Of a stretch of DNA of 64,000 bases, positions 1 through 64,000 are shown piece after piece. The stretch comes from a bacterium (GTDB lineage: Bacteria; UBA8248; JACPRG01; G963555815). The stretch is taken from contig OZ244653.1 of NCBI GenBank assembly GCA_965218795.1, positions 2,400,001 to 2,464,000 on the forward strand. Reading direction: 5' to 3'. Under the pieces are notes generated by a model. It made no database searches. It was given only the letters and a program-made list of their open reading frames with translations, and was not told the DNA's origin. The number at the start of each line of letters is the position of its first letter. The first letter of the stretch is position 1. A program made the translations under genes and the position numbers.

Positions 1-125
1 TGCTGGATGGTCCGCTCTTTTGAAAGCGGCTCGAAGTTCGTGTACACCTTCGCCTTGAGAATTTCGCCCATCTCTTCGGCGTGCCGAATGACCTTATGCG
101 CGAATTCACGGCTGTCCATTGCCAT
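1..125 (-). CDS. 5' part of an unidentified protein running off the left edge
   Basis: Manual translation MAMDSREFAHKVIRHAEEMGEILKAKVYTNFEPLSKERTIQ, open to the edge; purine-rich RBS upstream. Confidence 0.55.
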   Translation of the reverse strand, partial: MAMDSREFAHKVIRHAEEMGEILKAKVYTNFEPLSKERTIQ

Positions 126-346
126 GACGTTTCCCCCCCTCGCGATCAACTCTTCGAAACAATCCGAATCAGGCGATCCGCCGGCCCGATGGACGAAATG
201 TCACCGTACCGGACGGAAATCGGTTACTCGACCCCCCAGCTCCTTCAGCATTCTACGGTATTCGAGGGCGGGCGTATCCGGCGCCCTTGACGTGGAGCAC
301 CTCCGGCCGCTGGTTTTCCGTAATCGTGTGGTCTTGTCGGTTCGGC

Positions 347-3407
<3,061 letters not shown>

Positions 3408-3411
<4 letters not shown>

Positions 3412-3567
3412 GGCGTCTCCCACAATCGACGGAGCGGCACGGCGTAGAGGCCGTCGCCGAAACGCGCGCTGGTCTCTCCATCGTAGAGTACCAAGCCACC
3501 CGAGAATCGCTTGCCGGCGGCGTTCGCGAGCTTGCGCAGGCCGTGGAAATCCGCCGCGGTCACCGTC
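3408..3567 (-). pseudogene. 3' remnant of an AAA-ATPase/DUF4143-type gene
   Basis: Alternative frame reads [52 protein letters not shown]; stop overlaps the hsdR start (GTGA). Confidence 0.65.
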
Positions 3568-4570
3568 AACGTCGCCGGGCGCTTCCGCCCGCTGGCCTTG
3601 GATGCTCGGATTGAGTTTCACCCTTTTCTCTCTTGATGATCCAGTCCATCGCGATCTGCTTCAACGCTTTCAGGCGGGCTTTGTCGCGTTCCGTCATTTC
3701 TATTCCCGCAGCGCGAATAAACCACAGATAGGCGCAGTAGGACACGGTACCCGATCCCCTGTCCGGGATATGAAACAATCTCATGGCCTCGCCAAACTCC
3801 CAGGACCACGTTGGACGGTCAGGCAGCACTTCCTTCGGTTTCGTGCGCCAAGTGAAACAGGGCAGCGTCGGAAGCCGCAGTTCTTGGTCCATGTTTCCGG
3901 CGGTATCGAATACCAACTGCCTGAACGTCTTGCTCTTGGCCGCACGAGCCGCTTCCTGGACCAGATACCATCCGGCCAACACGACGAACACACTGGCATA
4001 AAACTCGAAGAAAGTCCGCGCCGGCTGGGGCATGTTGTTCGTCCAGTCGATGTCGACATGGGCACCGCGCTTGTTCCTCATCCTCGACACGACTTCTCGA
4101 ACAGTCATCGTCGTTGCGTTCGCCTGCACAAGCTCTTGCCTTCCCCACTTGGCGAGCGACAAGCCGGCGTTTGCGTTGTTCCAGGGCCAGGACATCTGAA
4201 ATTGGTTCGTGTCCGCCTTGTACGCCAAGCCGTGCAACGGGAAAACAGCGCTCAGGTTGCATATCGCAACGCCCCTGGCGAGACTCGACGGCGGTTGCGG
4301 CTCCGGCGGCTCAATAGTCAGGTAAATAGGCTTCCATAACTCATAGACATCGCCGTCGAGTAGGCGGTTGTCGGCCAACGAAGGAAGTGTCGGTTTCTCT
4401 ACGCAACGCAGCAATGGTTGATTACCGAACAGTATCTTGTGCACGGCCACCGATATGCTGGCCGACACCCTGCGGAGAGTTCCTTCCGTCGGCGCACTTG
4501 TCTCCAGCGCACGCAAACCTTGTGCCACCGAAACCAGCGCATCGCCGAACGGCACGCGGTAGTCCATCAT
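3566..4570 (-). CDS. Hypothetical protein inserted in the RM locus, with an RNKRGAH HEPN-like motif
   Basis: Protein-like part of ORF 3566..5041 from MMDYRVPF; lower GC than hsdR; start uncertain (4570 or about 4609). Confidence 0.6.
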
Positions 4571-4639
4571 GCTCTTGGTTTTCTCGTTGACTTTCCAAGG
4601 AGGGATCATGCCTCTGCTCCGATGGAATGGTGCTCGCTC

Positions 4640-5287
4640 ATCTTCTCTGCTCCTCCACAAGTCAAAAACTCCAACAACAGTCTCTGCCAACACGGCCGAC
4701 GGGCGGCATTGCGCGGCCCGGTCCCGTCGAGGCAGATCCGAGTCAGCACGTCGAACCGCCGTTCCTTGAGATACGTGAACGCCTCGGTCGACAGGTGGGA
4801 CACCAGTCCGTCGACGCTCGCCGGCCGGGAGTATTTCTCCGCGTAGCACCGCCACAGCACATGCACCCCTCGCAGCAGACGTAGCTCCACGGGTCGACGC
4901 CTTCGAACGTGACGCCGATGGCGCGGAGCACGACCACCGGATCGCTCCTGTACTTTCGCTTGCAGTCCTCGGTGTTGTGGCACAGGTGCGATGCGACGAA
5001 TCCGTTGAGCGACTTCGGCACTTCGGCCGGCAGGACGGCACCGCCGGGCGGCCGTACCGTAGCTACCGACGTCCCACACGACGACCATGCCGACCGCCCG
5101 TGTCCCGGTGTCCCAGAGATACCGGACCATCCTCAGTCGATAGACGTAGTCCCGAAGCACGAGGCAGATCCACCTGCAGCGCGCCGGCGTCGGGCGGCTT
5201 GTTGTCGTACCTCCGCGCGGCGCGGAGCTTGGCTTCGGCGGCGTTGCGGATGTCAGCCACCTCATCCTCCGACAATCTCGAACTCAC
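4640..5287 (-). pseudogene. Probable degraded unknown gene, pieces in several frames
   Basis: Protein-like segments alternate between ORFs 5063..5287, 4606..5265 and 4743..5021. Confidence 0.3.
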
Positions 5288-5438
5288 CTATCTCTACCGC
5301 TAGGTCAACGGGAATCCAATCTTATGGTGGAACCCGCTTGAGTTGGAGTCCTCACCTGGAGTTTCGCAGGAAATACGAATGTTGCACCAGTGCTTCGAAT
5401 TCTGCCTTGTGCTTCATAAACAATCTCTCCGCACTACT

Positions 5439-7751
5439 TTAATTCCCAACGCGTACCTCCCCCGACACCAGCTTCGGCAGCAGCGTGTCACGCAGGGCAG
5501 CGAGGGTACGGGATTCTGTAATGCTGGACCTGATTCTCGCATCTAGCGGCCGAGCGCATGAATCGAACACATTAACGATGCTAGGGTCTGGTTCAATCAC
5601 CCGCAAGGCTTCAAACTGACTCTTGTTGATAGCACCGAATACTGTCCCTGTATGCTCATATTCTCGGAGTCGCCCCTGAATCCTCCAAGCAGAATAGTAG
5701 GTGAATGGTATCGTATCTAACTTGTGCCTCAGCGCCGCCACGCCTCGACCGATACAACATCTTTCCCAAGCCATGTTGATATCCCCTACGGGTGCGCGCA
5801 CGCTAACGAGGGTATCCGCGGGCTGGGCAATGCGGGTTGGAGCGGTACAGAACTTGCGATTTTCAGGATAACGGAAACCAAAGTCAGACCGGCCCTGGAA
5901 GAAAGGCAAGCCTTCACCGTGTTCGTTGTAGGTGCTGCCTGGCGGTGACTGTCCCATCGTTAGGTCGAAGCACTTCCCCAATGCCTTAACCTCCCACCCC
6001 TCCGGGATCTCGCCCAGTTCGGAATCCACAAAACTATCCGGAAACAAGGCCGCGATCTCTTCGCCCATGCCGTCAAGATAGGCGCGGGCGCGTTCGACCG
6101 TCCAATCACTCCCCCCTGGAGGGGGACTCGCAGAAGCCGAGCCGTGAGGCGACGGCTGATGCGGTGGGGGGAACCCCCTCCCCGAAAGACTGTCGTCTTT
6201 CGACCCTCCCTCAAGGGGAGGGTGATGCGTCAGTGCGGCATAAATGCTCTCCAGCACCCCGAAGCAGTTCTCGAAGACTTCATTGTTCCAGAAGCGCAGG
6301 ACGCGATAGCCTCTTTGCCGCAGAAATTCCTCGCGCTCGCGGTCGTGGGCTTTTCGTTCCGCGTGGCCGCCGCCGTCGAGTTCGATCAGCAGCTTTTGGG
6401 AGATGCACGCGAAGTCCACGATATACGGACCGATGGGCTGTTGGCGGCGGAATTTGTGGCCGTCCAGTTGTTTGTCGCGCAGGCAGTGCCAGAGGAGACT
6501 CTCCGCGTTGGTCTGGTTGCAGCGGAGGGTTTTGGCGTTTTGCAGGGTCTGTTGGGTGTATCGGCGCTTGATTTCCCCCCACCTGTTCGTCCCCCCACCG
6601 GCTCGGCTGCGGACTTCGTCCTTGCCTTGCCGACTCCCCCTCAAGGGGGGAGTGATGGATGGCGTGGCGTTCGAGGGCGGCCTTGGCCGACTCCCTATCG
6701 GGAGAGGAGTGGTGTCTGAAGGGGCCGCATCGGTGGACCGGGCTTTGGCCGACTCCCCCTCAAGGGAGGAGTGAGCGGCGGCGTGGCGCTTGAGGGCGGC
6801 CTTGGCGCGGACGGGGTCGAAATCGACGAACCAGGACTTGAACAGGGCCCGGGCCATGGCCTCCAGGGTCTCGTTCATCCGCCGGTTCAACTCGATCTTG
6901 TCGTCCAGCGTGCCGAGGACATGGGCGATGGCGCGTTGTTCAGGGAGGGGGGGAAGAAGGAAGCGAAACCGCTTGATGCGTTCAGGCGATGTGTGCCTAA
7001 CGGTCGTCCCGGTGGCGCTTGCAAGCACCTCATGTCGATACTCTGCGCTACACATGACATAGTAGAGATATCTTACGTTTAATGACAGTTTGTCTTTGAT
7101 CACGACTTTTCCAAGCCGCTGGTTGTGCAGATAGCGGCGTCCTTCTGGATACGTCGATACAAATGCCGGATAACCTAGGGTATCCGTCTGCTTGCTCAGA
7201 TCGGTCATTGTAACGAGCAAATCGCCGTTACTAAGAATGAACTCTTCGGGGGGTGAACCATCGTAATATTTGAACTTATCGTCTTTAAATCCGCCACCAA
7301 TTGCGAAGTTACCAGGCGTCAGCAATACATCACCGCATTCTTCTTCGTGGATAAACGCTCCTTTGAAAGCGAACCCATGCCTTATGTCGATTAAATCAGC
7401 AAGCGATGTTTGAACCCACTCGCCCGCCACACCCTGCTCTTTGTTCTCCGCCAACACCACGTGCTCCGCTTCAATCTGCTTGCGGAACTGCTCGGGCACG
7501 TCGTCCCAAACGAACAGATCCACGCGAAAGGGCAGACTGCTTTCCTCGAACGCTTCCCTGAGATCGGACACCCGGCGGTCCTGCTCCGGCGTAGCGAAGA
7601 CCACCAAGTCGAGATCGGATTGCGGGCGGGAGGTCCACTTGACCCGGGAGCCGTAGACCCAGGCTTCAGTGTTCGGCAGATGCCGTTCGAGCAGCGCCAG
7701 AAGGGTTTTTCGCTGATCCGCGGTGATGTCGATGGGCCGGTCTATTCCCAT
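5439..7751 (-). CDS. hsdS: Type I RM specificity subunit with N-terminal minimal nucleotidyltransferase and internal DUF559 domain
   Basis: YGSRVKWTSRPQSDLDL (GSX10DXD); TRD1 then PPLPEQRAIAHVLGTLDDKIELN; KFRRQQPIGPYIVDF..IELDG..H (DUF559); SELGEIPEGW then TRD2; LRDTLLPKLVSGE. Confidence 0.9.
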   Translation of the reverse strand: MGIDRPIDITADQRKTLLALLERHLPNTEAWVYGSRVKWTSRPQSDLDLVVFATPEQDRRVSDLREAFEESSLPFRVDLFVWDDVPEQFRKQIEAEHVVLAENKEQGVAGEWVQTSLADLIDIRHGFAFKGAFIHEEECGDVLLTPGNFAIGGGFKDDKFKYYDGSPPEEFILSNGDLLVTMTDLSKQTDTLGYPAFVSTYPEGRRYLHNQRLGKVVIKDKLSLNVRYLYYVMCSAEYRHEVLASATGTTVRHTSPERIKRFRFLLPPLPEQRAIAHVLGTLDDKIELNRRMNETLEAMARALFKSWFVDFDPVRAKAALKRHAAAHSSLEGESAKARSTDAAPSDTTPLPIGSRPRPPSNATPSITPPLRGSRQGKDEVRSRAGGGTNRWGEIKRRYTQQTLQNAKTLRCNQTNAESLLWHCLRDKQLDGHKFRRQQPIGPYIVDFACISQKLLIELDGGGHAERKAHDREREEFLRQRGYRVLRFWNNEVFENCFGVLESIYAALTHHPPLEGGSKDDSLSGRGFPPPHQPSPHGSASASPPPGGSDWTVERARAYLDGMGEEIAALFPDSFVDSELGEIPEGWEVKALGKCFDLTMGQSPPGSTYNEHGEGLPFFQGRSDFGFRYPENRKFCTAPTRIAQPADTLVSVRAPVGDINMAWERCCIGRGVAALRHKLDTIPFTYYSAWRIQGRLREYEHTGTVFGAINKSQFEALRVIEPDPSIVNVFDSCARPLDARIRSSITESRTLAALRDTLLPKLVSGEVRVGN
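6105..6806. repeat. Cluster of GC-rich palindromic (REP/RIME-like) units flanking the DUF559 domain
   Basis: GCCGACTCCCCCTCAAGGGGGGAGTGA at 6629; variants at 6686, 6748 and 6202; inverted copy at about 6106-6171. Confidence 0.85.
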
Positions 7752-8158
7752 GTCGTCCCGCTCATGGTCTGATAGAGGCCGATGGCGTCGTCGATGAAGG
7801 CGGGCATGAGCTCCAGGCAGGATTGCGCCTTCTCGCCACTGTAGTCGTGGGACGTATCGACGCGGGCGTCGGCGTAATGCAACCATTGCTCCAGCGGCGC
7901 GGCGAACAGGTCGTTCTCGTACGCCAGTTTGAAGATGGGTTTGGGGCTGTTGGGCGCGTCCGCGATGCCCAGATCTTCGATCAGGTATCGTTTCAACACC
8001 TTCCACAGACAGTCGTAGCAGGTCTCGAAACGCTGAATGACCGACTCGGCGACGGCTTCCTGGGTCAAATCGGGCAGGGAGTCGTCAGGTTCTCGATAAT
8101 TTTCGTACTGCTCCTCCAGCCGCTTGAGCGACATGCGATATTTGTCGTAATCGATCAT
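7742..8158 (-). CDS. HEPN protein (HI0074 nucleotidyltransferase substrate-binding family), putative RNase toxin
   Basis: IQRFETCYDCLWKVLK, SPKPIFK, RVDTSHDY (RX4HXY); overlaps the MNT-hsdS start by 10 nt. Confidence 0.85.
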   Translation of the reverse strand: MIDYDKYRMSLKRLEEQYENYREPDDSLPDLTQEAVAESVIQRFETCYDCLWKVLKRYLIEDLGIADAPNSPKPIFKLAYENDLFAAPLEQWLHYADARVDTSHDYSGEKAQSCLELMPAFIDDAIGLYQTMSGTTWE

Positions 8159-8181
8159 GCTCTACCTTCGGCTCTCTTTCA

Positions 8182-8423
8182 TCAATTGGATACCCGACGG
8201 AGAACCAGGGCCTCGACGACCTCGGCGCCGTCCGGGGTCCCTTCCGCCGGATGGAGCGGCTCTCCGTGCCGTCCCTCCCAGTCATGTGTACCGGTGTTCA
8301 GACTGATCTTCGTTATGGAGATCTGCCGCGGAGACAGGTCGTCGCAGCCATCTTCGTAGCCGTTCACCACCACGCGCAGGTCGGCGGGATATTCTCGAAG
8401 CAGGTCGATCAACTCACTGACTA

Positions 8424-8427
<4 letters not shown>
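8182..8427 (-). CDS. Small hypothetical protein (81 aa)
   Basis: ATGA overlap with the hsdM stop, [34 protein letters not shown]. Confidence 0.7.
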
Positions 8428-10052
<1,625 letters not shown>

Positions 10053-10147
10053 GCGCCTTCCGTAAGGTTTTTTTTAATCATATCGCCATGAAAGCAGAAT
10101 TTCCATCCGGACTGTGTCGACTCATTCCCCGTTTCTCAAAGATGGAT

Positions 10148-10177
10148 TTGACCATTGAGGGAAGCGTAGAGTATCCT
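10148..10177 (+). promoter_or_regulatory. Candidate sigma70 promoter for the SBP gene
   Basis: TTGACC-18 nt-TATCCT upstream of 10231. Confidence 0.35.
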
Positions 10178-10230
10178 GCTGTGGAGCACAGTGAACTGAA
10201 TATTGTATGCAACCTCTGGAGGGCAAGCTG

Positions 10231-11259
10231 ATGAAGAGATTCCGTTCGATTCAAGGGTTGTTGGCGGTATTGCTGTGCCTTGGATTCGTCATGATGGGTA
10301 TGTCTTTGCCGGGTCGGGTGTCCGCAGCGAAGAAAATCGTCTTCGGGTTCGATTGGGTGCCTTACGGCAAGTACGTGGGATATTACGCCGCCCGGGAGAA
10401 GGGCTTTTACAAGAAGGCCGGATTTGACTTGACGTTTCAGCGGGGTTACGGGGGAGCCAGCACGCAGGTTGGCAATGAGAAGCAGGATTACGGGATCGAA
10501 AGCGTCGGCGGTATCATCATCGCGCGCGACAAGAAGGTGCCGATCAAACTGGTCTCCATGTGGCATGAGCGCCTGATGATGAACGTGGTTGTTCTCAAGA
10601 GTTCGGGGATTAAGACCGTGAAGGACCTGGAGGGGAAGAAGCTCGGTGTCACGATCGGAGACGCCATACACCGAAACTGGCCGCTCTTCACCGAGGCTGT
10701 CGGCCTGAAGAAGTGGAACCTCGTCTCCATGCGGCCCGCGGCCAAGAACCCCAGCCTTCTGTCCAAAACAGTGGACGGGATTCTCACCTATGCCACAGTG
10801 ACCCTGGCGCTGAGGGTCATGGCGAAGAAGCGGGGCGACGGCGTGAAAGAGTTCCTCCTGGGAGATTATGGAGTGAATGTGGCCCAGGACGGCATTATCG
10901 CCCATGACAAGCGAATCGCGGAAAACCCCGATGAGGTGAGACGCTTGGTCGCCGCGAGTCTCAAGGGCAACGCCTGGGCCATTGAAAATCCGAAAGAGGG
11001 GGTAAGCATCTTCCAGAAGCACATCCCGGATCAAAGCCCGAAGATGACGGCGCTTTTCTGGGACCTCAGCAGCCGCTACCAAGTTTGGGGGAACCTGAAG
11101 AAGCATGGGCTGGGATACATCGACCGAGGCATCATGGAGTCCACCCAGAAAGCGATTGCCAAGGTGTATGGGATGAAGAATCCTCCGGCGTTGGATGATC
11201 TCTACACGTCCAGGATGCTTCCGAAGGGACTGCCCAAGCCGAAGCTGCCCGCAATGTAA
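10231..11259 (+). CDS. ABC substrate-binding protein, NMT1/THI5-like
   Basis: Signal peptide, FDWVPYGKYVGYYAAREKGFY, GIKTVKDLEGKKLG. Confidence 0.85.
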   Translation: MKRFRSIQGLLAVLLCLGFVMMGMSLPGRVSAAKKIVFGFDWVPYGKYVGYYAAREKGFYKKAGFDLTFQRGYGGASTQVGNEKQDYGIESVGGIIIARDKKVPIKLVSMWHERLMMNVVVLKSSGIKTVKDLEGKKLGVTIGDAIHRNWPLFTEAVGLKKWNLVSMRPAAKNPSLLSKTVDGILTYATVTLALRVMAKKRGDGVKEFLLGDYGVNVAQDGIIAHDKRIAENPDEVRRLVAASLKGNAWAIENPKEGVSIFQKHIPDQSPKMTALFWDLSSRYQVWGNLKKHGLGYIDRGIMESTQKAIAKVYGMKNPPALDDLYTSRMLPKGLPKPKLPAM

Positions 11260-11281
11260 GAAATCGGCTTCATTTCATGGC

Positions 11282-11324
11282 CTCGCGGCCTTGGGGTCAC
11301 CCCCCCCCGACTCCGGGCCGCGAG
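11282..11324 (+). terminator. Hairpin after the SBP gene
   Basis: CTCGCGGCC...GGCCGCGAG inverted repeat; weak U-tract. Confidence 0.4.
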
Positions 11325-11538
11325 TGTTCCCTGAATTCTTTCAGGCCGGAGTCAACTGAATCCCGCTTCCCGGTCATGCGTCCGCCTTCCTGTTTTCAAT
11401 TTCCAGAGACTGGAATCCAAATGCCGGCGTATATTTGAACGACAGCCATCGCCCAAGAGAAAGGACACGGCCCTTGAAGACGTCCTCCGAGGAGGGGGGG
11501 AAGGTCCACAGCCAAAAAGGTGACGGGAGACATGAAAC

Positions 11539-12477
11539 ATGGCAACTCATGAAGTCTTCGCCAATCCCGAGACAGTCCACTGGGGCTATTTCGATTATCG
11601 GCTGGAGCCGATCCTGACCATCGATTCGGGAGATCAGGTGATCGTTCATACGCTCTCCGGGCATCCCATGTGTATGCCGGAGGACCCGTCCCGTTATCCG
11701 GAAGAGCTGACCGCCATCCATCAGACCTCCCGAAAGGGGGCGGGACCGCATATTCTTCTCGGGCCGATTCACGTGGAAGGGGCGGAACCCGGGGATACGC
11801 TGGAAGTTTTGATCGAGGCAATCAAACCCCGCTGCGACTGGGGGTACAACCTCATCCTGCCGCTCAACGGGGCGCTGCCGGAGGATTATCCGAAGGTCAG
11901 TGGCCGGGTGATCGACCTGAACCTCGAGGAGGGAACCGCCGAAGTCGTGCCGGGCTGGAATATCCCCCTCTCGCCCTTCTTCGGGGTCCTGGGCGTCTGC
12001 CCGCCGGAGGAATTGGGGGAGATTCCCAGTAACCCCCCCTACGTTCACGGCGGTAACATGGACAACAAGGAGCTCACGACCGGCTCCAAGGTCTACCTGC
12101 CTGTATGGAAGCGGGGCGCGGGCTTCTCGGTCGGCGATGGCCACAGCGCGCAGGGAGACGGGGAGGTCAATCTCACGGCCATTGAGAGCCCCATGGAGGC
12201 CACGCTCCGGCTGACCGTCCGGAAGGATCTGAGACTGCGGTGGCCCCGCGCGGAATCGCCGACGCACCACATCACGATGGGTTTCAATACCGATCTGGAC
12301 GACGCGGCAAAACAGGCGTTGAGGGAGATGATTGACTTTCTTCACGAAAATTACGGACTGAATCGGGACGACGCGTACGTCTTCTGCAGTACCGCCGTTG
12401 ACTTGCACGTCACGCAGCTGGTTAACGGCCACAAGGGGATCCACGCCATGGCGGCCAAAGATCTTCTTCCGAATTGA
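11539..12477 (+). CDS. Acetamidase/formamidase family protein
   Basis: GPIHVEGAEPGD, HGGNMDNKEL, GDGHSAQGDGEV. Confidence 0.9.
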   Translation: MATHEVFANPETVHWGYFDYRLEPILTIDSGDQVIVHTLSGHPMCMPEDPSRYPEELTAIHQTSRKGAGPHILLGPIHVEGAEPGDTLEVLIEAIKPRCDWGYNLILPLNGALPEDYPKVSGRVIDLNLEEGTAEVVPGWNIPLSPFFGVLGVCPPEELGEIPSNPPYVHGGNMDNKELTTGSKVYLPVWKRGAGFSVGDGHSAQGDGEVNLTAIESPMEATLRLTVRKDLRLRWPRAESPTHHITMGFNTDLDDAAKQALREMIDFLHENYGLNRDDAYVFCSTAVDLHVTQLVNGHKGIHAMAAKDLLPN

Positions 12478-12500
12478 TTGAGGAAGCAGGAGGTGGCTGA

Positions 12501-13006
12501 ATGTCGCAGGAAAAGGGAAGGGCTTTGAGGGTTGAAGAGAGACTTCGCGAACTCGGCCTCCCCCTTCCTGGACCGCTCCGGATTCCCCCGGACATGAAGC
12601 TTCCTTTTTCCTGGGTGAGGGTCCACGGAAACCGGGCGTATATCTCAGGTCATGGGCCTCAACATCCGGACGGCTCCATTGCGAGTCTTTTGGGAAAGTT
12701 GGGAGAGGACCTGTCGGTTGAGCAGGGTTACGAGGCGGCGCGGCTGACCGCGCTCTCGATGCTGGGAAGTCTCCAGCGCGAATTGGGTGACCTGGATCGC
12801 GTTGCGGCATGGCTCAGGGTCCACGGGATGGTGAACTCGGGCCCCGGCTTTGATCGGCAACCCGCGGTCATCAACGGTTTTTCCGATCTGATCCTGGAGC
12901 TATACGGACCTGAACGGGGGGCGCACGCCCGATCGGCGGTGGGCATGGCAGGGCTGCCGATGGGCATTCCGGCGAGATCGAAGCCGAAGTGGAGATCGCC
13001 GTCTAG
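12501..13006 (+). pseudogene. RidA/YjgF family protein with a 1-nt deletion near its 3' end
   Basis: YISGHGP, INGFSDL, HARSAVG; the expected end (V)EIEAEVEIAV* lies in another frame after about 12971. Could be a sequencing error. Confidence 0.75.
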
Positions 13007-13047
13007 CCTGATTCGCCGTCCCCGAGATTTGAAGCGTGAGGTCCGGT

Positions 13048-15204
13048 TCAGGGCCTCACGCTGACCTCGTCGTAAAGCAGCGGGTCGTCGGGCAGGGCGA
13101 CCTCCACGTCCAGCAGTTGCCCCGTTCTCGGGCACATGAAGAGCCGCAACTCGAACCGGCCGGTGATCGAGCGGCGCGGACCGGCATCGGACAGCGGCGC
13201 CTTGGCCAAGGCGCAGTGGTCCTTCCAGTTCCGTTCGATCAGACAAAGAACGGCGCCGCTCTTTGTGCATTGAACGTACGTCCCGCCTTCGGCCCCCCGA
13301 ACCGCCCGGATCTCCTCACTCAGATTGTAGACAGGCGCATCTTCGGGGATATCGATGGACAGACCTTGACCGTTGACCATGGCCGCTTTCAGCCGGGTCT
13401 CCCGCACCTCCGCCCTGCGGCGTTCCGTGGCCTCCAGGTCGACTCGGAAATCGTCCGAGAGGGCAACGCCATAGGCTCTCTCCGCCCATTTTCGCGAGAC
13501 CAGATCGTTCATGACGTCGACGCGCACCCGTTCCGGATCCCTTTCCAGGGGGTCGCCGTATCCGCCCCCGCCGCCGAAACACCCGTGGAGCATCTCGCCC
13601 GCTTTGAGCTCGTACATCCCCCAGGCCACGGGCGTCCTTTGGCCGTCGAGGGTCTCCCTGTCCCTGGGGAAACCCTCATTGTTCAGGGTTTCATACACGT
13701 CCTGTCCTTGAACCAGGCCGAAGTCCGTATTGTTGCCTGGAAGCCCGCCGTTGAACCCGAGGCAGCGGGTGAATTCCGTCCCGGTGCAGTACAGGACGAG
13801 GTTGACCCGATCGTCCTTTGCGCCGTGGGCGGTGATACCGTACTCGGCCGTCATCCCGCCGCGGAAGCGGCCCGGTCCCGCCGAGTCCTTCTGGAATCGG
13901 TGAAAGGTGTAGAGGATAGGGAGATTGAGCTCTTCAAACTCGATGTTGGGCGTCCTGTTGACCGGGTTCGGAATGCAGCCGGCGTAATCCACACCGTCGG
14001 CGAAGGTGCGTGCGCCCCCGCAGCCGCCGAGATTCTGTGTGATCGTCGATACGACGAGACGGTCGCCCTTGTAGCCCGATACGGTGGTCGGCGTCTGGGC
14101 CCCCTGCCATACGCAGGTCGCTTCTTTCCGATAAGCGTCGCTCGCGACGAGCATCTTGGAGATCGACTCCAGCGCGACGGCGTTGATCAGTCCGATACCG
14201 GTCAGTGTAGCGAGACAATTGGGCGCTGGACGGGTGCAGTTGACCAGGCTCCCTTCCGGCACATGCATCGTCACCGGCTTCATCATCCCGTCATTCCACA
14301 GGATGTCGTATCCGAGGAGCGGGAAGAGGGGCGCCAGGATGCCGCCGTAGCTTCCCCAATAGGCCGAGTTGAACGGGACGGGTGCCTGGGGACTGGTCCC
14401 CGTGAAGTCGAAATGGACCCCTTCGCCCTCTTTGGTCATGGCGAGTAGGACGGTGTAGATCGATCCCTCGGCCTCGATGTAGTGACGGGTTCGCCAGGTG
14501 CCGTCCGGCAACTCGCCGAGCCGCTTGCGGAGAAGGCCTTCGGACTCGTCGATCAGCCCCTGAGAGACCGTGTCGACCGTCTCCTGGCCGTACTTGTCGA
14601 ACAACTCCGTGAGGCGCTCCTTGACCGTCGTGTTGGCGGCGATTTGGGAGCGGAGGTCGAGAGCGACGGTGTCGGGTACCCGGACCATGTTGAGCAGTGT
14701 GCACCACACGTCCTTCCGGATGACGCCGCGATCCACGACCTTGATGCCCGGGCACATGATGCCTTCGTGATAGATCTCTCGCGAGTGGGGCGCGAAGCCG
14801 CCTGGATTGATGGCGCCGATATCCCGAAGGTGGACGAAGTTGGCGCTCCAGGCCACCAGATTGTCCCGATAGAAAATGGGGGAGACGACGTAGGCGTCCG
14901 AGCTGTGGAGCGCGGCGACGTAGGGGTCGTTGATCATGAAGACGTCGCCGTCATGGATTCCGGGGTTGTCCGCATACTCCCGCAGGATATGGCGGCAGGC
15001 CTCGCCGGCCCCGGGGAGGGCGTGCAGGTAGCCCATCACGGCCATCAGGAGGCTGCCGTCCGCCCGGTATAAGCCCACGAGAAGGTCGTGCCCCTCGGTG
15101 GTGGACGAAGACCCGGAGATGTGTTTCAGGGTAATCACCGCCTCGTCGACGATGCGCATGAGCTTGTGGCGGATGATCTCGAACGTAAAGGGGTCCACCA
15201 TCAT
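13048..15204 (-). CDS. Hydantoinase B/oxoprolinase subunit with C-terminal acetone-carboxylase-gamma-like domain
   Basis: NDPY..H..D, HLRDIG, DSAGPGRFRGG, GGGGYGDPLER; tail FMCPRTGQLLDVE. Confidence 0.85.
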   Translation of the reverse strand: MMVDPFTFEIIRHKLMRIVDEAVITLKHISGSSSTTEGHDLLVGLYRADGSLLMAVMGYLHALPGAGEACRHILREYADNPGIHDGDVFMINDPYVAALHSSDAYVVSPIFYRDNLVAWSANFVHLRDIGAINPGGFAPHSREIYHEGIMCPGIKVVDRGVIRKDVWCTLLNMVRVPDTVALDLRSQIAANTTVKERLTELFDKYGQETVDTVSQGLIDESEGLLRKRLGELPDGTWRTRHYIEAEGSIYTVLLAMTKEGEGVHFDFTGTSPQAPVPFNSAYWGSYGGILAPLFPLLGYDILWNDGMMKPVTMHVPEGSLVNCTRPAPNCLATLTGIGLINAVALESISKMLVASDAYRKEATCVWQGAQTPTTVSGYKGDRLVVSTITQNLGGCGGARTFADGVDYAGCIPNPVNRTPNIEFEELNLPILYTFHRFQKDSAGPGRFRGGMTAEYGITAHGAKDDRVNLVLYCTGTEFTRCLGFNGGLPGNNTDFGLVQGQDVYETLNNEGFPRDRETLDGQRTPVAWGMYELKAGEMLHGCFGGGGGYGDPLERDPERVRVDVMNDLVSRKWAERAYGVALSDDFRVDLEATERRRAEVRETRLKAAMVNGQGLSIDIPEDAPVYNLSEEIRAVRGAEGGTYVQCTKSGAVLCLIERNWKDHCALAKAPLSDAGPRRSITGRFELRLFMCPRTGQLLDVEVALPDDPLLYDEVSVRP

Positions 15205-17303
15205 GTTTCCCTCTCCCGTAACGGGATGATCACGTTCTTATAGGCGTCGAGCGAAGCCCTCTGACCGGGCTGGACCACGATGGTCGTCACCGGGGTCACG
15301 ATGATGGCCGGACCCATCACCTCATGTCCGTGTGTCAGGAGGTCGTACCGGTACACGCCGGTGTCCTCTTTCGCCCCGTCGAAGAATACGGGGCGGCGGT
15401 GGATCAACGCCTGTTCGGGGTCCGCTCCGGTTTCTTCATGCGTTCTGAGCTCGGATTTGGGCAGCCGGCCGACCGCGCGTAACTGAAAGCTGATGATTTC
15501 CATTCCCGCCTCTTTGTAAGCGGACCCCTTGCCGTGCTTGCGCTCGTAAAGTTCTGCGAACTCCGCGTAAACCTTCTCCAAGACCTCCTCCGTGATCCTC
15601 CCCCGAGGCACCGGCGTAATGACCTCGTGCATCTGGAGACGGAATCGCAATCCGACCGTCCGGTGGAACTCGATGCTCTCTTGGGTGAACCCTTCCCGCC
15701 CCATTTCCTCGCGGGCTGATTCCTCCAGATCGGCATAGACCCGGTTGACTTCATCCAGGTCGGGCGGGACGGGCATGTGCTTCGTCACGGGGTATTCATG
15801 GGTGACGTTGGCCGTGACGATTCCGAAGGCCCCGTTGACCGAAGCCGTCGCGGGTACGATGATTTTCTCGACCTCCAGTTCCGGGGAGAAGGCCCCTGCG
15901 TGAATGGACGCCGCGCCCCCATACGAGAAGAGGACATAATCCCTTGGGTCCAGCCCCCGCTCCACGGTGACCTTGCGGACCAGATCGGCCATCTGGGCGT
16001 TGACCAGCCGATAGACCGAAGAGGCCGCCTCTTCCACGCCCATCCCCAGCGGGTCGGCCACCTTTTGACGGAAGAGGTCCTCGGTTTTCTTCCGGTTGAG
16101 ACGCATCCTGCCGCCGAGGAAGTAGTCGGGCTCGAGGTACCCGAGGATAAGATTGACGTCCGTCAGGGTGGGCTCTTCGCCGCCCAGGTCGTAACAGATC
16201 GGGCCCGGGGAAGCGCCGGCGCTCTGCGGCCCGATTCGGGGAAGGTTCGTCCGCGGCTCAACCCAAATGATACTCCCCCCTCCCGCCCCGATGGAGACAA
16301 TGTCGATCTTGGGGATCAGCGAGTGGTACCGGAGGATGGTCGATTCCCAGGCGTATTCATACCGTCCGTCCGTGAGCACGCCCACCTTGAAGCTCGTGCC
16401 ACCGAGATCGCACCCGATGATGTTGGGGCACCCGAGCAGGTTTCCGGCGAACTGGCTCCCGATGACCCCGCCGGCCGGACCCGACTCGATGAGGCTGACC
16501 GACCGGTCCGCGGCCTTGGGGATGGGGAGGAGCCCCCCGTACCCCTGCATGATCAAGGCGTGCCCCTTGAACCCGAGCGCTGCGATCCGTTCCTCCAGGC
16601 CGAGGAGAGATTTCCGAATTTCCGGCGCCAACGTAGCGTTTAACGCAACGGTCGACGTCCGCTCGTACTCGCCAATCCGCGGGGCAATCTCGGAGGACAG
16701 GGTGACGGGGACGTCCGGGTAGCGTTCGCGAATGACGGCCGCGGCCCGGGTCTCGTTCTCCGGATTGCGGAAGGACCAGAGGAAGCACACGCCGATGGAT
16801 TCGGCGCCCTGATCCAGCAGGGATTTCATGGCAGCGCCGACGTCCTCTTCATCGACGGGGACGATGATGCGGCCCCAGCTGTCGCTTCGCTCTCGGACCC
16901 CCCGGGTCCACTTCCGGGGAACGAGCGGCGGGGGCTTGTCCGTCATGACCGGGTGCATGATCTCCTCGTCCGAAAGCCCGGCCCAGCGCCCGTATCCCCC
17001 TCGGGTGAGGACGAGGGTGTCCTCGAACCCGCGCGTCATCAGAAGCCCAACCTTTGCCAGCTTTCTATTGATGAGAGCGTTTTCAGCGGCCGTTGTTCCC
17101 AGCAGGAAGGCGTCCGCCTCCGCCATGAGATCTTCCAGGGCGAGACCGAGGTTTTCGGCCGCGGTCTGAACGCTGTTCAACGCGCCGACCGAGAAATCCT
17201 GGGGCGTGGAGAGGGCCTTGCCCTGCGTAATCGATCCGTCGGACTGAAGGAGGACCGTGTCCGTAAACGTCCCTCCCACATCAACACCGATGATGTAGGT
17301 CAT
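15201..17303 (-). CDS. Hydantoinase A/oxoprolinase ATP-binding subunit
   Basis: DVGGTFTD, ESGPAGG, DLGGTS, GAGGGS, SAGASPGP. Confidence 0.9.
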   Translation of the reverse strand: MTYIIGVDVGGTFTDTVLLQSDGSITQGKALSTPQDFSVGALNSVQTAAENLGLALEDLMAEADAFLLGTTAAENALINRKLAKVGLLMTRGFEDTLVLTRGGYGRWAGLSDEEIMHPVMTDKPPPLVPRKWTRGVRERSDSWGRIIVPVDEEDVGAAMKSLLDQGAESIGVCFLWSFRNPENETRAAAVIRERYPDVPVTLSSEIAPRIGEYERTSTVALNATLAPEIRKSLLGLEERIAALGFKGHALIMQGYGGLLPIPKAADRSVSLIESGPAGGVIGSQFAGNLLGCPNIIGCDLGGTSFKVGVLTDGRYEYAWESTILRYHSLIPKIDIVSIGAGGGSIIWVEPRTNLPRIGPQSAGASPGPICYDLGGEEPTLTDVNLILGYLEPDYFLGGRMRLNRKKTEDLFRQKVADPLGMGVEEAASSVYRLVNAQMADLVRKVTVERGLDPRDYVLFSYGGAASIHAGAFSPELEVEKIIVPATASVNGAFGIVTANVTHEYPVTKHMPVPPDLDEVNRVYADLEESAREEMGREGFTQESIEFHRTVGLRFRLQMHEVITPVPRGRITEEVLEKVYAEFAELYERKHGKGSAYKEAGMEIISFQLRAVGRLPKSELRTHEETGADPEQALIHRRPVFFDGAKEDTGVYRYDLLTHGHEVMGPAIIVTPVTTIVVQPGQRASLDAYKNVIIPLRERET

Positions 17304-17412
17304 ACCTTCCTCACAATGCCCGTTAACCCGATTTCAAAATAAGTGAATCACGGCAGTCAGCGAACGACCACCCCCGTCCTTGCCCGCGACCTCGCAGACG
17401 GCCCGGAAATCC

Positions 17413-18078
17413 TTACGAGGCCTGGGTCGCCGCTGTTTTGCCGGCGAGCTTTCGGGCGACCTCTTCCAAGTGGGTCACCACGCCGAAATAGATGTGCACA
17501 TTCTTCAGCATCGACTCATGAAGGTCCGGGAAGCTGCCCGCCACGCAGTCCTTGGGGACGACAATGTCGAAGTCATGAAAGTATCCCTCTCGGATGGTGG
17601 ATTCCACGCAGTAGTTCGAATTCACGCCGGAGATGACGAGCATTTGGATGCCCAGCATTTTCAGCTTGGTCGCCAGGTTCGTATCGAAAAAGCAGGAAGC
17701 GCGGTGTTTGAAAAGAATGTGGTCATCGTCGCGGAAATGCGGCTTCAGATCCTCCTGGATGTTCAACTCATTGGTTCCCCGCGAGGCGACGAAGATGTTC
17801 CGCTTTTCGAGATGGTTGGGGATCTTGTGCTTCAGGCGGGTCTTGTCGTCGCGGATGTGTTCCTGGATGGACCAGATGATGGGCATGCCCGTTTCACGGC
17901 AGGCATCCACGAGCCCCGCCACATTCGGAATGATGGCCCGCTGATTCTTGTTGAGGCCGGCCTTGCCGAAAGTTCCGTCCGGATCCAAAAATCCGCTCTG
18001 CATATCGATCACCAACAGCGCGGTATCAGACGGGTCAATGTCCCATTCGAATTCAATGACCCTGTATTCGTCGACCAT
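17413..18078 (-). CDS. Isochorismatase-family cysteine hydrolase
   Basis: ALLVIDMQ, KHRASCF, GVNSNYCVEST; GGAGG RBS before MVDEY. Confidence 0.88.
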   Translation of the reverse strand: MVDEYRVIEFEWDIDPSDTALLVIDMQSGFLDPDGTFGKAGLNKNQRAIIPNVAGLVDACRETGMPIIWSIQEHIRDDKTRLKHKIPNHLEKRNIFVASRGTNELNIQEDLKPHFRDDDHILFKHRASCFFDTNLATKLKMLGIQMLVISGVNSNYCVESTIREGYFHDFDIVVPKDCVAGSFPDLHESMLKNVHIYFGVVTHLEEVARKLAGKTAATQAS

Positions 18079-18234
18079 GAAGTTCCCTCCTCTTCCCGAG
18101 GTGACAGACGGACCGCACCGCCGTTTCGGAGTTCTTCCGGTGCGCATTTTGCCTTTGGTGATATGCCTGAATGGTTCTCTTCAGCATACCCATTGTACTG
18201 AATGTCCCTTCGCGGGGCGACGGAGAAGGAGGGG

Positions 18235-19535
18235 TCAATACTTCATATAGAATCCCGACAGGATCGCCCATGCGCCGCCGCTTTTCAATGGATATTCGTC
18301 CGCGGCCGTGGTGATCGGCCGGTCGATATCGAACAGGAAGCCGTTCAGGGACAGGCGAATCGCTGGGACCGGGCGGTAGGTAAGGCCCACCCCGAAGGTG
18401 TCGAGCGTCTGGCCCGGGATACCGGCGGACGTGGCGGCTCCGTTGTCGAAGTCCATGTCGATGGATTCGTAGCGGACGGCAAACTCCAGGCCGTTGGAAG
18501 TCCGCGGGCCTTTCAGCAGATATCCCGCCTGCAGGGAGTAACCGTTGCGGATCAAGTCGGAGTTCCCCCTGCCGAGAACCGGGCCCGCGCGTTCCTGGCG
18601 CTCGTAGATGAACTCGGCCAGGGCCGAGAACGGGAGCCGGGGATAATCGCGATAGTCCTTGTTGAAGAAGAGGTCGCTCCCGTAACGGGTCCGGAGCCCT
18701 TCGGTGGCCGTGTTGAAGACCGTCTGGCGGTTGTCTCGAAGGAAAAGTCTCGTTCGGCCGCCGAGGGGATTGTGGGGCTGTCTTCCAACGGAGACGTTTC
18801 CCCCGACGAACAGGGGCCATCGGTTTTGTGTTGCGATCAGACGAAAGGGCCTTCCCGTAATGCGAAGGGTGAAGTCCTTCTCGCTGTTGTTGTCGCTCTC
18901 GGTGCCGGTCCCGTTCGTGATGCTCCCCCTCAATCGGACGGCGGGGTGGGGATCGCTGAAGAAGTACACACCGCGGGAGGTGCTCTCGCGCAAGTTGTCT
19001 CCAATCATGGAGCTCTCCAGGAGGAACATGTTGAACCGGCTCCATAGGGCTTCGGCCCCGAATGGCGTGTCGTTTTGCCCCAGTCGCAAGCGAAACGCCC
19101 TGTATCGCTCCCAGCCCAGGTACGTGCTGGAGGGGATGAGGTCGTCGCCGGTTCCCTCCAGAGTCAGGCGGTAGGTGAATTGCCCGAAGGTGCGCCCGCG
19201 AAAGGTGACGCGTCCGAGTCTTCGGGGAAGAGGCTTTGCTGGGTGAAGAGTGCCCCCCCAATGCGGAGCTCATGCTGTTTGTCCTTCGAGGTGATTCGGA
19301 GGCCTCTCTTGTATTGAATTTCGAAAGAAGGTTCCTGTGAAGCGGCGGGCTTGTGAACGGCCGCTTCCCGGCGCTTCTTTCTTTTCAGGCGCTCGTACTC
19401 CTGTTCGGTCAGGATCCCCTTTTTCTTCAGGATGTCCAGGAGACTGTCGGCGTCTGAGGACTTCGGGGAAGGGAAGCCGACCGCCCAAAACCCGATGGCC
19501 AAGAGAAGGATGAACCCTATGCGGGAGGATTTCAC
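18235..19535 (-). pseudogene. Outer-membrane porin (OprO/OprP-like), frameshifted
   Basis: Signal peptide and LLDILKKKGILT N-terminus; frame switches near 19210 to RVTFRGRTFGQFTY..LRLGQ..PFGAE; aromatic C-terminus. Confidence 0.7.
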
Positions 19536-19844
19536 ATCGATTCCCCGACGCGTTTCAGATTGGTCTACAGTTCAAAACATTCCGGTTCGATGAATTGATG
19601 AGAGGGCCTTTCTTCATCACCCTCGCCATTTTGACTCAATCGCAGGTTTCATGCCAGCGGTCCGGGTTGTGGATGAAATCCGGCCGTACGATCCTCCGTT
19701 TCCTCATCCACGTTCTACGTTCCCCCGTGAATGGAGGATTCGAGGCCGATGGAACCACGCGCCTCGGTTGAAGGCTTGGTTCCGATTGGGTAGGGTTGGG
19801 TGGTTCTTCAACTCCCAAAGAGCGGGTTCCGGGAGATATCATGA

Positions 19845-20876
19845 ATGAACGTTGTTAGGTTTTCACTGACCTTCGGCTCGGTGTTCCTGGTGCTCTTCCT
19901 TCTTTGGTACCTGAGCGGCCTGCTGATTCCTTTCGTCGTTGCCGTCTTGATCTGGTACCTGATCAACGCCCTGGCGAGTACGTATGGCCGAATCTCAATC
20001 AGGGAATGGCGGCCGCCTGAGTTTCTTGCGCTGCTGGCGGCCATCCTCTCGGTCCTCGTGGGATTGTTCTTCCTGTTCCAGTTGGTCAGCGCGAACGTCA
20101 CGGCCGTGACGAAGGCCGCGCCTTTGTATGGGCAAAACCTGGAAAAACTGGTGGAGAGGTGGACGGGAACGGTCGGGCTGGAGATGGCGCCGAACGTCAC
20201 CGAGATTTTCAACCAGATCGACATCGGGGCGCTCATTCGCGGGGTTGCGGGGACATTGACCGGGATTGCGGGCAAGACTGGATTGATCCTGATTTATCTG
20301 CTGTTCCTGTTTCTCGAGCAAAAAAGCTTTCGGCCGAAGCTGGCCGCGTTGTTTCCCGACGACGAGCGTAAGGCAATCGTCCAGCGGACCATCGCCCGCA
20401 TCATGACGAGCATTCAGAGCTACATTTTCATCAAGACGCTGATGAGTCTTCTGACCGGAGGTCTAAGCTTCGTCATCCTTGGCCTGGTCGGGCTGGATTT
20501 TGCCGTCTTTTGGGGTTTTGTAGCCTTCCTGTTGAACTACATCCCCACCATCGGCTCGGTGGTCGCCGTCATCCTGCCTGCACTCTTGGCCGTGTTGCAG
20601 TTCAACGTCCCGACTCCTCCGATCGTGATTCTGGTCAGTTTGGGCATTGTACAGTTCTGCGTCGGCAACCTGCTGGAACCCAGGCTCCATGGCGAGAGCC
20701 TGAACCTGAGCCCGCTGGTGGTGCTGTTGTCCCTGGCGCTCTGGGGAACCATATGGGGCGTTGTGGGCATGTTTCTCAGTGTGCCCATCACGGTGACCAT
20801 CTTGATCATCTGCTCAGAGTTCAGCCGCACCAGGCCGCTGGCGATTATCCTTTCCCAGAGCGGGAAAATCGACTGA
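19845..20876 (+). CDS. AI-2E family transporter
   Basis: LNYIPTIG, GNLLEPR, LNLSP, WGVVGMFLSVP. Confidence 0.92.
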   Translation: MNVVRFSLTFGSVFLVLFLLWYLSGLLIPFVVAVLIWYLINALASTYGRISIREWRPPEFLALLAAILSVLVGLFFLFQLVSANVTAVTKAAPLYGQNLEKLVERWTGTVGLEMAPNVTEIFNQIDIGALIRGVAGTLTGIAGKTGLILIYLLFLFLEQKSFRPKLAALFPDDERKAIVQRTIARIMTSIQSYIFIKTLMSLLTGGLSFVILGLVGLDFAVFWGFVAFLLNYIPTIGSVVAVILPALLAVLQFNVPTPPIVILVSLGIVQFCVGNLLEPRLHGESLNLSPLVVLLSLALWGTIWGVVGMFLSVPITVTILIICSEFSRTRPLAIILSQSGKID

Positions 20877-21225
20877 GCGGGAATCGAAATCTCGGGGAAG
20901 TTCCCCGAATCTTTCATCACCCGAGTTCCCCGGGCCAGGAGTGGAGACCAACACCCCCTTGGAAGAACGGAAGAGCGGAGCCGGGGAGAGGGGCCGTTGA
21001 ACGGCTACCGGTTGGCCGCCGCCCCCGAAAGGTACTCCGAACGGGGCCGGGAGTACGTAAGACCCTGCGGGAAATCATTCGCGTGAACCGCCTCGAACGG
21101 CTCCACGGGGTCCGTCTGTGCGAGTGCCGTCTCGTCCGGCTGGCTTCACGATAAGGTGCGCACTGGCTATTTGGGAAGCTGTCTGTCCGAAAAATTGAAA
21201 ACGATTCCAGCGGAGGGTCGCGAAG

Positions 21226-21996
21226 ATGGCGGGAAGACTCACGGGACAAACGATGATTGTGACCGGCGGGGGGAGGGGGTTCGGCGAAAACATGAGCATG
21301 GCCGTGGCGAGAGAGGGCGCCAACGTCGTCGTGGCCGACCTCGACGGCGGTCAGGCGGAGCGCGTGGTGGAAGCCATTCAGCGGGACGAATCCACGGCCC
21401 TGGCCTTGCAGGCGGACGTGTCCGACGAAGCCCAGGTCCAGCGGATGGTGAAGGCGGCGATCGATCAATTCGGCTCGATCGATATTCTCCTCAACAACGC
21501 CGGAATCCCCGGCCCGATGGGAGAGTTGCACACGCTCGACGTGGAGGGCTGGGATCAGATTTTCTCCGTCAACGTCCGGGGCGTCTTTCTCTGCTGCAAG
21601 ACGGTCATCCCGCACATGATCGAGCGGGGGTCCGGCCACATCGTCAACATCTCTTCATCGACAACGGCCGGCGGCTTCAGGATCGAGCACCTCCGGAGCT
21701 TCCCCTACACCGTCTCCAAAGGCACGGTCAATTGGGTTTCTCATTTCCTGTCCATGCAGGTCGAGAAGCACGGAATCCGCGTGAACACGCTCTGTCCGGG
21801 CCTCGCCGACACGCACTTTCAGGAAAACACCCCGCCCGACTATCTCCAGGGGAGGCGGTGCTGGAAGCCCGATCATACGGTGCATCCGCTCTTGCACGTC
21901 CTCACGGAACTGGAGGGGACCGGGCATACCGTCAATTCCGAAGTATGGCATGAAGAGCGGGGTTCGGCGGAAGAATACTCGTACATTCACGATTAG
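21226..21996 (+). CDS. Short-chain dehydrogenase/reductase
   Basis: TGGGRGFG, NNAG, YTVSK. Confidence 0.92.
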   Translation: MAGRLTGQTMIVTGGGRGFGENMSMAVAREGANVVVADLDGGQAERVVEAIQRDESTALALQADVSDEAQVQRMVKAAIDQFGSIDILLNNAGIPGPMGELHTLDVEGWDQIFSVNVRGVFLCCKTVIPHMIERGSGHIVNISSSTTAGGFRIEHLRSFPYTVSKGTVNWVSHFLSMQVEKHGIRVNTLCPGLADTHFQENTPPDYLQGRRCWKPDHTVHPLLHVLTELEGTGHTVNSEVWHEERGSAEEYSYIHD

Positions 21997-22038
21997 AAAA
22001 AATCCAACAACTGAATCTGTCGGGCCAGGGAGGAGGGG

Positions 22039-23220
22039 ATGATGCCGGGTCAATTCATGGTGGACTACGAAGAGCGGGTCGATTTCGGCCGGCTGAGGCG
22101 CTTGAGGCTGGAGAAGGCCCGCAAGGTCTTGGACGAATCCGGCGTCGAGGTCCTCATCGCCTTTGACGCCAACAACATTCGATACCTGACGGGGTCCTTC
22201 GGCAATCCGTCCCCCACACTGGCCGCGGCCCGATATTGCGTGCTGGCCGAGAACCATGAGCCCATTCTGTTCGAGCTCGGCGGCGACGTGGAGCGCCAAA
22301 AGGTCTGCGCCCCCTGGCTCGAAGACCGCATCCGTCCCTCCGTCCCCCTGACCTTTCTTCCGCGCACGATGGTGGGCGAGTGGGGGACCGGCATCAAGAA
22401 GGTCCTCCAGGAACTAGGCATCCAGACCGACGTGATCGCCCTCGACCGGCTGGATTTCCGCGTACAGGAGGAAGCGCAGGGGGCCGGGCTGGAGGTGGTG
22501 TCCGACGGCGGGGCCATGATGGAGGCCCGGCGGGTCAAGCTGCCCGACGAGATCGAATGCATCCGACTGTCGGTGGCCCTGGCGGACTCGGCGTTGGACA
22601 TCATCCGCCGAAGCGTCCGCCCCGGCGCGCGGGAGTGCGACATCCAGGGCGACGTGCTCCGCGAGCTGACGCGCAACTGCTGCTGGCTCTACGCGGGCGG
22701 CGGGAACTTCGCCTCCGGCGACCACACCCACCCCTACTGGCGCCTTCTGTTCACCGACCGGATCCTGCACGACGGCGACCTGGTCATCATCGACCGCGTG
22801 CACAACCACAACGGGTACGGATGCGATTACGTGAGGACGTTTCTCGTGGGCGACCGCGCCACGGACGAGCAAAAAGACCTCTACAGGCGCTGCTACGATT
22901 CCATGATGGCCGGCATCCACGCCGTGAAGCCGGGGTGCACCTCGGCCGACATCGCCGGCCAGTGGAACGAGCCAGAGGATTTTTCCGAAACCACCCTGGA
23001 TTTCGGTCACAGCGTGGGGATGAGCACGCACGAGCCGCCCTTCATCACGGCCTCGTCGAAGAAGCATCCCGTCCCCATCGAGCCCAACATGGCTCTGGCG
23101 ATTGAGACCTACGTCGGCGAGAACGGCCAGGGCGTCCGGCTGGAGGAGAACCTCATCGTCACCGAGACCGGATACGAGATCATCAGCAGGTATCCCCACG
23201 AGCCCAAGCTGATGAGCTGA
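22039..23220 (+). CDS. M24 (Xaa-Pro peptidase/creatinase-fold) hydrolase
   Basis: NIRYLTG, D..GYGCDYVRT, GHSVG..HE, IET, RLEE. Confidence 0.88.
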   Translation: MMPGQFMVDYEERVDFGRLRRLRLEKARKVLDESGVEVLIAFDANNIRYLTGSFGNPSPTLAAARYCVLAENHEPILFELGGDVERQKVCAPWLEDRIRPSVPLTFLPRTMVGEWGTGIKKVLQELGIQTDVIALDRLDFRVQEEAQGAGLEVVSDGGAMMEARRVKLPDEIECIRLSVALADSALDIIRRSVRPGARECDIQGDVLRELTRNCCWLYAGGGNFASGDHTHPYWRLLFTDRILHDGDLVIIDRVHNHNGYGCDYVRTFLVGDRATDEQKDLYRRCYDSMMAGIHAVKPGCTSADIAGQWNEPEDFSETTLDFGHSVGMSTHEPPFITASSKKHPVPIEPNMALAIETYVGENGQGVRLEENLIVTETGYEIISRYPHEPKLMS

Positions 23221-23240
23221 GAATCAATGGGGAAATCCGG

Positions 23241-23772
23241 GTGAGTGTCCTGAGGCAGGATCCGTTGACGCACGTCGTGAACCGCAGCAGGGGAAGGACG
23301 TACGGAGACGGCATCCAGCCCGCGGACCTCGCGGAGAGCCTGGCCCGATGCAAGGGCTGGGACGAATGGTACCTCACCGTCATGGAAGTCTGCGACCGGT
23401 ACGAGCGGATGGCCGAGGGTCGGCGGGCGGGCGGGTATCCGGGTTCCGCGGGCGAGCTTTTCTGGCGGGCCTGCATGTACGCTCACGATTCGCAGTTCTA
23501 CCTCTTCGACCGGCCGGAGCGGCAGGGAGGCCCCCGGGGTGATCGACATGGCGGGCGGGTGCGAGAGGATCACCTGTTCGCTCTACATCCAGCACGGCGT
23601 GAAGGACGACCTGATCCCTTTTTATCAGGCGGAACGGATCGAGCGGGGGGCGGCCAACGCCCGAGAAGCTATCACCCAGCACGAGCCCGAAGGCAACCAC
23701 TGCTGTCATAACCTCTTCCACACCACCCGGTACCGTCTGGTAGATCACCTGGCCCGGGTTTTGAATCCGTGA
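23241..23772 (+). pseudogene. Alpha/beta hydrolase with most of its middle deleted
   Basis: N-terminal DGIQPADL..WDEW..GELFWRA joined out of frame to C-terminal HGVKDDLIP..EGNHCCHN; the nucleophile motif is missing. Confidence 0.65.
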
Positions 23773-23854
23773 CAAGGATACCCTGGGGTTTTTTCGCGAG
23801 AGAAATATTTCGAGGGGGGATGAGGGGACAGAGCCAATCGCTTACGTTCTGCAA

Positions 23855-24652
23855 TTAGCGTGAAAATGCGATTTTCGAAGCAAAGGAAACGACGAACAGA
23901 ACGGTTGCCGTCACGACGATGGAGGGACCGGAAGGCGTGTCCCACCGCAGAGAGCCGAAGAGGCCGCCGATCACCGCGAGCGCCCCGATCCCAGCGGCCA
24001 CCACGGCCATCTGTTCCGGCGTCTTCGAGAACCGACGCGCCGAGGCCGCCGGGATGATCAGGAGGGACGTCACGAGAAGGATGCCGATAATCTTCATCGA
24101 GATCGCAATGACCATGGCGATCAAGAGCATGTAACCCAGACGCACCGCCGCGGTAGGAACCCCTTCCGCCCGAGCCAGATCCTCCTGGACGGTGCTCGCG
24201 ATGAGCGGCCGCCAGAGGAATGCCAGCGCCGCGATGGCGATGATTCCTCCGCCCAGCACCCAATAGAGGTCCGCCCGCGTCACCGCGAGGATGTCCCCGA
24301 AGAGATAGCCGATCAGATCCACGCGAAGCCCTTCCATCAGGCTGAGAACGACGAGACTGACGGAGAGTGCGGTGTGCGTCAGGATACCGAGCAGGGTGTC
24401 CGTCGCGAGCTGCTTCTGCGCCTGAAGACCGGCCAGCACGACGGCGAGGATCAGGCAGGTGGCGACGATCCCGAAGGTCAGGTTGATCCCCAGCAGAAAA
24501 CCCAAGGCGATGCCCAGCAGCGAGCTGTGGGCGAGAGAATCACTGAAGTAGGCCATCCGGCGCCAGATGACGAAACACCCGAGCGGGCCGGCCGTCACGG
24601 CCACCCCCAGGCCGGCGATCATGGCGCGAAGAAAGAAATCCTCGAGCATCAA
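23855..24652 (-). CDS. znuB: Zinc ABC transporter permease
   Basis: GPLGCFVIWRRMAYFSDSLAH, YLFGDIL, GILLVTSLLIIPAA. Confidence 0.95.
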   Translation of the reverse strand: MMLEDFFLRAMIAGLGVAVTAGPLGCFVIWRRMAYFSDSLAHSSLLGIALGFLLGINLTFGIVATCLILAVVLAGLQAQKQLATDTLLGILTHTALSVSLVVLSLMEGLRVDLIGYLFGDILAVTRADLYWVLGGGIIAIAALAFLWRPLIASTVQEDLARAEGVPTAAVRLGYMLLIAMVIAISMKIIGILLVTSLLIIPAASARRFSKTPEQMAVVAAGIGALAVIGGLFGSLRWDTPSGPSIVVTATVLFVVSFASKIAFSR

Positions 24653-25476
24653 GGACCCCCGGCAGAGGAGGACTCTTCGAAGACCGGACGGTCCCGGTCC
24701 TCCTCCGGCGCGACGGGAACGACCCGTCCGTGCAAATCGTGGTGATGGTCATGGGTGTGCGCATACACCGCGATATTTTTCGCGGCCGCCGGACCGAACA
24801 GCGCTACGTATTCAGGGTGCCGGTTGACCGTCTCGGGATGCCCGGAGCAGCAAACGTGCTGATTCAGGCAGATCACCCGATCCGTAGCGCTCATCACCAA
24901 GTGGAGGTCGTGCGAGATCATCAAGACGCCGTAGCCCCGGATGGTACGGAGGCGGACGATCAGATCGTAAAGCTCGAATTGGCCGGTCATGTCAATGCCC
25001 TGTGCCGGCTCGTCCAGGACCAACAGATCCGGATCGCGTAAGAGCGTTCTCGCCAGCAGGACCCGCTGCTGTTCGCCGCCCGAGAGCCCGTGGATGGATT
25101 GGTCGATGAGGTGGAGCACGCCGACCGCATCGAGCGCGCGGTCGATCTCGGCGCGGCCGGCGGGGCGTGTCAAGGTTATCAGGCGCCGGACGGTCAGGGG
25201 GATGGCCTCGTCGACCTTGAAATGCTGAGGGAGATAGCCCATCCGCAGATTCGCGCGGCGGCGCAAGCTTCCCTCCGTCGGCCGGAGCAACCCCATCAGG
25301 ATGCGGACCAATGTGGTCTTCCCGGCGCCGTTCGGCCCGATCAGGCTAACGATTTCACCGGCTTGAACGGACAGGTCGACGCCGTGCAGAACCGTCCGCG
25401 GCCCGTAGCGGTGGGTGATGCCCGCCGCTTCGAGCAGGGGGGAGGGATCGACCGGGTTTCCAGACTCAACCATCAT
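24649..25476 (-). CDS. znuC: Zinc ABC transporter ATPase
   Basis: GPNGAGKT, LSGGE, CLNQHVCCSGHP, His-rich tail. Confidence 0.95.
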   Translation of the reverse strand: MMVESGNPVDPSPLLEAAGITHRYGPRTVLHGVDLSVQAGEIVSLIGPNGAGKTTLVRILMGLLRPTEGSLRRRANLRMGYLPQHFKVDEAIPLTVRRLITLTRPAGRAEIDRALDAVGVLHLIDQSIHGLSGGEQQRVLLARTLLRDPDLLVLDEPAQGIDMTGQFELYDLIVRLRTIRGYGVLMISHDLHLVMSATDRVICLNQHVCCSGHPETVNRHPEYVALFGPAAAKNIAVYAHTHDHHHDLHGRVVPVAPEEDRDRPVFEESSSAGGP

Positions 25477-25960
25477 GGCAATCCGGACAAAGGCCGCGCA
25501 CCTCGACGACCGATGCGTTCACGGTAAAGCCCACGCGGGAGGCGCCCTGGCTGATGGCCCGGCCGATGGGCCGTTCGTTCAGCTCGGCCATGACGCCGCA
25601 GCCGTCGCAAATCAGGAATTGGGCGTCGTGGGGGGTGCCCGTGGCGCCGCATCCGACATAGGCGTTCAGACTGGCCAATCGGTGGACCAGCCCCTGTTTC
25701 ATGAGGAAGTCCAGAGCGCGGTACACGGTGATCGGAGCCGGCGCCCTCCCTTTCCTTTCCATCCGATCAAGGATGTCGTAAGCCCCAATCGGGGCGTGGC
25801 TGTCCCAGACCCGCTCCAGTACCTTCTTTCTCAGCGCGGTCAATCGCGCCCCTCGGCGCGCGCAGACTTCCTCCGCCTTCAGGAGCGCGTCCGCAACGCA
25901 TGAGCCGTGGTCGTGACCCGGTTGTGGAAAGGCCTTGGCGAAATGTTGAGCATTCTTCAC
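25466..25960 (-). CDS. zur: Zinc uptake regulator (Fur family)
   Basis: GAYDIL, PITVYRALDFL, FLICDGC, GLCPDC; next to znu genes. Confidence 0.92.
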   Translation of the reverse strand: MKNAQHFAKAFPQPGHDHGSCVADALLKAEEVCARRGARLTALRKKVLERVWDSHAPIGAYDILDRMERKGRAPAPITVYRALDFLMKQGLVHRLASLNAYVGCGATGTPHDAQFLICDGCGVMAELNERPIGRAISQGASRVGFTVNASVVEVRGLCPDCHDG

Positions 25961-25996
25961 GAGCCTTCCCTATTCCAGATGATTCATTGACTCAAC

Positions 25997-26009
25997 GTTA
26001 TAATATAAC
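25997..26009. promoter_or_regulatory. Zur box
   Basis: Palindrome GTTATAATATAAC between divergent zur and znuA, matching the core of the proteobacterial Zur consensus. Confidence 0.8.
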
Positions 26010-26070
26010 TATTTGATCGAAAGATCGATCTGTTTTGGTCGTGTGAAATGAAACCAGGGGGAAACACCGA

Positions 26071-27009
26071 ATGAAGCGTGTCGTTCAAATCATCTCCATC
26101 TCCGTCATGGCCTTCGGGTGGGCTGTCATAGGGATTGATGCCGGAGAGAAACGGCTCCGTGTGGTCGCGAGCATCAAGCCCGTTCATTCTCTTGCCGCGG
26201 TCGTCATGGAAGGCGCCGGAAGCCCGCGGCTTCTGGTTCGAGGGGCCGCCTCTCCCCATACCTATACCCTTCGGCCTTCGGACGCGGCGGCCCTCCAGCG
26301 GGCCGACCTCGTCTTCTGGGTGGCGGAGGCGATGGAAATGTTCCTGACGAAGCCTCTGGCCGCGCTCCCCTCGAAGGCGAGGGTGGTTCAATTGTCGGCC
26401 GTTCCCGGAATCACTCTTTTGCCTGTGCGCGATGGTGGCTTGTGGCCGGAGGAGGAGGAGGGTGACCACCACGAGGAGGAGGGTTCCATGGACATGCACA
26501 TCTGGCTTGACTCCGAAAACGCGGAGGCGATGGTTCAGGCCGTGGCCGCGGCCTTGGGTGCGGCCGACCCGGACCGGGCCTCGCTCTACCAGTCCAACGC
26601 GCGGCGGGTACGGCGGCGGATCCAGGCCATGGATGCCGAGCTCCGCTCACGGCTTCGACCGGTCGGAGACGTGCCGTACGTCGTCTTCCACGACGCCTAT
26701 CAGTATTTCGAGCGCCGGTACGGACTCAATCCCGTTACTTCCATTTCGATGGGGTCCGGAAAAAGCCAGGGAGCCAGGCGCATCCTGGAAATCCAAAAGT
26801 GGATCCGGAGGGCCCGGGTGGTCTGTGTATTTGCCGAGCCCCAGTTCAAGCCCGCGTTGATCGAGACCGTGATCGAGGGGACGGGGATCCGAACGGCGAC
26901 TCTCGACCCCCTGGGGGCCGACCTCGATCCGGGTCCGGAGCAGTATTTTCAGATGATGAGGAACATGGGTGAATCCCTGCTGCAAGGTCTTTCGGGGAAG
27001 GCCCGATGA
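26071..27009 (+). CDS. znuA: Zinc ABC transporter substrate-binding protein
   Basis: VVASIKPVHSL, ASPHTY, acidic/His loop, DMHIWLD, FHDAYQYFE. Confidence 0.95.
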   Translation: MKRVVQIISISVMAFGWAVIGIDAGEKRLRVVASIKPVHSLAAVVMEGAGSPRLLVRGAASPHTYTLRPSDAAALQRADLVFWVAEAMEMFLTKPLAALPSKARVVQLSAVPGITLLPVRDGGLWPEEEEGDHHEEEGSMDMHIWLDSENAEAMVQAVAAALGAADPDRASLYQSNARRVRRRIQAMDAELRSRLRPVGDVPYVVFHDAYQYFERRYGLNPVTSISMGSGKSQGARRILEIQKWIRRARVVCVFAEPQFKPALIETVIEGTGIRTATLDPLGADLDPGPEQYFQMMRNMGESLLQGLSGKAR

Positions 27010-27240
27010 GGCAATTTCTTTACAGGCCGATGGAGGTCGATTAGAATCTCCGCCCGATCTCGAGCGCCCGAAGCGGGAGTCCCCGGGCAGCGATATTTTC
27101 CGGAAGTGCTTCGGCGGAATGGCTCCGGTCATGACCTTACCGGGAGAATCCGCCTTTTCAAGGCAGCACGATGATTGAGATCGACGGTTGAGCCGTGACA
27201 GATGGGTATGCCGGCTGAATGGCCCTGAAAGGGATAAGGG

Positions 27241-27699
27241 ATGGGTGCAAGAGAATCCTTCGTGGGCGTGTGGGACGTCGTTTCATTCGAGATGCATCTG
27301 CCGGACGGCAAGGTGATCCACCCGTTCGGAAAGCACCCCGTCGGGAGGGTAATCTATAGCGCGGCCGGCCACATGGCTGTGCAGCTCATGCGGGGCGATC
27401 GCCCGCTCTTTGCATCCAACGATCTTCGCGATGGCGCCCCCGATGAAATCCAGGCTGCGTTCAAAGGATATGTGGCCTATTACGGACCGTACGAGATTCA
27501 AGAGAGCGAGCGCAAAGTGATCCATCATGTCGAGGGCAGCCTGTTCCCCAACTGGATCGGCGGCGATCAGGTTCGATTCTATGAATTTTCCGACGATCTC
27601 CTGACGCTGACTACCCCGCCTATCCAATATGGCGGCGGGAATACCATCAGCATTCTTGTGTGGAAACGCCGGAGAGATCCGGCTTCGGACTCTTCGTGA
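27241..27699 (+). CDS. Lipocalin-like domain protein
   Basis: VGVW, GHMAVQ, YVAYYGPY, SLFPNWIG. Confidence 0.82.
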   Translation: MGARESFVGVWDVVSFEMHLPDGKVIHPFGKHPVGRVIYSAAGHMAVQLMRGDRPLFASNDLRDGAPDEIQAAFKGYVAYYGPYEIQESERKVIHHVEGSLFPNWIGGDQVRFYEFSDDLLTLTTPPIQYGGGNTISILVWKRRRDPASDSS

Positions 27700-27750
27700 T
27701 CGGAGCCGGATCGGACGATGTCTGCACATCTATCGACCCAGAGATGAACG

Positions 27751-29373
27751 ATGGGCAATTGGGAAGTCTCTGTACCTTCTGATTATTTGAAGATCCCCGA
27801 GTCCTTCAACATGACGCACGCGGTTTGCGGCCGGTGGGTCGAAGAAGGACGGGGGGATGACGAGGCGCTTGTCTACGGAGAGGAGCGGATCACCTTCGGG
27901 CGGCTCGACGACCGGTTCCGCCGATTCGCCCGTTCCCTTCAGGATATGGGCGTCGGGCGCGGGGATACCCTCGTTTTCCGCTCGCACAACCATCCGGAAT
28001 ACGTCGTGGCGGCGCTTGCGGCCCTCCGAATCGGGGCCGTGCCCGTTCTGAGCAGCTCCCTTCTCGGCCCCCGGGAGCTCGAGCACGTTGTCGGCAACTC
28101 TGACGCCAAGATGGTGTTGACCACACAGGATCGGCTGGAAGCCGTGGAAGAGATTCGGGGCCAATGCCCCACACTGGAGAATGTCGTTCTCTTCGACGGA
28201 GACCGGGCCGGAACCATTCCGTTTTCCCTGTTGGCCTCGGCGGAGCCGCTGGACGTGACCGGCATCGAGACCTCTCCCCGGGACTTGGGGTTCATGCTGT
28301 ACACTTCGGGGACGACCGGCCTGCCCAAGGGGATTGTTCACACCCAACAGTGGCTGATCGGAACCGGCGACCCCATCGGCAAACTGGTCCTCAAGCTCCG
28401 ACCGGATGACCTCTGCTGGCACCTGGCCGAGTTCAGTTTCATGTATTCCTGGGGCCACGGGTTGATGTACCCCCTCTATTGCGGGACACCGGTCTTCATC
28501 AATCCTGAGCGTTCCAGGCCCGAAGACGCCTTCGGGGTGATCGCCGAAAACGGGATCACCGTGCTTTCCACCGTCCCTACTGCGTATCGGATGATGCTGG
28601 CCGTCGAGGGGGCGGAGGACCGCCACGACCTGAGCCGCCTGCGGGTTTGCGACAGTTCCGGCGAGACCTTGCCGCCGGAGACCCACCGGGAGTGGAAGAA
28701 GCGGTTCGGGAGCGACATCCTGGACGGGATCGGAGTGTCCGAGGCGCAGAAGTTTTGCAGCAACCTGGCGGGGGAGCCGATCAAGCCGGGGTCGGCGGGA
28801 AAGGTGTTTCCCGGCTGGGTGGTGGAGATTCACGACGACGAGGGACGCCCGCTGCCGTCCGGCGAAATCGGACGCGTGGCCGTGCGGGATGACGGGCCGG
28901 GTCTCTTCATCGCATACCGCAAGATGCCCGAGAAGTGGGCGGAGAACCATATCGGCTCTTGGTACTACACGGGGGATCTGGCCTCGTTCGACGAGGACGG
29001 CTACTTCTGGTACGTGAGCCGCGGGGACGATCTGATCAAGAGTCGGGGCTACCTCATCTCACCGAAGGAGGTCGAGGAAACCTGCATGGAGCATCCCGGG
29101 GTGCTGGAGGCGGGCGTCATCGGCGTCCCCGACACGGACATGGGCCAGCGTATCAAGGCCTGCGTTGTCCTCAAGTCGGGAAGGACTCCGGATCAATCCA
29201 TGGCGGAGGAGATCCGCGAGACCCTCGGCCAGCGGATCGCTCCCTACAAAGTCCCCAAGGTCATCGCGTTTCTGGAGGTGCTCCCCAAGACGCAAACTGG
29301 TAAGATTAAACGCAAGGAGCTCAGACATCGGTCGGAAGCGGAAGAGAAGGGGACGCACGTCTACTCTTTCTGA
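27751..29373 (+). CDS. Acyl/aryl-CoA ligase (benzoate-CoA ligase-like)
   Basis: YTSGTTGLPKG, DGIGVSE, YTGD, LPKTQTGKI. Confidence 0.9.
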   Translation: MGNWEVSVPSDYLKIPESFNMTHAVCGRWVEEGRGDDEALVYGEERITFGRLDDRFRRFARSLQDMGVGRGDTLVFRSHNHPEYVVAALAALRIGAVPVLSSSLLGPRELEHVVGNSDAKMVLTTQDRLEAVEEIRGQCPTLENVVLFDGDRAGTIPFSLLASAEPLDVTGIETSPRDLGFMLYTSGTTGLPKGIVHTQQWLIGTGDPIGKLVLKLRPDDLCWHLAEFSFMYSWGHGLMYPLYCGTPVFINPERSRPEDAFGVIAENGITVLSTVPTAYRMMLAVEGAEDRHDLSRLRVCDSSGETLPPETHREWKKRFGSDILDGIGVSEAQKFCSNLAGEPIKPGSAGKVFPGWVVEIHDDEGRPLPSGEIGRVAVRDDGPGLFIAYRKMPEKWAENHIGSWYYTGDLASFDEDGYFWYVSRGDDLIKSRGYLISPKEVEETCMEHPGVLEAGVIGVPDTDMGQRIKACVVLKSGRTPDQSMAEEIRETLGQRIAPYKVPKVIAFLEVLPKTQTGKIKRKELRHRSEAEEKGTHVYSF

Positions 29374-29645
29374 CCGAGGTGGCTTCCTTTTTCGGACGAG
29401 ACCACTGAATGGATAACATCGATTGCCGGGGGGATATTGTAAAAATAGTCCCCTCCGAGACCCCCCTCGGAAAACTTTGACGGCCAAGCCGTTAGGGTTT
29501 GCCTGCTCGCGGCGGATTTCAGGTGGACGGACGTTGCCTCATTCGGCGCGGAACGAAGAGAAGGGCCTGTTGCCATGGAGCGCAGGCCCTGGGAATTTGA
29601 GGACAGGTCCGGCCTGAACCTCAGCCGAGCCAGGGAGCATCGCGG

Positions 29646-29951
29646 ATGAACAAATTTCTTGTCCTCGCTCGTCCTGCGAAACCGTTGCCCGAGGGCGCGA
29701 ACATCCAGAAGGCCATCGACCATCTGGATTCCTTGCGCGAGAAGATGAACGCCGAAGTGTACACCCTCGTCGAGGACGACGGTTGCGGCTTCGCAATTCT
29801 CATTGACGTCAAGACGCACGATGAGCTGATGGCCGAACTCTTCAAGAACCCGCTGGGCCGCTGGGGAACCTATCAGGTCTATCCCCTGGGGACGCTGGAA
29901 GGGGAGCGGGAGGCCATGGAGGCCATCGGGTTCGAATTCAATCTATCTTGA
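29646..29951 (+). CDS. Small protein, probably dimeric alpha/beta barrel (DUF3303/muconolactone isomerase-like)
   Basis: GFAILIDVKTHDEL..NP..YQVYPL pattern; GGGAG RBS. Confidence 0.6.
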   Translation: MNKFLVLARPAKPLPEGANIQKAIDHLDSLREKMNAEVYTLVEDDGCGFAILIDVKTHDELMAELFKNPLGRWGTYQVYPLGTLEGEREAMEAIGFEFNLS

Positions 29952-29982
29952 GCCGGCCGAGAGAGCCGGAGGAGGACGTGAC

Positions 29983-30258
29983 ATGCCGCAATACCTGGTC
30001 ATCAACCAGCCGCCCGCCCCGATTCCCAGGAACGCCGACATCCAGGGGTGAGTGGAGTACTTTTCCTTGCTGGAAGCAAGGGGAAAGGCGAAAATTTTTC
30101 CTATCGTCGGCATGAAGGGATACGCCTCCATCTTCGAGGTGTCCTCCCATGAGGAACTACTCAAGCTGTTGAACGGCAATCCCATGGCGCCGATTGAAAC
30201 GTACACCATTCACCCGTTGAGCGAATTTCCGCCCACATCCATTGCCAAGGTGGCCTGA
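29983..30258 (+). CDS. Paralog of the preceding protein with in-frame TGA (nonsense or Sec)
   Basis: GGAGG RBS, MPQYLVINQPPAPIPRNADIQG-TGA(30049)-VEYFSLL..; aligns without gaps to the paralog across the TGA. Confidence 0.6.
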
Positions 30259-30291
30259 AGACGCGCCGGTTGACGAGAACGTTCGAGCAGG

Positions 30292-30325
30292 GAGGGCCGA
30301 CCGGGCTTCCGGCGGCCCTCTTTTT
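30292..30325 (+). terminator. Rho-independent terminator
   Basis: GAGGGCCG...CGGCCCTC followed by TTTTT. Confidence 0.75.
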
Positions 30326-30352
30326 GTATGTTGGCGGGGAAAGGATGACGTG

Positions 30353-30991
30353 ATGGCGGCGGGGCTGAAAACGATGGGGCCGGACGAGGTCGAACGGGCA
30401 TCCGCCGAGGGGGCCGTTGTGCTCGATTTCCGCGACCTGGAGGACTTTGCGGCCTCGAGGATCCCCGGGGCAATCTTCATCGCTTTCAACGCGCGGAGCG
30501 TCCCCAGGCACGTGCCGGCCGTCGCGCCGCCGGGCTCCCGCGTGGTCTTGATTGGAGATGAGGACCGTGTCGGGCAAATCCATGCCTGGTTTGAATCGGC
30601 CGGCGGATATGAGGTGCTCGGCTGGATGGAAGGGGGTATGGAGTCCTGGACCGCGGCCGGAAAACCCGTGGAACCGCTTCGAAGTCTCTCCGTCGAAGAG
30701 TTGCACCGTCGCTGGAGCGGGGACCGGGAATCGTTCGAGCTGATCGACGTGCGCGAGCCCTTTGAATGGAACCTGGGGACCATCGAGGGATCGCGGCTTG
30801 TATCCCTGGGCGGGCTTCTCGAAAAAATGGGAGAGCTTGCGACCGACCGGGAACTGGTCTTCATTTGCGAGCAGGGGATGCGGAGCGCCACGGCCGCCGC
30901 CCTGTTCTCCGGCCGGGGATTTCAGAAAACGGCCAACGTGGCGGAGGGATTCGGGGCTTGGTTCGATGCGGGGTTCCCGGTCGTCGAGTGA
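30353..30991 (+). CDS. Tandem rhodanese-domain protein
   Basis: VLDFR..RIPGA; IDVREPFEW..CEQGMRS..GFGAW. Confidence 0.85.
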   Translation: MAAGLKTMGPDEVERASAEGAVVLDFRDLEDFAASRIPGAIFIAFNARSVPRHVPAVAPPGSRVVLIGDEDRVGQIHAWFESAGGYEVLGWMEGGMESWTAAGKPVEPLRSLSVEELHRRWSGDRESFELIDVREPFEWNLGTIEGSRLVSLGGLLEKMGELATDRELVFICEQGMRSATAAALFSGRGFQKTANVAEGFGAWFDAGFPVVE

Positions 30992-31222
30992 TCCGTCGGG
31001 GGGATCGTTGCCCGTGAGGGCTTGAAGAATTTGCCCCCGATCATGGGTGGGCGACGAGCCTGCTCACAAACCCTGGGGTAGGTCAACCTTGGCGGGCATC
31101 GGAAATCGTCCCTCCTGCGCCGGGTTTTGACAGCCTGCACGGCGCTCCCGTCAAAGGGGGAAGCCTCCGGACAGGCTCTCGGAAACCCATATCGTATGCG
31201 AATTTCACCCTGAACGTCCGGG

Positions 31223-33715
31223 TTAGAATGCATACGAGATGCCCAGATAATAGAATCCGCCGTTGAATCCAAAGGGAGAAGACGAGGGGTATTTGTTGCC
31301 AAGAATCGTGGCATTCGGATTTTCGGTCGGATACGTGTTGAACAGGTTTTCCGCCCCCGCCGCGAGTGTCAACCCGCTTTTGAAGGTGTATGAGGCTTCC
31401 GCGTCCACGAGCCACCGTTCCGAGGCGTTGATGGGGGGGAGTCCGCTTCCGGCAAAGAAAAACTCGACGAACGCGTCGTAGTAGTGAAGCCGGGACAGGA
31501 ACCGCCAGGGACCCCGCCGGTGGTCGGCCGTCAGCGAGAACCGGAACTCCGGCAGGCCCTCTTCGAGCTGGCGCACCTTTTCACGGTGGATGATGTCCGG
31601 ATTGAAAGCGTCCACCTTGGTTTGATTCCAGTTGCCCGCGAAAGTGAAGGTGGTGTCACCGCCAAGCATCTTCGCCGGGTAAGTCGCCACCACGTCGATC
31701 CCCTGCGTGGTGGTGTCGAAATCGTTGGTGAAGAACCGCACCTGGGAGAAACTGCTCGCATCCGCGACACCCTGGGCCAGCAGTGCGTCGATATCGTCCT
31801 TGGTTAAATTCAGGCCGCTGGTCTGCGCAATCCGGTCTTTCACCTTGATGTTGTAGTAGTCGATGGTGACGGCAAGGCCGCCGATTTCGAACACCATGCC
31901 GGTGGAAATGTTGACGGACTTTTCCGGAGCCAGCGGCCGCCCGCCCTTTTGCTTCGCTATCGGGCTGGTCGGCGGCAGCGTGGCTACATCCGCCAGCTCC
32001 CCCTTGTCGTTGAGGTTGGTGCTCACGTTGCGAACGTTCGATTGTCCAACGGTCGGCGCGCGAAAGCCCGTGCTGACCGAACCGCGAAACGCAAAACTGT
32101 CCGTCGCTTGCCAACGGGCGGCCACTTTGCCGTTCAGGGTGTCTCCGAAGACTTCGTAGTCCTCATACCGGCCCGCTACGCCGACTAGAACGTCCTCGAC
32201 CACGTCGGCTTCCAGGTCGATGTACCCGGCGTAGCTGCCGCGGTTGAACGCGCCCGCCGTATCGGGCCGAAAGCCGGGAAACCCATTGGAGCCGATGCCG
32301 AAGCCCTGCCTTGCGAGATCCTCGTCAATCAAGTAGGAGTTGGGTTCTCCGGCTTCGATCTTGAACTCTTCCTCGCGATACTCCAGGCCGAGGGCGAGGT
32401 TCAGGGGAGAGGAAAAAATGTTTGTGTCGAACGGCCTGGACAGATCGACGTTGAGCACGCGATCCGTCTCGGTGTAGGCGCCGGTGTTGTAGTCCGTCGG
32501 AATATCCGAGCCCAGTCTGGCGAGCTGGGGATTGATGGTGTTCGACATGAAAAAGTCCACGCCGTGTTGACCCAGAACGGCGCTCGCATCGTAGCGCCAG
32601 CCGTCGAGCCATACGTTGTCGCTGGACAGTTCCCCCCGCAGACCGAAGGCCATGCTCCAGTCGCGCACGACGCCCCCGAACGTCGGCGTAAACCCGCCGG
32701 GAAAGCGATCCCTGAACGAAAAGATCTCGCCCCCTTCCAAGGGGATCTGCAGAAGATTGCCGTCACCATCGATGAACACGCCTATCCGTTTCTCGGGATG
32801 TCGGAAGAAAAACCCTCCTTCCACCTCGCGTTCCGCATAGTTGCCGAATGCGTAGGCTTCGATGCCGTTGACCAGTTCGAGGCCGAAGTTGGTGAAGAAT
32901 TTATAGTCGTAGTGGAACTCCGGCGCGCCCCAAACCTGCGCCGCGGGTGTGCGCACGTGGGTATTGCCCGCGTCAATCAGATCCTGCGCGTCGCCGCGCT
33001 GGACGCTGCGGCTGGTCGGGTCGGCCTGTTTGTACTCGAAGCTGAAGTTGGCGAAGCCCGATTGGGTCAGGGGCAGGCCGAGGTTGCCCGCAATATGGAA
33101 CGTGTCGCCGTCTCCCTTGTAGTACTGGCCCCAGCGGGTTTCCACCGTGCCGCCGTCGGGAGCGTCTCTCAACACGAAATTCATCACGCCGGCGATGGCG
33201 TCGGAACCGTACTGAGCGGACGCGCCGTCGCGCAGCACTTCCACGCGTTTGATCGCAATGGCTGGTATCACGGCAAGATCAGGGGCATGCGACCCGTCCG
33301 AAACGCCGGTCGCCACGAAGGTGATCACGGACGAACGATGGCGCCGTTTGCCGTTGACCAGAACCAGGGCGGCGTCCGGGGACAGCCCGCGCAGGTTCGC
33401 CGGGCGCACCAGCGTCGCGGCGTCGCTGATGGGCTGCTGGTTGACGTTGTAGGATGGAACGGTGGCGGACAGGAGAGAGTCCATGTCCGTGACGCCGTAA
33501 TGCTTGAACGCGTCACCGACGATCACGTCCACCGGCACCGGAGAATCATGGGCCGAGCGTCCCGGATGACGGGACCCCACCACCACCACCTCTTCGAGCA
33601 CCACCTCTTCGGGTTTCGCGGCCCCCCGGTTTTCCTGTGCGGCGGCCGGTGAAACCAGCAGCATCAGCGGGCTCAGCAACAGGATGCGCTTCCATACCCC
33701 TTCCCATCTACTCAT
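31223..33715 (-). CDS. TonB-dependent receptor
   Basis: EEVVVVGSR, LVLVNGKR, RVEVLRDGASAQYGSDAIAGV, terminal F. Confidence 0.95.
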   Translation of the reverse strand: MSRWEGVWKRILLLSPLMLLVSPAAAQENRGAAKPEEVVLEEVVVVGSRHPGRSAHDSPVPVDVIVGDAFKHYGVTDMDSLLSATVPSYNVNQQPISDAATLVRPANLRGLSPDAALVLVNGKRRHRSSVITFVATGVSDGSHAPDLAVIPAIAIKRVEVLRDGASAQYGSDAIAGVMNFVLRDAPDGGTVETRWGQYYKGDGDTFHIAGNLGLPLTQSGFANFSFEYKQADPTSRSVQRGDAQDLIDAGNTHVRTPAAQVWGAPEFHYDYKFFTNFGLELVNGIEAYAFGNYAEREVEGGFFFRHPEKRIGVFIDGDGNLLQIPLEGGEIFSFRDRFPGGFTPTFGGVVRDWSMAFGLRGELSSDNVWLDGWRYDASAVLGQHGVDFFMSNTINPQLARLGSDIPTDYNTGAYTETDRVLNVDLSRPFDTNIFSSPLNLALGLEYREEEFKIEAGEPNSYLIDEDLARQGFGIGSNGFPGFRPDTAGAFNRGSYAGYIDLEADVVEDVLVGVAGRYEDYEVFGDTLNGKVAARWQATDSFAFRGSVSTGFRAPTVGQSNVRNVSTNLNDKGELADVATLPPTSPIAKQKGGRPLAPEKSVNISTGMVFEIGGLAVTIDYYNIKVKDRIAQTSGLNLTKDDIDALLAQGVADASSFSQVRFFTNDFDTTTQGIDVVATYPAKMLGGDTTFTFAGNWNQTKVDAFNPDIIHREKVRQLEEGLPEFRFSLTADHRRGPWRFLSRLHYYDAFVEFFFAGSGLPPINASERWLVDAEASYTFKSGLTLAAGAENLFNTYPTENPNATILGNKYPSSSPFGFNGGFYYLGISYAF

Positions 33716-33957
33716 GACTTGGCATCTCCTAAATACGTGTCGCGGTTAATTCAAGATTGCAGTCGAATTCTCTATGAAAAACTCCTTTTTATTTTACACG
33801 GAATGAGCGTGCTGGATCATTTTTTCATGGCTGCAACGCAAGAGCCATCCGATTGTCAAAGGGCATAGGTATGTTTGAGGTCGTATCCGGCGGGGGCCTC
33901 ATGCGGTGCGCTTTCTCCCTCCTCACGGATTGGAAGCCCGGAAGGTGAGACCGGACA

Positions 33958-34265
33958 GTGATAAACCTCAAAGATCTGAGTCTGACGTATCCCAATGGTG
34001 TGACCGCCCTTCAACCCATTGACCTCGAATTCAGACGGGGTGAGTTTTGTGTCCTGTTGGGAGCGTCGGGTGCTGGAAAGTCCTCTCTTTTGCGGTGCCT
34101 GAACCACCTGAATACCCCGACAACCGGGACTCTCCGGGTCGATGGGACCGGCGAATTGAGCTCAAAAGCCCGACTGTTGGAACACCGTCGCCGAACCGGA
34201 ATCATTTTTCAGCAACACCAGCTCATCAAGCGCCAGACGGCCCTGCAAAATGTGCTGGTCGGCCA
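33958..34265 (+). pseudogene. 5' fragment of a phosphonate ABC ATPase (PhnC-like)
   Basis: GASGAGKS, IFQQHQLI..ALQNVLVG; no ABC signature or Walker B follows. Confidence 0.75.
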
Positions 34266-34520
34266 TAGCCTGGGGCGGGACGGCGGCGCTCGCAGCTGCG
34301 CGGGACATCCCCGAATGCGCGGCGCTCTCCGTCATCGGCTCGCCCTTTGATCCAGCCCATCTTCGCCACATCGAGGACGCCCGGCTTATTGTTGAGACGG
34401 CCCGTCATCCGAAGAGCTTTGTTTCCCTCGATGACGCCGACGGAAGGCCGACGCCGATGAGGCGGCCAGTGCTCTGGCGGTCTGGGCCTCGCGGTACATC
34501 GAGGGGGATTCTCAGGCTGT
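34255..34520 (+). pseudogene. Fragment of an alpha/beta-hydrolase (OsmC-fusion type)
   Basis: VGHSLG/GGTAALAAA..IGSPFDP..ARHPKSFVSLDDAD. Confidence 0.6.
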
Positions 34521-34590
34521 TTTCAGGCGGGCCTGGAAGCGCGGACGGAAAATCCCCGCAGTTTGCCGGCTAGGTCGAAGGAACGAGCGG

Positions 34591-36069
34591 CTACCCGTTT
34601 TCGTTGGGGTGCAGACGGTACTCGTGATGCTCGCGCCCCTCGCCGGAGCCGCGGCCGAAGTAGTGCCACCTCGGGAAGTTGAAATCGGACGTCAGCGAGG
34701 TGGGCAGCAGAAGCGCCGCCTGGAGATACGCTTCCAGGTCGGGAACATCGTAGAGATTGACTTCGTATCCCCATCGGTCGAGGCAGTCGAAAATGCGCCG
34801 CTTCCTTTCCGTTCTCCAACTGACGGAGAATCGATTGATCCCCCACGAGACCATCATCCGGAGGATCTCCTGCGCCTTTTCGGGCACGGCGAGAATCATC
34901 GGCGCGAGGAAATCGACAGGGCACTGAACGATGGCGTCCGGGAAGGTTCCGCAGATCCTGCGGAAGCCTTCCTCCCGAAGCGATTGAATGGTCCCGTTGA
35001 ACCACAACCGCGACCCGTCCAGATGAGCCTGTTCGATGACGCCCAACACGCGCCGCACCAGCTCGTCTCCTTCCTTCAGGTCCAGCTTGATTCCCCGTCC
35101 GTGCTGACTGATGGTCTCGAGGCACTCGTCCAGCTCCAGCCATTCCTCATCGACGGACCAGGGAGTCTGCGCAAAGGAGTCGTGGCGAAGGACGACGCGA
35201 TCCATGGGATCCCGCCGGACGTCGCACTCCCCCCAATGAACGGCCGAGGCGAGAAACTGCCTCAGGTTGGCGTGGTCGTTGATCCCGTGCCAGGCGAACT
35301 GAATGTGATTGGGCAGATCGCGCTCGGAAACGAGACTCGTGATGTCGTAGGAGTCGCCGCGAACGGTTCGGGGCGTAGCGCTTCGTTTGGATTCGAAAAG
35401 GGTATTGGCGTGGAGAAAGAGGATTTCCCCTTCCGGTTCCCCCTGGACCATGGCCTCGATGTTCCGGGGCTCGTTGTCCACGGCGGCGAACAGCCGGTAA
35501 CCGGCCTCTTGAAAGTATCGGAGACCCTCGCGCTTCGCCTCTGCAACCCCATCTTCCCACCCGCGAGGGTTCATGTATAACAGGTCAGATCGAAAATTGA
35601 CGCGGTACTCCTCGCCCAGTGCGTTCAGAGACCGAAGCGTGTCCTCTCTGAGACCCTCCGGACGGCCGGTATTCAGGCCGACGCTCGTCGCCGGCTGAAT
35701 CTGAAACCAGCGAATGACGTCCATGACGCCGCGATACGGCTGGTGCGACGCCAGGATGGCGTCCGAGTTCCAACGATTCTCCTGGTACCAGTCGAGAATG
35801 TCCCGTCTCTCCGATCCCGGCAGGAGGAGGGTGTCGAGGAATTGATCAACGTGGTTCTCATGAACCTTGATGTCATCGATCCGCAGCCCCTTGAAGAAGC
35901 TTGACCGGTGAGTGCGGTCGAAGGAAAGCAGCACGTACTGAACCATGTGCCGCATGTCGAGGATGGTGCCGTCGATATCAAAAAGGATCAGCAGCCGATC
36001 GTCCGGGTACCGGCAACGGGTCCGATCGTACTGATCCGCCAATGCCCGCATCCAGTCCTTCATGTGCAT
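34591..36069 (-). CDS. HAD-superfamily domain fused to a phosphodiesterase-like (GDPD/DUF2181-type) domain
   Basis: ILFDIDGT, LNTGR, VDNE; then WHGIN..ECDVR..LRHD..GIKLDLK. Confidence 0.65.
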   Translation of the reverse strand: MHMKDWMRALADQYDRTRCRYPDDRLLILFDIDGTILDMRHMVQYVLLSFDRTHRSSFFKGLRIDDIKVHENHVDQFLDTLLLPGSERRDILDWYQENRWNSDAILASHQPYRGVMDVIRWFQIQPATSVGLNTGRPEGLREDTLRSLNALGEEYRVNFRSDLLYMNPRGWEDGVAEAKREGLRYFQEAGYRLFAAVDNEPRNIEAMVQGEPEGEILFLHANTLFESKRSATPRTVRGDSYDITSLVSERDLPNHIQFAWHGINDHANLRQFLASAVHWGECDVRRDPMDRVVLRHDSFAQTPWSVDEEWLELDECLETISQHGRGIKLDLKEGDELVRRVLGVIEQAHLDGSRLWFNGTIQSLREEGFRRICGTFPDAIVQCPVDFLAPMILAVPEKAQEILRMMVSWGINRFSVSWRTERKRRIFDCLDRWGYEVNLYDVPDLEAYLQAALLLPTSLTSDFNFPRWHYFGRGSGEGREHHEYRLHPNENG

Positions 36070-36279
36070 GCCTGAACACCTCCCCGATGTCCTCCTGGAG
36101 TCGATTGAGCCTGTTTTGCTTCCTTGCTTTCAATCCGCTGCGGTTCCATATCTTTATGAAAGATACGAAGGTTATGTTTCTGGTCGATGACGCGGATGTT
36201 ACGGTTGTGTGAAAGGGTCCCGCTGGAGGCGTTAAGATAAAGGGGGACCCACGAATGAGGAAATGACGGTGACTCTACT

Positions 36280-37599
36280 TCAACCGGGCACGCTCCGGCA
36301 GGGAGGCGGCATTCGATGAGCGATCATGAAGAGTTTATGGCCATTGCGATGGAAGAGGCGCTTTCGGGATTGAAAGAGGGCGAGCAGCCCTTCGGCGCCT
36401 GTGTCGTGTTGGATGGGGAGATCATCGTACGGGCTCACAGCATCAAGGTGAACACCCATGACATCACGGCTCACGCGGAGACGCGCGCGGTCGGGCTGGC
36501 CACCCGGGCGCTGAAGAAGAACAGTCTCGCCGGGTGCGCCTTTTACTCGGTGTGCGAGCCTTGCCCGATGTGCTGCGGGGCGATCCTGAACAGCCAGGTC
36601 TCCACGCTGGTCCTGGGCGCCCGCCTGGCGAATCTGAGGGAGCAACCCAACGAGAACATGAACCTCGAACAGTACAAGGGCGGGACCTTCAACTTCCATG
36701 CATACAATGCGGAGCGGATGGCTGAAATGGTCGGTTCGGATATTGTCGTTGTTTCCGGGGTGATGGAAGAAGAATGCGAAAAGCTCTACCGCGACGCCGG
36801 AATCAAGCTCAGCCGGTGATCCACGCTCAAGGAAAGGTGTGAAGCGGCTCCGCTTGCTGATCCGTCGGGCCAAAATGCGGATCACCTCAAACGTGACGGC
36901 AAAGTCGCATCCAAACCGCTTCCCGGCATCGATTGCGGTATTCCGGAGAAACTCGAAGATATCGAACCCGCCCCCCAGGTTATCGAGGTAAACGCGGTGG
37001 GCCTTCAATGAGGCCACGCCCGTCTCAAAACAGTGTGTGACGTCCACCGCGTGGGCGGCTTCCGGGGAGCTGTTGACGCACACCATTCTGACCCCGCCCC
37101 AGGGCTCGAACCCCTCCGTCATCAACTCGGGAAAGATCCACCGGTTTCCCGCGTCCCTCGCCGCGTCGAGGATCGCCAACCCCGTCCAGCGGTGGTCGGC
37201 CATGTTGAGGGCCCCGCCTCCCCAGGTCAGGTGATGGGATATCGTGACAATGACCTCCGGCCGGTGTTTTCGGATCGCGCGGGTGAGATCTTTGCGCAGC
37301 GGGAGGCCGTATTCGATCACCCCGTCCGGATAGCCGAGGAACTCGACTGATTTCACCCCGACGATGGCGGCGCTTTCGATCTCCTCCTGCTTGCGAAGGG
37401 TCCCCGTCTCCTCGGGCGTCATGGAGTCGATACCCGCCTCCCCCCGGGTCAACAGGACGTAATCCACCGTTTTGCCCTGCAACGTCCATCGGGCCACGGC
37501 GCTGGAGGCCGCATATTCCATGTCATCGGGATGGGCGACGATGGCCAGGGCGCGGTCCCAATCCTCCGGCAAGGGTTGAAGCTCATACTGGTCATTCAA
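36280..37599 (-). CDS. PIG-L family deacetylase; domain ends near 36875 but the frame reads through
   Basis: AHPDD, TRGEAG, ADH; the extension overlaps the deaminase in antisense. Confidence 0.75.
   Translation of the reverse strand: MNDQYELQPLPEDWDRALAIVAHPDDMEYAASSAVARWTLQGKTVDYVLLTRGEAGIDSMTPEETGTLRKQEEIESAAIVGVKSVEFLGYPDGVIEYGLPLRKDLTRAIRKHRPEVIVTISHHLTWGGGALNMADHRWTGLAILDAARDAGNRWIFPELMTEGFEPWGGVRMVCVNSSPEAAHAVDVTHCFETGVASLKAHRVYLDNLGGGFDIFEFLRNTAIDAGKRFGCDFAVTFEVIRILARRISKRSRFTPFLERGSPAELDSGVAVELFAFFFHHPGNNDNIRTDHFSHPLRIVCMEVEGPALVLFEVHVLVGLLPQIRQAGAQDQRGDLAVQDRPAAHRARLAHRVKGAPGETVLLQRPGGQPDRARLRVSRDVMGVHLDAVSPYDDLPIQHDTGAEGLLALFQSRKRLFHRNGHKLFMIAHRMPPPCRSVPG
36316..36819 (+). CDS. Zinc-dependent nucleoside/nucleobase deaminase
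   Basis: PFGA, HAE, EPCPMC. Confidence 0.9.
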   Translation: MSDHEEFMAIAMEEALSGLKEGEQPFGACVVLDGEIIVRAHSIKVNTHDITAHAETRAVGLATRALKKNSLAGCAFYSVCEPCPMCCGAILNSQVSTLVLGARLANLREQPNENMNLEQYKGGTFNFHAYNAERMAEMVGSDIVVVSGVMEEECEKLYRDAGIKLSR

Positions 37600-37998
37600 T
37601 GCTGGCCCCCGTATCTCTCGATCATGTTTTCATCATCATGACAGGCGCGGGTTTCGGAAAAGGAAGCCCGAACCCATACGGAAGGTCCGAGCATCCAGCG
37701 TGCGGTGTCTGTGATTATGTATGAGTCCGGCCTGACAGAAAAGAGAAAAGGACGATGAAGGAGATTGCACAATTCTGGATTCACCCACCCGGCATCGCGG
37801 TGTACTGTGGGCTGGTCGCGCTTTTGCTTCATTAGAAGGTTCATGAAATGGTCAAACCGCCCAGGCATGAAAAATGAGGGGCGTACAACCATTGGATCGG
37901 TTTGAACATTGAACGAATTCGGGCGCACTGCGATATGGGCCGGTGAGCGGCGGGCCTCCGTCAGAGCCATGGCGGGCATCAGAGCCGTGGTGGGCCGA

Positions 37999-38838
37999 TC
38001 AGCTCTTTCCCTTCAGTTGGTCGTAGACCCGCTCAATGTTTTTCCTCTGGACGATGGGGGCGATGGTGGTGTACTCGGGCGGGATGGGGAGCTGATCGAT
38101 GAAGGTGATGGTCTCGGCCGCTTCGTCCCGACCCATCCCTTTCCGGATCGCTTCCCGGACCGTATCGAAAATTTCGTTCAGCGTCGCCTTCATGACCGGG
38201 ATGTACGACTTGTCGCAGACCTCGCCGTGGCTCGGAACCAGGATGTCCGCGTCCATGGCTTCCAGCGCGTCCAGGGAATCCAGCCAACGCTGCGGCAGGC
38301 ATTGATGCAGCCAGGGCATGAGGTTGTTGAAAATGAGGTCGCTGGTGAAGACAAGCCGGTGGCGCGGCAGGTGAACGATGGTGGAATTGACGACGTGGCT
38401 CGGGAGGTTCCGGAGCCGGATCTCCTCGTCTCCCGAAAAAAGCGTCATCCGGTCTGAAAACGTGATGGTGGGTTCCTTGGGGACGTACCCCTCCATATAC
38501 GGAAGCCCATCGGGGTCGGCCTTGACGACGAAGTCTGACGCGTTTTCGATCTGACCGCCCGAGATCGGGGAAAGCTCATGAAAGAACTCCCGCGTCTTTT
38601 CATGGGCAATGACCTTGCCTTCGAAAAACGGATTGCAGAGGATATGGTCGATATGGTGCTCGGTGTTGATGATGTAAACGACAGGGCCGTGAGCCTTCAA
38701 TATCTCCACCCATTGGACGGCCACTGAGGGCGGCTCGGGCGTATCGATCAGCACGACGCCTTCGGAAGTCACGATAAAGCCGGGATTGCAACCCGGTATT
38801 CCCGTCTCGACGAAAACGCCCGGCACTATTTCCCGCAT
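37999..38838 (-). CDS. Metallo-beta-lactamase fold hydrolase
   Basis: LIDTP, NTEHHIDH, SDL, VPSHG. Confidence 0.88.
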   Translation of the reverse strand: MREIVPGVFVETGIPGCNPGFIVTSEGVVLIDTPEPPSVAVQWVEILKAHGPVVYIINTEHHIDHILCNPFFEGKVIAHEKTREFFHELSPISGGQIENASDFVVKADPDGLPYMEGYVPKEPTITFSDRMTLFSGDEEIRLRNLPSHVVNSTIVHLPRHRLVFTSDLIFNNLMPWLHQCLPQRWLDSLDALEAMDADILVPSHGEVCDKSYIPVMKATLNEIFDTVREAIRKGMGRDEAAETITFIDQLPIPPEYTTIAPIVQRKNIERVYDQLKGKS

Positions 38839-39059
38839 AATCCCCTCCAATCGCCGGGAACGGAAGAAGCGAATCCACCCACCCGGATTCGACGCCTTGA
38901 GGCATGAGTCTCTGAGAGGGATATAACCCTTTGAGAAGGCTCATGCCTGCATGGCGAAGAATTGAAAGCCAGGACGTCCGTTGAATATGCCACGGACCAT
39001 GAATGAGGTCCAGGATCTGGAATGATCCCCGGGAATCACTTCTCCTAATTGGAGCGTTT

Positions 39060-39200
39060 CCCGGTCCATCAACGCCATCCAGAGCTCAACCTGAATTGCA
39101 CCGACTGCCATAACCGGATGGTTCATGGCCGACTCCACGAGACTCCACCTGCTGCCGCCGAGAATTGCATCTCCTGCCGTGAGAAGAGCGGGATGCTGAA
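39060..39200 (+). pseudogene. C-terminal remnant of a multiheme cytochrome c
   Basis: HQRH..CTDCH..VHG..CISCR (second heme motif degenerate). Confidence 0.55.
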
Positions 39201-39413
39201 TCCGCAGGGCGTTTTCCCCGCCCCCTGGAAAACCAGCGGACGCACGAAGCCCTCGCCGATATTCCATCGGCGAATCAGGCGGTCGATACAGAATGGGTCG
39301 TTCCTGAGTCGGTATCCGATTCGCGCTTATCGATTGCCGTCCCACTTTCATGACAATACTTTGCGGCCCTGAGAAAAGCAGCCACCCAAAGAGCAGAAAC
39401 AAGAACCACCGGG

Positions 39414-39665
39414 GCGGAGGTGGCCATCTCCTTTGGATTGATGCTCGTCGTGCTGGTGGTTTCCAACCAGCGCCGCCTTTCAAGACTGACCGGATTGTTC
39501 ACTGATATTCTGGTTGCCATTGACATCTTGACCGTTGCGCCCATTCCCTGAATGAGCGTGAACCCCGCGCGCTCGCTGGGGTCGGCCTTGGCGTCTCAGC
39601 ATTGGAGCGGGTAGTAGATCCATTTCACCGCCCCCCAGGTGGGAATGCTGCTGGCGGCGCAAGCC
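39414..39665 (+). pseudogene. Aquaporin (MIP) C-terminal remnant
   Basis: AEVAISFGLMLVVLVVSN..*MSVNPARSLGSAL..**IHFTAP.VGMLLAA with three stops. Confidence 0.75.
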
Positions 39666-39797
39666 ACCGCCCGCGCAGGTGTTCGAGCATTCCCTCCGCT
39701 GGGATTGGGCTTCTCGGATGGGCATGTATAATGAATCGTGTTCTTCAAAGGACATGGAAATGGAACCCAAAGACGCCTTGGCAAAAGGGGGAAACAA

Positions 39798-40193
39798 ATG
39801 GGACAGGGGATTCCGGACAGCCATAAAGACATGCTCGGTAAGGTGACCTTCGCCCACTTGGCGACGCTGAACCCGGACGGCTCGCCGCAGAACACGCCAA
39901 TCTGGTTTGAGTTCGACGGCGAAAACATTCTGATCAACTCGTCCAAAGGACGGTGGAAAGATCGGAACATGCGCAGAGACGCCCGGGTGGCCCTGTCGAT
40001 CATCGACCCCGACAATGCCTACCGGTATCTGGAAGTTCGAGGGCGCGTGGTGGACATCACGGAAGAGGAAGCTCTCGATCACATCAACAAGCTGGCAAAA
40101 ATGTACCTGGGGAAAGACGAGTATCCTTTTCTCCAGCCAGGCGAAGTCCGCGTCAAATACAAGATTGCGCCGGAGCACTCCACCTCGATGTAG
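39798..40193 (+). CDS. PPOX-class (F420/flavin-binding) oxidoreductase
   Basis: AHLATLNPDGSPQNTPIW, KDRNMRRDARV, YRYLEVRG. Confidence 0.88.
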   Translation: MGQGIPDSHKDMLGKVTFAHLATLNPDGSPQNTPIWFEFDGENILINSSKGRWKDRNMRRDARVALSIIDPDNAYRYLEVRGRVVDITEEEALDHINKLAKMYLGKDEYPFLQPGEVRVKYKIAPEHSTSM

Positions 40194-41196
40194 ACGGACC
40201 TCATCAGCGTTCCAGCCAGGCGAACGGGCGGAGCATACGGAGGTCCCACAGCTTCCACTCTCGGGACCCCGAACCGGCTCGGGATTCCTCTCGGGAAGTT
40301 GGGCGGGAACCGCCCGCCACAGGGATCCCGGTTATCCTCTTGTACGGGGGGATTGGCTCGAAAGCCGGAATCCAGAAGACGACAATCCCGCCTCGGTTTC
40401 TCATACCCGCTGAAGGAATTTCTCAGGGACGATCCAGGCTTTGCTCTACTCCCAGGGATGACTGCCCGCGAGTAGGCCACTGGCGTCCGGCGCGTCCTGT
40501 ACGATGGAGAAAGCCTGTTCGCCGGCGATCTCCCCTGTGTGGATGGGGAGCGGTACCTCTCGAAAGTCGAGGCTTACCGGGAAGGCGCACGCCGCCCGCG
40601 CCACGCCCACCCCGCCAACCATCGATCGCACAAAGGCGGCCGCGATCGCGCAGGCGCCTGCGAAGCTCTCTCGATCTGGATCCTATGCCGGGCTATGGAG
40701 CTAGATGAGAGAGGCGATTACGCTCTTTATCTCTCCACCGGCAGATATGGAGGGTAAGGCATACGTGGATTCTCTGCAATATGGAGAAAGGCGGCCTGCA
40801 TTGGCTTGAATCGGACCCATAGCCAACCCTCCGGCCCACAAGGAATTTTTCCCAACCCATGTTCTTCGATGATGAGCTTGAATACCTATGCGAGATAGAA
40901 GAAAACGGGCTGCTAGGGAGCTCTTGTCGAGCGGTTTGAGATGCTTCGGCCCAAGCGGGTCGGGGGGTGTTGGATCAAACCGTGTGGCGCACGCTACAGC
41001 CGGACAGCAAGATCGTCGGGACAGGAAGCAGGAGGGATGATGAAGGATGACTCAAAAGGAGTCTTGCCAATGGTTTGTTGCTCCTCGCCTGCGTGACAAA
41101 CAAAGATAAAATCCAGCGAAAGCTGGAAGAATATCAAGGATTCTTTGGCTGACGCCGGTACGAAAAGTAGATTCTTTAGCTGAATCCATCGGGAAA

Positions 41197-44169
41197 TCAT
41201 TTCATACGGTTGTCACTTAGAGCAGTGTGTCTCAAACAAGAAAATCTATCAATTTGAGAGGCTCGTGCCCGTCGAAGACCCGTTATGACTCTCTTGACGA
41301 AAGGGATTATATTTTCAAAGAAAAGACCAATCATGATAATGAAGGTCAAGAGCCACGCAAGAGACGGGTATCGGCCGCCAGGATGATACATGAGCAAAAC
41401 TGCATGTTGGCCGAGACAGGGCAACGCCAAGGACCGCAGATTCCAGGAAACCGCATTCCTGGCCAGGCCCGCCCAAACGACTATGCAGATTGCGATAGCG
41501 CGATACCAAGGGCCTATCCATTCTACCCAGTGATCGGTTATATGCCTTAGATTTCCTCCACCCAAATCAAATTCCACTATTTCCCGCATAGCGGCTAGAT
41601 AGACCTGGGGAGGTGTAACCAAGGTCGCCGTAAGAGTAGCTGACGTTGTGAGCGGCGCAAAAACGCCACCATACCAATAGTTGTGGAGCGGTATAAACAG
41701 AATTGGCAAAAAACCCAACGAGCCTATCAGCCATTCCCTTGTACGGCCCTCATGGAATAGCCTGAAACCTGCAACGAGAATGAGAATGCCCGCACCCGCA
41801 AGTGCATTTGGCCGCATGAAAACCGCAAGGGCCAATAGCATATTTCCAAACAAACCTTGTAGACAGTAATTGCCTTTTTCGCCGTTGATACCGGATAATA
41901 TAAAATAGATACTTCCTAGAAAAGCGATCCAAGCAAATGGTTCAGCAAGTCCGGCTTCGGCCCAAGCGATAAAAGTTTGATAGCGAAAGTAAAAGTCACC
42001 AAAAACCTGCCCGGCGTCTAATGTCTTCTTGAGAATCCATGGCCCCATAAACAACAGCGTGAATAATAAAGCCCATCTGAATGAAATGAACTTTCTGAAC
42101 ACATAATATATAAAAATAGGCAGAACCATTAAGACTGTAAGATATCCAAGATTGGTATCGCCAAAGACGAACTTTTCGAAAGCGCGAAAATATCTCAACC
42201 CAGGCATTTGGTGAAATATATTCTCCCCTCCCCGCAGGACTTCCAGAAGATCTCCTTTCAAGGCTGATATCAATCCCTGCCGCCCCAGGGTTTCATACCC
42301 CAGACCGTCGCCGCCTCCCAACAACGGCGTGTATTCCGCAATCAAACGTCCTCTTGTCTCCTGGGCTATTGTTCCCAAACCAAGGAGCGAGATGACGCCG
42401 GGAACCAGAATCCTTCGCAGAGAGAACTTCACGGTCAAAGCCAATATCGCTGCCGCCATGAGAACCCGGAACCATTTTTTGATGATCATCGAAAGCATAA
42501 GGGGTTCGGATAAAATCAAACGTATCGCGAGAGGCGTTCTTTTCTTTACTGAAATCCCGAAAATGCGCTTGCCCACATCGCTCTCGGTGATATCGCGGCA
42601 TTTCTCCCAGTCATGCTGGAGGTGTCGGAACGCAGCAGGGGTCGTTTCCCACAGCACGTCGCCCTGCCAGCAAAGCGAGCTTCCGACGGATTGCGGAGAC
42701 AACTCATACATGACGAAAAACGGCATTGTCCCGCGTTGAATGTCACTGGCATTGTCATACCAGGGATAACGGCTATCATTCACAAAACCGCCACGAAAGG
42801 CAGAAACATTCGAAAAATCTATGGTGTCTACGATACGTGAATACTTGGCTGACTGAAATATTGAATCCGCGGAAAAAACAAAAAGTTCATCTGGAACTTT
42901 GTAAGCGCGCCAACAACCCGTTGAAATGCTTTTACACCAAGCCGACGGTGGGTACTGCTCAAGAAACTGGCCCTTTAGAAATCGATAAACCCTCTTGGGC
43001 AGTAACCGCTCTAAAGGTTCGCCGTCCTGCTTGAAAATAAACACGTTATGGCCTTCCTGAAGAGCGGCTTTTGGAAAAAGCGCCTGGGCGGAAATTGATA
43101 TGATTATGAGAACGAAGACGACAAAGTAGCGCCAGCAACGTGTCTTGATCTTGCCGAAAACGATGATGAACCCTGAGATCAAAATAATGAAATAATCTCA
43201 CGGGTCATTAATGGGAAGAGTGATAACCGACGCGATCGCGAATAGAATGAATGATTTCAGACATCCATTGAACAGTACCTTTTTTGTATTCAGGGATTGC
43301 GGAGCGAGGTCTGATTCTTTTGCGACATCACGCTCAAACAACCTGAGTCGTGTCAGCATCTCCTGTTTTGTGAGTCGAGGCGTTAGGAAGTAAGCCGTCG
43401 AAAGAGCTACCACGCCGAACATCAACCCAGAGAGAACACCAGGCTGAACGTGAACGGCATAGGGAGACATCAGCTGGACAATCACGATGGCAAGGGATAG
43501 TACCCCAATGGGTAGGAGGACGATACCCGATGATTTCTCCTTCCATCCCCGCCTTTTGAACAGAAGCGCTATAAGAGCCCACACCGCCAGTAACCCTGTC
43601 AGGATAGCCCCAGACTTCACAAGGCTTTTATTCTCACGAGTTCCCTGATCGATCTTTACGAGGAGAAGAGAGCCAATGTTCAAGACATGGTTGCGGTAAT
43701 CGACCCGTCGAAGCAGCAACCGGCCATTCAAGGTCGGTTTGAATGAGACTTCGAGTGGTGATCCGGCTTGGACAAAAGGAGTTTCGACACTTGTTAATCC
43801 CCATCCTGGGTTAGGCGTCAGTTGACCAACCCTCTCCCCGGACAGCTGGACTTCGGCTGACTCTTTTCCTTCGAGGACATAATAGAAGGTAAGCTGGTAA
43901 GTGTCGGAAGCCTCGAATGATAATCTTAAACTGGGGCGCGGAACTCGACTCTCAATAGCGAAATCTCTACCGTATCTAAGGCCGGGTTGGCTCCAGTCAC
44001 CCGAAACAGCAAGCTCTCCTGGATCCAGTTTTCGGTGGCGCTTCCGTAACTCTGAGTCGGCACACAGATGAAAAGCGAGCGTTGCGCAGAGCAGGGAAAG
44101 AGGTGGGAGAAGGAAGAAGATACGACTCCGAAATACGGTCTTATTCAACAAGTTTTGGCCTTTCTTCAT
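41197..44169 (-). pseudogene. Large low-GC polytopic membrane protein (GT-C-like), split by an in-frame TGA at 43198-43200
   Basis: ORFs 43198.. and 41197..43182 are in the same frame (PINDP*DYFII); many TM segments; GGGDGLGYE loop. Confidence 0.6.
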
Positions 44170-44330
44170 CAAAGAAGAGAATCCACCCCGTGGGTCTGAA
44201 AGCGGCGCTTGTACTCGTAGAACTGGTTGCGGCTCATGCCCCGCCGCCGGCAGGCCTCCGATACGTTGCCTAGGGCCTCGGCCAGTTGCAGGGCGCTGAG
44301 TCGCTGCTTTACAACCTTCTTTTTTGCCGC
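44169..44330 (-). mobile_element. IS481-family transposase N-terminal remnant
   Basis: KQRLSALQLAEALGNVSEACRRRGMSRNQFYEYKRRFQTHG. Confidence 0.75.
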
Positions 44331-44410
44331 CCTCCCTTTCTGTCATCCGGGGGTTCTCGTTCCCTCTTTGCAAAATATCATTGGTTCGGGAAGATGCCTA
44401 GCCGTACAAT

Positions 44411-44512
44411 CTCGATTTCCTGAAGACCTGGAAGGCTTGCTACGGCGTCAAGGTCTATACCTTTTATCCCATGACGAATCACGTTCATCTCCTGATGAAG
44501 CCCGGTGAGTCC
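44411..44512 (+). mobile_element. Y1/HUH transposase (RAYT-like) remnant
   Basis: YGVKVYTFYPMTNHVHLLMKP. Confidence 0.65.
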
Positions 44513-44698
44513 TGTCACGCTCCTTCCGCCGAACGAAACCTGTGGCTTGTCGTCCAGCGGTTCTCGCGATTGATGTCATTGAAGAACGGGATTCTCCATC
44601 GATTGGAATTCCTTTGAGCACGAATTCGAATTGATCGCATTCCACCCCATGATGGGTTAACATAGTGTTGGATGAAATCAGCCATTCGGAGACCACCC

Positions 44699-45611
44699 AT
44701 GTTGATCGAACGCGTTGACGGCTATGCCTCTCATCCCGGCGCTCGTCCGCTCGTCGAGGAGCAGCCGCAGCTGGACCCCGCCGAGATCCCGTGGGCTCCG
44801 CTTCGCAAGCCGCTCACCGAGAGCGTCGTCTCCATGATCTCCTCGGCCGCCATTCACCTAAAGACGGACTCCCCTTTCGATTACGACCGGGAATGGGAAG
44901 TACCCACCTGCGGGGGACCCGTCTTACCGAGAGATACCGAGCCTCGCCGGACAGGACGACGTCGAGTACAGCCACGCCCACATCGATACGAGCTATATGG
45001 CTGAGGACCGCAATGTCGCCTGGCCGGTGGATGTCTTCCGGGAGTTTGAAGGGAAAGGACTCATCGGGCGTTTGGCGGAAACCTTGTACTCCATTTACGG
45101 GTACCTACCCAACCCTTGCTCCCTGCTCACCGAAACGGCCCCCCGTATCATCGCCGGAATGTAATTGGAGGGAGTGGATGCCGTATTTCTGTTTCCCGTC
45201 TGACCGATATGCACGAGGTCCGTGGGGCTTCTTCAGAGGGAAATCAAGCGCGCGGGAATACCGACCATTTCCATCAGCAATGTCCCCGAGATGACACAAC
45301 GGGTGTGCGCTCCTCGCGCCGTATTCATCCAATATCCCTTTGGACGGCTGTTGGGGGGCGTGGGAGACCGGGAGGGCCAGCAAACGATTGGCTCACACAT
45401 GGTGGAATGGCTCGCCTCAGCCGACAGACGCAACAGCTATTTGCATCTGCCCTATGAATGGCCGGAACCTCCCGATGAGACGAAATGGCGGTCCGATGAG
45501 CCTCCGCCGATTGGACGTCAGGCCGAAGCGGAGGGTGTACGGATTGGGGATATGGTGACGAAAGCTATGCAGGAGGCGGAAGTGGAACTGCTTCGGCTGG
45601 CGTCCGGGTAG
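44699..45611 (+). pseudogene. GrdB/PrdB-like selenoprotein, decayed copy
   Basis: Colinear with the next gene; +1 frameshift near 44911, TAA at 45162, TGA at 45201 in FPV-U-PIC. Confidence 0.8.
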
Positions 45612-45697
45612 CGGCGTCCAGAGGCGAGCGGATATCGGGGGAGTCGAAGGAATCCATTCTCCGGACGCGGGTTGACGATTTCCAAGGTGGACGGCCC

Positions 45698-46591
45698 ATG
45701 GCCATTCAAGAAGTCGACAGCTTTTATTTTCATCCCGGGATGAAGGACTACGTACTGCCCCTCCGACACGCGGATCCCGCGGGCACGCCCTGGACCCCGC
45801 TTCCAAAGCCGCTGGCGGAGTGCTGTGTGACGCTTGTCTCATCTGCCGGCATCCGCCTCCAGGGGGATACCCCGTTCGACCTCGACCGTGAACGGCGTGA
45901 GCCGACCTGGGGGGACCCCACCCACCGGGAGATCCCGAGGTCCGCCGGTCAGGACGATGTGGAATATACCCATATGCACATCGCCACTGGTTACCTTGAA
46001 AAAGACCGGAATGTCTCCTGGCCCGTGGATCGGTTTCTGGAATTCGAGCGGGAAGGGAAAATCGGGCGGGTGGCCGATACGCTTTACTCCATTTACGGGT
46101 ACGTACCGAACTTTCATCCGCTTCTGAAGCGGACCGCCCCGAAGATGATTGCCCGGATGAAAGAGGAAGGTGTGGATGCGGCCTTTCTCTTTCCCGTTTG
46201 ACCGATTTGTCCACGGTCCGTCGGACTGCTTCAGCGAAAGCTCGAGGAAGCGGGAATCTCCACCGTCTCGATCAGCAACGTTCCGGAAATCACCTTTCGG
46301 GTATGCGTGCCCCGGGCGGTTTTCATTCAGTATCCGTTCGGTCGGTTGCTCGGCGACGTTGGGGACACCGCGGGACAGCGGCGCATCTGTGAGGACATGC
46401 TCGAAGTTCTCGCCACGTCGAAAGCGCCAAATACCTGCCGGCATCTTCCATATGACTGGCCCGAATCGGCGGAAGAGACCCGATGGCGGCCCGATGAATC
46501 GCCGCCGCTCGGGAGCTATGCGCGGTCGAAGGGGCTGGACCTGCCGAAAACGCTGGTGGAGGCCATGCGCGATGAGGAACGGGAAGGGTAG
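45698..46591 (+). CDS. Glycine/sarcosine/betaine/D-proline reductase selenoprotein B-like protein, 297 aa, Sec at residue 168
   Basis: PWTPLPKPL..VTLVSSAG..GDPTHR..DAAFLFPV-TGA(46199)-PICPRSVGL..PRAV..YPFG; frame open after the TGA; hairpin at 46214-46228. Confidence 0.85.
46214..46228 (+). promoter_or_regulatory. Candidate bacterial SECIS (equivalent hairpin at 45216-45230)
   Basis: CGGTCC-GTC-GGACTG, loop begins with G after an 18-nt spacer from the UGA; copy 1 is AGGTCC-GTG-GGGCTT. Confidence 0.6.
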
Positions 46592-46713
46592 GGTTCCTTC
46601 TGATTTCTCAGTGCAAAACGGCTGAACGAGATATTCTGCGGGAGAGGAGGGATCCGGTCCATCCTTCAATGGCCGGGCGGGATTCAGGAATCGGCCCGAA
46701 GGGGTTGTCGCGA

Positions 46714-47199
46714 TCAGTGCTTTGCGGGGGCCGGATCCCGTTCGGCGGCTTTCAAGATGGCATCGATGATTTCATAGTAGCTTGTGCATCGGCAGAGGTT
46801 GCCGGCCATGTAGCGGCGGATTTCCGGTTCAGCGGGTCGGGGATTTTCATTCAAAAGAGCCCGGGCGGTCATGATCATGCCCGGCGTGCAGTATCCGCAT
46901 TGGAAGGCCCCGGTTTCGATGAACGCTTCCTGGACGGGGTCGAGTTCTCCGTCCCGGGCCAAACCCTCCGTCGTGACGATTTCCGTCCCGTCCGCCAGCA
47001 GCGCCAGCTGCACGCACGTGGCGACCGGCTGCCCGTTTTCCAGGACCGTACACGCCCCGCAGATTCCCAGCCCGCACACTTCCCGCGGACCCGTCTTCTT
47101 GAGCTGCTTGACCAGGACGTCACAGAGCGTTTGATGATTTCGGACCGGGAGGGTATAGGACTTCCCGTCCACAGTCATTTGAATATCCGTTTCGTTCAA
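46714..47199 (-). CDS. Molybdenum hydroxylase 2Fe-2S subunit (CoxS-like)
   Basis: CGLGICGACTV, QCGYCTPG, NLCRCT; TTG start with AGGAG RBS. Confidence 0.9.
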   Translation of the reverse strand: MNETDIQMTVDGKSYTLPVRNHQTLCDVLVKQLKKTGPREVCGLGICGACTVLENGQPVATCVQLALLADGTEIVTTEGLARDGELDPVQEAFIETGAFQCGYCTPGMIMTARALLNENPRPAEPEIRRYMAGNLCRCTSYYEIIDAILKAAERDPAPAKH

Positions 47200-47248
47200 G
47201 GGGTCTGGACTCCTGAAGGTTGATGGCTCCGGCTCCGAAGAGCGGGTT

Positions 47249-49597
47249 TCATTTGGAGTTCCCGCCTTCCTTTTCCTTGAGCGCGCGCAGAACCTTTTCC
47301 GGCGTAATGGGGAGGTCGTGTATCCGTACCCCGATCGCGTCGTAGATGGCGTTGGCGATGGCCGGCCCCGTCGGGGTGATGGAGGTCTCCCCGGTTCCCT
47401 TGGCGCCAAAGGGTCCGTCCTTGTGTGGCGTCTCTATAATGATGTTTTCCATGACGGCCGGAATCTCTTCGAACGAGGGCAGCACGTAATCGGATAAGTT
47501 GGGATTGATCGGCTGTCCGTTATCGAAGTTGAGCGATTCATAAAGCGTCTGACCGTAGGCCATCATGGAGGACCCTGCAATCTGTTCTTCGCATCGAAGC
47601 GGATTGAGGGCCTTACCGACGTCGATGGAGTTGATCAGCTTTCGGACCCTGACCTGTCCGGTCTCGGTGTCCACCTCGACCTCTGCCGCGCCGGCCCCCA
47701 CGAACCAGAACACCGCCGTGAGCTCCCCTTCGGCCTGGCCCGTGTCGAAATTCAGCTTGCCGCCTTCCACCTTGTACAGGCCCGTGCCCAGAAGATCCCC
47801 GCCGTTCATCCTGAAGTATCCCTGGACCGCCTCGCGGAAGGTCAGAGACCGATCGGGCGCCCCTTCGACCCAGATCTTCCCGCCGCCCGTCCGCAGCTCT
47901 CCCGGGTCGGCCTCGAGCTGTTCGGCGGCGATCGCGATCACCAGCTCGCGGATGGCCATCGAAGCCTTCTGAACGGCTCCGCCCACATGAAACGTCGAGC
48001 GGGAGGAGTTGGTCATCTGATCGTACGGGGTGTAATCCGTGTCCTGGTGGGTGACGATCACCTCATCGTACCGGACGCCGAGCGTTTCAGCCGCAATCTG
48101 GGCCATGACCGTGTTGGAGCCCTGGCCCATATCCACGGCGCTGGCCACGACGTTGACGCTTCCGTCGTCGTTGAGCTTCATGTAGGCGCTTGAGGTCGTG
48201 GGCGTGGCCGTGCTCTTGATTGTCACGGACAAGCCCTTGCCCACCTTGACCTTTGGGTTCCGTGCGGGCGCCGCCGGCGATGCCCATTGGATCGCCTCCG
48301 CGGCCTTCCGCAGGCTTTCCTTGAACCCGACGGCGTGCATCTTCGAACCGGTGGCGAACGTGTCTCCGTCGTCCAGCAGATTCATCATCCGGAATTCGTA
48401 GGGATCGATCCCGAGCTCTTCGGCCAGGCGGTCCATCTGATTTTCGTAGGCCCAGGAGACCTGCGCAACGCCGAAGCCGCGGAAGGGGCCGGCGGACGGC
48501 TTATTGGTGAGTACGCAATAGGCGTCCACCCGCACGTGCTCCCACTTGTACGGACCGCAGGAAACGTAACCCGAGTTCTTCGTGACCCGGGGACCGATAT
48601 CGGCATAAGCCCCCGTGTCCATCCGGTTGGTCATTTGCCGGGCGACGAGCCGGCCGTCCTGCATGACGCCGGTCTTGACCGTGACGACCGATGCGTGCTT
48701 CACGCAGGTCAGAAAGGTTTCTTCCCGGGAAAGCATCATCCGGACGGGGCGCCGGGACTTGATGGCAAGGCAGGAGACCAGCGGCTCCAGCCGCGCGTAG
48801 GTCTTCGAACCGTAGCCCCCGCCCACATAGGTGACTTCCACCCGGACATCGCTGACCGGCACCTTCAGGCAGTGGGCGGTCTCCTGACGGGCCAGAAAAG
48901 GATTCTGGTTGCTCGTCCAGATGTGCATGCGCCCGTCGGCTTCCTGTCGGGCGATTGTGATGAACGGCTCAAAGGTGACGTGCTGGGTGGTTGGAGTGGA
49001 ATACGTTTCCTCGATCACGAGATCGCTTTTACCGAACCCTTCCTCGACGTCGCCGTTTCGGAGGATGAAATGATTGCAGATGTTTGTCCCCGGGACCGGC
49101 CGCACGGTCTTCAGGTCGGCGAATCCGATGGGAGGGAGCTCCATTGTTTCGTGGACGAGCGGCGCGTCCTCCTTGAGCGCGTCCAGGACGTTGGTGACGG
49201 CGGGAAGCCCCTCATATTCGACTTCGATGAGTTCCAGCGCCTCATCCAGAATGTCCTCGTCCTCCGCCACGACGGCCGCGACGGGGTCGCCGACGAAGCG
49301 GACCTTGTCGAAGCAGATAATCGGCTGGTCGTAGTAAACAGGCCCGAAGGTCGGGAAGTACGGTCCCAGGTCGTCCCGGGTGAAGGCGCAGACCACGCCG
49401 GGAAGATTTTCCGCTTTCGAAGCGTCGACGCTCAGGATCCGGGCGTGAGGGTAAGGGCTCCGGAGCGCCCGGGCGTGGACCATGTCCGGAATCTCGACGT
49501 GGGTCGTGTAGATCCCGTCTCCCCGCACCTTCATCTCGGCCTCGGGGCGTATTTCGCTCTTCCCTATGGTTTGGAAGGGGCTGGCCGGTTCATTCAT
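47249..49597 (-). CDS. Xanthine dehydrogenase-family molybdopterin subunit
   Basis: VGGGYGSK, FRGFG, DMGQG, GPFGAKGTGE. Confidence 0.92.
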   Translation of the reverse strand: MNEPASPFQTIGKSEIRPEAEMKVRGDGIYTTHVEIPDMVHARALRSPYPHARILSVDASKAENLPGVVCAFTRDDLGPYFPTFGPVYYDQPIICFDKVRFVGDPVAAVVAEDEDILDEALELIEVEYEGLPAVTNVLDALKEDAPLVHETMELPPIGFADLKTVRPVPGTNICNHFILRNGDVEEGFGKSDLVIEETYSTPTTQHVTFEPFITIARQEADGRMHIWTSNQNPFLARQETAHCLKVPVSDVRVEVTYVGGGYGSKTYARLEPLVSCLAIKSRRPVRMMLSREETFLTCVKHASVVTVKTGVMQDGRLVARQMTNRMDTGAYADIGPRVTKNSGYVSCGPYKWEHVRVDAYCVLTNKPSAGPFRGFGVAQVSWAYENQMDRLAEELGIDPYEFRMMNLLDDGDTFATGSKMHAVGFKESLRKAAEAIQWASPAAPARNPKVKVGKGLSVTIKSTATPTTSSAYMKLNDDGSVNVVASAVDMGQGSNTVMAQIAAETLGVRYDEVIVTHQDTDYTPYDQMTNSSRSTFHVGGAVQKASMAIRELVIAIAAEQLEADPGELRTGGGKIWVEGAPDRSLTFREAVQGYFRMNGGDLLGTGLYKVEGGKLNFDTGQAEGELTAVFWFVGAGAAEVEVDTETGQVRVRKLINSIDVGKALNPLRCEEQIAGSSMMAYGQTLYESLNFDNGQPINPNLSDYVLPSFEEIPAVMENIIIETPHKDGPFGAKGTGETSITPTGPAIANAIYDAIGVRIHDLPITPEKVLRALKEKEGGNSK

Positions 49598-50487
49598 GTG
49601 ATGTCCCTCCCCAGAGCCTTTTGAAGGGCGCGGCGGGCGAAGACCGGGACCAATTCCCGTTTGTACCAGGCGGAGCCCCGGCTGTCGCTCATGCACTCCA
49701 CTTGGTCATAGCAATGGGCGGCCGCGTCTTCGATCAGGCGGTCGTCCAGTGGATGTCCGCCGGCTCGTTCGCCCAATCCCTCCACGCGGTGGGGGATCTC
49801 GGTGGCCGAGCCAAAGATCAAATCGAGAGACCGGCAGACGTCGTCGCTCTCCTGCACGAAGGCCGCCACGCCGAGGCACGGCCAGTCGGTTGAGGTGGTC
49901 GGGCAGTATTTCATGTAGGCGGAGCGAAGGCCCGAATCGGGCAGGGGGATTGTCACCTCCGTCAAAACCTCATCCGGCTCCAGGGCTGTTTCCAGGTACC
50001 CCGTAAAGAACTCGGATGCGGGGATCCGGCGCTCCGCCCGGGCGCTCCGCACCGTCATGTCCGCCCCAAGGCCGATCAGGACCGGGGGCGGATCGGAATG
50101 CGGATCACCGTGCGCAAGCTCTCCGCCGAGCGTCCCCAACGTGCGGATGCGCACGTTGGCGATGCCGCCGAAGGTTTCGGAGAGGACAGGGCAGTGCCGG
50201 CGCACGAGGGGAGAAGACTCGACGGACCGGTGCAGGACGGAGGCGCCGATCTTCATGACCCCGCCATCCATGGTGATTTCGTCCAGACCCGGAACCGCCT
50301 TCATGCCGACCAGGCGGACGGGCTTGAACAGCCGTTGCTTGATCAGGATGCTGAGGGCGACGCCTCCGGCAACGAGCTTGACCCTGTCATCGCCAGACGC
50401 AATTTGCCCGCAGACATCCTCGAGGCTTTCCGGACGGACAAATTCAAATCCCGCCAATCGAATGGGCTCCTGAATCAATCGGCTCAT
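49594..50487 (-). CDS. Molybdenum hydroxylase FAD subunit (CoxM-like)
   Basis: VAGGVAL, IRTLGTLGG, DPHSD, DSRGSAWYK. Confidence 0.9.
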   Translation of the reverse strand: MSRLIQEPIRLAGFEFVRPESLEDVCGQIASGDDRVKLVAGGVALSILIKQRLFKPVRLVGMKAVPGLDEITMDGGVMKIGASVLHRSVESSPLVRRHCPVLSETFGGIANVRIRTLGTLGGELAHGDPHSDPPPVLIGLGADMTVRSARAERRIPASEFFTGYLETALEPDEVLTEVTIPLPDSGLRSAYMKYCPTTSTDWPCLGVAAFVQESDDVCRSLDLIFGSATEIPHRVEGLGERAGGHPLDDRLIEDAAAHCYDQVECMSDSRGSAWYKRELVPVFARRALQKALGRDIT

Positions 50488-50619
50488 GACCGAAAAACGA
50501 AAGGACGCCGCCCGATATGGATGCTCCGGCGGCATTCTGCGTAAGGCGTTATTATACACGAGCTTGGGACCGGGCGCCGCGGGACACCCAACCCGGGATG
50601 GATCTGCTACGATGAGCGC

Positions 50620-50985
50620 ATGGGCATCGAGTGCATCAGCGCGATAACCCTGGCCACCCATGATATGGGCCGCGCGGTTCGTTTTTACCGGGCCCTTGGG
50701 TTCGAGATGATTTACGGAGGAGAAGGAGCATCGTTTACCAGCCTTCACGCGGGGACCGGCTACCTGAATCTTCTGCTCCAGCCGGCGGACCGGACCTGGT
50801 CGTGGTGGGGCCGGGTCATCTTCTACACGTCCGACGTGGATGCCCTTTACGACCGCGCCGTTGAAGAAGGTCTCCGGCCGGACACGGAACCGCGCGACGC
50901 TCCGTGGGGGGAGCGTTTCTTTCATATCACCGATCCGGACGGTCACGAGATCAGCTTCGCCAAACGGTTGGACACGGCCGCCTGA
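50620..50985 (+). CDS. VOC/glyoxalase family protein
   Basis: DMGRAVRFY, DVDALY, PWGERFF..DPDGHEISF. Confidence 0.9.
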   Translation: MGIECISAITLATHDMGRAVRFYRALGFEMIYGGEGASFTSLHAGTGYLNLLLQPADRTWSWWGRVIFYTSDVDALYDRAVEEGLRPDTEPRDAPWGERFFHITDPDGHEISFAKRLDTAA

Positions 50986-51050
50986 GCCGCCCCGTTGGGT
51001 GATCGCTCCTTTCCAATCGAAAAGGGTGCGGCTCCTTCACGAGAACCCGG

Positions 51051-51884
51051 ATGATGAGCAGTCCCGAACCCATTGAGCACAGTCCCTTCAAGGATATGGA
51101 GAGAGCCGGTTGGGAAACGGTGGCTGCTCAATATCACGATCTGTGGTCCAACCTTACGAAGCAATCCATCGAGCCTCTGCTGGATGTGGTGTCAGCGGAG
51201 GAGGGAAGGCGCGTCCTGGATGTCGCCACGGGTCCCGGGTACGCGGCGGCGGTTGCGGCAAGGCGCGGCGCGGAGGTGATCGGTATCGATTTTTCGTCGG
51301 CGCAGGTGGCCCTGGCGAAAGAAAGCTATCCCGATGTCGATTTTCTGCAGGGGGACGCCGAAGACCTGCCGTTTCCGGATGAGGCCTTCGACGCGCTCGT
51401 CATGAACTACGGAATGCTTCACTTGGCGCATCCGGATCGGGCGGTTTCCGAGGCCCACCGGGTCTTGAAGAGCGGGGGCGGGTTCGGCTTCACGGTCTGG
51501 GCGAATCCCGATGAGCCCGTGGGATTGTCGCTGGTTCGCACGGCCATCGAGGCCCACGGAAACCCGGACGTCCCGCTTCCTCCCGGCCCCCCCTTCTTCC
51601 GCTTCAGCGACGCGGATGAATCCCGCCGCGTCCTGATCAGGGCGGGTTTTGAGGCCCCTGAGGTCGCTCAACTGCCGCAGATCTGGAAAGTTCCCAGCGT
51701 CGATACGCTGCTTACGGCCATGCTGGAGGCGACGGTTCGGACGAGGGCGCTTCTTCTGATGCAAACCCCTGAGACGGTTCAGGCGATTCGGATGGCGATG
51801 GCTGAGGCGGCCGGTCCGTTTATGCGGGAAGGAGGGTTGGAGATTCCCTCGCCCGCCGTTTTGGCATCGGCCGTCAAGCCTTGA
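51051..51884 (+). CDS. Class I SAM-dependent methyltransferase
   Basis: VLDVATGPG, GDAEDLPF, RVLKSGG. Confidence 0.9.
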   Translation: MMSSPEPIEHSPFKDMERAGWETVAAQYHDLWSNLTKQSIEPLLDVVSAEEGRRVLDVATGPGYAAAVAARRGAEVIGIDFSSAQVALAKESYPDVDFLQGDAEDLPFPDEAFDALVMNYGMLHLAHPDRAVSEAHRVLKSGGGFGFTVWANPDEPVGLSLVRTAIEAHGNPDVPLPPGPPFFRFSDADESRRVLIRAGFEAPEVAQLPQIWKVPSVDTLLTAMLEATVRTRALLLMQTPETVQAIRMAMAEAAGPFMREGGLEIPSPAVLASAVKP

Positions 51885-52311
51885 GCCTGGAAGCCAGGTT
51901 GAATGAATGTCGGCATTCATTGAGATTCCCTCGGGCACCAGGAGGGCAGACCTGGGGACAAAGCATGCTGAACATCGAGCTGATCGGTCTCCGGCGGTTC
52001 AAGAGCTTTCTCTTCTTCGTCTCCGTTCCCGGATTCGGGGCCGCTCACCAGCAGGCCGGCATTCGGGTCCCGTTCACATCGATCTGGATGTCTTGCTCTC
52101 GTTCATCGGGGTTCCCCCTGGGCGTCCACGTATGGCGGTCTTCGTATCCCTCGCTCGACACGATGGTTGCAATCGTTCAACTTCACAACGTCCCGATGAA
52201 CAAAGCTGTTTATTCCGGGCGAGGAGTTCCGCCTCAACGGGGATAGAATGGGACGAGGACGTTTGAGGAGATGGACATCCCGTCGCTGCGGGATAGAGGT
52301 GAGGTGTACGA

Positions 52312-54555
52312 TTGGATCTTCTCCAGCCCACCGAGGTAGAAACGGTCGAAGGCGCCCTCGACCGCATCACGTTCGCCAACGAGGAGTCCGGCTGGACGGT
52401 CGTCCAACTCCGTGTCCAGGGGCGACGCGAACCGGTAACGGTCGTGGGTTCGATGCCCGGCCTGCAGGCAGGCGAGACTCTTCGGATTCGCGGGCGGTGG
52501 GTTCAGAACCCGAAGTTCGGCCGGCAGTTCGAGGTCGAGCAGTTCGAGACCGTCACCCCTTCGACGGAACTCGGTATCCGGCGTTACCTGGGCTCGGGAA
52601 TGATCAAGGGAATCGGCCCCAAGATGGCCGACCGACTCGTGGACGCCTTTGGTACGAATACCCTTGATGTCCTTGAAAACGATGACGCGCGGCTTCAGCG
52701 TGTCGACGGGATCGGACCCAAACGCGCAAAGTGGATACGGGATGCCTGGAAAAAGCAAAAGGCCGTACGAGACGTCATGATCTTCCTTCAGGCGCACGGG
52801 GTATCCTCCGCCTGTGCCGCGCGGATATTCAGGAAGTACGGCTCGTCCTCGATCGAGGTGGTCCAGAACAACCCCTACCTCCTGGCCAGAGACATTCCCG
52901 GAGTCGGTTTCAAGACGGCGGATGGCATCGCCTTCAGGCTCGGCTTTCAGCATGACAGCGAAGTGCGCGCGGAAGCGGGGATCATCTACACCCTGAAGGA
53001 AGTGATGGACGAGGGGCATTGCCTCTGTCTGGAGGGGGACCTCCTCAACCGTTGCGTCAAGGGACTGAATCTTCCCCGGGAAGTTCTTTCGCGGGCGCTC
53101 CCGAAGCTTGAGCAAGAGGAACAGATTGTTCGGGAGAGACCGGATGCGGGTGCAGGCGAAAGTCTCGTATTCTTGAAATCCCTGTACGATTCCGAAGTCT
53201 CATTCGCCTTCCGCGTCAAGAATTTCATGGAAACAAAACCAGCACCGGTCCGGATTGATGTCGATGCTGCGCTGAAGTGGGTACAGGAGCGCTCTGCTAT
53301 CGAATTCTCCCCCCAGCAGCAGGAGGCAGTCCGGAAGGCCCTCACCCACAAGGCGCTGATCATCACCGGCGGACCGGGCACCGGCAAGACCACCATCGTT
53401 CAAAGCATCCTGGACATTCTGGAGAGAAAAAAACTGCGCATCGGGCTGGCGGCGCCCACGGGCCGGGCGGCGAAGCGGCTCTCGGAGGCCACGGGCAGGC
53501 CCGCCCAGACCATCCACCGTCTCCTGAAATTCGATCCCCGCCAGACGGCCTTCGGGTTCAACGGCATCAATCCCTTGCCGCTCGATCTCCTGATCCTGGA
53601 CGAATCCTCGATGATCGACCTCCCGCTCATGGAGCAGTTGTTCCAAGCGGTCCATGCCCAGGCGCGCATCATCTGGGTCGGGGACGCGGATCAGCTTCCT
53701 TCCGTGGGCCCGGGGCAGGTCTTGGCCGACCTCATCGAGTCGGGGCGAATCGCGGTGGTCCGGTTGACGGAGATTTTCAGGCAGGAGGACGGGGGTTGGA
53801 TTATCGAAAACGCCCACCGCGTCAAGCAGGGACTGAACCCGGAGTTCCCGCCGGGTGCCCAGGACGTCTTTTTCATCGAGCGGGAGGACCCCGCCGAGGG
53901 TGCTGAGACCATCCGCGAGATCGTGACCGAACGAATCCCGAAGACCTTTGGATTAAGCCCAAAGGCCGACGTCCAGGTGTTGACGCCGATGCACCGCGGG
54001 GAACTGGGCTCGACCCACCTCAACGGGCTCCTGCAATCCGCGCTCAATCCGGGAGGGGAGTCCGTGCAACGGTACGGCCGGACGTTCCGCAGGGGCGATA
54101 AGGTCATGCAGGTGCGCAATCATTACGACAAGGACGTCTTCAACGGGGATATCGGGTTTATTGCAGGGGTGAGATCAGGCGAGCAGGAGATCGACGTCGA
54201 GTTCGACGGTCGGTCCATCCGCTACGATTTCAGCGAGCTGGACGAGCTGCTTCCTGCATACGCGGTGTCCATCCACAAGTCCCAGGGAAGCGAGTACCCG
54301 GCGGTGGTGATTCCGCTGCATACCCAGCACTATGTCATGCTTCAACGAAATCTTCTCTACACCGCCCTGACGCGAGGCAAGCGGCTCGTCGTGGTCGTGG
54401 GCACGGACAAGGCGCTGGGTATCGCCGTTCGAAACGCCCAGAAGGGAGGCCGATGGACCCGGTTGAAAGAACGGCTTGCGGGAGCTCCGGCCTCGGGACC
54501 AGAAATATCGGAAGGCCCCTCCCGGCAGCCGGACGGAATCGGTGCCGCTGAATAG
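52312..54555 (+). CDS. recD2: RecD2-like SF1B helicase
   Basis: HhH motifs, GGPGTGKT, DESSM, GDADQLPSVGPG, HKSQGSEY. Confidence 0.93.
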   Translation: MDLLQPTEVETVEGALDRITFANEESGWTVVQLRVQGRREPVTVVGSMPGLQAGETLRIRGRWVQNPKFGRQFEVEQFETVTPSTELGIRRYLGSGMIKGIGPKMADRLVDAFGTNTLDVLENDDARLQRVDGIGPKRAKWIRDAWKKQKAVRDVMIFLQAHGVSSACAARIFRKYGSSSIEVVQNNPYLLARDIPGVGFKTADGIAFRLGFQHDSEVRAEAGIIYTLKEVMDEGHCLCLEGDLLNRCVKGLNLPREVLSRALPKLEQEEQIVRERPDAGAGESLVFLKSLYDSEVSFAFRVKNFMETKPAPVRIDVDAALKWVQERSAIEFSPQQQEAVRKALTHKALIITGGPGTGKTTIVQSILDILERKKLRIGLAAPTGRAAKRLSEATGRPAQTIHRLLKFDPRQTAFGFNGINPLPLDLLILDESSMIDLPLMEQLFQAVHAQARIIWVGDADQLPSVGPGQVLADLIESGRIAVVRLTEIFRQEDGGWIIENAHRVKQGLNPEFPPGAQDVFFIEREDPAEGAETIREIVTERIPKTFGLSPKADVQVLTPMHRGELGSTHLNGLLQSALNPGGESVQRYGRTFRRGDKVMQVRNHYDKDVFNGDIGFIAGVRSGEQEIDVEFDGRSIRYDFSELDELLPAYAVSIHKSQGSEYPAVVIPLHTQHYVMLQRNLLYTALTRGKRLVVVVGTDKALGIAVRNAQKGGRWTRLKERLAGAPASGPEISEGPSRQPDGIGAAE

Positions 54556-54571
54556 GAAGGAAGGGCAGCGG

Positions 54572-55342
54572 ATGGCGAGACGACGTGTGGACCCGGTCCT
54601 GATGAGCATTGTCCGCATCAAGCTCGTGCGGAGTGAGGAGGAGTTCGGCACAGCCACGGGCTTCTTCTTTGCCAAGGAGGGCCGGATCCATCTAGTCACC
54701 AACCGTCACGCCGCCCGGAGTGATCGACGGGACGTCCAGCCCACGCACTTCCGGATTCAACTCCACGAGACCGCGGACGACCTCGGGCAAAACCAGTGGG
54801 TGTCCGTTCCCCTGTTTGATGAGTCGGAGAAACCCCGTTGGCTCGAGGACAAGACCAGCGACTCCGACGTGCTTTGCCTGGAGGTTGAGGAAGTCCGGAA
54901 AATGGCCGCCGAAAAGGCGATTGCCATCTCGGCGTTGTCCGAGGCGGATTTCGTTCCCGAGGATCTGGAATTCGAGCTGGGACAGGAGCTTCTCGTCATC
55001 GGATATCCGCGGGGATACTATGACGAGGTCCACAACCTGCCGGTCATCCGGTACGCCACCCTCGCGTCCCCTTATCCCATTCCCTTTCAGGGGAAACCGC
55101 TGGCCCTCATCGACGCCAACCTCCATCCGGGGACCAGCGGTTCGCCGGTCATCCTGAAGCCGGCCTCCGTCCCGATGTGGAGCCGGGGGATGGACCCGTT
55201 GTCCCGCCGGAGGGTGTACCTCATCGGGGTCCATTCATCTTCGGTCGGCGCGGTGCTGAAGGACGGCGGCAAAGACCCGTTGGGTCTTCATCTAATCTGG
55301 TTCGCGGACCTGATCACGGGCATCATCGACGGAAAGGGGTAA
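54572..55342 (+). CDS. Trypsin-like serine protease, no signal peptide
   Basis: ATGFF..VTNRH, SDV, IGYP, PGTSGSPV. Confidence 0.85.
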   Translation: MARRRVDPVLMSIVRIKLVRSEEEFGTATGFFFAKEGRIHLVTNRHAARSDRRDVQPTHFRIQLHETADDLGQNQWVSVPLFDESEKPRWLEDKTSDSDVLCLEVEEVRKMAAEKAIAISALSEADFVPEDLEFELGQELLVIGYPRGYYDEVHNLPVIRYATLASPYPIPFQGKPLALIDANLHPGTSGSPVILKPASVPMWSRGMDPLSRRRVYLIGVHSSSVGAVLKDGGKDPLGLHLIWFADLITGIIDGKG

Positions 55343-55377
55343 AACCCGTTGCCGCCCGGGTTCATCGGAGCGGGCGG

Positions 55378-55560
55378 TCAGGCCCCGGCCTTCCGGTTCT
55401 CCTCCTCCAGGTACTTTTCGAACTCGGCCATATGATAAGAGATGAAGCAGAATGCGTGATGGAGAGATATATATTCTATATCCTCCCGATCGGTTTCGGC
55501 ATCGTGCCGAAGCTCGTTGAGTTGCGCCAGGATGGGTTCCGCTCGAAGCTCTTCGGCCAT
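55378..55560 (-). CDS. Small acidic hypothetical protein
   Basis: AGGAG RBS; protein-like 60 aa. Confidence 0.6.
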   Translation of the reverse strand: MAEELRAEPILAQLNELRHDAETDREDIEYISLHHAFCFISYHMAEFEKYLEEENRKAGA

Positions 55561-55724
55561 GGGTTGCTCCTTGTCGTAACGCTGCCGGGGCGGTGGATAT
55601 CCGCCAACCGTTCGACTGCGTTGGCAGTCAATGTGGATTCTTCAATTCGAGGAACTAATGTTACACTGAATCGAGGCCCCTGAAAGAAGAGGGCCGCGCG
55701 GTTCCATCGAGGGTTTGAAACACT

Positions 55725-56654
55725 ATGACGTACGTCTACAGGTATAAGGGGGGGCGGTTTGACCCCGGTGACATCGATATCGTGGAAGAGCGGCCTCTCG
55801 CCCTGGTCGTGAACGGGGTCGAACTGGCCACTCTGATGGCGACGCCCCTTCAGCTCGATGCGCTGGTTCTGGGTTTCCTGTATTTCGAGCGGATCATCAC
55901 CGACGTGGATCAGGTCAAGTCGATCGGCGTGGACCTGGAGGACGCCACCGCGGACGTCGATCTCCATATCCCATTCGAGCGTCCGGACAAGCGGGTCGTG
56001 ACGACCGGCTGCACGGGCGGCGTTAGCTTCCATTTGGGGATGACGGACTACCCGCCCGTCGATTCCGATCTCCAACTGAAGCCCGAATGCGTTCAGCCAA
56101 TGATCCGGGCGTTGTACGCCTCGGCCCAGCTGTACCGGCGCTCCCGAGGCATCCACGCCGCTGCTCTGGCCGAGGTCTCCCACGTGGACGGGGACGAGCT
56201 CCTCATCACCGCGGAGGATGTCGGACGGCACAACGCAGTGGACAAGATTCAAGGCGAAGCGCTGGCGCGCGGTCTCCGGACAGAAGGCCGGGTCCTCCTC
56301 TCGACGGGCCGTATCTCCTCTGAGATGCTCCGCAAGGGCGCCCGGATGCTCACGCCCTTCATCATCTCCCGGACTTCTCCCACGTCGCTCGCCGTGGACA
56401 TGGCGAAGCGGATCGGCATCACCCTGATTGGCTACGTGAGAAATCAGGCCTTCAACGTCTACAGCCATCCGCACCGGATCGACTATGTCCGGCCCAAGGG
56501 AAAGCGCCCCGCCCCCCACCGGCTCGCCTTCGCATCCTTTCATCCCTCCCCCAAGGGGGAGGGCCAGGGTGGGGGGTGCGAAGCCTCGCCGACTCCCCCT
56601 CAAGGGGGGAGTGCGGTGGGCGGGGCCGCGGCCCACGGGTCCGGTTCCGACTGA
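55725..56654 (+). CDS. fdhD: Formate dehydrogenase accessory sulfurtransferase with repeat-derived tail
   Basis: EERPL, TGCTG, GIHAA, EDVGRHNAVDK, TGRISSEM. Confidence 0.92.
   Translation: MTYVYRYKGGRFDPGDIDIVEERPLALVVNGVELATLMATPLQLDALVLGFLYFERIITDVDQVKSIGVDLEDATADVDLHIPFERPDKRVVTTGCTGGVSFHLGMTDYPPVDSDLQLKPECVQPMIRALYASAQLYRRSRGIHAAALAEVSHVDGDELLITAEDVGRHNAVDKIQGEALARGLRTEGRVLLSTGRISSEMLRKGARMLTPFIISRTSPTSLAVDMAKRIGITLIGYVRNQAFNVYSHPHRIDYVRPKGKRPAPHRLAFASFHPSPKGEGQGGGCEASPTPPQGGSAVGGAAAHGSGSD
56511..56613. repeat. Composite palindromic repeat inside the fdhD 3' end
   Basis: 56588-56613 is identical to 6629-6654; both are preceded by CCCCCCACCGGCTCG. Confidence 0.85.
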
Positions 56655-56758
56655 TGCCGTGGCCTGGTTCCCAGGTTCCCACCGGTATCGTGTAGCCGGC
56701 CGGAGAAAATCATCATCATCCCCGATCCGTCACGCTGGATATCAGGGAAGGGTTCTGA

Positions 56759-58141
56759 ATGAAAACCCCTGAGTTGGCGGTCCGAGGCGGCCGTGTGTTT
56801 CTGGACTCAGGACCGATCGAAGCGGACGTCTACATCCGGGGAGAGCGAATCGCCGCGATCACCTCGCCGGGACGAGGAGCCCAGGTGCGGGAGACGATCG
56901 AAGCGCGCGGCCTCTGCGTTTTCCCGGGCCTGGTGGACCTCCACGTCCATTTCCGGGAGCCGGGCCTCACCCACAAGGAGGATTTCGGCAGCGGATCGCG
57001 AGCCGCCTTGGCGGGCGGGGTCACGACGGTTTTCGATATGCCCAACGTTCAACCCGCGACCACCACCCCGCCGGTCTTCCGGGAAAAGCTCCTCACGGCC
57101 ATTTCCAAAGCGCACTGCGATTTCGGTCTATGGGCCGGCGGGACGGACGGGGGCGTCTATCCTGCGTTCGCCGATCTCGGCGCGGTCGGAGTAAAAATTT
57201 ACCAGCAGCAGTTGGCCAAGATCAGGGGGAACGCTTACTTCCGGGAGTTATTCTGTACCGAAGAAGACGCGCTGCTGGAGGTCTTCCAATCGGCCGCACG
57301 GGCCCGCCTGCCCATATGCCTCCATGCGGGTACCCCCTCTATGGAGACGATTGAACGAGAGCGGCTCCGGCGGGCGGGCCGCCGCCGGATGAAAGACCTG
57401 GACGGTCTTCGGCGGGTTCCCGCGGCGAGTCTGGGGACGGCGAAATGCATCCATTTGGCGGAGGCGACGGGCGCGCGGCTTCACATCGCCCACATCTCCT
57501 TGTCGGGCCCCGAAACCCTTGACCTCGTTCGGCGGGCGAAGCGAAGGGGCGCTCACGTGACCGCCGAGTGCCCCCCGGTGGGCCTCACGCTGGAGGGCTT
57601 GGAGCGTATCGGTCCGTACGGCTTGCCCTTCGCCCTGCCGAGAAAAGAGGTTGCCTTATACTGGCAAGCCATGGCGGACGGGACCATTGATGCCGTGGGC
57701 ACGGACCACGCCCCGCACGCGAGAGAGGAGAAGCTCCGCGGAAAAGACGACGTATGGGAAGCCCCGACGGGTTACCCGGGGCTGGAGGTTTCCCTGGCCA
57801 TCGGGTTGCAGCAGGTCGAAAAGCGAACCCTCAGCCTGGAACGCCTGGTCGAATTGATGAGCGCAACTCCCGCGAAGATTGCCGGATTGTATCCACGCAA
57901 GGGGTCCATCCGGGTCGGGTCCGATGCCGACCTGACGCTCGTGGACCCGGATGCGGTCTGGACCGTGGAGGCCCGGAAGATGGAGTCCCGGGCGGGTTGG
58001 TCGCCGTTCGAGGGAAGAAGGTTGAAGGGCCGGGCCGTGGGTGTCGTCCTGCGGGGCCGGGAGGCCATGCGCGACGGCGAGATTCTCCTCCGGCCGGGCG
58101 ACGGCCGGTATCTTGGTTTGTCTGCGAAGGAAATGGCATAG
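56759..58141 (+). CDS. Dihydroorotase/allantoinase-family cyclic amidohydrolase
   Basis: PGLVDLHVH, GGVTT..DMPN, TDHAPH, GSDAD. Confidence 0.88.
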   Translation: MKTPELAVRGGRVFLDSGPIEADVYIRGERIAAITSPGRGAQVRETIEARGLCVFPGLVDLHVHFREPGLTHKEDFGSGSRAALAGGVTTVFDMPNVQPATTTPPVFREKLLTAISKAHCDFGLWAGGTDGGVYPAFADLGAVGVKIYQQQLAKIRGNAYFRELFCTEEDALLEVFQSAARARLPICLHAGTPSMETIERERLRRAGRRRMKDLDGLRRVPAASLGTAKCIHLAEATGARLHIAHISLSGPETLDLVRRAKRRGAHVTAECPPVGLTLEGLERIGPYGLPFALPRKEVALYWQAMADGTIDAVGTDHAPHAREEKLRGKDDVWEAPTGYPGLEVSLAIGLQQVEKRTLSLERLVELMSATPAKIAGLYPRKGSIRVGSDADLTLVDPDAVWTVEARKMESRAGWSPFEGRRLKGRAVGVVLRGREAMRDGEILLRPGDGRYLGLSAKEMA

Positions 58142-58260
58142 ACGATGGAGAGCTTCTCATGATGGGTATGCCGGCCTGGGCGAAGGGGCATCGGCCCGCG
58201 CGATGGTTTTTGAGGATTCACGGCTCTTCACTTTGACCCGTGTAGAAAGGAGTCAAGACG

Positions 58261-58989
58261 ATGGCGGTCTGGGATGAATTTTTGACCCCGTTGGACGCGC
58301 AGGTTTTTGAAAATGCGGGTTTTTCCCAGAAAGGCGATCTGGGAGACCGTCCGGCGATTCTGATCGTGGACATGGTGTACAACTTCGTCGGCGATAAGCC
58401 CGAGCCGATTTTGGAATCCATCAAGAAGTTTCACCACAGCTGCGGGGAGAAGGGCTGGGAGGGAATCCACGCCACCAGGGAGCTGATCGATGAAGCCCGG
58501 GCCGCGAACGTGCCGATTTTCTATTCAACGAATTCCCTGCGGCCCGACGGCGGGGATACGGGTCGGTGGGCGGCCAAGAACCGGCGGGCCCGCGAGATCG
58601 GTCGGCGGGACAGCGATCTGGGAAATCGAATTGTCGAAGAGATCGCGCCGGAGTCGCAGGACTACATCGTTTCGAAGCTCAAACCGAGCATGTTTTTTGG
58701 AACGCCGCTCGTGAGCCTGCTTCGGGGGCTGGAGATTGACACGCTGATCGTGACCGGAACGACGACCAGCGGCTGCGTCCGGGCCACGGTGATCGACGCA
58801 TTTTCATACGAGTACAAACTGGCCATCGTGGAAGAGTGCGTTTTCGACCGGGGCGAAGCGAGTCACGCCATCAACCTGTTCGACATGAACGCGAAATACG
58901 CCGACGTGATTTCCCTCTTGGAAGCCAAGGCTTATCTGGCCGAGGTCCCGGGCCGGAAGGAGGAGCTTCCCCAAGAGAGCCGGGCCTGA
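58261..58989 (+). CDS. Isochorismatase-family amidohydrolase (N-carbamoylsarcosine amidase/maleamate amidase-like)
   Basis: LIVD, KLKPSMFFGT, GTTTSGCVRAT. Confidence 0.88.
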   Translation: MAVWDEFLTPLDAQVFENAGFSQKGDLGDRPAILIVDMVYNFVGDKPEPILESIKKFHHSCGEKGWEGIHATRELIDEARAANVPIFYSTNSLRPDGGDTGRWAAKNRRAREIGRRDSDLGNRIVEEIAPESQDYIVSKLKPSMFFGTPLVSLLRGLEIDTLIVTGTTTSGCVRATVIDAFSYEYKLAIVEECVFDRGEASHAINLFDMNAKYADVISLLEAKAYLAEVPGRKEELPQESRA

Positions 58990-59054
58990 CCGCCGGGGTC
59001 GGACGGGTCTCACCGTACTCCCCGGCCCAAGCGGGTCACCATATGAAATCTCAC

Positions 59055-59102
59055 GCCGTCCCTCTCCCTTTGGGAGAGGGACGGCCGAAGGGCGGGTGAG
59101 GG
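59055..59102. repeat. REP-like palindrome
   Basis: GCCGTCCCTCTCCC-TTT-GGGAGAGGGACGGC followed by GGGTGAGGG. Confidence 0.7.
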
Positions 59103-59162
59103 TGTTCGCCCCCCCGACACGGGATATGAGCCCTCCTGTTGACCCTCCCGCTCCCGTTCGTC

Positions 59163-59219
59163 GTCATTCCCGCCGAGTTGCCCGGTTGGCCCATGGTCTC
59201 TTTCGGACTGGCGGGAATC
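59163..59219. repeat. REP-like element of the GTCATTCCCGC..GCGGGAATC type
   Basis: ATTCCCGCC / GGCGGGAAT inverted repeat. Confidence 0.55.
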
Positions 59220-59390
59220 TGTTCACCGGCCCTCGCGGCCCTTTTCATCATACTCGGCTCATGGTAGGTGGTCTGTCGGCGTAGCCAGAACACGGCGTTG
59301 GAACATCCTGCCTTCTCCAGCCGAATGCCTGTCTCCGGTGGCATGGCCGCATGGACGTTCGGTACGCACGGCTGCCTCACATGCCGGAAT

Positions 59391-59783
59391 TTACAGCAGC
59401 GACACACCCTCAAGCCGCGCCGCCTTCTGATCGAAGGTATAAAGGGGATGAGCCCCGGATCGTTTCGCCGCCGCCAGGATCATCAGGTCAGAAAATCCGG
59501 AGCCACCCGCCCGGTATCGGAACGCTGCGCGGGCTACATCGTCGGCCGCTTCGACCACGAGACCATCGGTCGTCACCAGCTCTTCCAGTATCGTCGCAAT
59601 CCGGGCGCGGGAATAGCCATAGGCCCTCTCCAACACCCAGGAGAGCTCAACCGTTACCTCCCGGCACACGTAGCCGGGCCGACCGGCGGTGAGCGATTCC
59701 AGGAGCCTCCGGGCGGCTTCCGCCTGTTCGGCGTCATCACGTACCAGGTAGCGGACGAGGACGTTGGTATCGACTGCGATCAT
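59391..59783 (-). CDS. vapC: PIN-domain toxin
   Basis: IAVDTNVLVRYL, E.SWVL, FSD, YTFD. Confidence 0.9.
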   Translation of the reverse strand: MIAVDTNVLVRYLVRDDAEQAEAARRLLESLTAGRPGYVCREVTVELSWVLERAYGYSRARIATILEELVTTDGLVVEAADDVARAAFRYRAGGSGFSDLMILAAAKRSGAHPLYTFDQKAARLEGVSLL

Positions 59784-60013
59784 CCCTCGCACGCCCCATC
59801 GGCGATGGCCCGCTCCATTTCCTCCACCGTGACGGCGGGGCCGTCATGCCGGAGGGCGCCGAACAGCCGGCTGATGGGGCGCACGGGCAGAATGCGCACT
59901 TCGCCATCGGCGATAACGTAGCGCACCCGGTCCCCAGCCTGCAGGCCAAGCGACTCCCGCACGGGCTTGGGCAGGGTCGTTTGCCCCTTCTTTGTGACAG
60001 AAGATTCGATCAT
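59780..60013 (-). CDS. vapB: AbrB/MazE-type antitoxin
   Basis: VTKKGQTTLPKPVRESLGL..GD; ATGA coupling to vapC. Confidence 0.88.
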   Translation of the reverse strand: MIESSVTKKGQTTLPKPVRESLGLQAGDRVRYVIADGEVRILPVRPISRLFGALRHDGPAVTVEEMERAIADGACEG

Positions 60014-60036
60014 GACAACTCCTCCTTTGGCCTTTC

Positions 60037-60065
60037 AATATACTGATCGGCCTTACTTTCGTCAA
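60037..60065 (-). promoter_or_regulatory. sigma70 promoter of vapBC
   Basis: TTGACG-17 nt-TATATT. Confidence 0.7.
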
Positions 60066-60194
60066 TGAATAATGGATTTCTTGCAATCTCCGCACCTTCG
60101 CGGCTCATCATCTGCCGGTCTCCCTTTCTTCCCGCCCCACCCGACACCTTTCCCTGCGCGCCGGTAAGTAACCGCTGAGGACCACCTGGGGCGG

Positions 60195-60284
60195 GTGGTC
60201 GAAGCGGAGCACGACCGAGACGAGAACGCGGCGAAAAACATCGCCCGCGCCGCGGCGAAGAAAACGGCGGCGGAAATCCGCTAG
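60195..60284 (+). mobile_element. TnpB (IS605/IS607)-like C-terminal remnant
   Basis: EHDRDENAAKNI matches the RuvC-III motif DRDxNAAxNI. Confidence 0.6.
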
Positions 60285-60425
60285 AAAAAGAGGGGAGAAA
60301 ATGGGGAAAAGTGGCGTGACGCCGTTTTCCGCGATGGCGAAACAGGCGCAATGAAAGGGGAAACAGTTTTATGACCCTGCTGGATGGGTGGTAATCCAGA
60401 CGACACGGAACCTGTTTTTGATTTA

Positions 60426-61158
60426 GGGTCATGCCTAGCTGAGAGTCGAGCTTTACTCCAGAATGCTATGTATGACAATGAAAAACAAGTATGCGAGGCG
60501 TTCAAGGATTTCCGAGGCCAAAGTCCGTGAAGCCGTTCGGTATTTCGCCGCAGATCTCACCGCTGTCCAGGCGGCCGAGTTGAGCGGATTGAACCGGAAC
60601 ACGGTGAACCGTCTATACCGCGCTCTGCGGGAACGCATCCTGCTAGCTTGTGAGGCGCAACGCCCTGTGTTCGGTGTGGTCGAGGTAGACGAAAGTCTCT
60701 TCGGCACTCGCCGCGTGAAGGGCAGGCGCGGGCGTGGAGCCTATGGCAAAACGACCGTCTTTGGTATCTTCGAACGTGAGGGACAGGTCTATACGGAGAT
60801 CGTCTCGGATTGCTCAAAGCCCACACTGCAAGGGATCATCCGCGGCAAGGTGGACCTGAACACCGTCGTCAACACGGACAACTGGCGTGGCTACAACGGC
60901 TTGGTCGAGCTCGGATACGGCCACTTCCGGGTCGACCATTGCTTTGATGAGTTCACTTGCGGTGCCGTCCACATCAACGGCATCGAAGGCTTCTGGGGAC
61001 TGGCCAAGGTTCGGCTGGCAAAATTCAAGGGCCTGCCCAAACACACCTTCCACCTCCATCTCAAAGAAACCGAGTGGCGCTACAATTATCGCCATTCCAA
61101 CAAATACAAAACCCTGTTAACCTACCTGCGAGAAAATCCCATCAGCTAGGCATGACCC
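60426..61158 (+). mobile_element. IS1595-family insertion sequence, 733 bp
   Basis: Perfect 17-bp TIR GGGTCATGCCTAGCTGA; no target duplication visible. Confidence 0.9.
60472..61149 (+). CDS. IS1595 transposase
   Basis: VEVDES, TDNWRGY, HINGIEGFW, LKETEWRYN. Confidence 0.9.
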   Translation: MTMKNKYARRSRISEAKVREAVRYFAADLTAVQAAELSGLNRNTVNRLYRALRERILLACEAQRPVFGVVEVDESLFGTRRVKGRRGRGAYGKTTVFGIFEREGQVYTEIVSDCSKPTLQGIIRGKVDLNTVVNTDNWRGYNGLVELGYGHFRVDHCFDEFTCGAVHINGIEGFWGLAKVRLAKFKGLPKHTFHLHLKETEWRYNYRHSNKYKTLLTYLRENPIS

Positions 61159-61162
61159 ATCG

Positions 61163-61203
61163 AAAAAAAAGAAGCCCGACCCGGCAACTCCGCCGGACCG
61201 GGC
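61163..61203 (-). terminator. Rho-independent terminator
   Basis: GC stem 61174-61203 with an A8 tract on the plus strand. Confidence 0.65.
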
Positions 61204-61223
61204 CTGTTCTCTCTATACTTGAG

Positions 61224-61350
61224 CTACTCGATATTGAAATCGGGCAAGGCGTAGGGGTAGGCATTGCGAACCCGGTCGCATTTTTCCTGGCCGAGTTTTC
61301 GGATGGCCTCCTGCATTTCATCCGAGGTCGCGTGGCGCTCGAGGATCAGG
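61224..61350 (-). pseudogene. 3' remnant of an unknown gene abutting the IS5 fragment
   Basis: LILERHATSDEMQEAIRKLGQEKCDRVRNAYPYALPDFNIE*, followed by the terminator. Confidence 0.4.
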
Positions 61351-61707
61351 CGGCCGTTCCGTCGGGATGGACCTTGACGAGGGTGCTGTCCAGCGACACC
61401 GCCTCGAGCTTGATGCGCACGATCCGTTCCCGCTGCAGCTGCTCGAAGACCCGGTCGATCACCCCGTTCTTGGACCAGCGGTTCATCCGGGTGTAGATGG
61501 TGTGCCAGTTGCCGAACCGGGTCGGCAGCCCCCGCCACTTGCAGCCATGCTCGGCGACGTACAGGATGGCGTTGAGCACTTGCAGGTTCGACAGGCTGAC
61601 GTTGCCGCGTTGCACCGGCAGGGAGGGTGCAATGCGTTCGTACTGAGCTTGGGTGATCTCCATCCGCAAAGGATAACATGATCTCAACCATTAGTGCTAA
61701 CAGGCCC
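61346..61707 (-). mobile_element. Truncated IS5-family element (orfA and left end)
   Basis: NAILYVAEHGCKWRGLPTRFGNWHTIY..SLDST; end GGGCCTGTTAGCACT at a CTAG site. Confidence 0.85.
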
Positions 61708-61939
61708 TAGTCGAGGCGAGGAAGTGGAACCGTCTCGAAGCGTTTTCCGTGGAGCGTGCAAGGGTCCAAACAAATGACGAAACCATAACCGAACTGGTTG
61801 AAATCCTGAGCCCCATACTGGCTCCCTTCCGGCAACCAAATTCGGACCGGATCGGCAGGAGATAACCCTGCCGGGTACGGATACCGAGCGTCCATTCCTC
61901 GATCTGCTGCTGGATCGAGGAATGGACGCGTCGATCTTG

Positions 61940-62119
61940 ACGTTCGAATTGGTCAACGCAGAGACCTAATTGCTTTACGCCTCGGACTGGCCCCACCAGG
62001 ACTTCGACCTGCCGAGCACGATCTTCGATCTCCCCTTCCTCTCGGAACGGGCGAAGCGGAACATCCTGGGCGAGAACGCCCTGAAGCTGTTTAATCTGGA
62101 AAGGCCGGAGGGAAAATAA
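61940..62119 (+). pseudogene. Amidohydrolase_2 C-terminal remnant
   Basis: NAET*LLYASDWPHQDFDLP..NILGENALKLF. Confidence 0.75.
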
Positions 62120-62369
62120 GAAAGAGGTCGTACCACCGAGATTTGAACCACGCATCCCTGATTCATGTCCGCCTTCAGGGTCTCCTCATGACCCGGGGCG
62201 TTTTGAAACCCAAAAAATTAACCGGGCTAGCTACGGATTCACACCTCGAGAGGACCAACACCCTAAGGGGTAGGAAGCCGTTTTTCGCGACTGACATGCG
62301 GCGCTAGGCACCCAGACCTGACTCCAATGTTCCCCTTCCCAAATGTCGCCTCTCTCAGCTAGAACAAGA

Positions 62370-62398
62370 TTGACAATTTGTAGATGAATGGGTTAATG
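62370..62398 (+). promoter_or_regulatory. Candidate sigma70 promoter
   Basis: TTGACA followed by GTTAAT in an AT-rich region upstream of the SBP gene. Confidence 0.4.
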
Positions 62399-62566
62399 CT
62401 TTAGGAGAAAATAAATGGTTTACTGGAAGGGTTCGTTCTCTGTTCAGAAAGGGGAGTTTTTGTTCATACCGGCACTGTATATCCGAAATGGCGTGTTCGA
62501 TTGGAACAACCATAATTGATTCAAGCATGTAGGTTTCATCCGAAAGGACGAAAGGGGGATAGGAAG

Positions 62567-63577
62567 ATGGGTTCGTCGAAACGTACTTCCATTCAAATAT
62601 TAGGAGCCTTCTTTTGTGTCTGGGCCCTGATCCTCAGTACGGGTATCACCGCCCAATCGTTAGAAAAGGTCCAATTCCAACACGCCTGGATCTGGCAGCC
62701 CAACATCAGCCCTTATTGGGCGGCCATCAAGAATGGCTACTTTAAGGAAGAAGGACTAGACGTCAATTTCGTCGAGGGAAAAGGCTCTGCTTACGCCATC
62801 CAGCGGGTGGCGGCTGAAAAATCGGATGTCGGCGTGTCCGACCTTGGAGCGGCCGCCTTTGCCATTTCCCGAGGAATACCCGTTAAGGCAATCCTTTGCG
62901 AGCTGCAAACAGGGCCCCAAGGGATCGTGTCTCACAAGGATACCGGCATCAAGACACCGAAGGACCTTGAGGGGAAAAGACTGGGATTCTCCCCGGGGGA
63001 TAGCGCCTGGATACTGTTCCCTGCCTTCACGAGCGCCAATGGGGTCAACGCCTCCCGTGTGAATTCGGTGAGCGCCGAGCCGGCCTCGTTGCCCAAGGCC
63101 CTCCTCGCGAGAAACGTGGACGCCATTCTCACGTACTTCACAAGCGTTCCGGAATTCTCCGACAGGGGTGGCGGCACCCCTTTGACTTACCTCCGGTACG
63201 CTGACCACAATGTCAATCTCCTTGGCCTTGGCCTCGTCGCCCATACGAAAACCATTTCCGAGCGACCCAAAATGCTCCGGGGGTTCGTACGGGCCAGCCA
63301 GAGGGGTTTTGCCTGGGCCCTTAAAAACCCCGGCAAGACAATCGATATCCTGATGAACGTGGCTCCGCTGACCGTGACAAAGAAGAAAATCGCCATGCAG
63401 AATCTGAATCTGTCTCTGGGGCTTCTGCACACAAAGCGGTCAAAGGGCAAACCCATCGGATGGATGGCCAAAGGGGATTGGGAGCAGACGGTCGGGCTGT
63501 TGGCGAAATACCGGAAAATGAAGGCGCTCCCCGTGGACCGGTACTATACCAACGAGTTCATTGCAAAGAACGACTGA
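62567..63577 (+). CDS. ABC substrate-binding protein, NMT1/THI5-like
   Basis: Signal peptide, AIKNGYFKEEGLDV..GKGS, GIKTPKDLEGK, YYTNEF. Confidence 0.87.
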   Translation: MGSSKRTSIQILGAFFCVWALILSTGITAQSLEKVQFQHAWIWQPNISPYWAAIKNGYFKEEGLDVNFVEGKGSAYAIQRVAAEKSDVGVSDLGAAAFAISRGIPVKAILCELQTGPQGIVSHKDTGIKTPKDLEGKRLGFSPGDSAWILFPAFTSANGVNASRVNSVSAEPASLPKALLARNVDAILTYFTSVPEFSDRGGGTPLTYLRYADHNVNLLGLGLVAHTKTISERPKMLRGFVRASQRGFAWALKNPGKTIDILMNVAPLTVTKKKIAMQNLNLSLGLLHTKRSKGKPIGWMAKGDWEQTVGLLAKYRKMKALPVDRYYTNEFIAKND

Positions 63578-63716
63578 ACCGTCTCGCAAGCTGCGAGTTT
63601 TTAAGGGTTCAAAGAAGAAGAGAGCCACCGGAAAAGAGGAATGTGGGTGTACCCTGCTCTGAATGGAGAAGGCTGGGTAGTGCCCCCACTCCGGCCGTCG
63701 GGGTAGGAGAAGGGAG

Positions 63717-64000
63717 ATGGATGCCAACGTGGACCAAGCCTGGGAAATGCCGGTCCAGATTATGGACACGGTAACCGACACACGAGAGATCCTGGCGCAC
63801 GCCAAGAAACAGGCCGAGGAACGGAACCTACAGGACTATGTCATCTTTGACGTAGACTCCCACATCGTTGAATCCCTCCGTTGGGACGATGTCGCCCAAT
63901 ACATCGATGACCCCGTCATCCGTGAACAGGCATTGACCTCGGAACGGGGGGCCCCCTATGGCCTGAACAGCACTCCAGGGCTTCTATACCAGGACGTGGG
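63717..64000 (+). CDS. Amidohydrolase family protein, 5' part
   Basis: GGGAG RBS; ..DTREILAHAK..VIFDVDSHIVE; open to the edge. Confidence 0.75.
   Translation, partial: MDANVDQAWEMPVQIMDTVTDTREILAHAKKQAEERNLQDYVIFDVDSHIVESLRWDDVAQYIDDPVIREQALTSERGAPYGLNSTPGLLYQDV

Follow-up and report, generated by a model that had tools for sequence, protein, structure and literature searches.

The type I RM operon of the window (the whole stretch of 64,000 nucleotides analysed here) encodes a full two-TRD HsdS which carries an antitoxin domain, a minimal nucleotidyltransferase (MNT), as its N-terminus, and this MNT-HsdS fusion is real. The frame is free of stop codons in the window, and each of two public sequencing runs, X1 and X2 (these may be the window's own source sample), yields an 897-nt contig with 0 differences over positions 6891-7787, a segment spanning both the overlap of the HEPN gene with the MNT and the junction of the MNT with TRD1. 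The features of the locus are collected in Table 1.

The nature of the N-terminal domain is evidenced by Pfam, where HsdS residues 28-105 match PF18765 (Polbeta NTase, 6.6e-10) and PF01909 (1.5e-6), and by the nearest solved structure, HI0073 (1no5; E 5e-16, fold TM 0.90, rmsd 1.5 A); in the AF2 model the domain reaches a pLDDT of about 90. All of 56 relatives share G34, S35, D46, D48 and D78, and the GSx10DxD motif is kept in 79/80 related loci, the sole exception (L027, with DLG) being also devoid of HEPN. Against the NCBIfam model MntA_antitoxin (NF047752) the domain scores 37.4 bits, below the cut-off of 60; judged by its sequence, the window pair is a sister family of the curated HepT/MntA models and not an equivalog. 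The linker is modelled as flexible (pLDDT <50 for residues 104-109), and neither docking of the MNT onto HsdS nor a fixed contact is predicted in the AF2 model. HVVL and the TRD1 Trp are 11 aa apart in 80/138 fused proteins and 9-12 aa apart in 106/138, and an SD-preceded internal start lies within the linker in only 6/43 loci.

Table 1. Features of the type I RM locus, with positions in the window
Feature	Position	Strand	Description
hsdM, 542 aa	8424..10052	-	first gene of the operon; Pfam N6_Mtase 2.4e-109, HsdM_N 7.2e-27; PADLOC MTase_I 8e-220
orf81, 81 aa	8182..8427	-	conserved; between hsdM and the HEPN gene; ATG start overlapping the stop of hsdM (ATGA)
HEPN toxin candidate, 138 aa	7742..8158	-	HI0074 family; PF08780, TIGR01987, 1jog
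Rx4HxY motif, R99-V-D-T-S-H104-D-Y106 (RVDTSHDY)	7841..7864	-	HEPN residues 99-106, read from the sequence
HEPN stop / hsdS start overlap, 10 nt	7742..7751	-	sequence ATGGGAATAG
hsdS, 770 aa	5439..7751	-	ATG at 7751; stop codon 5439-5441
MNT domain	7449..7751	-	HsdS residues 1-101; HI0073-type
GSx10DxD catalytic motif, G34 S35 ... D46 L47 D48	7608..7652	-	third Asp, D78, further on
MNT-TRD1 linker, AENKEQGVA	7422..7448	-	HsdS residues 102-110
TRD1	6954..7421	-	HsdS residues 111-266; Methylase_S, Specificity_I, confident AF2 model
CR1, central conserved helix	6738..6947	-	HsdS residues 269-338; AF2 helices 269-309 and 312-338; invariant block N289...K317
Partial second left-end copy of DUF559 cassette	6748..6806
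DUF559 cassette, in-frame, terminal inverted repeats	6105..6656	-	PF04480 and repeats
DUF559 domain	6231..6548	-	HsdS residues 402-507; PF04480, E 3.4e-40
TRD2	5592..6032	-	HsdS residues 574-720; PADLOC Specificity_I stretch 574-766; confident AF2 model
CR2, C-terminal conserved helix, and tail	5442..5585	-	HsdS residues 723-763; AF2 helix; conserved LAALRDxLLPKLxSGE
ORFan, about 344 aa	3566..4600	-	between hsdS and hsdR
hsdR, disrupted	347..3621	-	frame broken at two places

Genes and domains of the locus

On the minus strand the genes follow in the order hsdM, orf81, HEPN, MNT::hsdS, ORFan and hsdR. The HEPN stop (7742-7744) is contained in hsdS codons 3-4, and the 10-nt length of the HEPN/hsdS overlap is shared by nearly all related loci, with the consensus ATGGGANTAG/TGA/TAA. 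A GTG-started ORF which reaches 8006 is merely the hsdS frame remaining open upstream of its ATG. Overlapping spurious ORFs are numerous across the window. A promoter and terminator scan of 3400-10400 gave two promoter-like sites, with 1.6 expected.

The HEPN protein was assigned to PF08780 (NTase_sub_bind, E 1.6e-21) and to TIGR01987 (HI0074) in NCBIfam, the latter with 56.1 bits against a cut-off of 55.8, and its nearest solved structure is HI0074 (1jog, E 3e-7). PF08780 is the sole Pfam match at E<=0.01; PF01934 (HepT) is not matched, and an ABC-ATPase domain of the PrrC type is absent from this 138-aa protein in Pfam. Every one of 56 intact HEPN relatives has H104 and Y106, and conservation of R99 and D105 is at least 90%. 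The earlier note had described a HEPN gene with intact RX4HXY overlapping the start of hsdS and an MNT with intact GSX10DXD as the hsdS N-terminus; both readings were borne out, the former by the 10-nt overlap and by RVDTSHDY read directly, the latter by Pfam, the 1no5 match and the motif itself. Its account of an HsdS body after the MNT also stood, whereas the in-frame DUF559 cassette, the disrupted hsdR and the conserved orf81 had all been missed.

The body of the protein is that of an HsdS: residues 111-297 match Methylase_S in Pfam (8.5e-15), the protein matches PADLOC Specificity_I (8e-97), two TRDs alternate with two long conserved helices, and Foldseek returned the HsdS folds 3okg, 5ybb, 1yf2, 1ydx and 2y7c. 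Identity among relatives extends from 23% to 90% in the TRDs (23-89% in TRD2) as compared with 67-91% in the MNT; variable TRDs next to a steady MNT are expected of a working, recombining S subunit. The DUF559 cassette is bordered by inverted repeats (6105-6130/6631-6656, 92%, and 6155-6172/6590-6607), and in related genomes the same cassette ends also border stand-alone DUF559 genes. Its domain resembles 3hrl (fold TM 0.87, 46% identity), shows the DUF559/Vsr-like PD-(D/E)xK core D...ExD..H with IELDGGGH, and is flanked by disordered residues (343-398 and 510-538) in the AF2 model; an insert at the identical position is present in 52/120 database proteins. Read joints 6023->6802 and 6171->6591 were considered as traces of excision and rejected, their sides being of 30 letters or fewer, from a metagenome and most likely from other organisms. 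They resemble insert-less or variant forms of hsdS.

The type I RM system is incomplete in this genome, with hsdM intact and hsdR broken. Comparison by tblastn with an intact relative of 1058 aa (L018) splits hsdR into three frames, with one frame change near 1633-1646, where about 18 aa are missing, and a second at 1495. The break at 1633-1646 is supported by a contig of run X2 with 0 differences over 1522-1683; at 1495 roughly half of the reads lack one base, the depth there being in the thousands with many organisms mixed. Because hsdR is disrupted, there is no restriction in this genome to back up.

Two further genes accompany the system. For orf81 no match was found in Pfam, PADLOC or NCBIfam, and the protein atlas yielded unnamed clusters only; tblastn nevertheless located it in 33/80 related loci, each time between hsdM and HEPN, and 17 columns are invariant in 26 sequences, with a poor AF2 model (pLDDT 64). 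The ORFan at 3566..4600 has no family match in the same three collections, no atlas match and no tblastn match in the 80 related loci, and is the sole member found among 5.8 billion proteins; on comparison with relatives, it is outside the conserved system.

Recurrence of the fusion

The related genome loci compared number 80 and come from more than 10 phyla; in 64 of them the MNT shares a reading frame with HsdS parts, and in 60 the ORF is 450 aa or longer. A HEPN match lies directly upstream in 69/80 loci, and fusion together with upstream HEPN was found in 56/80. The earlier note had left room for the fusion being sporadic, or for a stop between MNT and TRD1; these counts speak against the former, and no such stop occurs in the contigs or relatives. 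The same fusion is present in 102/120 database proteins, and of the best 150 protein clusters at 50% identity 91 have at least 450 aa, 42 have 161-449 aa (mostly truncated fusions) and 17 have at most 160 aa. In a further, distant set 118/120 proteins among those listed bear both NTase and Methylase_S domains; this set occurs in cultured Proteobacteria (Zymomonas mobilis pZMOB01, Xanthomonas, Pseudomonas), and the fusion is also found in cultured methylotrophs. On pZMOB01 of strain ATCC 10988, the only match in PLSDB, the order is hsdM, HI0074 HEPN, NTase-HsdS, hsdR. The fusions of cultured bacteria are annotated only as "subunit S", the cluster names of 10 relatives deposited at NCBI were all uninformative, and no description of an MNT-HsdS fusion was found in the literature searched. 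A report on the ZM4 plasmid pZM32 with a viable hsdSp deletion in hsdRMSp (PMC8432527) was considered as evidence and set aside, because its available text, in which NTase and HEPN are unmentioned, is uninformative on this architecture.

Three well-supported MNT clades were recovered in the tree (A with 80 rows, B with 21 and C with 7), each with HsdS-fused members, and the type B MNT has its own HEPN upstream. Within clade A at least 5 changes are required to account for the stand-alone label, hence the fused state is not fixed. Stand-alone HEPN-then-MNT pairs with the same overlap occur outside RM loci (14 loci), one genus holding at least 7 such pairs of the same lineage against 4 fused ones; HEPN stands upstream of MNT in the window and in every related locus, and this holds for the stand-alone pairs too. 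In the phylum each of the 12 strong HEPN matches is directly followed by an MNT. MNT-HsdS lacking a neighbouring HEPN was found in 11/80 loci and in one additional contig, and 10 of the 11 keep the catalytic motif; the MNT domain thus persists without the toxin. In three loci a HEPN with stop codons lies beside an intact MNT, and two loci (L008 and L027) encode tandem MNT-MNT-HsdS proteins. The window's own family lacks the MNT (0/6 genomes), which occurs in just one other genus of the phylum, and phage records gave no MNT match at E<=1e-5.

Proposed function and rival explanations

It is considered moderately probable that the locus encodes a type VII-like toxin-antitoxin pair with an HsdS-tethered antitoxin, where silencing depends on the expression and persistence of HsdS, as addiction and/or abortive back-up; toxicity, AMPylation and dependence on HsdS or on the state of the RM complex are inferred. 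A HEPN/MNT module of the HI0074/HI0073 family would be nested within the type I RM operon, with the HEPN acting as an RNase that is active as a dimer and has its catalytic site on Rx4H. The tethered MNT, using ATP and GSx10DxD, would AMPylate Tyr106 beside this site and so turn the RNase off. Translation of the MNT would be coupled to the HEPN stop, and the domain would exist solely within HsdS; silencing of newly made HEPN should therefore need continued expression and survival of HsdS, and the RNase would be freed if the operon were lost or shut off or if HsdS were destroyed. The outcome would be a stabilised (addictive) mobile RM cassette and/or an abortive second defence once RM is disabled.

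This interpretation is supported by the asymmetry expected of a toxin-antitoxin pair, all 12 strong HEPN matches of the phylum being accompanied by MNT and MNT-HsdS being sometimes alone; against it stands the membership of the window HEPN in PF08780, since the experimentally tested HEPN belongs to PF01934. The MNT score below the MntA cut-off, the 11/80 loci that keep MNT-HsdS but no adjacent HEPN, the modelled linker with no fixed contact, the frequent stand-alone pairs, the unfixed fused state in the tree and the disrupted hsdR of this genome also count against it. As a counterpoint, by analogy with MntA, which acts as an enzyme, the tether would not be needed for neutralisation; HEPN that is already AMPylated would likewise stay off unless de-AMPylated, and a truncated hsdS would still yield antitoxin because the MNT is N-terminal. 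A more specific version, which is held to be unlikely, regards the tether as a sensor: silencing of HEPN by the HsdS-borne MNT would last only as long as HsdS is bound in its normal M2S1 (or R2M2S1) complex, and an attack on the complex by DNA-mimic anti-restriction proteins or Stp-like peptides, proteolysis of unassembled HsdS or loss of HsdM would stop AMPylation and lead to RNase-mediated abortive infection. If true, it would be a covalently wired guard of the RM system. A bolder extension is that the DUF559-bearing HsdS might have its own nuclease and restrict independently of HsdR.

That the fusion or the in-frame DUF559 segment arose through misassembly or a frameshift error, long spurious ORFs being frequent in this high-GC genome, has next to no probability; the many overlapping spurious ORFs in the window and the frameshifts in hsdR of the same locus would agree with it, however the X1 and X2 contigs identical over the junction and the fusion in 64/80 independent loci rule it out, as do the 102/120 fused database proteins and the insert position common to 52/120. 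Doubtful, yet to be taken more seriously, is a passive hitch-hiker, that is a selfish HEPN/MNT cassette between hsdM and hsdS, with a neutral fusion and no functional coupling. The toxin-first order would have put the MNT gene against hsdS, loss of one stop codon would have produced the fusion, and a successful mobile RM cassette would have carried it along. The stand-alone pairs of the same order and overlap outside RM loci agree with such a course of events, as do the movement of the whole operon between phyla (MNT 60-86% identical across more than 10 phyla), the flexible linker without docking in the AF2 model and the repeated interconversion of fused and free states in the tree. A neutral fusion should nonetheless decay or vary, whereas linker length is conserved (11 aa in 80/138), the fused form predominates in the best 150 clusters, at least three deep MNT lineages and a distant fourth set were all found fused to HsdS, and the tandem proteins keep the tether despite rearrangement.

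That relatives show no or almost no variation in the RNase motif Rx4H and the acceptor Tyr, that HEPN without MNT was never seen (12/12 strong matches in the phylum have both), that the only MNT without the catalytic Asp (L027) is one without HEPN, and that the stop-bearing HEPNs lie beside intact MNTs, which is the decay order of a toxin, all argue against a further possibility: that there is no toxin-antitoxin pair here and that MNT and HEPN form a two-subunit nucleotidyltransferase, with HEPN binding the substrate. Such a function was reportedly the original proposal for HI0073/HI0074, the nearest solved relatives of the two domains, and it is reflected in the Pfam name of PF08780 ("nucleotidyltransferase substrate binding protein"). 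Tethered to HsdS, the enzyme would nucleotidylate another target at or near the RM complex (HsdM, HsdR, DNA ends or a phage molecule are candidates) and would thereby control restriction or widen it. The catalytic motif intact in 10 of the 11 HEPN-less loci fits such an enzyme, but related HEPN/MNT pairs are proven toxin-antitoxin systems in the available text of PMC7641770 and PMC4621449, and this explanation is regarded as quite improbable.

Under the preferred interpretation, a toxin-antitoxin pair tethered to HsdS, the fused layout in many phyla suggests that cell survival may be tied to keeping the RM operon expressed. Links between RM and a suicide RNase have so far come mainly from PrrC and from inference on gene neighbourhoods; in this locus a peptide bond makes the link, and the enzyme predicted to disarm the RNase is part of the subunit that sets RM specificity. 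The fusion therefore offers a simple handle on the wiring of first-line and second-line defences and bears on the persistence and spread of type I RM cassettes. The architecture is common (more than 10 phyla, most of the best 150 protein clusters), and databases conceal it behind the label "restriction endonuclease subunit S", which affects the annotation of defence systems. It also affects the reading of hsdS knock-outs made for better transformability.

Comparison with known systems

The closest solved relatives by sequence and fold are HI0073 and HI0074 of Haemophilus influenzae (1no5, 1jog); these are two separate small proteins, whereas here an HsdS body of 660 aa continues the MNT in one chain and a type I RM operon surrounds the pair. 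HepT/MntA of Shewanella oneidensis (SO_3166/SO_3165; PMC7641770, PMC4621449, as far as their text was available) is similar in that an RX4HXY HEPN adjoins a GSX10DXD MNT and the genes overlap. According to PMC7641770, MntA uses GSX10DXD to AMPylate the RX4HXY Tyr, and neutralisation requires this AMPylation; by analogy, AMPylation of the motif tyrosine is the likely silencing mechanism here. Differences are that the HEPN belongs to PF08780 (HI0074) and HepT to PF01934, that the toxin gene comes first here and the antitoxin gene in SO_3165/3166, and that the MNT, being the N-terminal domain of HsdS, has no free C-terminus and no long alpha-4 helix. A short MNT without the C-terminal helix still AMPylates its HEPN, as stated in the part of PMC11586414 available.

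The EcoprrI type Ic RM system keeps the anticodon nuclease PrrC in a latent state (PMC3710099, in the sections available; its Figure 5 legend defines 'RM_TRD', and one supplement contains no TRD or HsdS term). The likeness to PrrC claimed in the earlier note holds at the level of the concept only: a HEPN RNase gene (a candidate here) is nested in a type I hsd operon, and the general idea would be common, RM components holding an RNase off and an attack on RM releasing it. It fails at the defining ABC-ATPase domain, since PrrC is an ABC-ATPase-HEPN fusion without an enzymatic antitoxin, restrained by non-covalent binding, whereas the minimal HEPN of this locus has as its partner a modifying enzyme built covalently into HsdS. 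The study of 'guilt by embedding' (bioRxiv 10.1101/2024.01.29.577857, main text, with 0 occurrences of 'MNT' or 'nucleotidyltransferase') described defence genes inside type I RM, BREX, DISARM and Hma operons; the locus resembles them in having an extra RNase-type module between core type I RM genes, and differs in that those are separate genes. In FhepTA (PMC13000451, available part) the fusion alters MNT stability and the linker matters. There, as here, the MNT is linker-tethered and not free; however, in FhepTA it is fused to its own toxin, and here it is placed on an unrelated DNA-recognition subunit with the toxin as a separate protein.

Organisation of the operon and continuity of the fusion

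An earlier note had claimed that a HEPN gene (a small candidate RNase toxin) with an intact RVDTSHDY motif overlaps the start of hsdS, and that the N-terminus of HsdS is a minimal nucleotidyltransferase domain (MNT, the candidate antitoxin) with an intact GSX10DXD motif; both observations are confirmed because the family assignments, both motifs and the nearest solved structures agree. The HEPN protein belongs to PF08780 (Pfam, E 1.6e-21) and to TIGR01987/HI0074 (NCBIfam, 56.1 bits with a cut-off of 55.8), its nearest solved structure is H. influenzae HI0074 (1jog, E 3e-7), and the stop of its gene lies 10 nt inside hsdS (overlap ATGGGAATAG). In Pfam, residues 28-105 of HsdS fall to the Polbeta/NTP_transf_2 nucleotidyltransferases and residues 111-297 to Methylase_S, both halves are covered by Specificity_I models (PADLOC), and the nearest solved structure of MNT is H. 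influenzae HI0073 (1no5; E 5e-16, fold TM 0.90, rmsd 1.5 A). An 855-aa GTG-started hsdS frame given by the ORF finder was rejected as the start, since the same frame is merely open upstream. The DUF559 cassette, the disruption of hsdR and orf81 had not been picked up in the earlier note.

Coordinates of the features in the window, in HsdS and on plasmid pZMOB01 (CR1/CR2, central and C-terminal conserved helices of HsdS; TRD1/TRD2, its target-recognition domains)
Feature	Position	Strand	Remark
hsdM	8424-10052	minus	first in gene order
orf81, 81-aa gene	8182-8427	minus	own ATG overlaps hsdM stop
HEPN gene, 138 aa	7742-8158	minus	Pfam PF08780, TIGR01987
R99-x4-H104-x-Y106 motif of HEPN	7841-7864	minus	sequence
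hsdS, 770 aa	5439-7751	minus	start = ATG at 7751
G34-S35-x10-D46-x-D48 motif of MNT	7608-7652	minus	sequence
DUF559 cassette in hsdS	6105-6656, roughly 550 nt; also 6748-6806	minus	inverted repeats
ORFan, 344 aa	3566 to about 4600	minus	between hsdS and hsdR
hsdR, disrupted	347-3621	minus	last in gene order
HsdS modules, N-terminal half	residues MNT 10-101; TRD1 113-266; CR1 helix 269-338		confident in AF2 model
HsdS modules, C-terminal half	residues DUF559 400-508 (pLDDT about 80); TRD2 574-720; CR2 helix 723-763		confident in AF2 model
HsdS linker and DUF559 flanks	residues linker 104-109; flanks 343-398, 510-538		low confidence in AF2 model
pZMOB01 hsdM	30878-32470
pZMOB01 HEPN, HI0074-family	3-392
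pZMOB01 "restriction endonuclease subunit S"	389-1972		N-terminal Polbeta domain
pZMOB01 hsdR	1969-5154

The claimed continuity of MNT with TRD1 was borne out by comparing window positions 1400-8200 with Logan contigs of four public runs, all from one study: an 897-nt contig found both in run X1 and in run X2 matches 6891-7787 with 0 differences, a stretch that runs from the overlap of HEPN and MNT through the complete MNT domain and the linker into TRD1, most of which it includes. The relatives are nevertheless the stronger argument, because X1 and X2 may be the window's own source sample; an artefactual origin of the fusion is considered next to impossible.

The fused HsdS was modelled with AF2 (93 sequences, mean pLDDT 79, pTM 0.59). 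The linker between MNT and TRD1 is short and conserved in length. Of 138 fused proteins, 80 place the opening Trp of TRD1 at a distance of 11 residues from HVVL, where MNT ends, and 106 at 9-12. An in-frame start codon with an SD-like sequence was found in the linker at only 6 of 43 loci, so independent initiation of HsdS is not conserved. From the domain order, the extra domains seem to occupy pseudo-symmetric positions: each follows a conserved helix and immediately precedes a TRD, MNT before TRD1 and DUF559 before TRD2.

When aligned with an intact relative (locus L018, 1058 aa), hsdR falls in three frames, with a first break near 1633-1646, where about 18 residues are missing, and a second one at 1495, caused by a single additional base. 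An X2 contig that covers 1522-1683 with 0 differences bears out the first break; at 1495 forms with and without the extra base are both present in the runs, in which depth is inflated by many organisms. As hsdR is broken in the window's genome, the module accompanies at most a methyltransferase here. Judging from its conservation, orf81 is a real gene, with 17 invariant columns in 26 sequences (pattern MTVSELIxLLxx(18 letters not shown)...ALVLRRxSN); it is translationally coupled to hsdM and was found in 33 of the 80 related loci, always between hsdM and HEPN. No family was found for it, and its nearest atlas clusters are unnamed, some of them from phages. The ORFan had no relative among 5.8 billion proteins and no family match; the stretch that holds it has a lower GC (0.58-0.59) and is covered solely by contigs of the window organism.

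Conservation, spread and the DUF559 cassette

In a word-indexed search with the whole protein, the best 120 matches were classed by BLAST against the window's own segments: 52 carried both MNT and DUF559, 50 MNT without DUF559, 9 DUF559 only (several of these being N-terminally truncated) and 9 neither. Identity to the window among these matches was 23-90% in TRD1/TRD2 and 67-91% in MNT, with other MNT lineages at 34-43%; variable TRDs beside a steady MNT point to a conserved framework with shuffled TRDs.

A scan with the MNT domain, one genome per species, gave 119 relatives, the best 80 of which were kept (MNT 60-86% identical to the window's). According to record titles they belong to Nitrospirota, Verrucomicrobiota, Acidobacteriota, Binatota, Latescibacterota, Pseudomonadota, Rhodothermota, Gemmatimonadota, Planctomycetota, Nitrospinota, Spirochaetota, Actinomycetota, Bdellovibrionota and Thermodesulfobacteriota. 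The proposal of the earlier note would not have tolerated a sporadic fusion, and of these best 80 loci, 64 carry MNT in one frame with HsdS parts, 60 a fused ORF of at least 450 aa, 69 a HEPN match directly upstream of MNT, and 56 both the fusion and the upstream HEPN. The gene overlap is 10 nt in nearly all 80 loci (consensus ATGGGANTAG/TGA/TAA), and of the 67 loci with HsdS parts, 61 have hsdM upstream. An exhaustive phmmer search with the MNT domain against 1.84 billion cluster representatives returned 157 clusters at E<=1e-30; 91 of the best 150 are at least 450 aa long (78 of the 91 with the CR1 motif), 42 measure 161-449 aa, most of them running on into TRD-like sequence and looking truncated, and 17 do not exceed 160 aa.

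Among 51 genomes of the window's phylum the MNT profile matched 14, namely the window's genome and 13 of 23 genomes of one other genus; the window's own family, with 6 other genomes, gave no further match. The cassette was therefore acquired horizontally. This distribution, the 60-86% identity across more than 10 phyla and the GC of the TRDs (0.50-0.54), lower than that of the conserved parts (about 0.65), indicate that the framework spread horizontally together with TRD swapping.

A careful ML tree of 112 MNT domains resolved three well-supported clades, A (80 rows, 99/93), B (21, 100/99) and C (7, 98/96), each with HsdS-fused members. Within clade A starred branches force at least 5 changes of the stand-alone label, thus free and fused states interconverted repeatedly. 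Lineage B has its own cognate HEPN_B (RNNTAHLY) directly upstream, in the order hsdM, HEPN_B, MNT_B::HsdS (L084-L086), and occurs as a free HEPN-MNT pair at L082. Rearranged forms comprise a tandem MNT_C-MNT_A-HsdS with two Polbeta stretches by Pfam (L008, 5671-8229; L027, 5470-7638) and an MNT_B fused to HEPN_A and followed by MNT_A::HsdS (L042, 5198-6010). At several loci two different HEPN/MNT pairs stand in a row between hsdM and hsdS. A distant set, with MNT 34.7% identical to the window's, is represented by plasmid pZMOB01 of Zymomonas mobilis ATCC 10988 (NC_017180.1; L101/L102), where the gene order is again hsdM, HI0074-family HEPN, NTase-HsdS, hsdR. The N-terminus of its S subunit as a query gave 150 proteins at E<=1e-10, and 118 of the 120 listed among them (P0279-P0398) have both NTase and Methylase_S Pfam domains; their sources are Xanthomonas species, Pseudomonas/Ectopseudomonas (Ectopseudomonas mendocina among them), Ferrovum, Methylobacillus, Methylobacter, Nitrosomonas, Azoarcus and others, where they are named merely as S subunits.

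The ends of the DUF559 cassette are inverted repeats (6105-6130 and 6631-6656, 92% complementary; 6155-6172 and 6590-6607) built on the hairpins TCCCCCCTTGAGGGGGA and TCCCCCTCAAGGGGGGA, which in hsdS are translated, as HSPLEGES and PPLEGG, because the cassette is inserted in frame in the CR1/TRD2 linker; an insert is present at the same site in 52 of 120 related proteins. Stand-alone DUF559 genes, 38-63% identical, occur in 10 of 50 other genomes of the phylum, with terminal hairpins as in the window at 6 of 10 inspected loci. In L090 and L092 the two hairpins stand about 475 nt apart, one on either side of the stand-alone gene, and DNA alignment with three stand-alone loci showed homology across the gene, extending through both ends in these two. 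The loci listed with the same cassette ends around a stand-alone DUF559 are L090, L092, L093 and L100. The window's genome has a single DUF559, the one in hsdS; its fold matches NGO0050 (3hrl, TM 0.87), and a PD-(D/E)xK survey groups DUF559 with Vsr and a group I intron homing endonuclease (PMC3424549). The segment resembles a small nuclease element of mobile or homing type. Within about 6.3 kb, an hsdR match of 300 aa or longer was found at 1 of 9 DUF559-bearing versus 30 of 56 insert-less loci (Fisher p 0.028), which no more than hints that insert and hsdR are alternatives to each other, because the loci are related and not independent and a longer hsdS shortens the downstream window. Single contigs joining the end of CR1 to the start of TRD2 (6023-6802), as in an insert-less hsdS, or skipping part of the cassette (6171-6591) probably come from hsdS genes of other organisms in the same samples, as their matching sides do not exceed 30 letters.

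Probable toxin-antitoxin character and proposed role of the tether

In the 56 intact pairs H104 and Y106 of HEPN are invariant, R99 and D105 are at least 90% conserved, and G34, S35, D46, D48 and D78 of MNT are invariant. GSx10DxD was found in 79 of the 80 loci, the sole exception being the inner MNT of L027 (DLG), which has no cognate HEPN; Rx4HxY is present in 59 of 64 full-size HEPN translations, and at least 3 of the remaining 5 (L016, L038, L070) read through stop codons. The catalytic residues of both proteins are under constraint. Strong HEPN matches in the phylum (E<=1e-46) are followed immediately by an MNT match in 12 of 12 cases, and MNT-HsdS occurs without HEPN in one genome of the phylum (G017:C32, L104) and at 11 of the 80 loci. 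The distribution is asymmetric, as expected of a toxin and its antidote, and a nucleotidyltransferase role outside toxin-antitoxin function is held to be quite improbable. Free pairs with the same toxin-first order were found outside RM loci, therefore the module is an independent mobile unit that was captured. HepT/MntA experiments (S. oneidensis, Thermococcus) show that the Tyr of RX4HXY receives AMP through the GSX10DXD motif, a step required for neutralisation (PMC7641770). In L. pneumophila a short MNT that lacks the long C-terminal helix is still able to AMPylate its HEPN (PMC11586414); the window's MNT matches its structure (8xeo) with TM 0.83, and the missing helix fits an MNT whose C-terminus continues into another protein.

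With moderate confidence, the locus is read as a type VII-like HEPN/MNT toxin-antitoxin module with the antitoxin tethered to HsdS. Observed directly are the component domains, the tether that joins MNT to HsdS, the conservation of both and the asymmetry of toxin and antitoxin. HEPN would be an RNase toxic to the cell, and its Tyr106 would be AMPylated by MNT. Translation of MNT would be coupled to termination at the HEPN stop, and no MNT would be present apart from HsdS; silencing of new HEPN would therefore require that HsdS continues to be made and survives. Loss or shut-off of the operon, or destruction of HsdS, would release the RNase, and a mobile RM cassette would become addictive and/or gain an abortive back-up as a second line of defence.

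Several points speak against any coupling of toxin and RM: as an enzyme the antitoxin can do without a tether, being N-terminal it survives downstream truncations of hsdS, the MNT motif is kept intact in 10 of the 11 HEPN-less loci, the linker is predicted to be flexible, free pairs are in one genus as common as fused ones, and the hsdR of the window's genome is broken. Set beside the linker of conserved length and the recurrence of the fusion, a fusion that is only a neutral hitch-hiker is regarded as rather unlikely, though not negligible. The guarded system of the earlier note, in which MNT would act as a sensor of M2S1 complex state or of anti-restriction proteins, is judged doubtful, and no sign of a fixed contact between MNT and HsdS was seen in the AF2 model. 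The tethered antitoxin, as a mechanism read from sequence, seems plausible.

Comparison with described systems

In the available text of Anantharaman et al. 2013 (PMC3710099) many HEPN families are linked to RM operons and PrrC-like back-up roles are proposed, the RM-associated HEPN domains being fused to nucleases, helicases and ATPases, not to methylases. The terms HsdS, "specificity subunit" and "S subunit" are absent from that text, one supplement has none of them either, and the Figure 5 legend defines "RM_TRD". Embedded defence genes are described in the 2024 preprint of Payne et al., in the accessible part of which MNT is not mentioned. No description of an MNT-HsdS fusion was found in the literature search, and as far as the searches reach it is undescribed; public annotation shows the fused architecture solely as "restriction endonuclease subunit S". 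In the MNT-HEPN dyads surveyed by Anantharaman et al., within the same text, MNT is almost always 5', whereas in the window and in the related pairs the toxin comes first. The fusion is a real and widespread variant of type VII toxin-antitoxin systems and of RM-embedded RNases.
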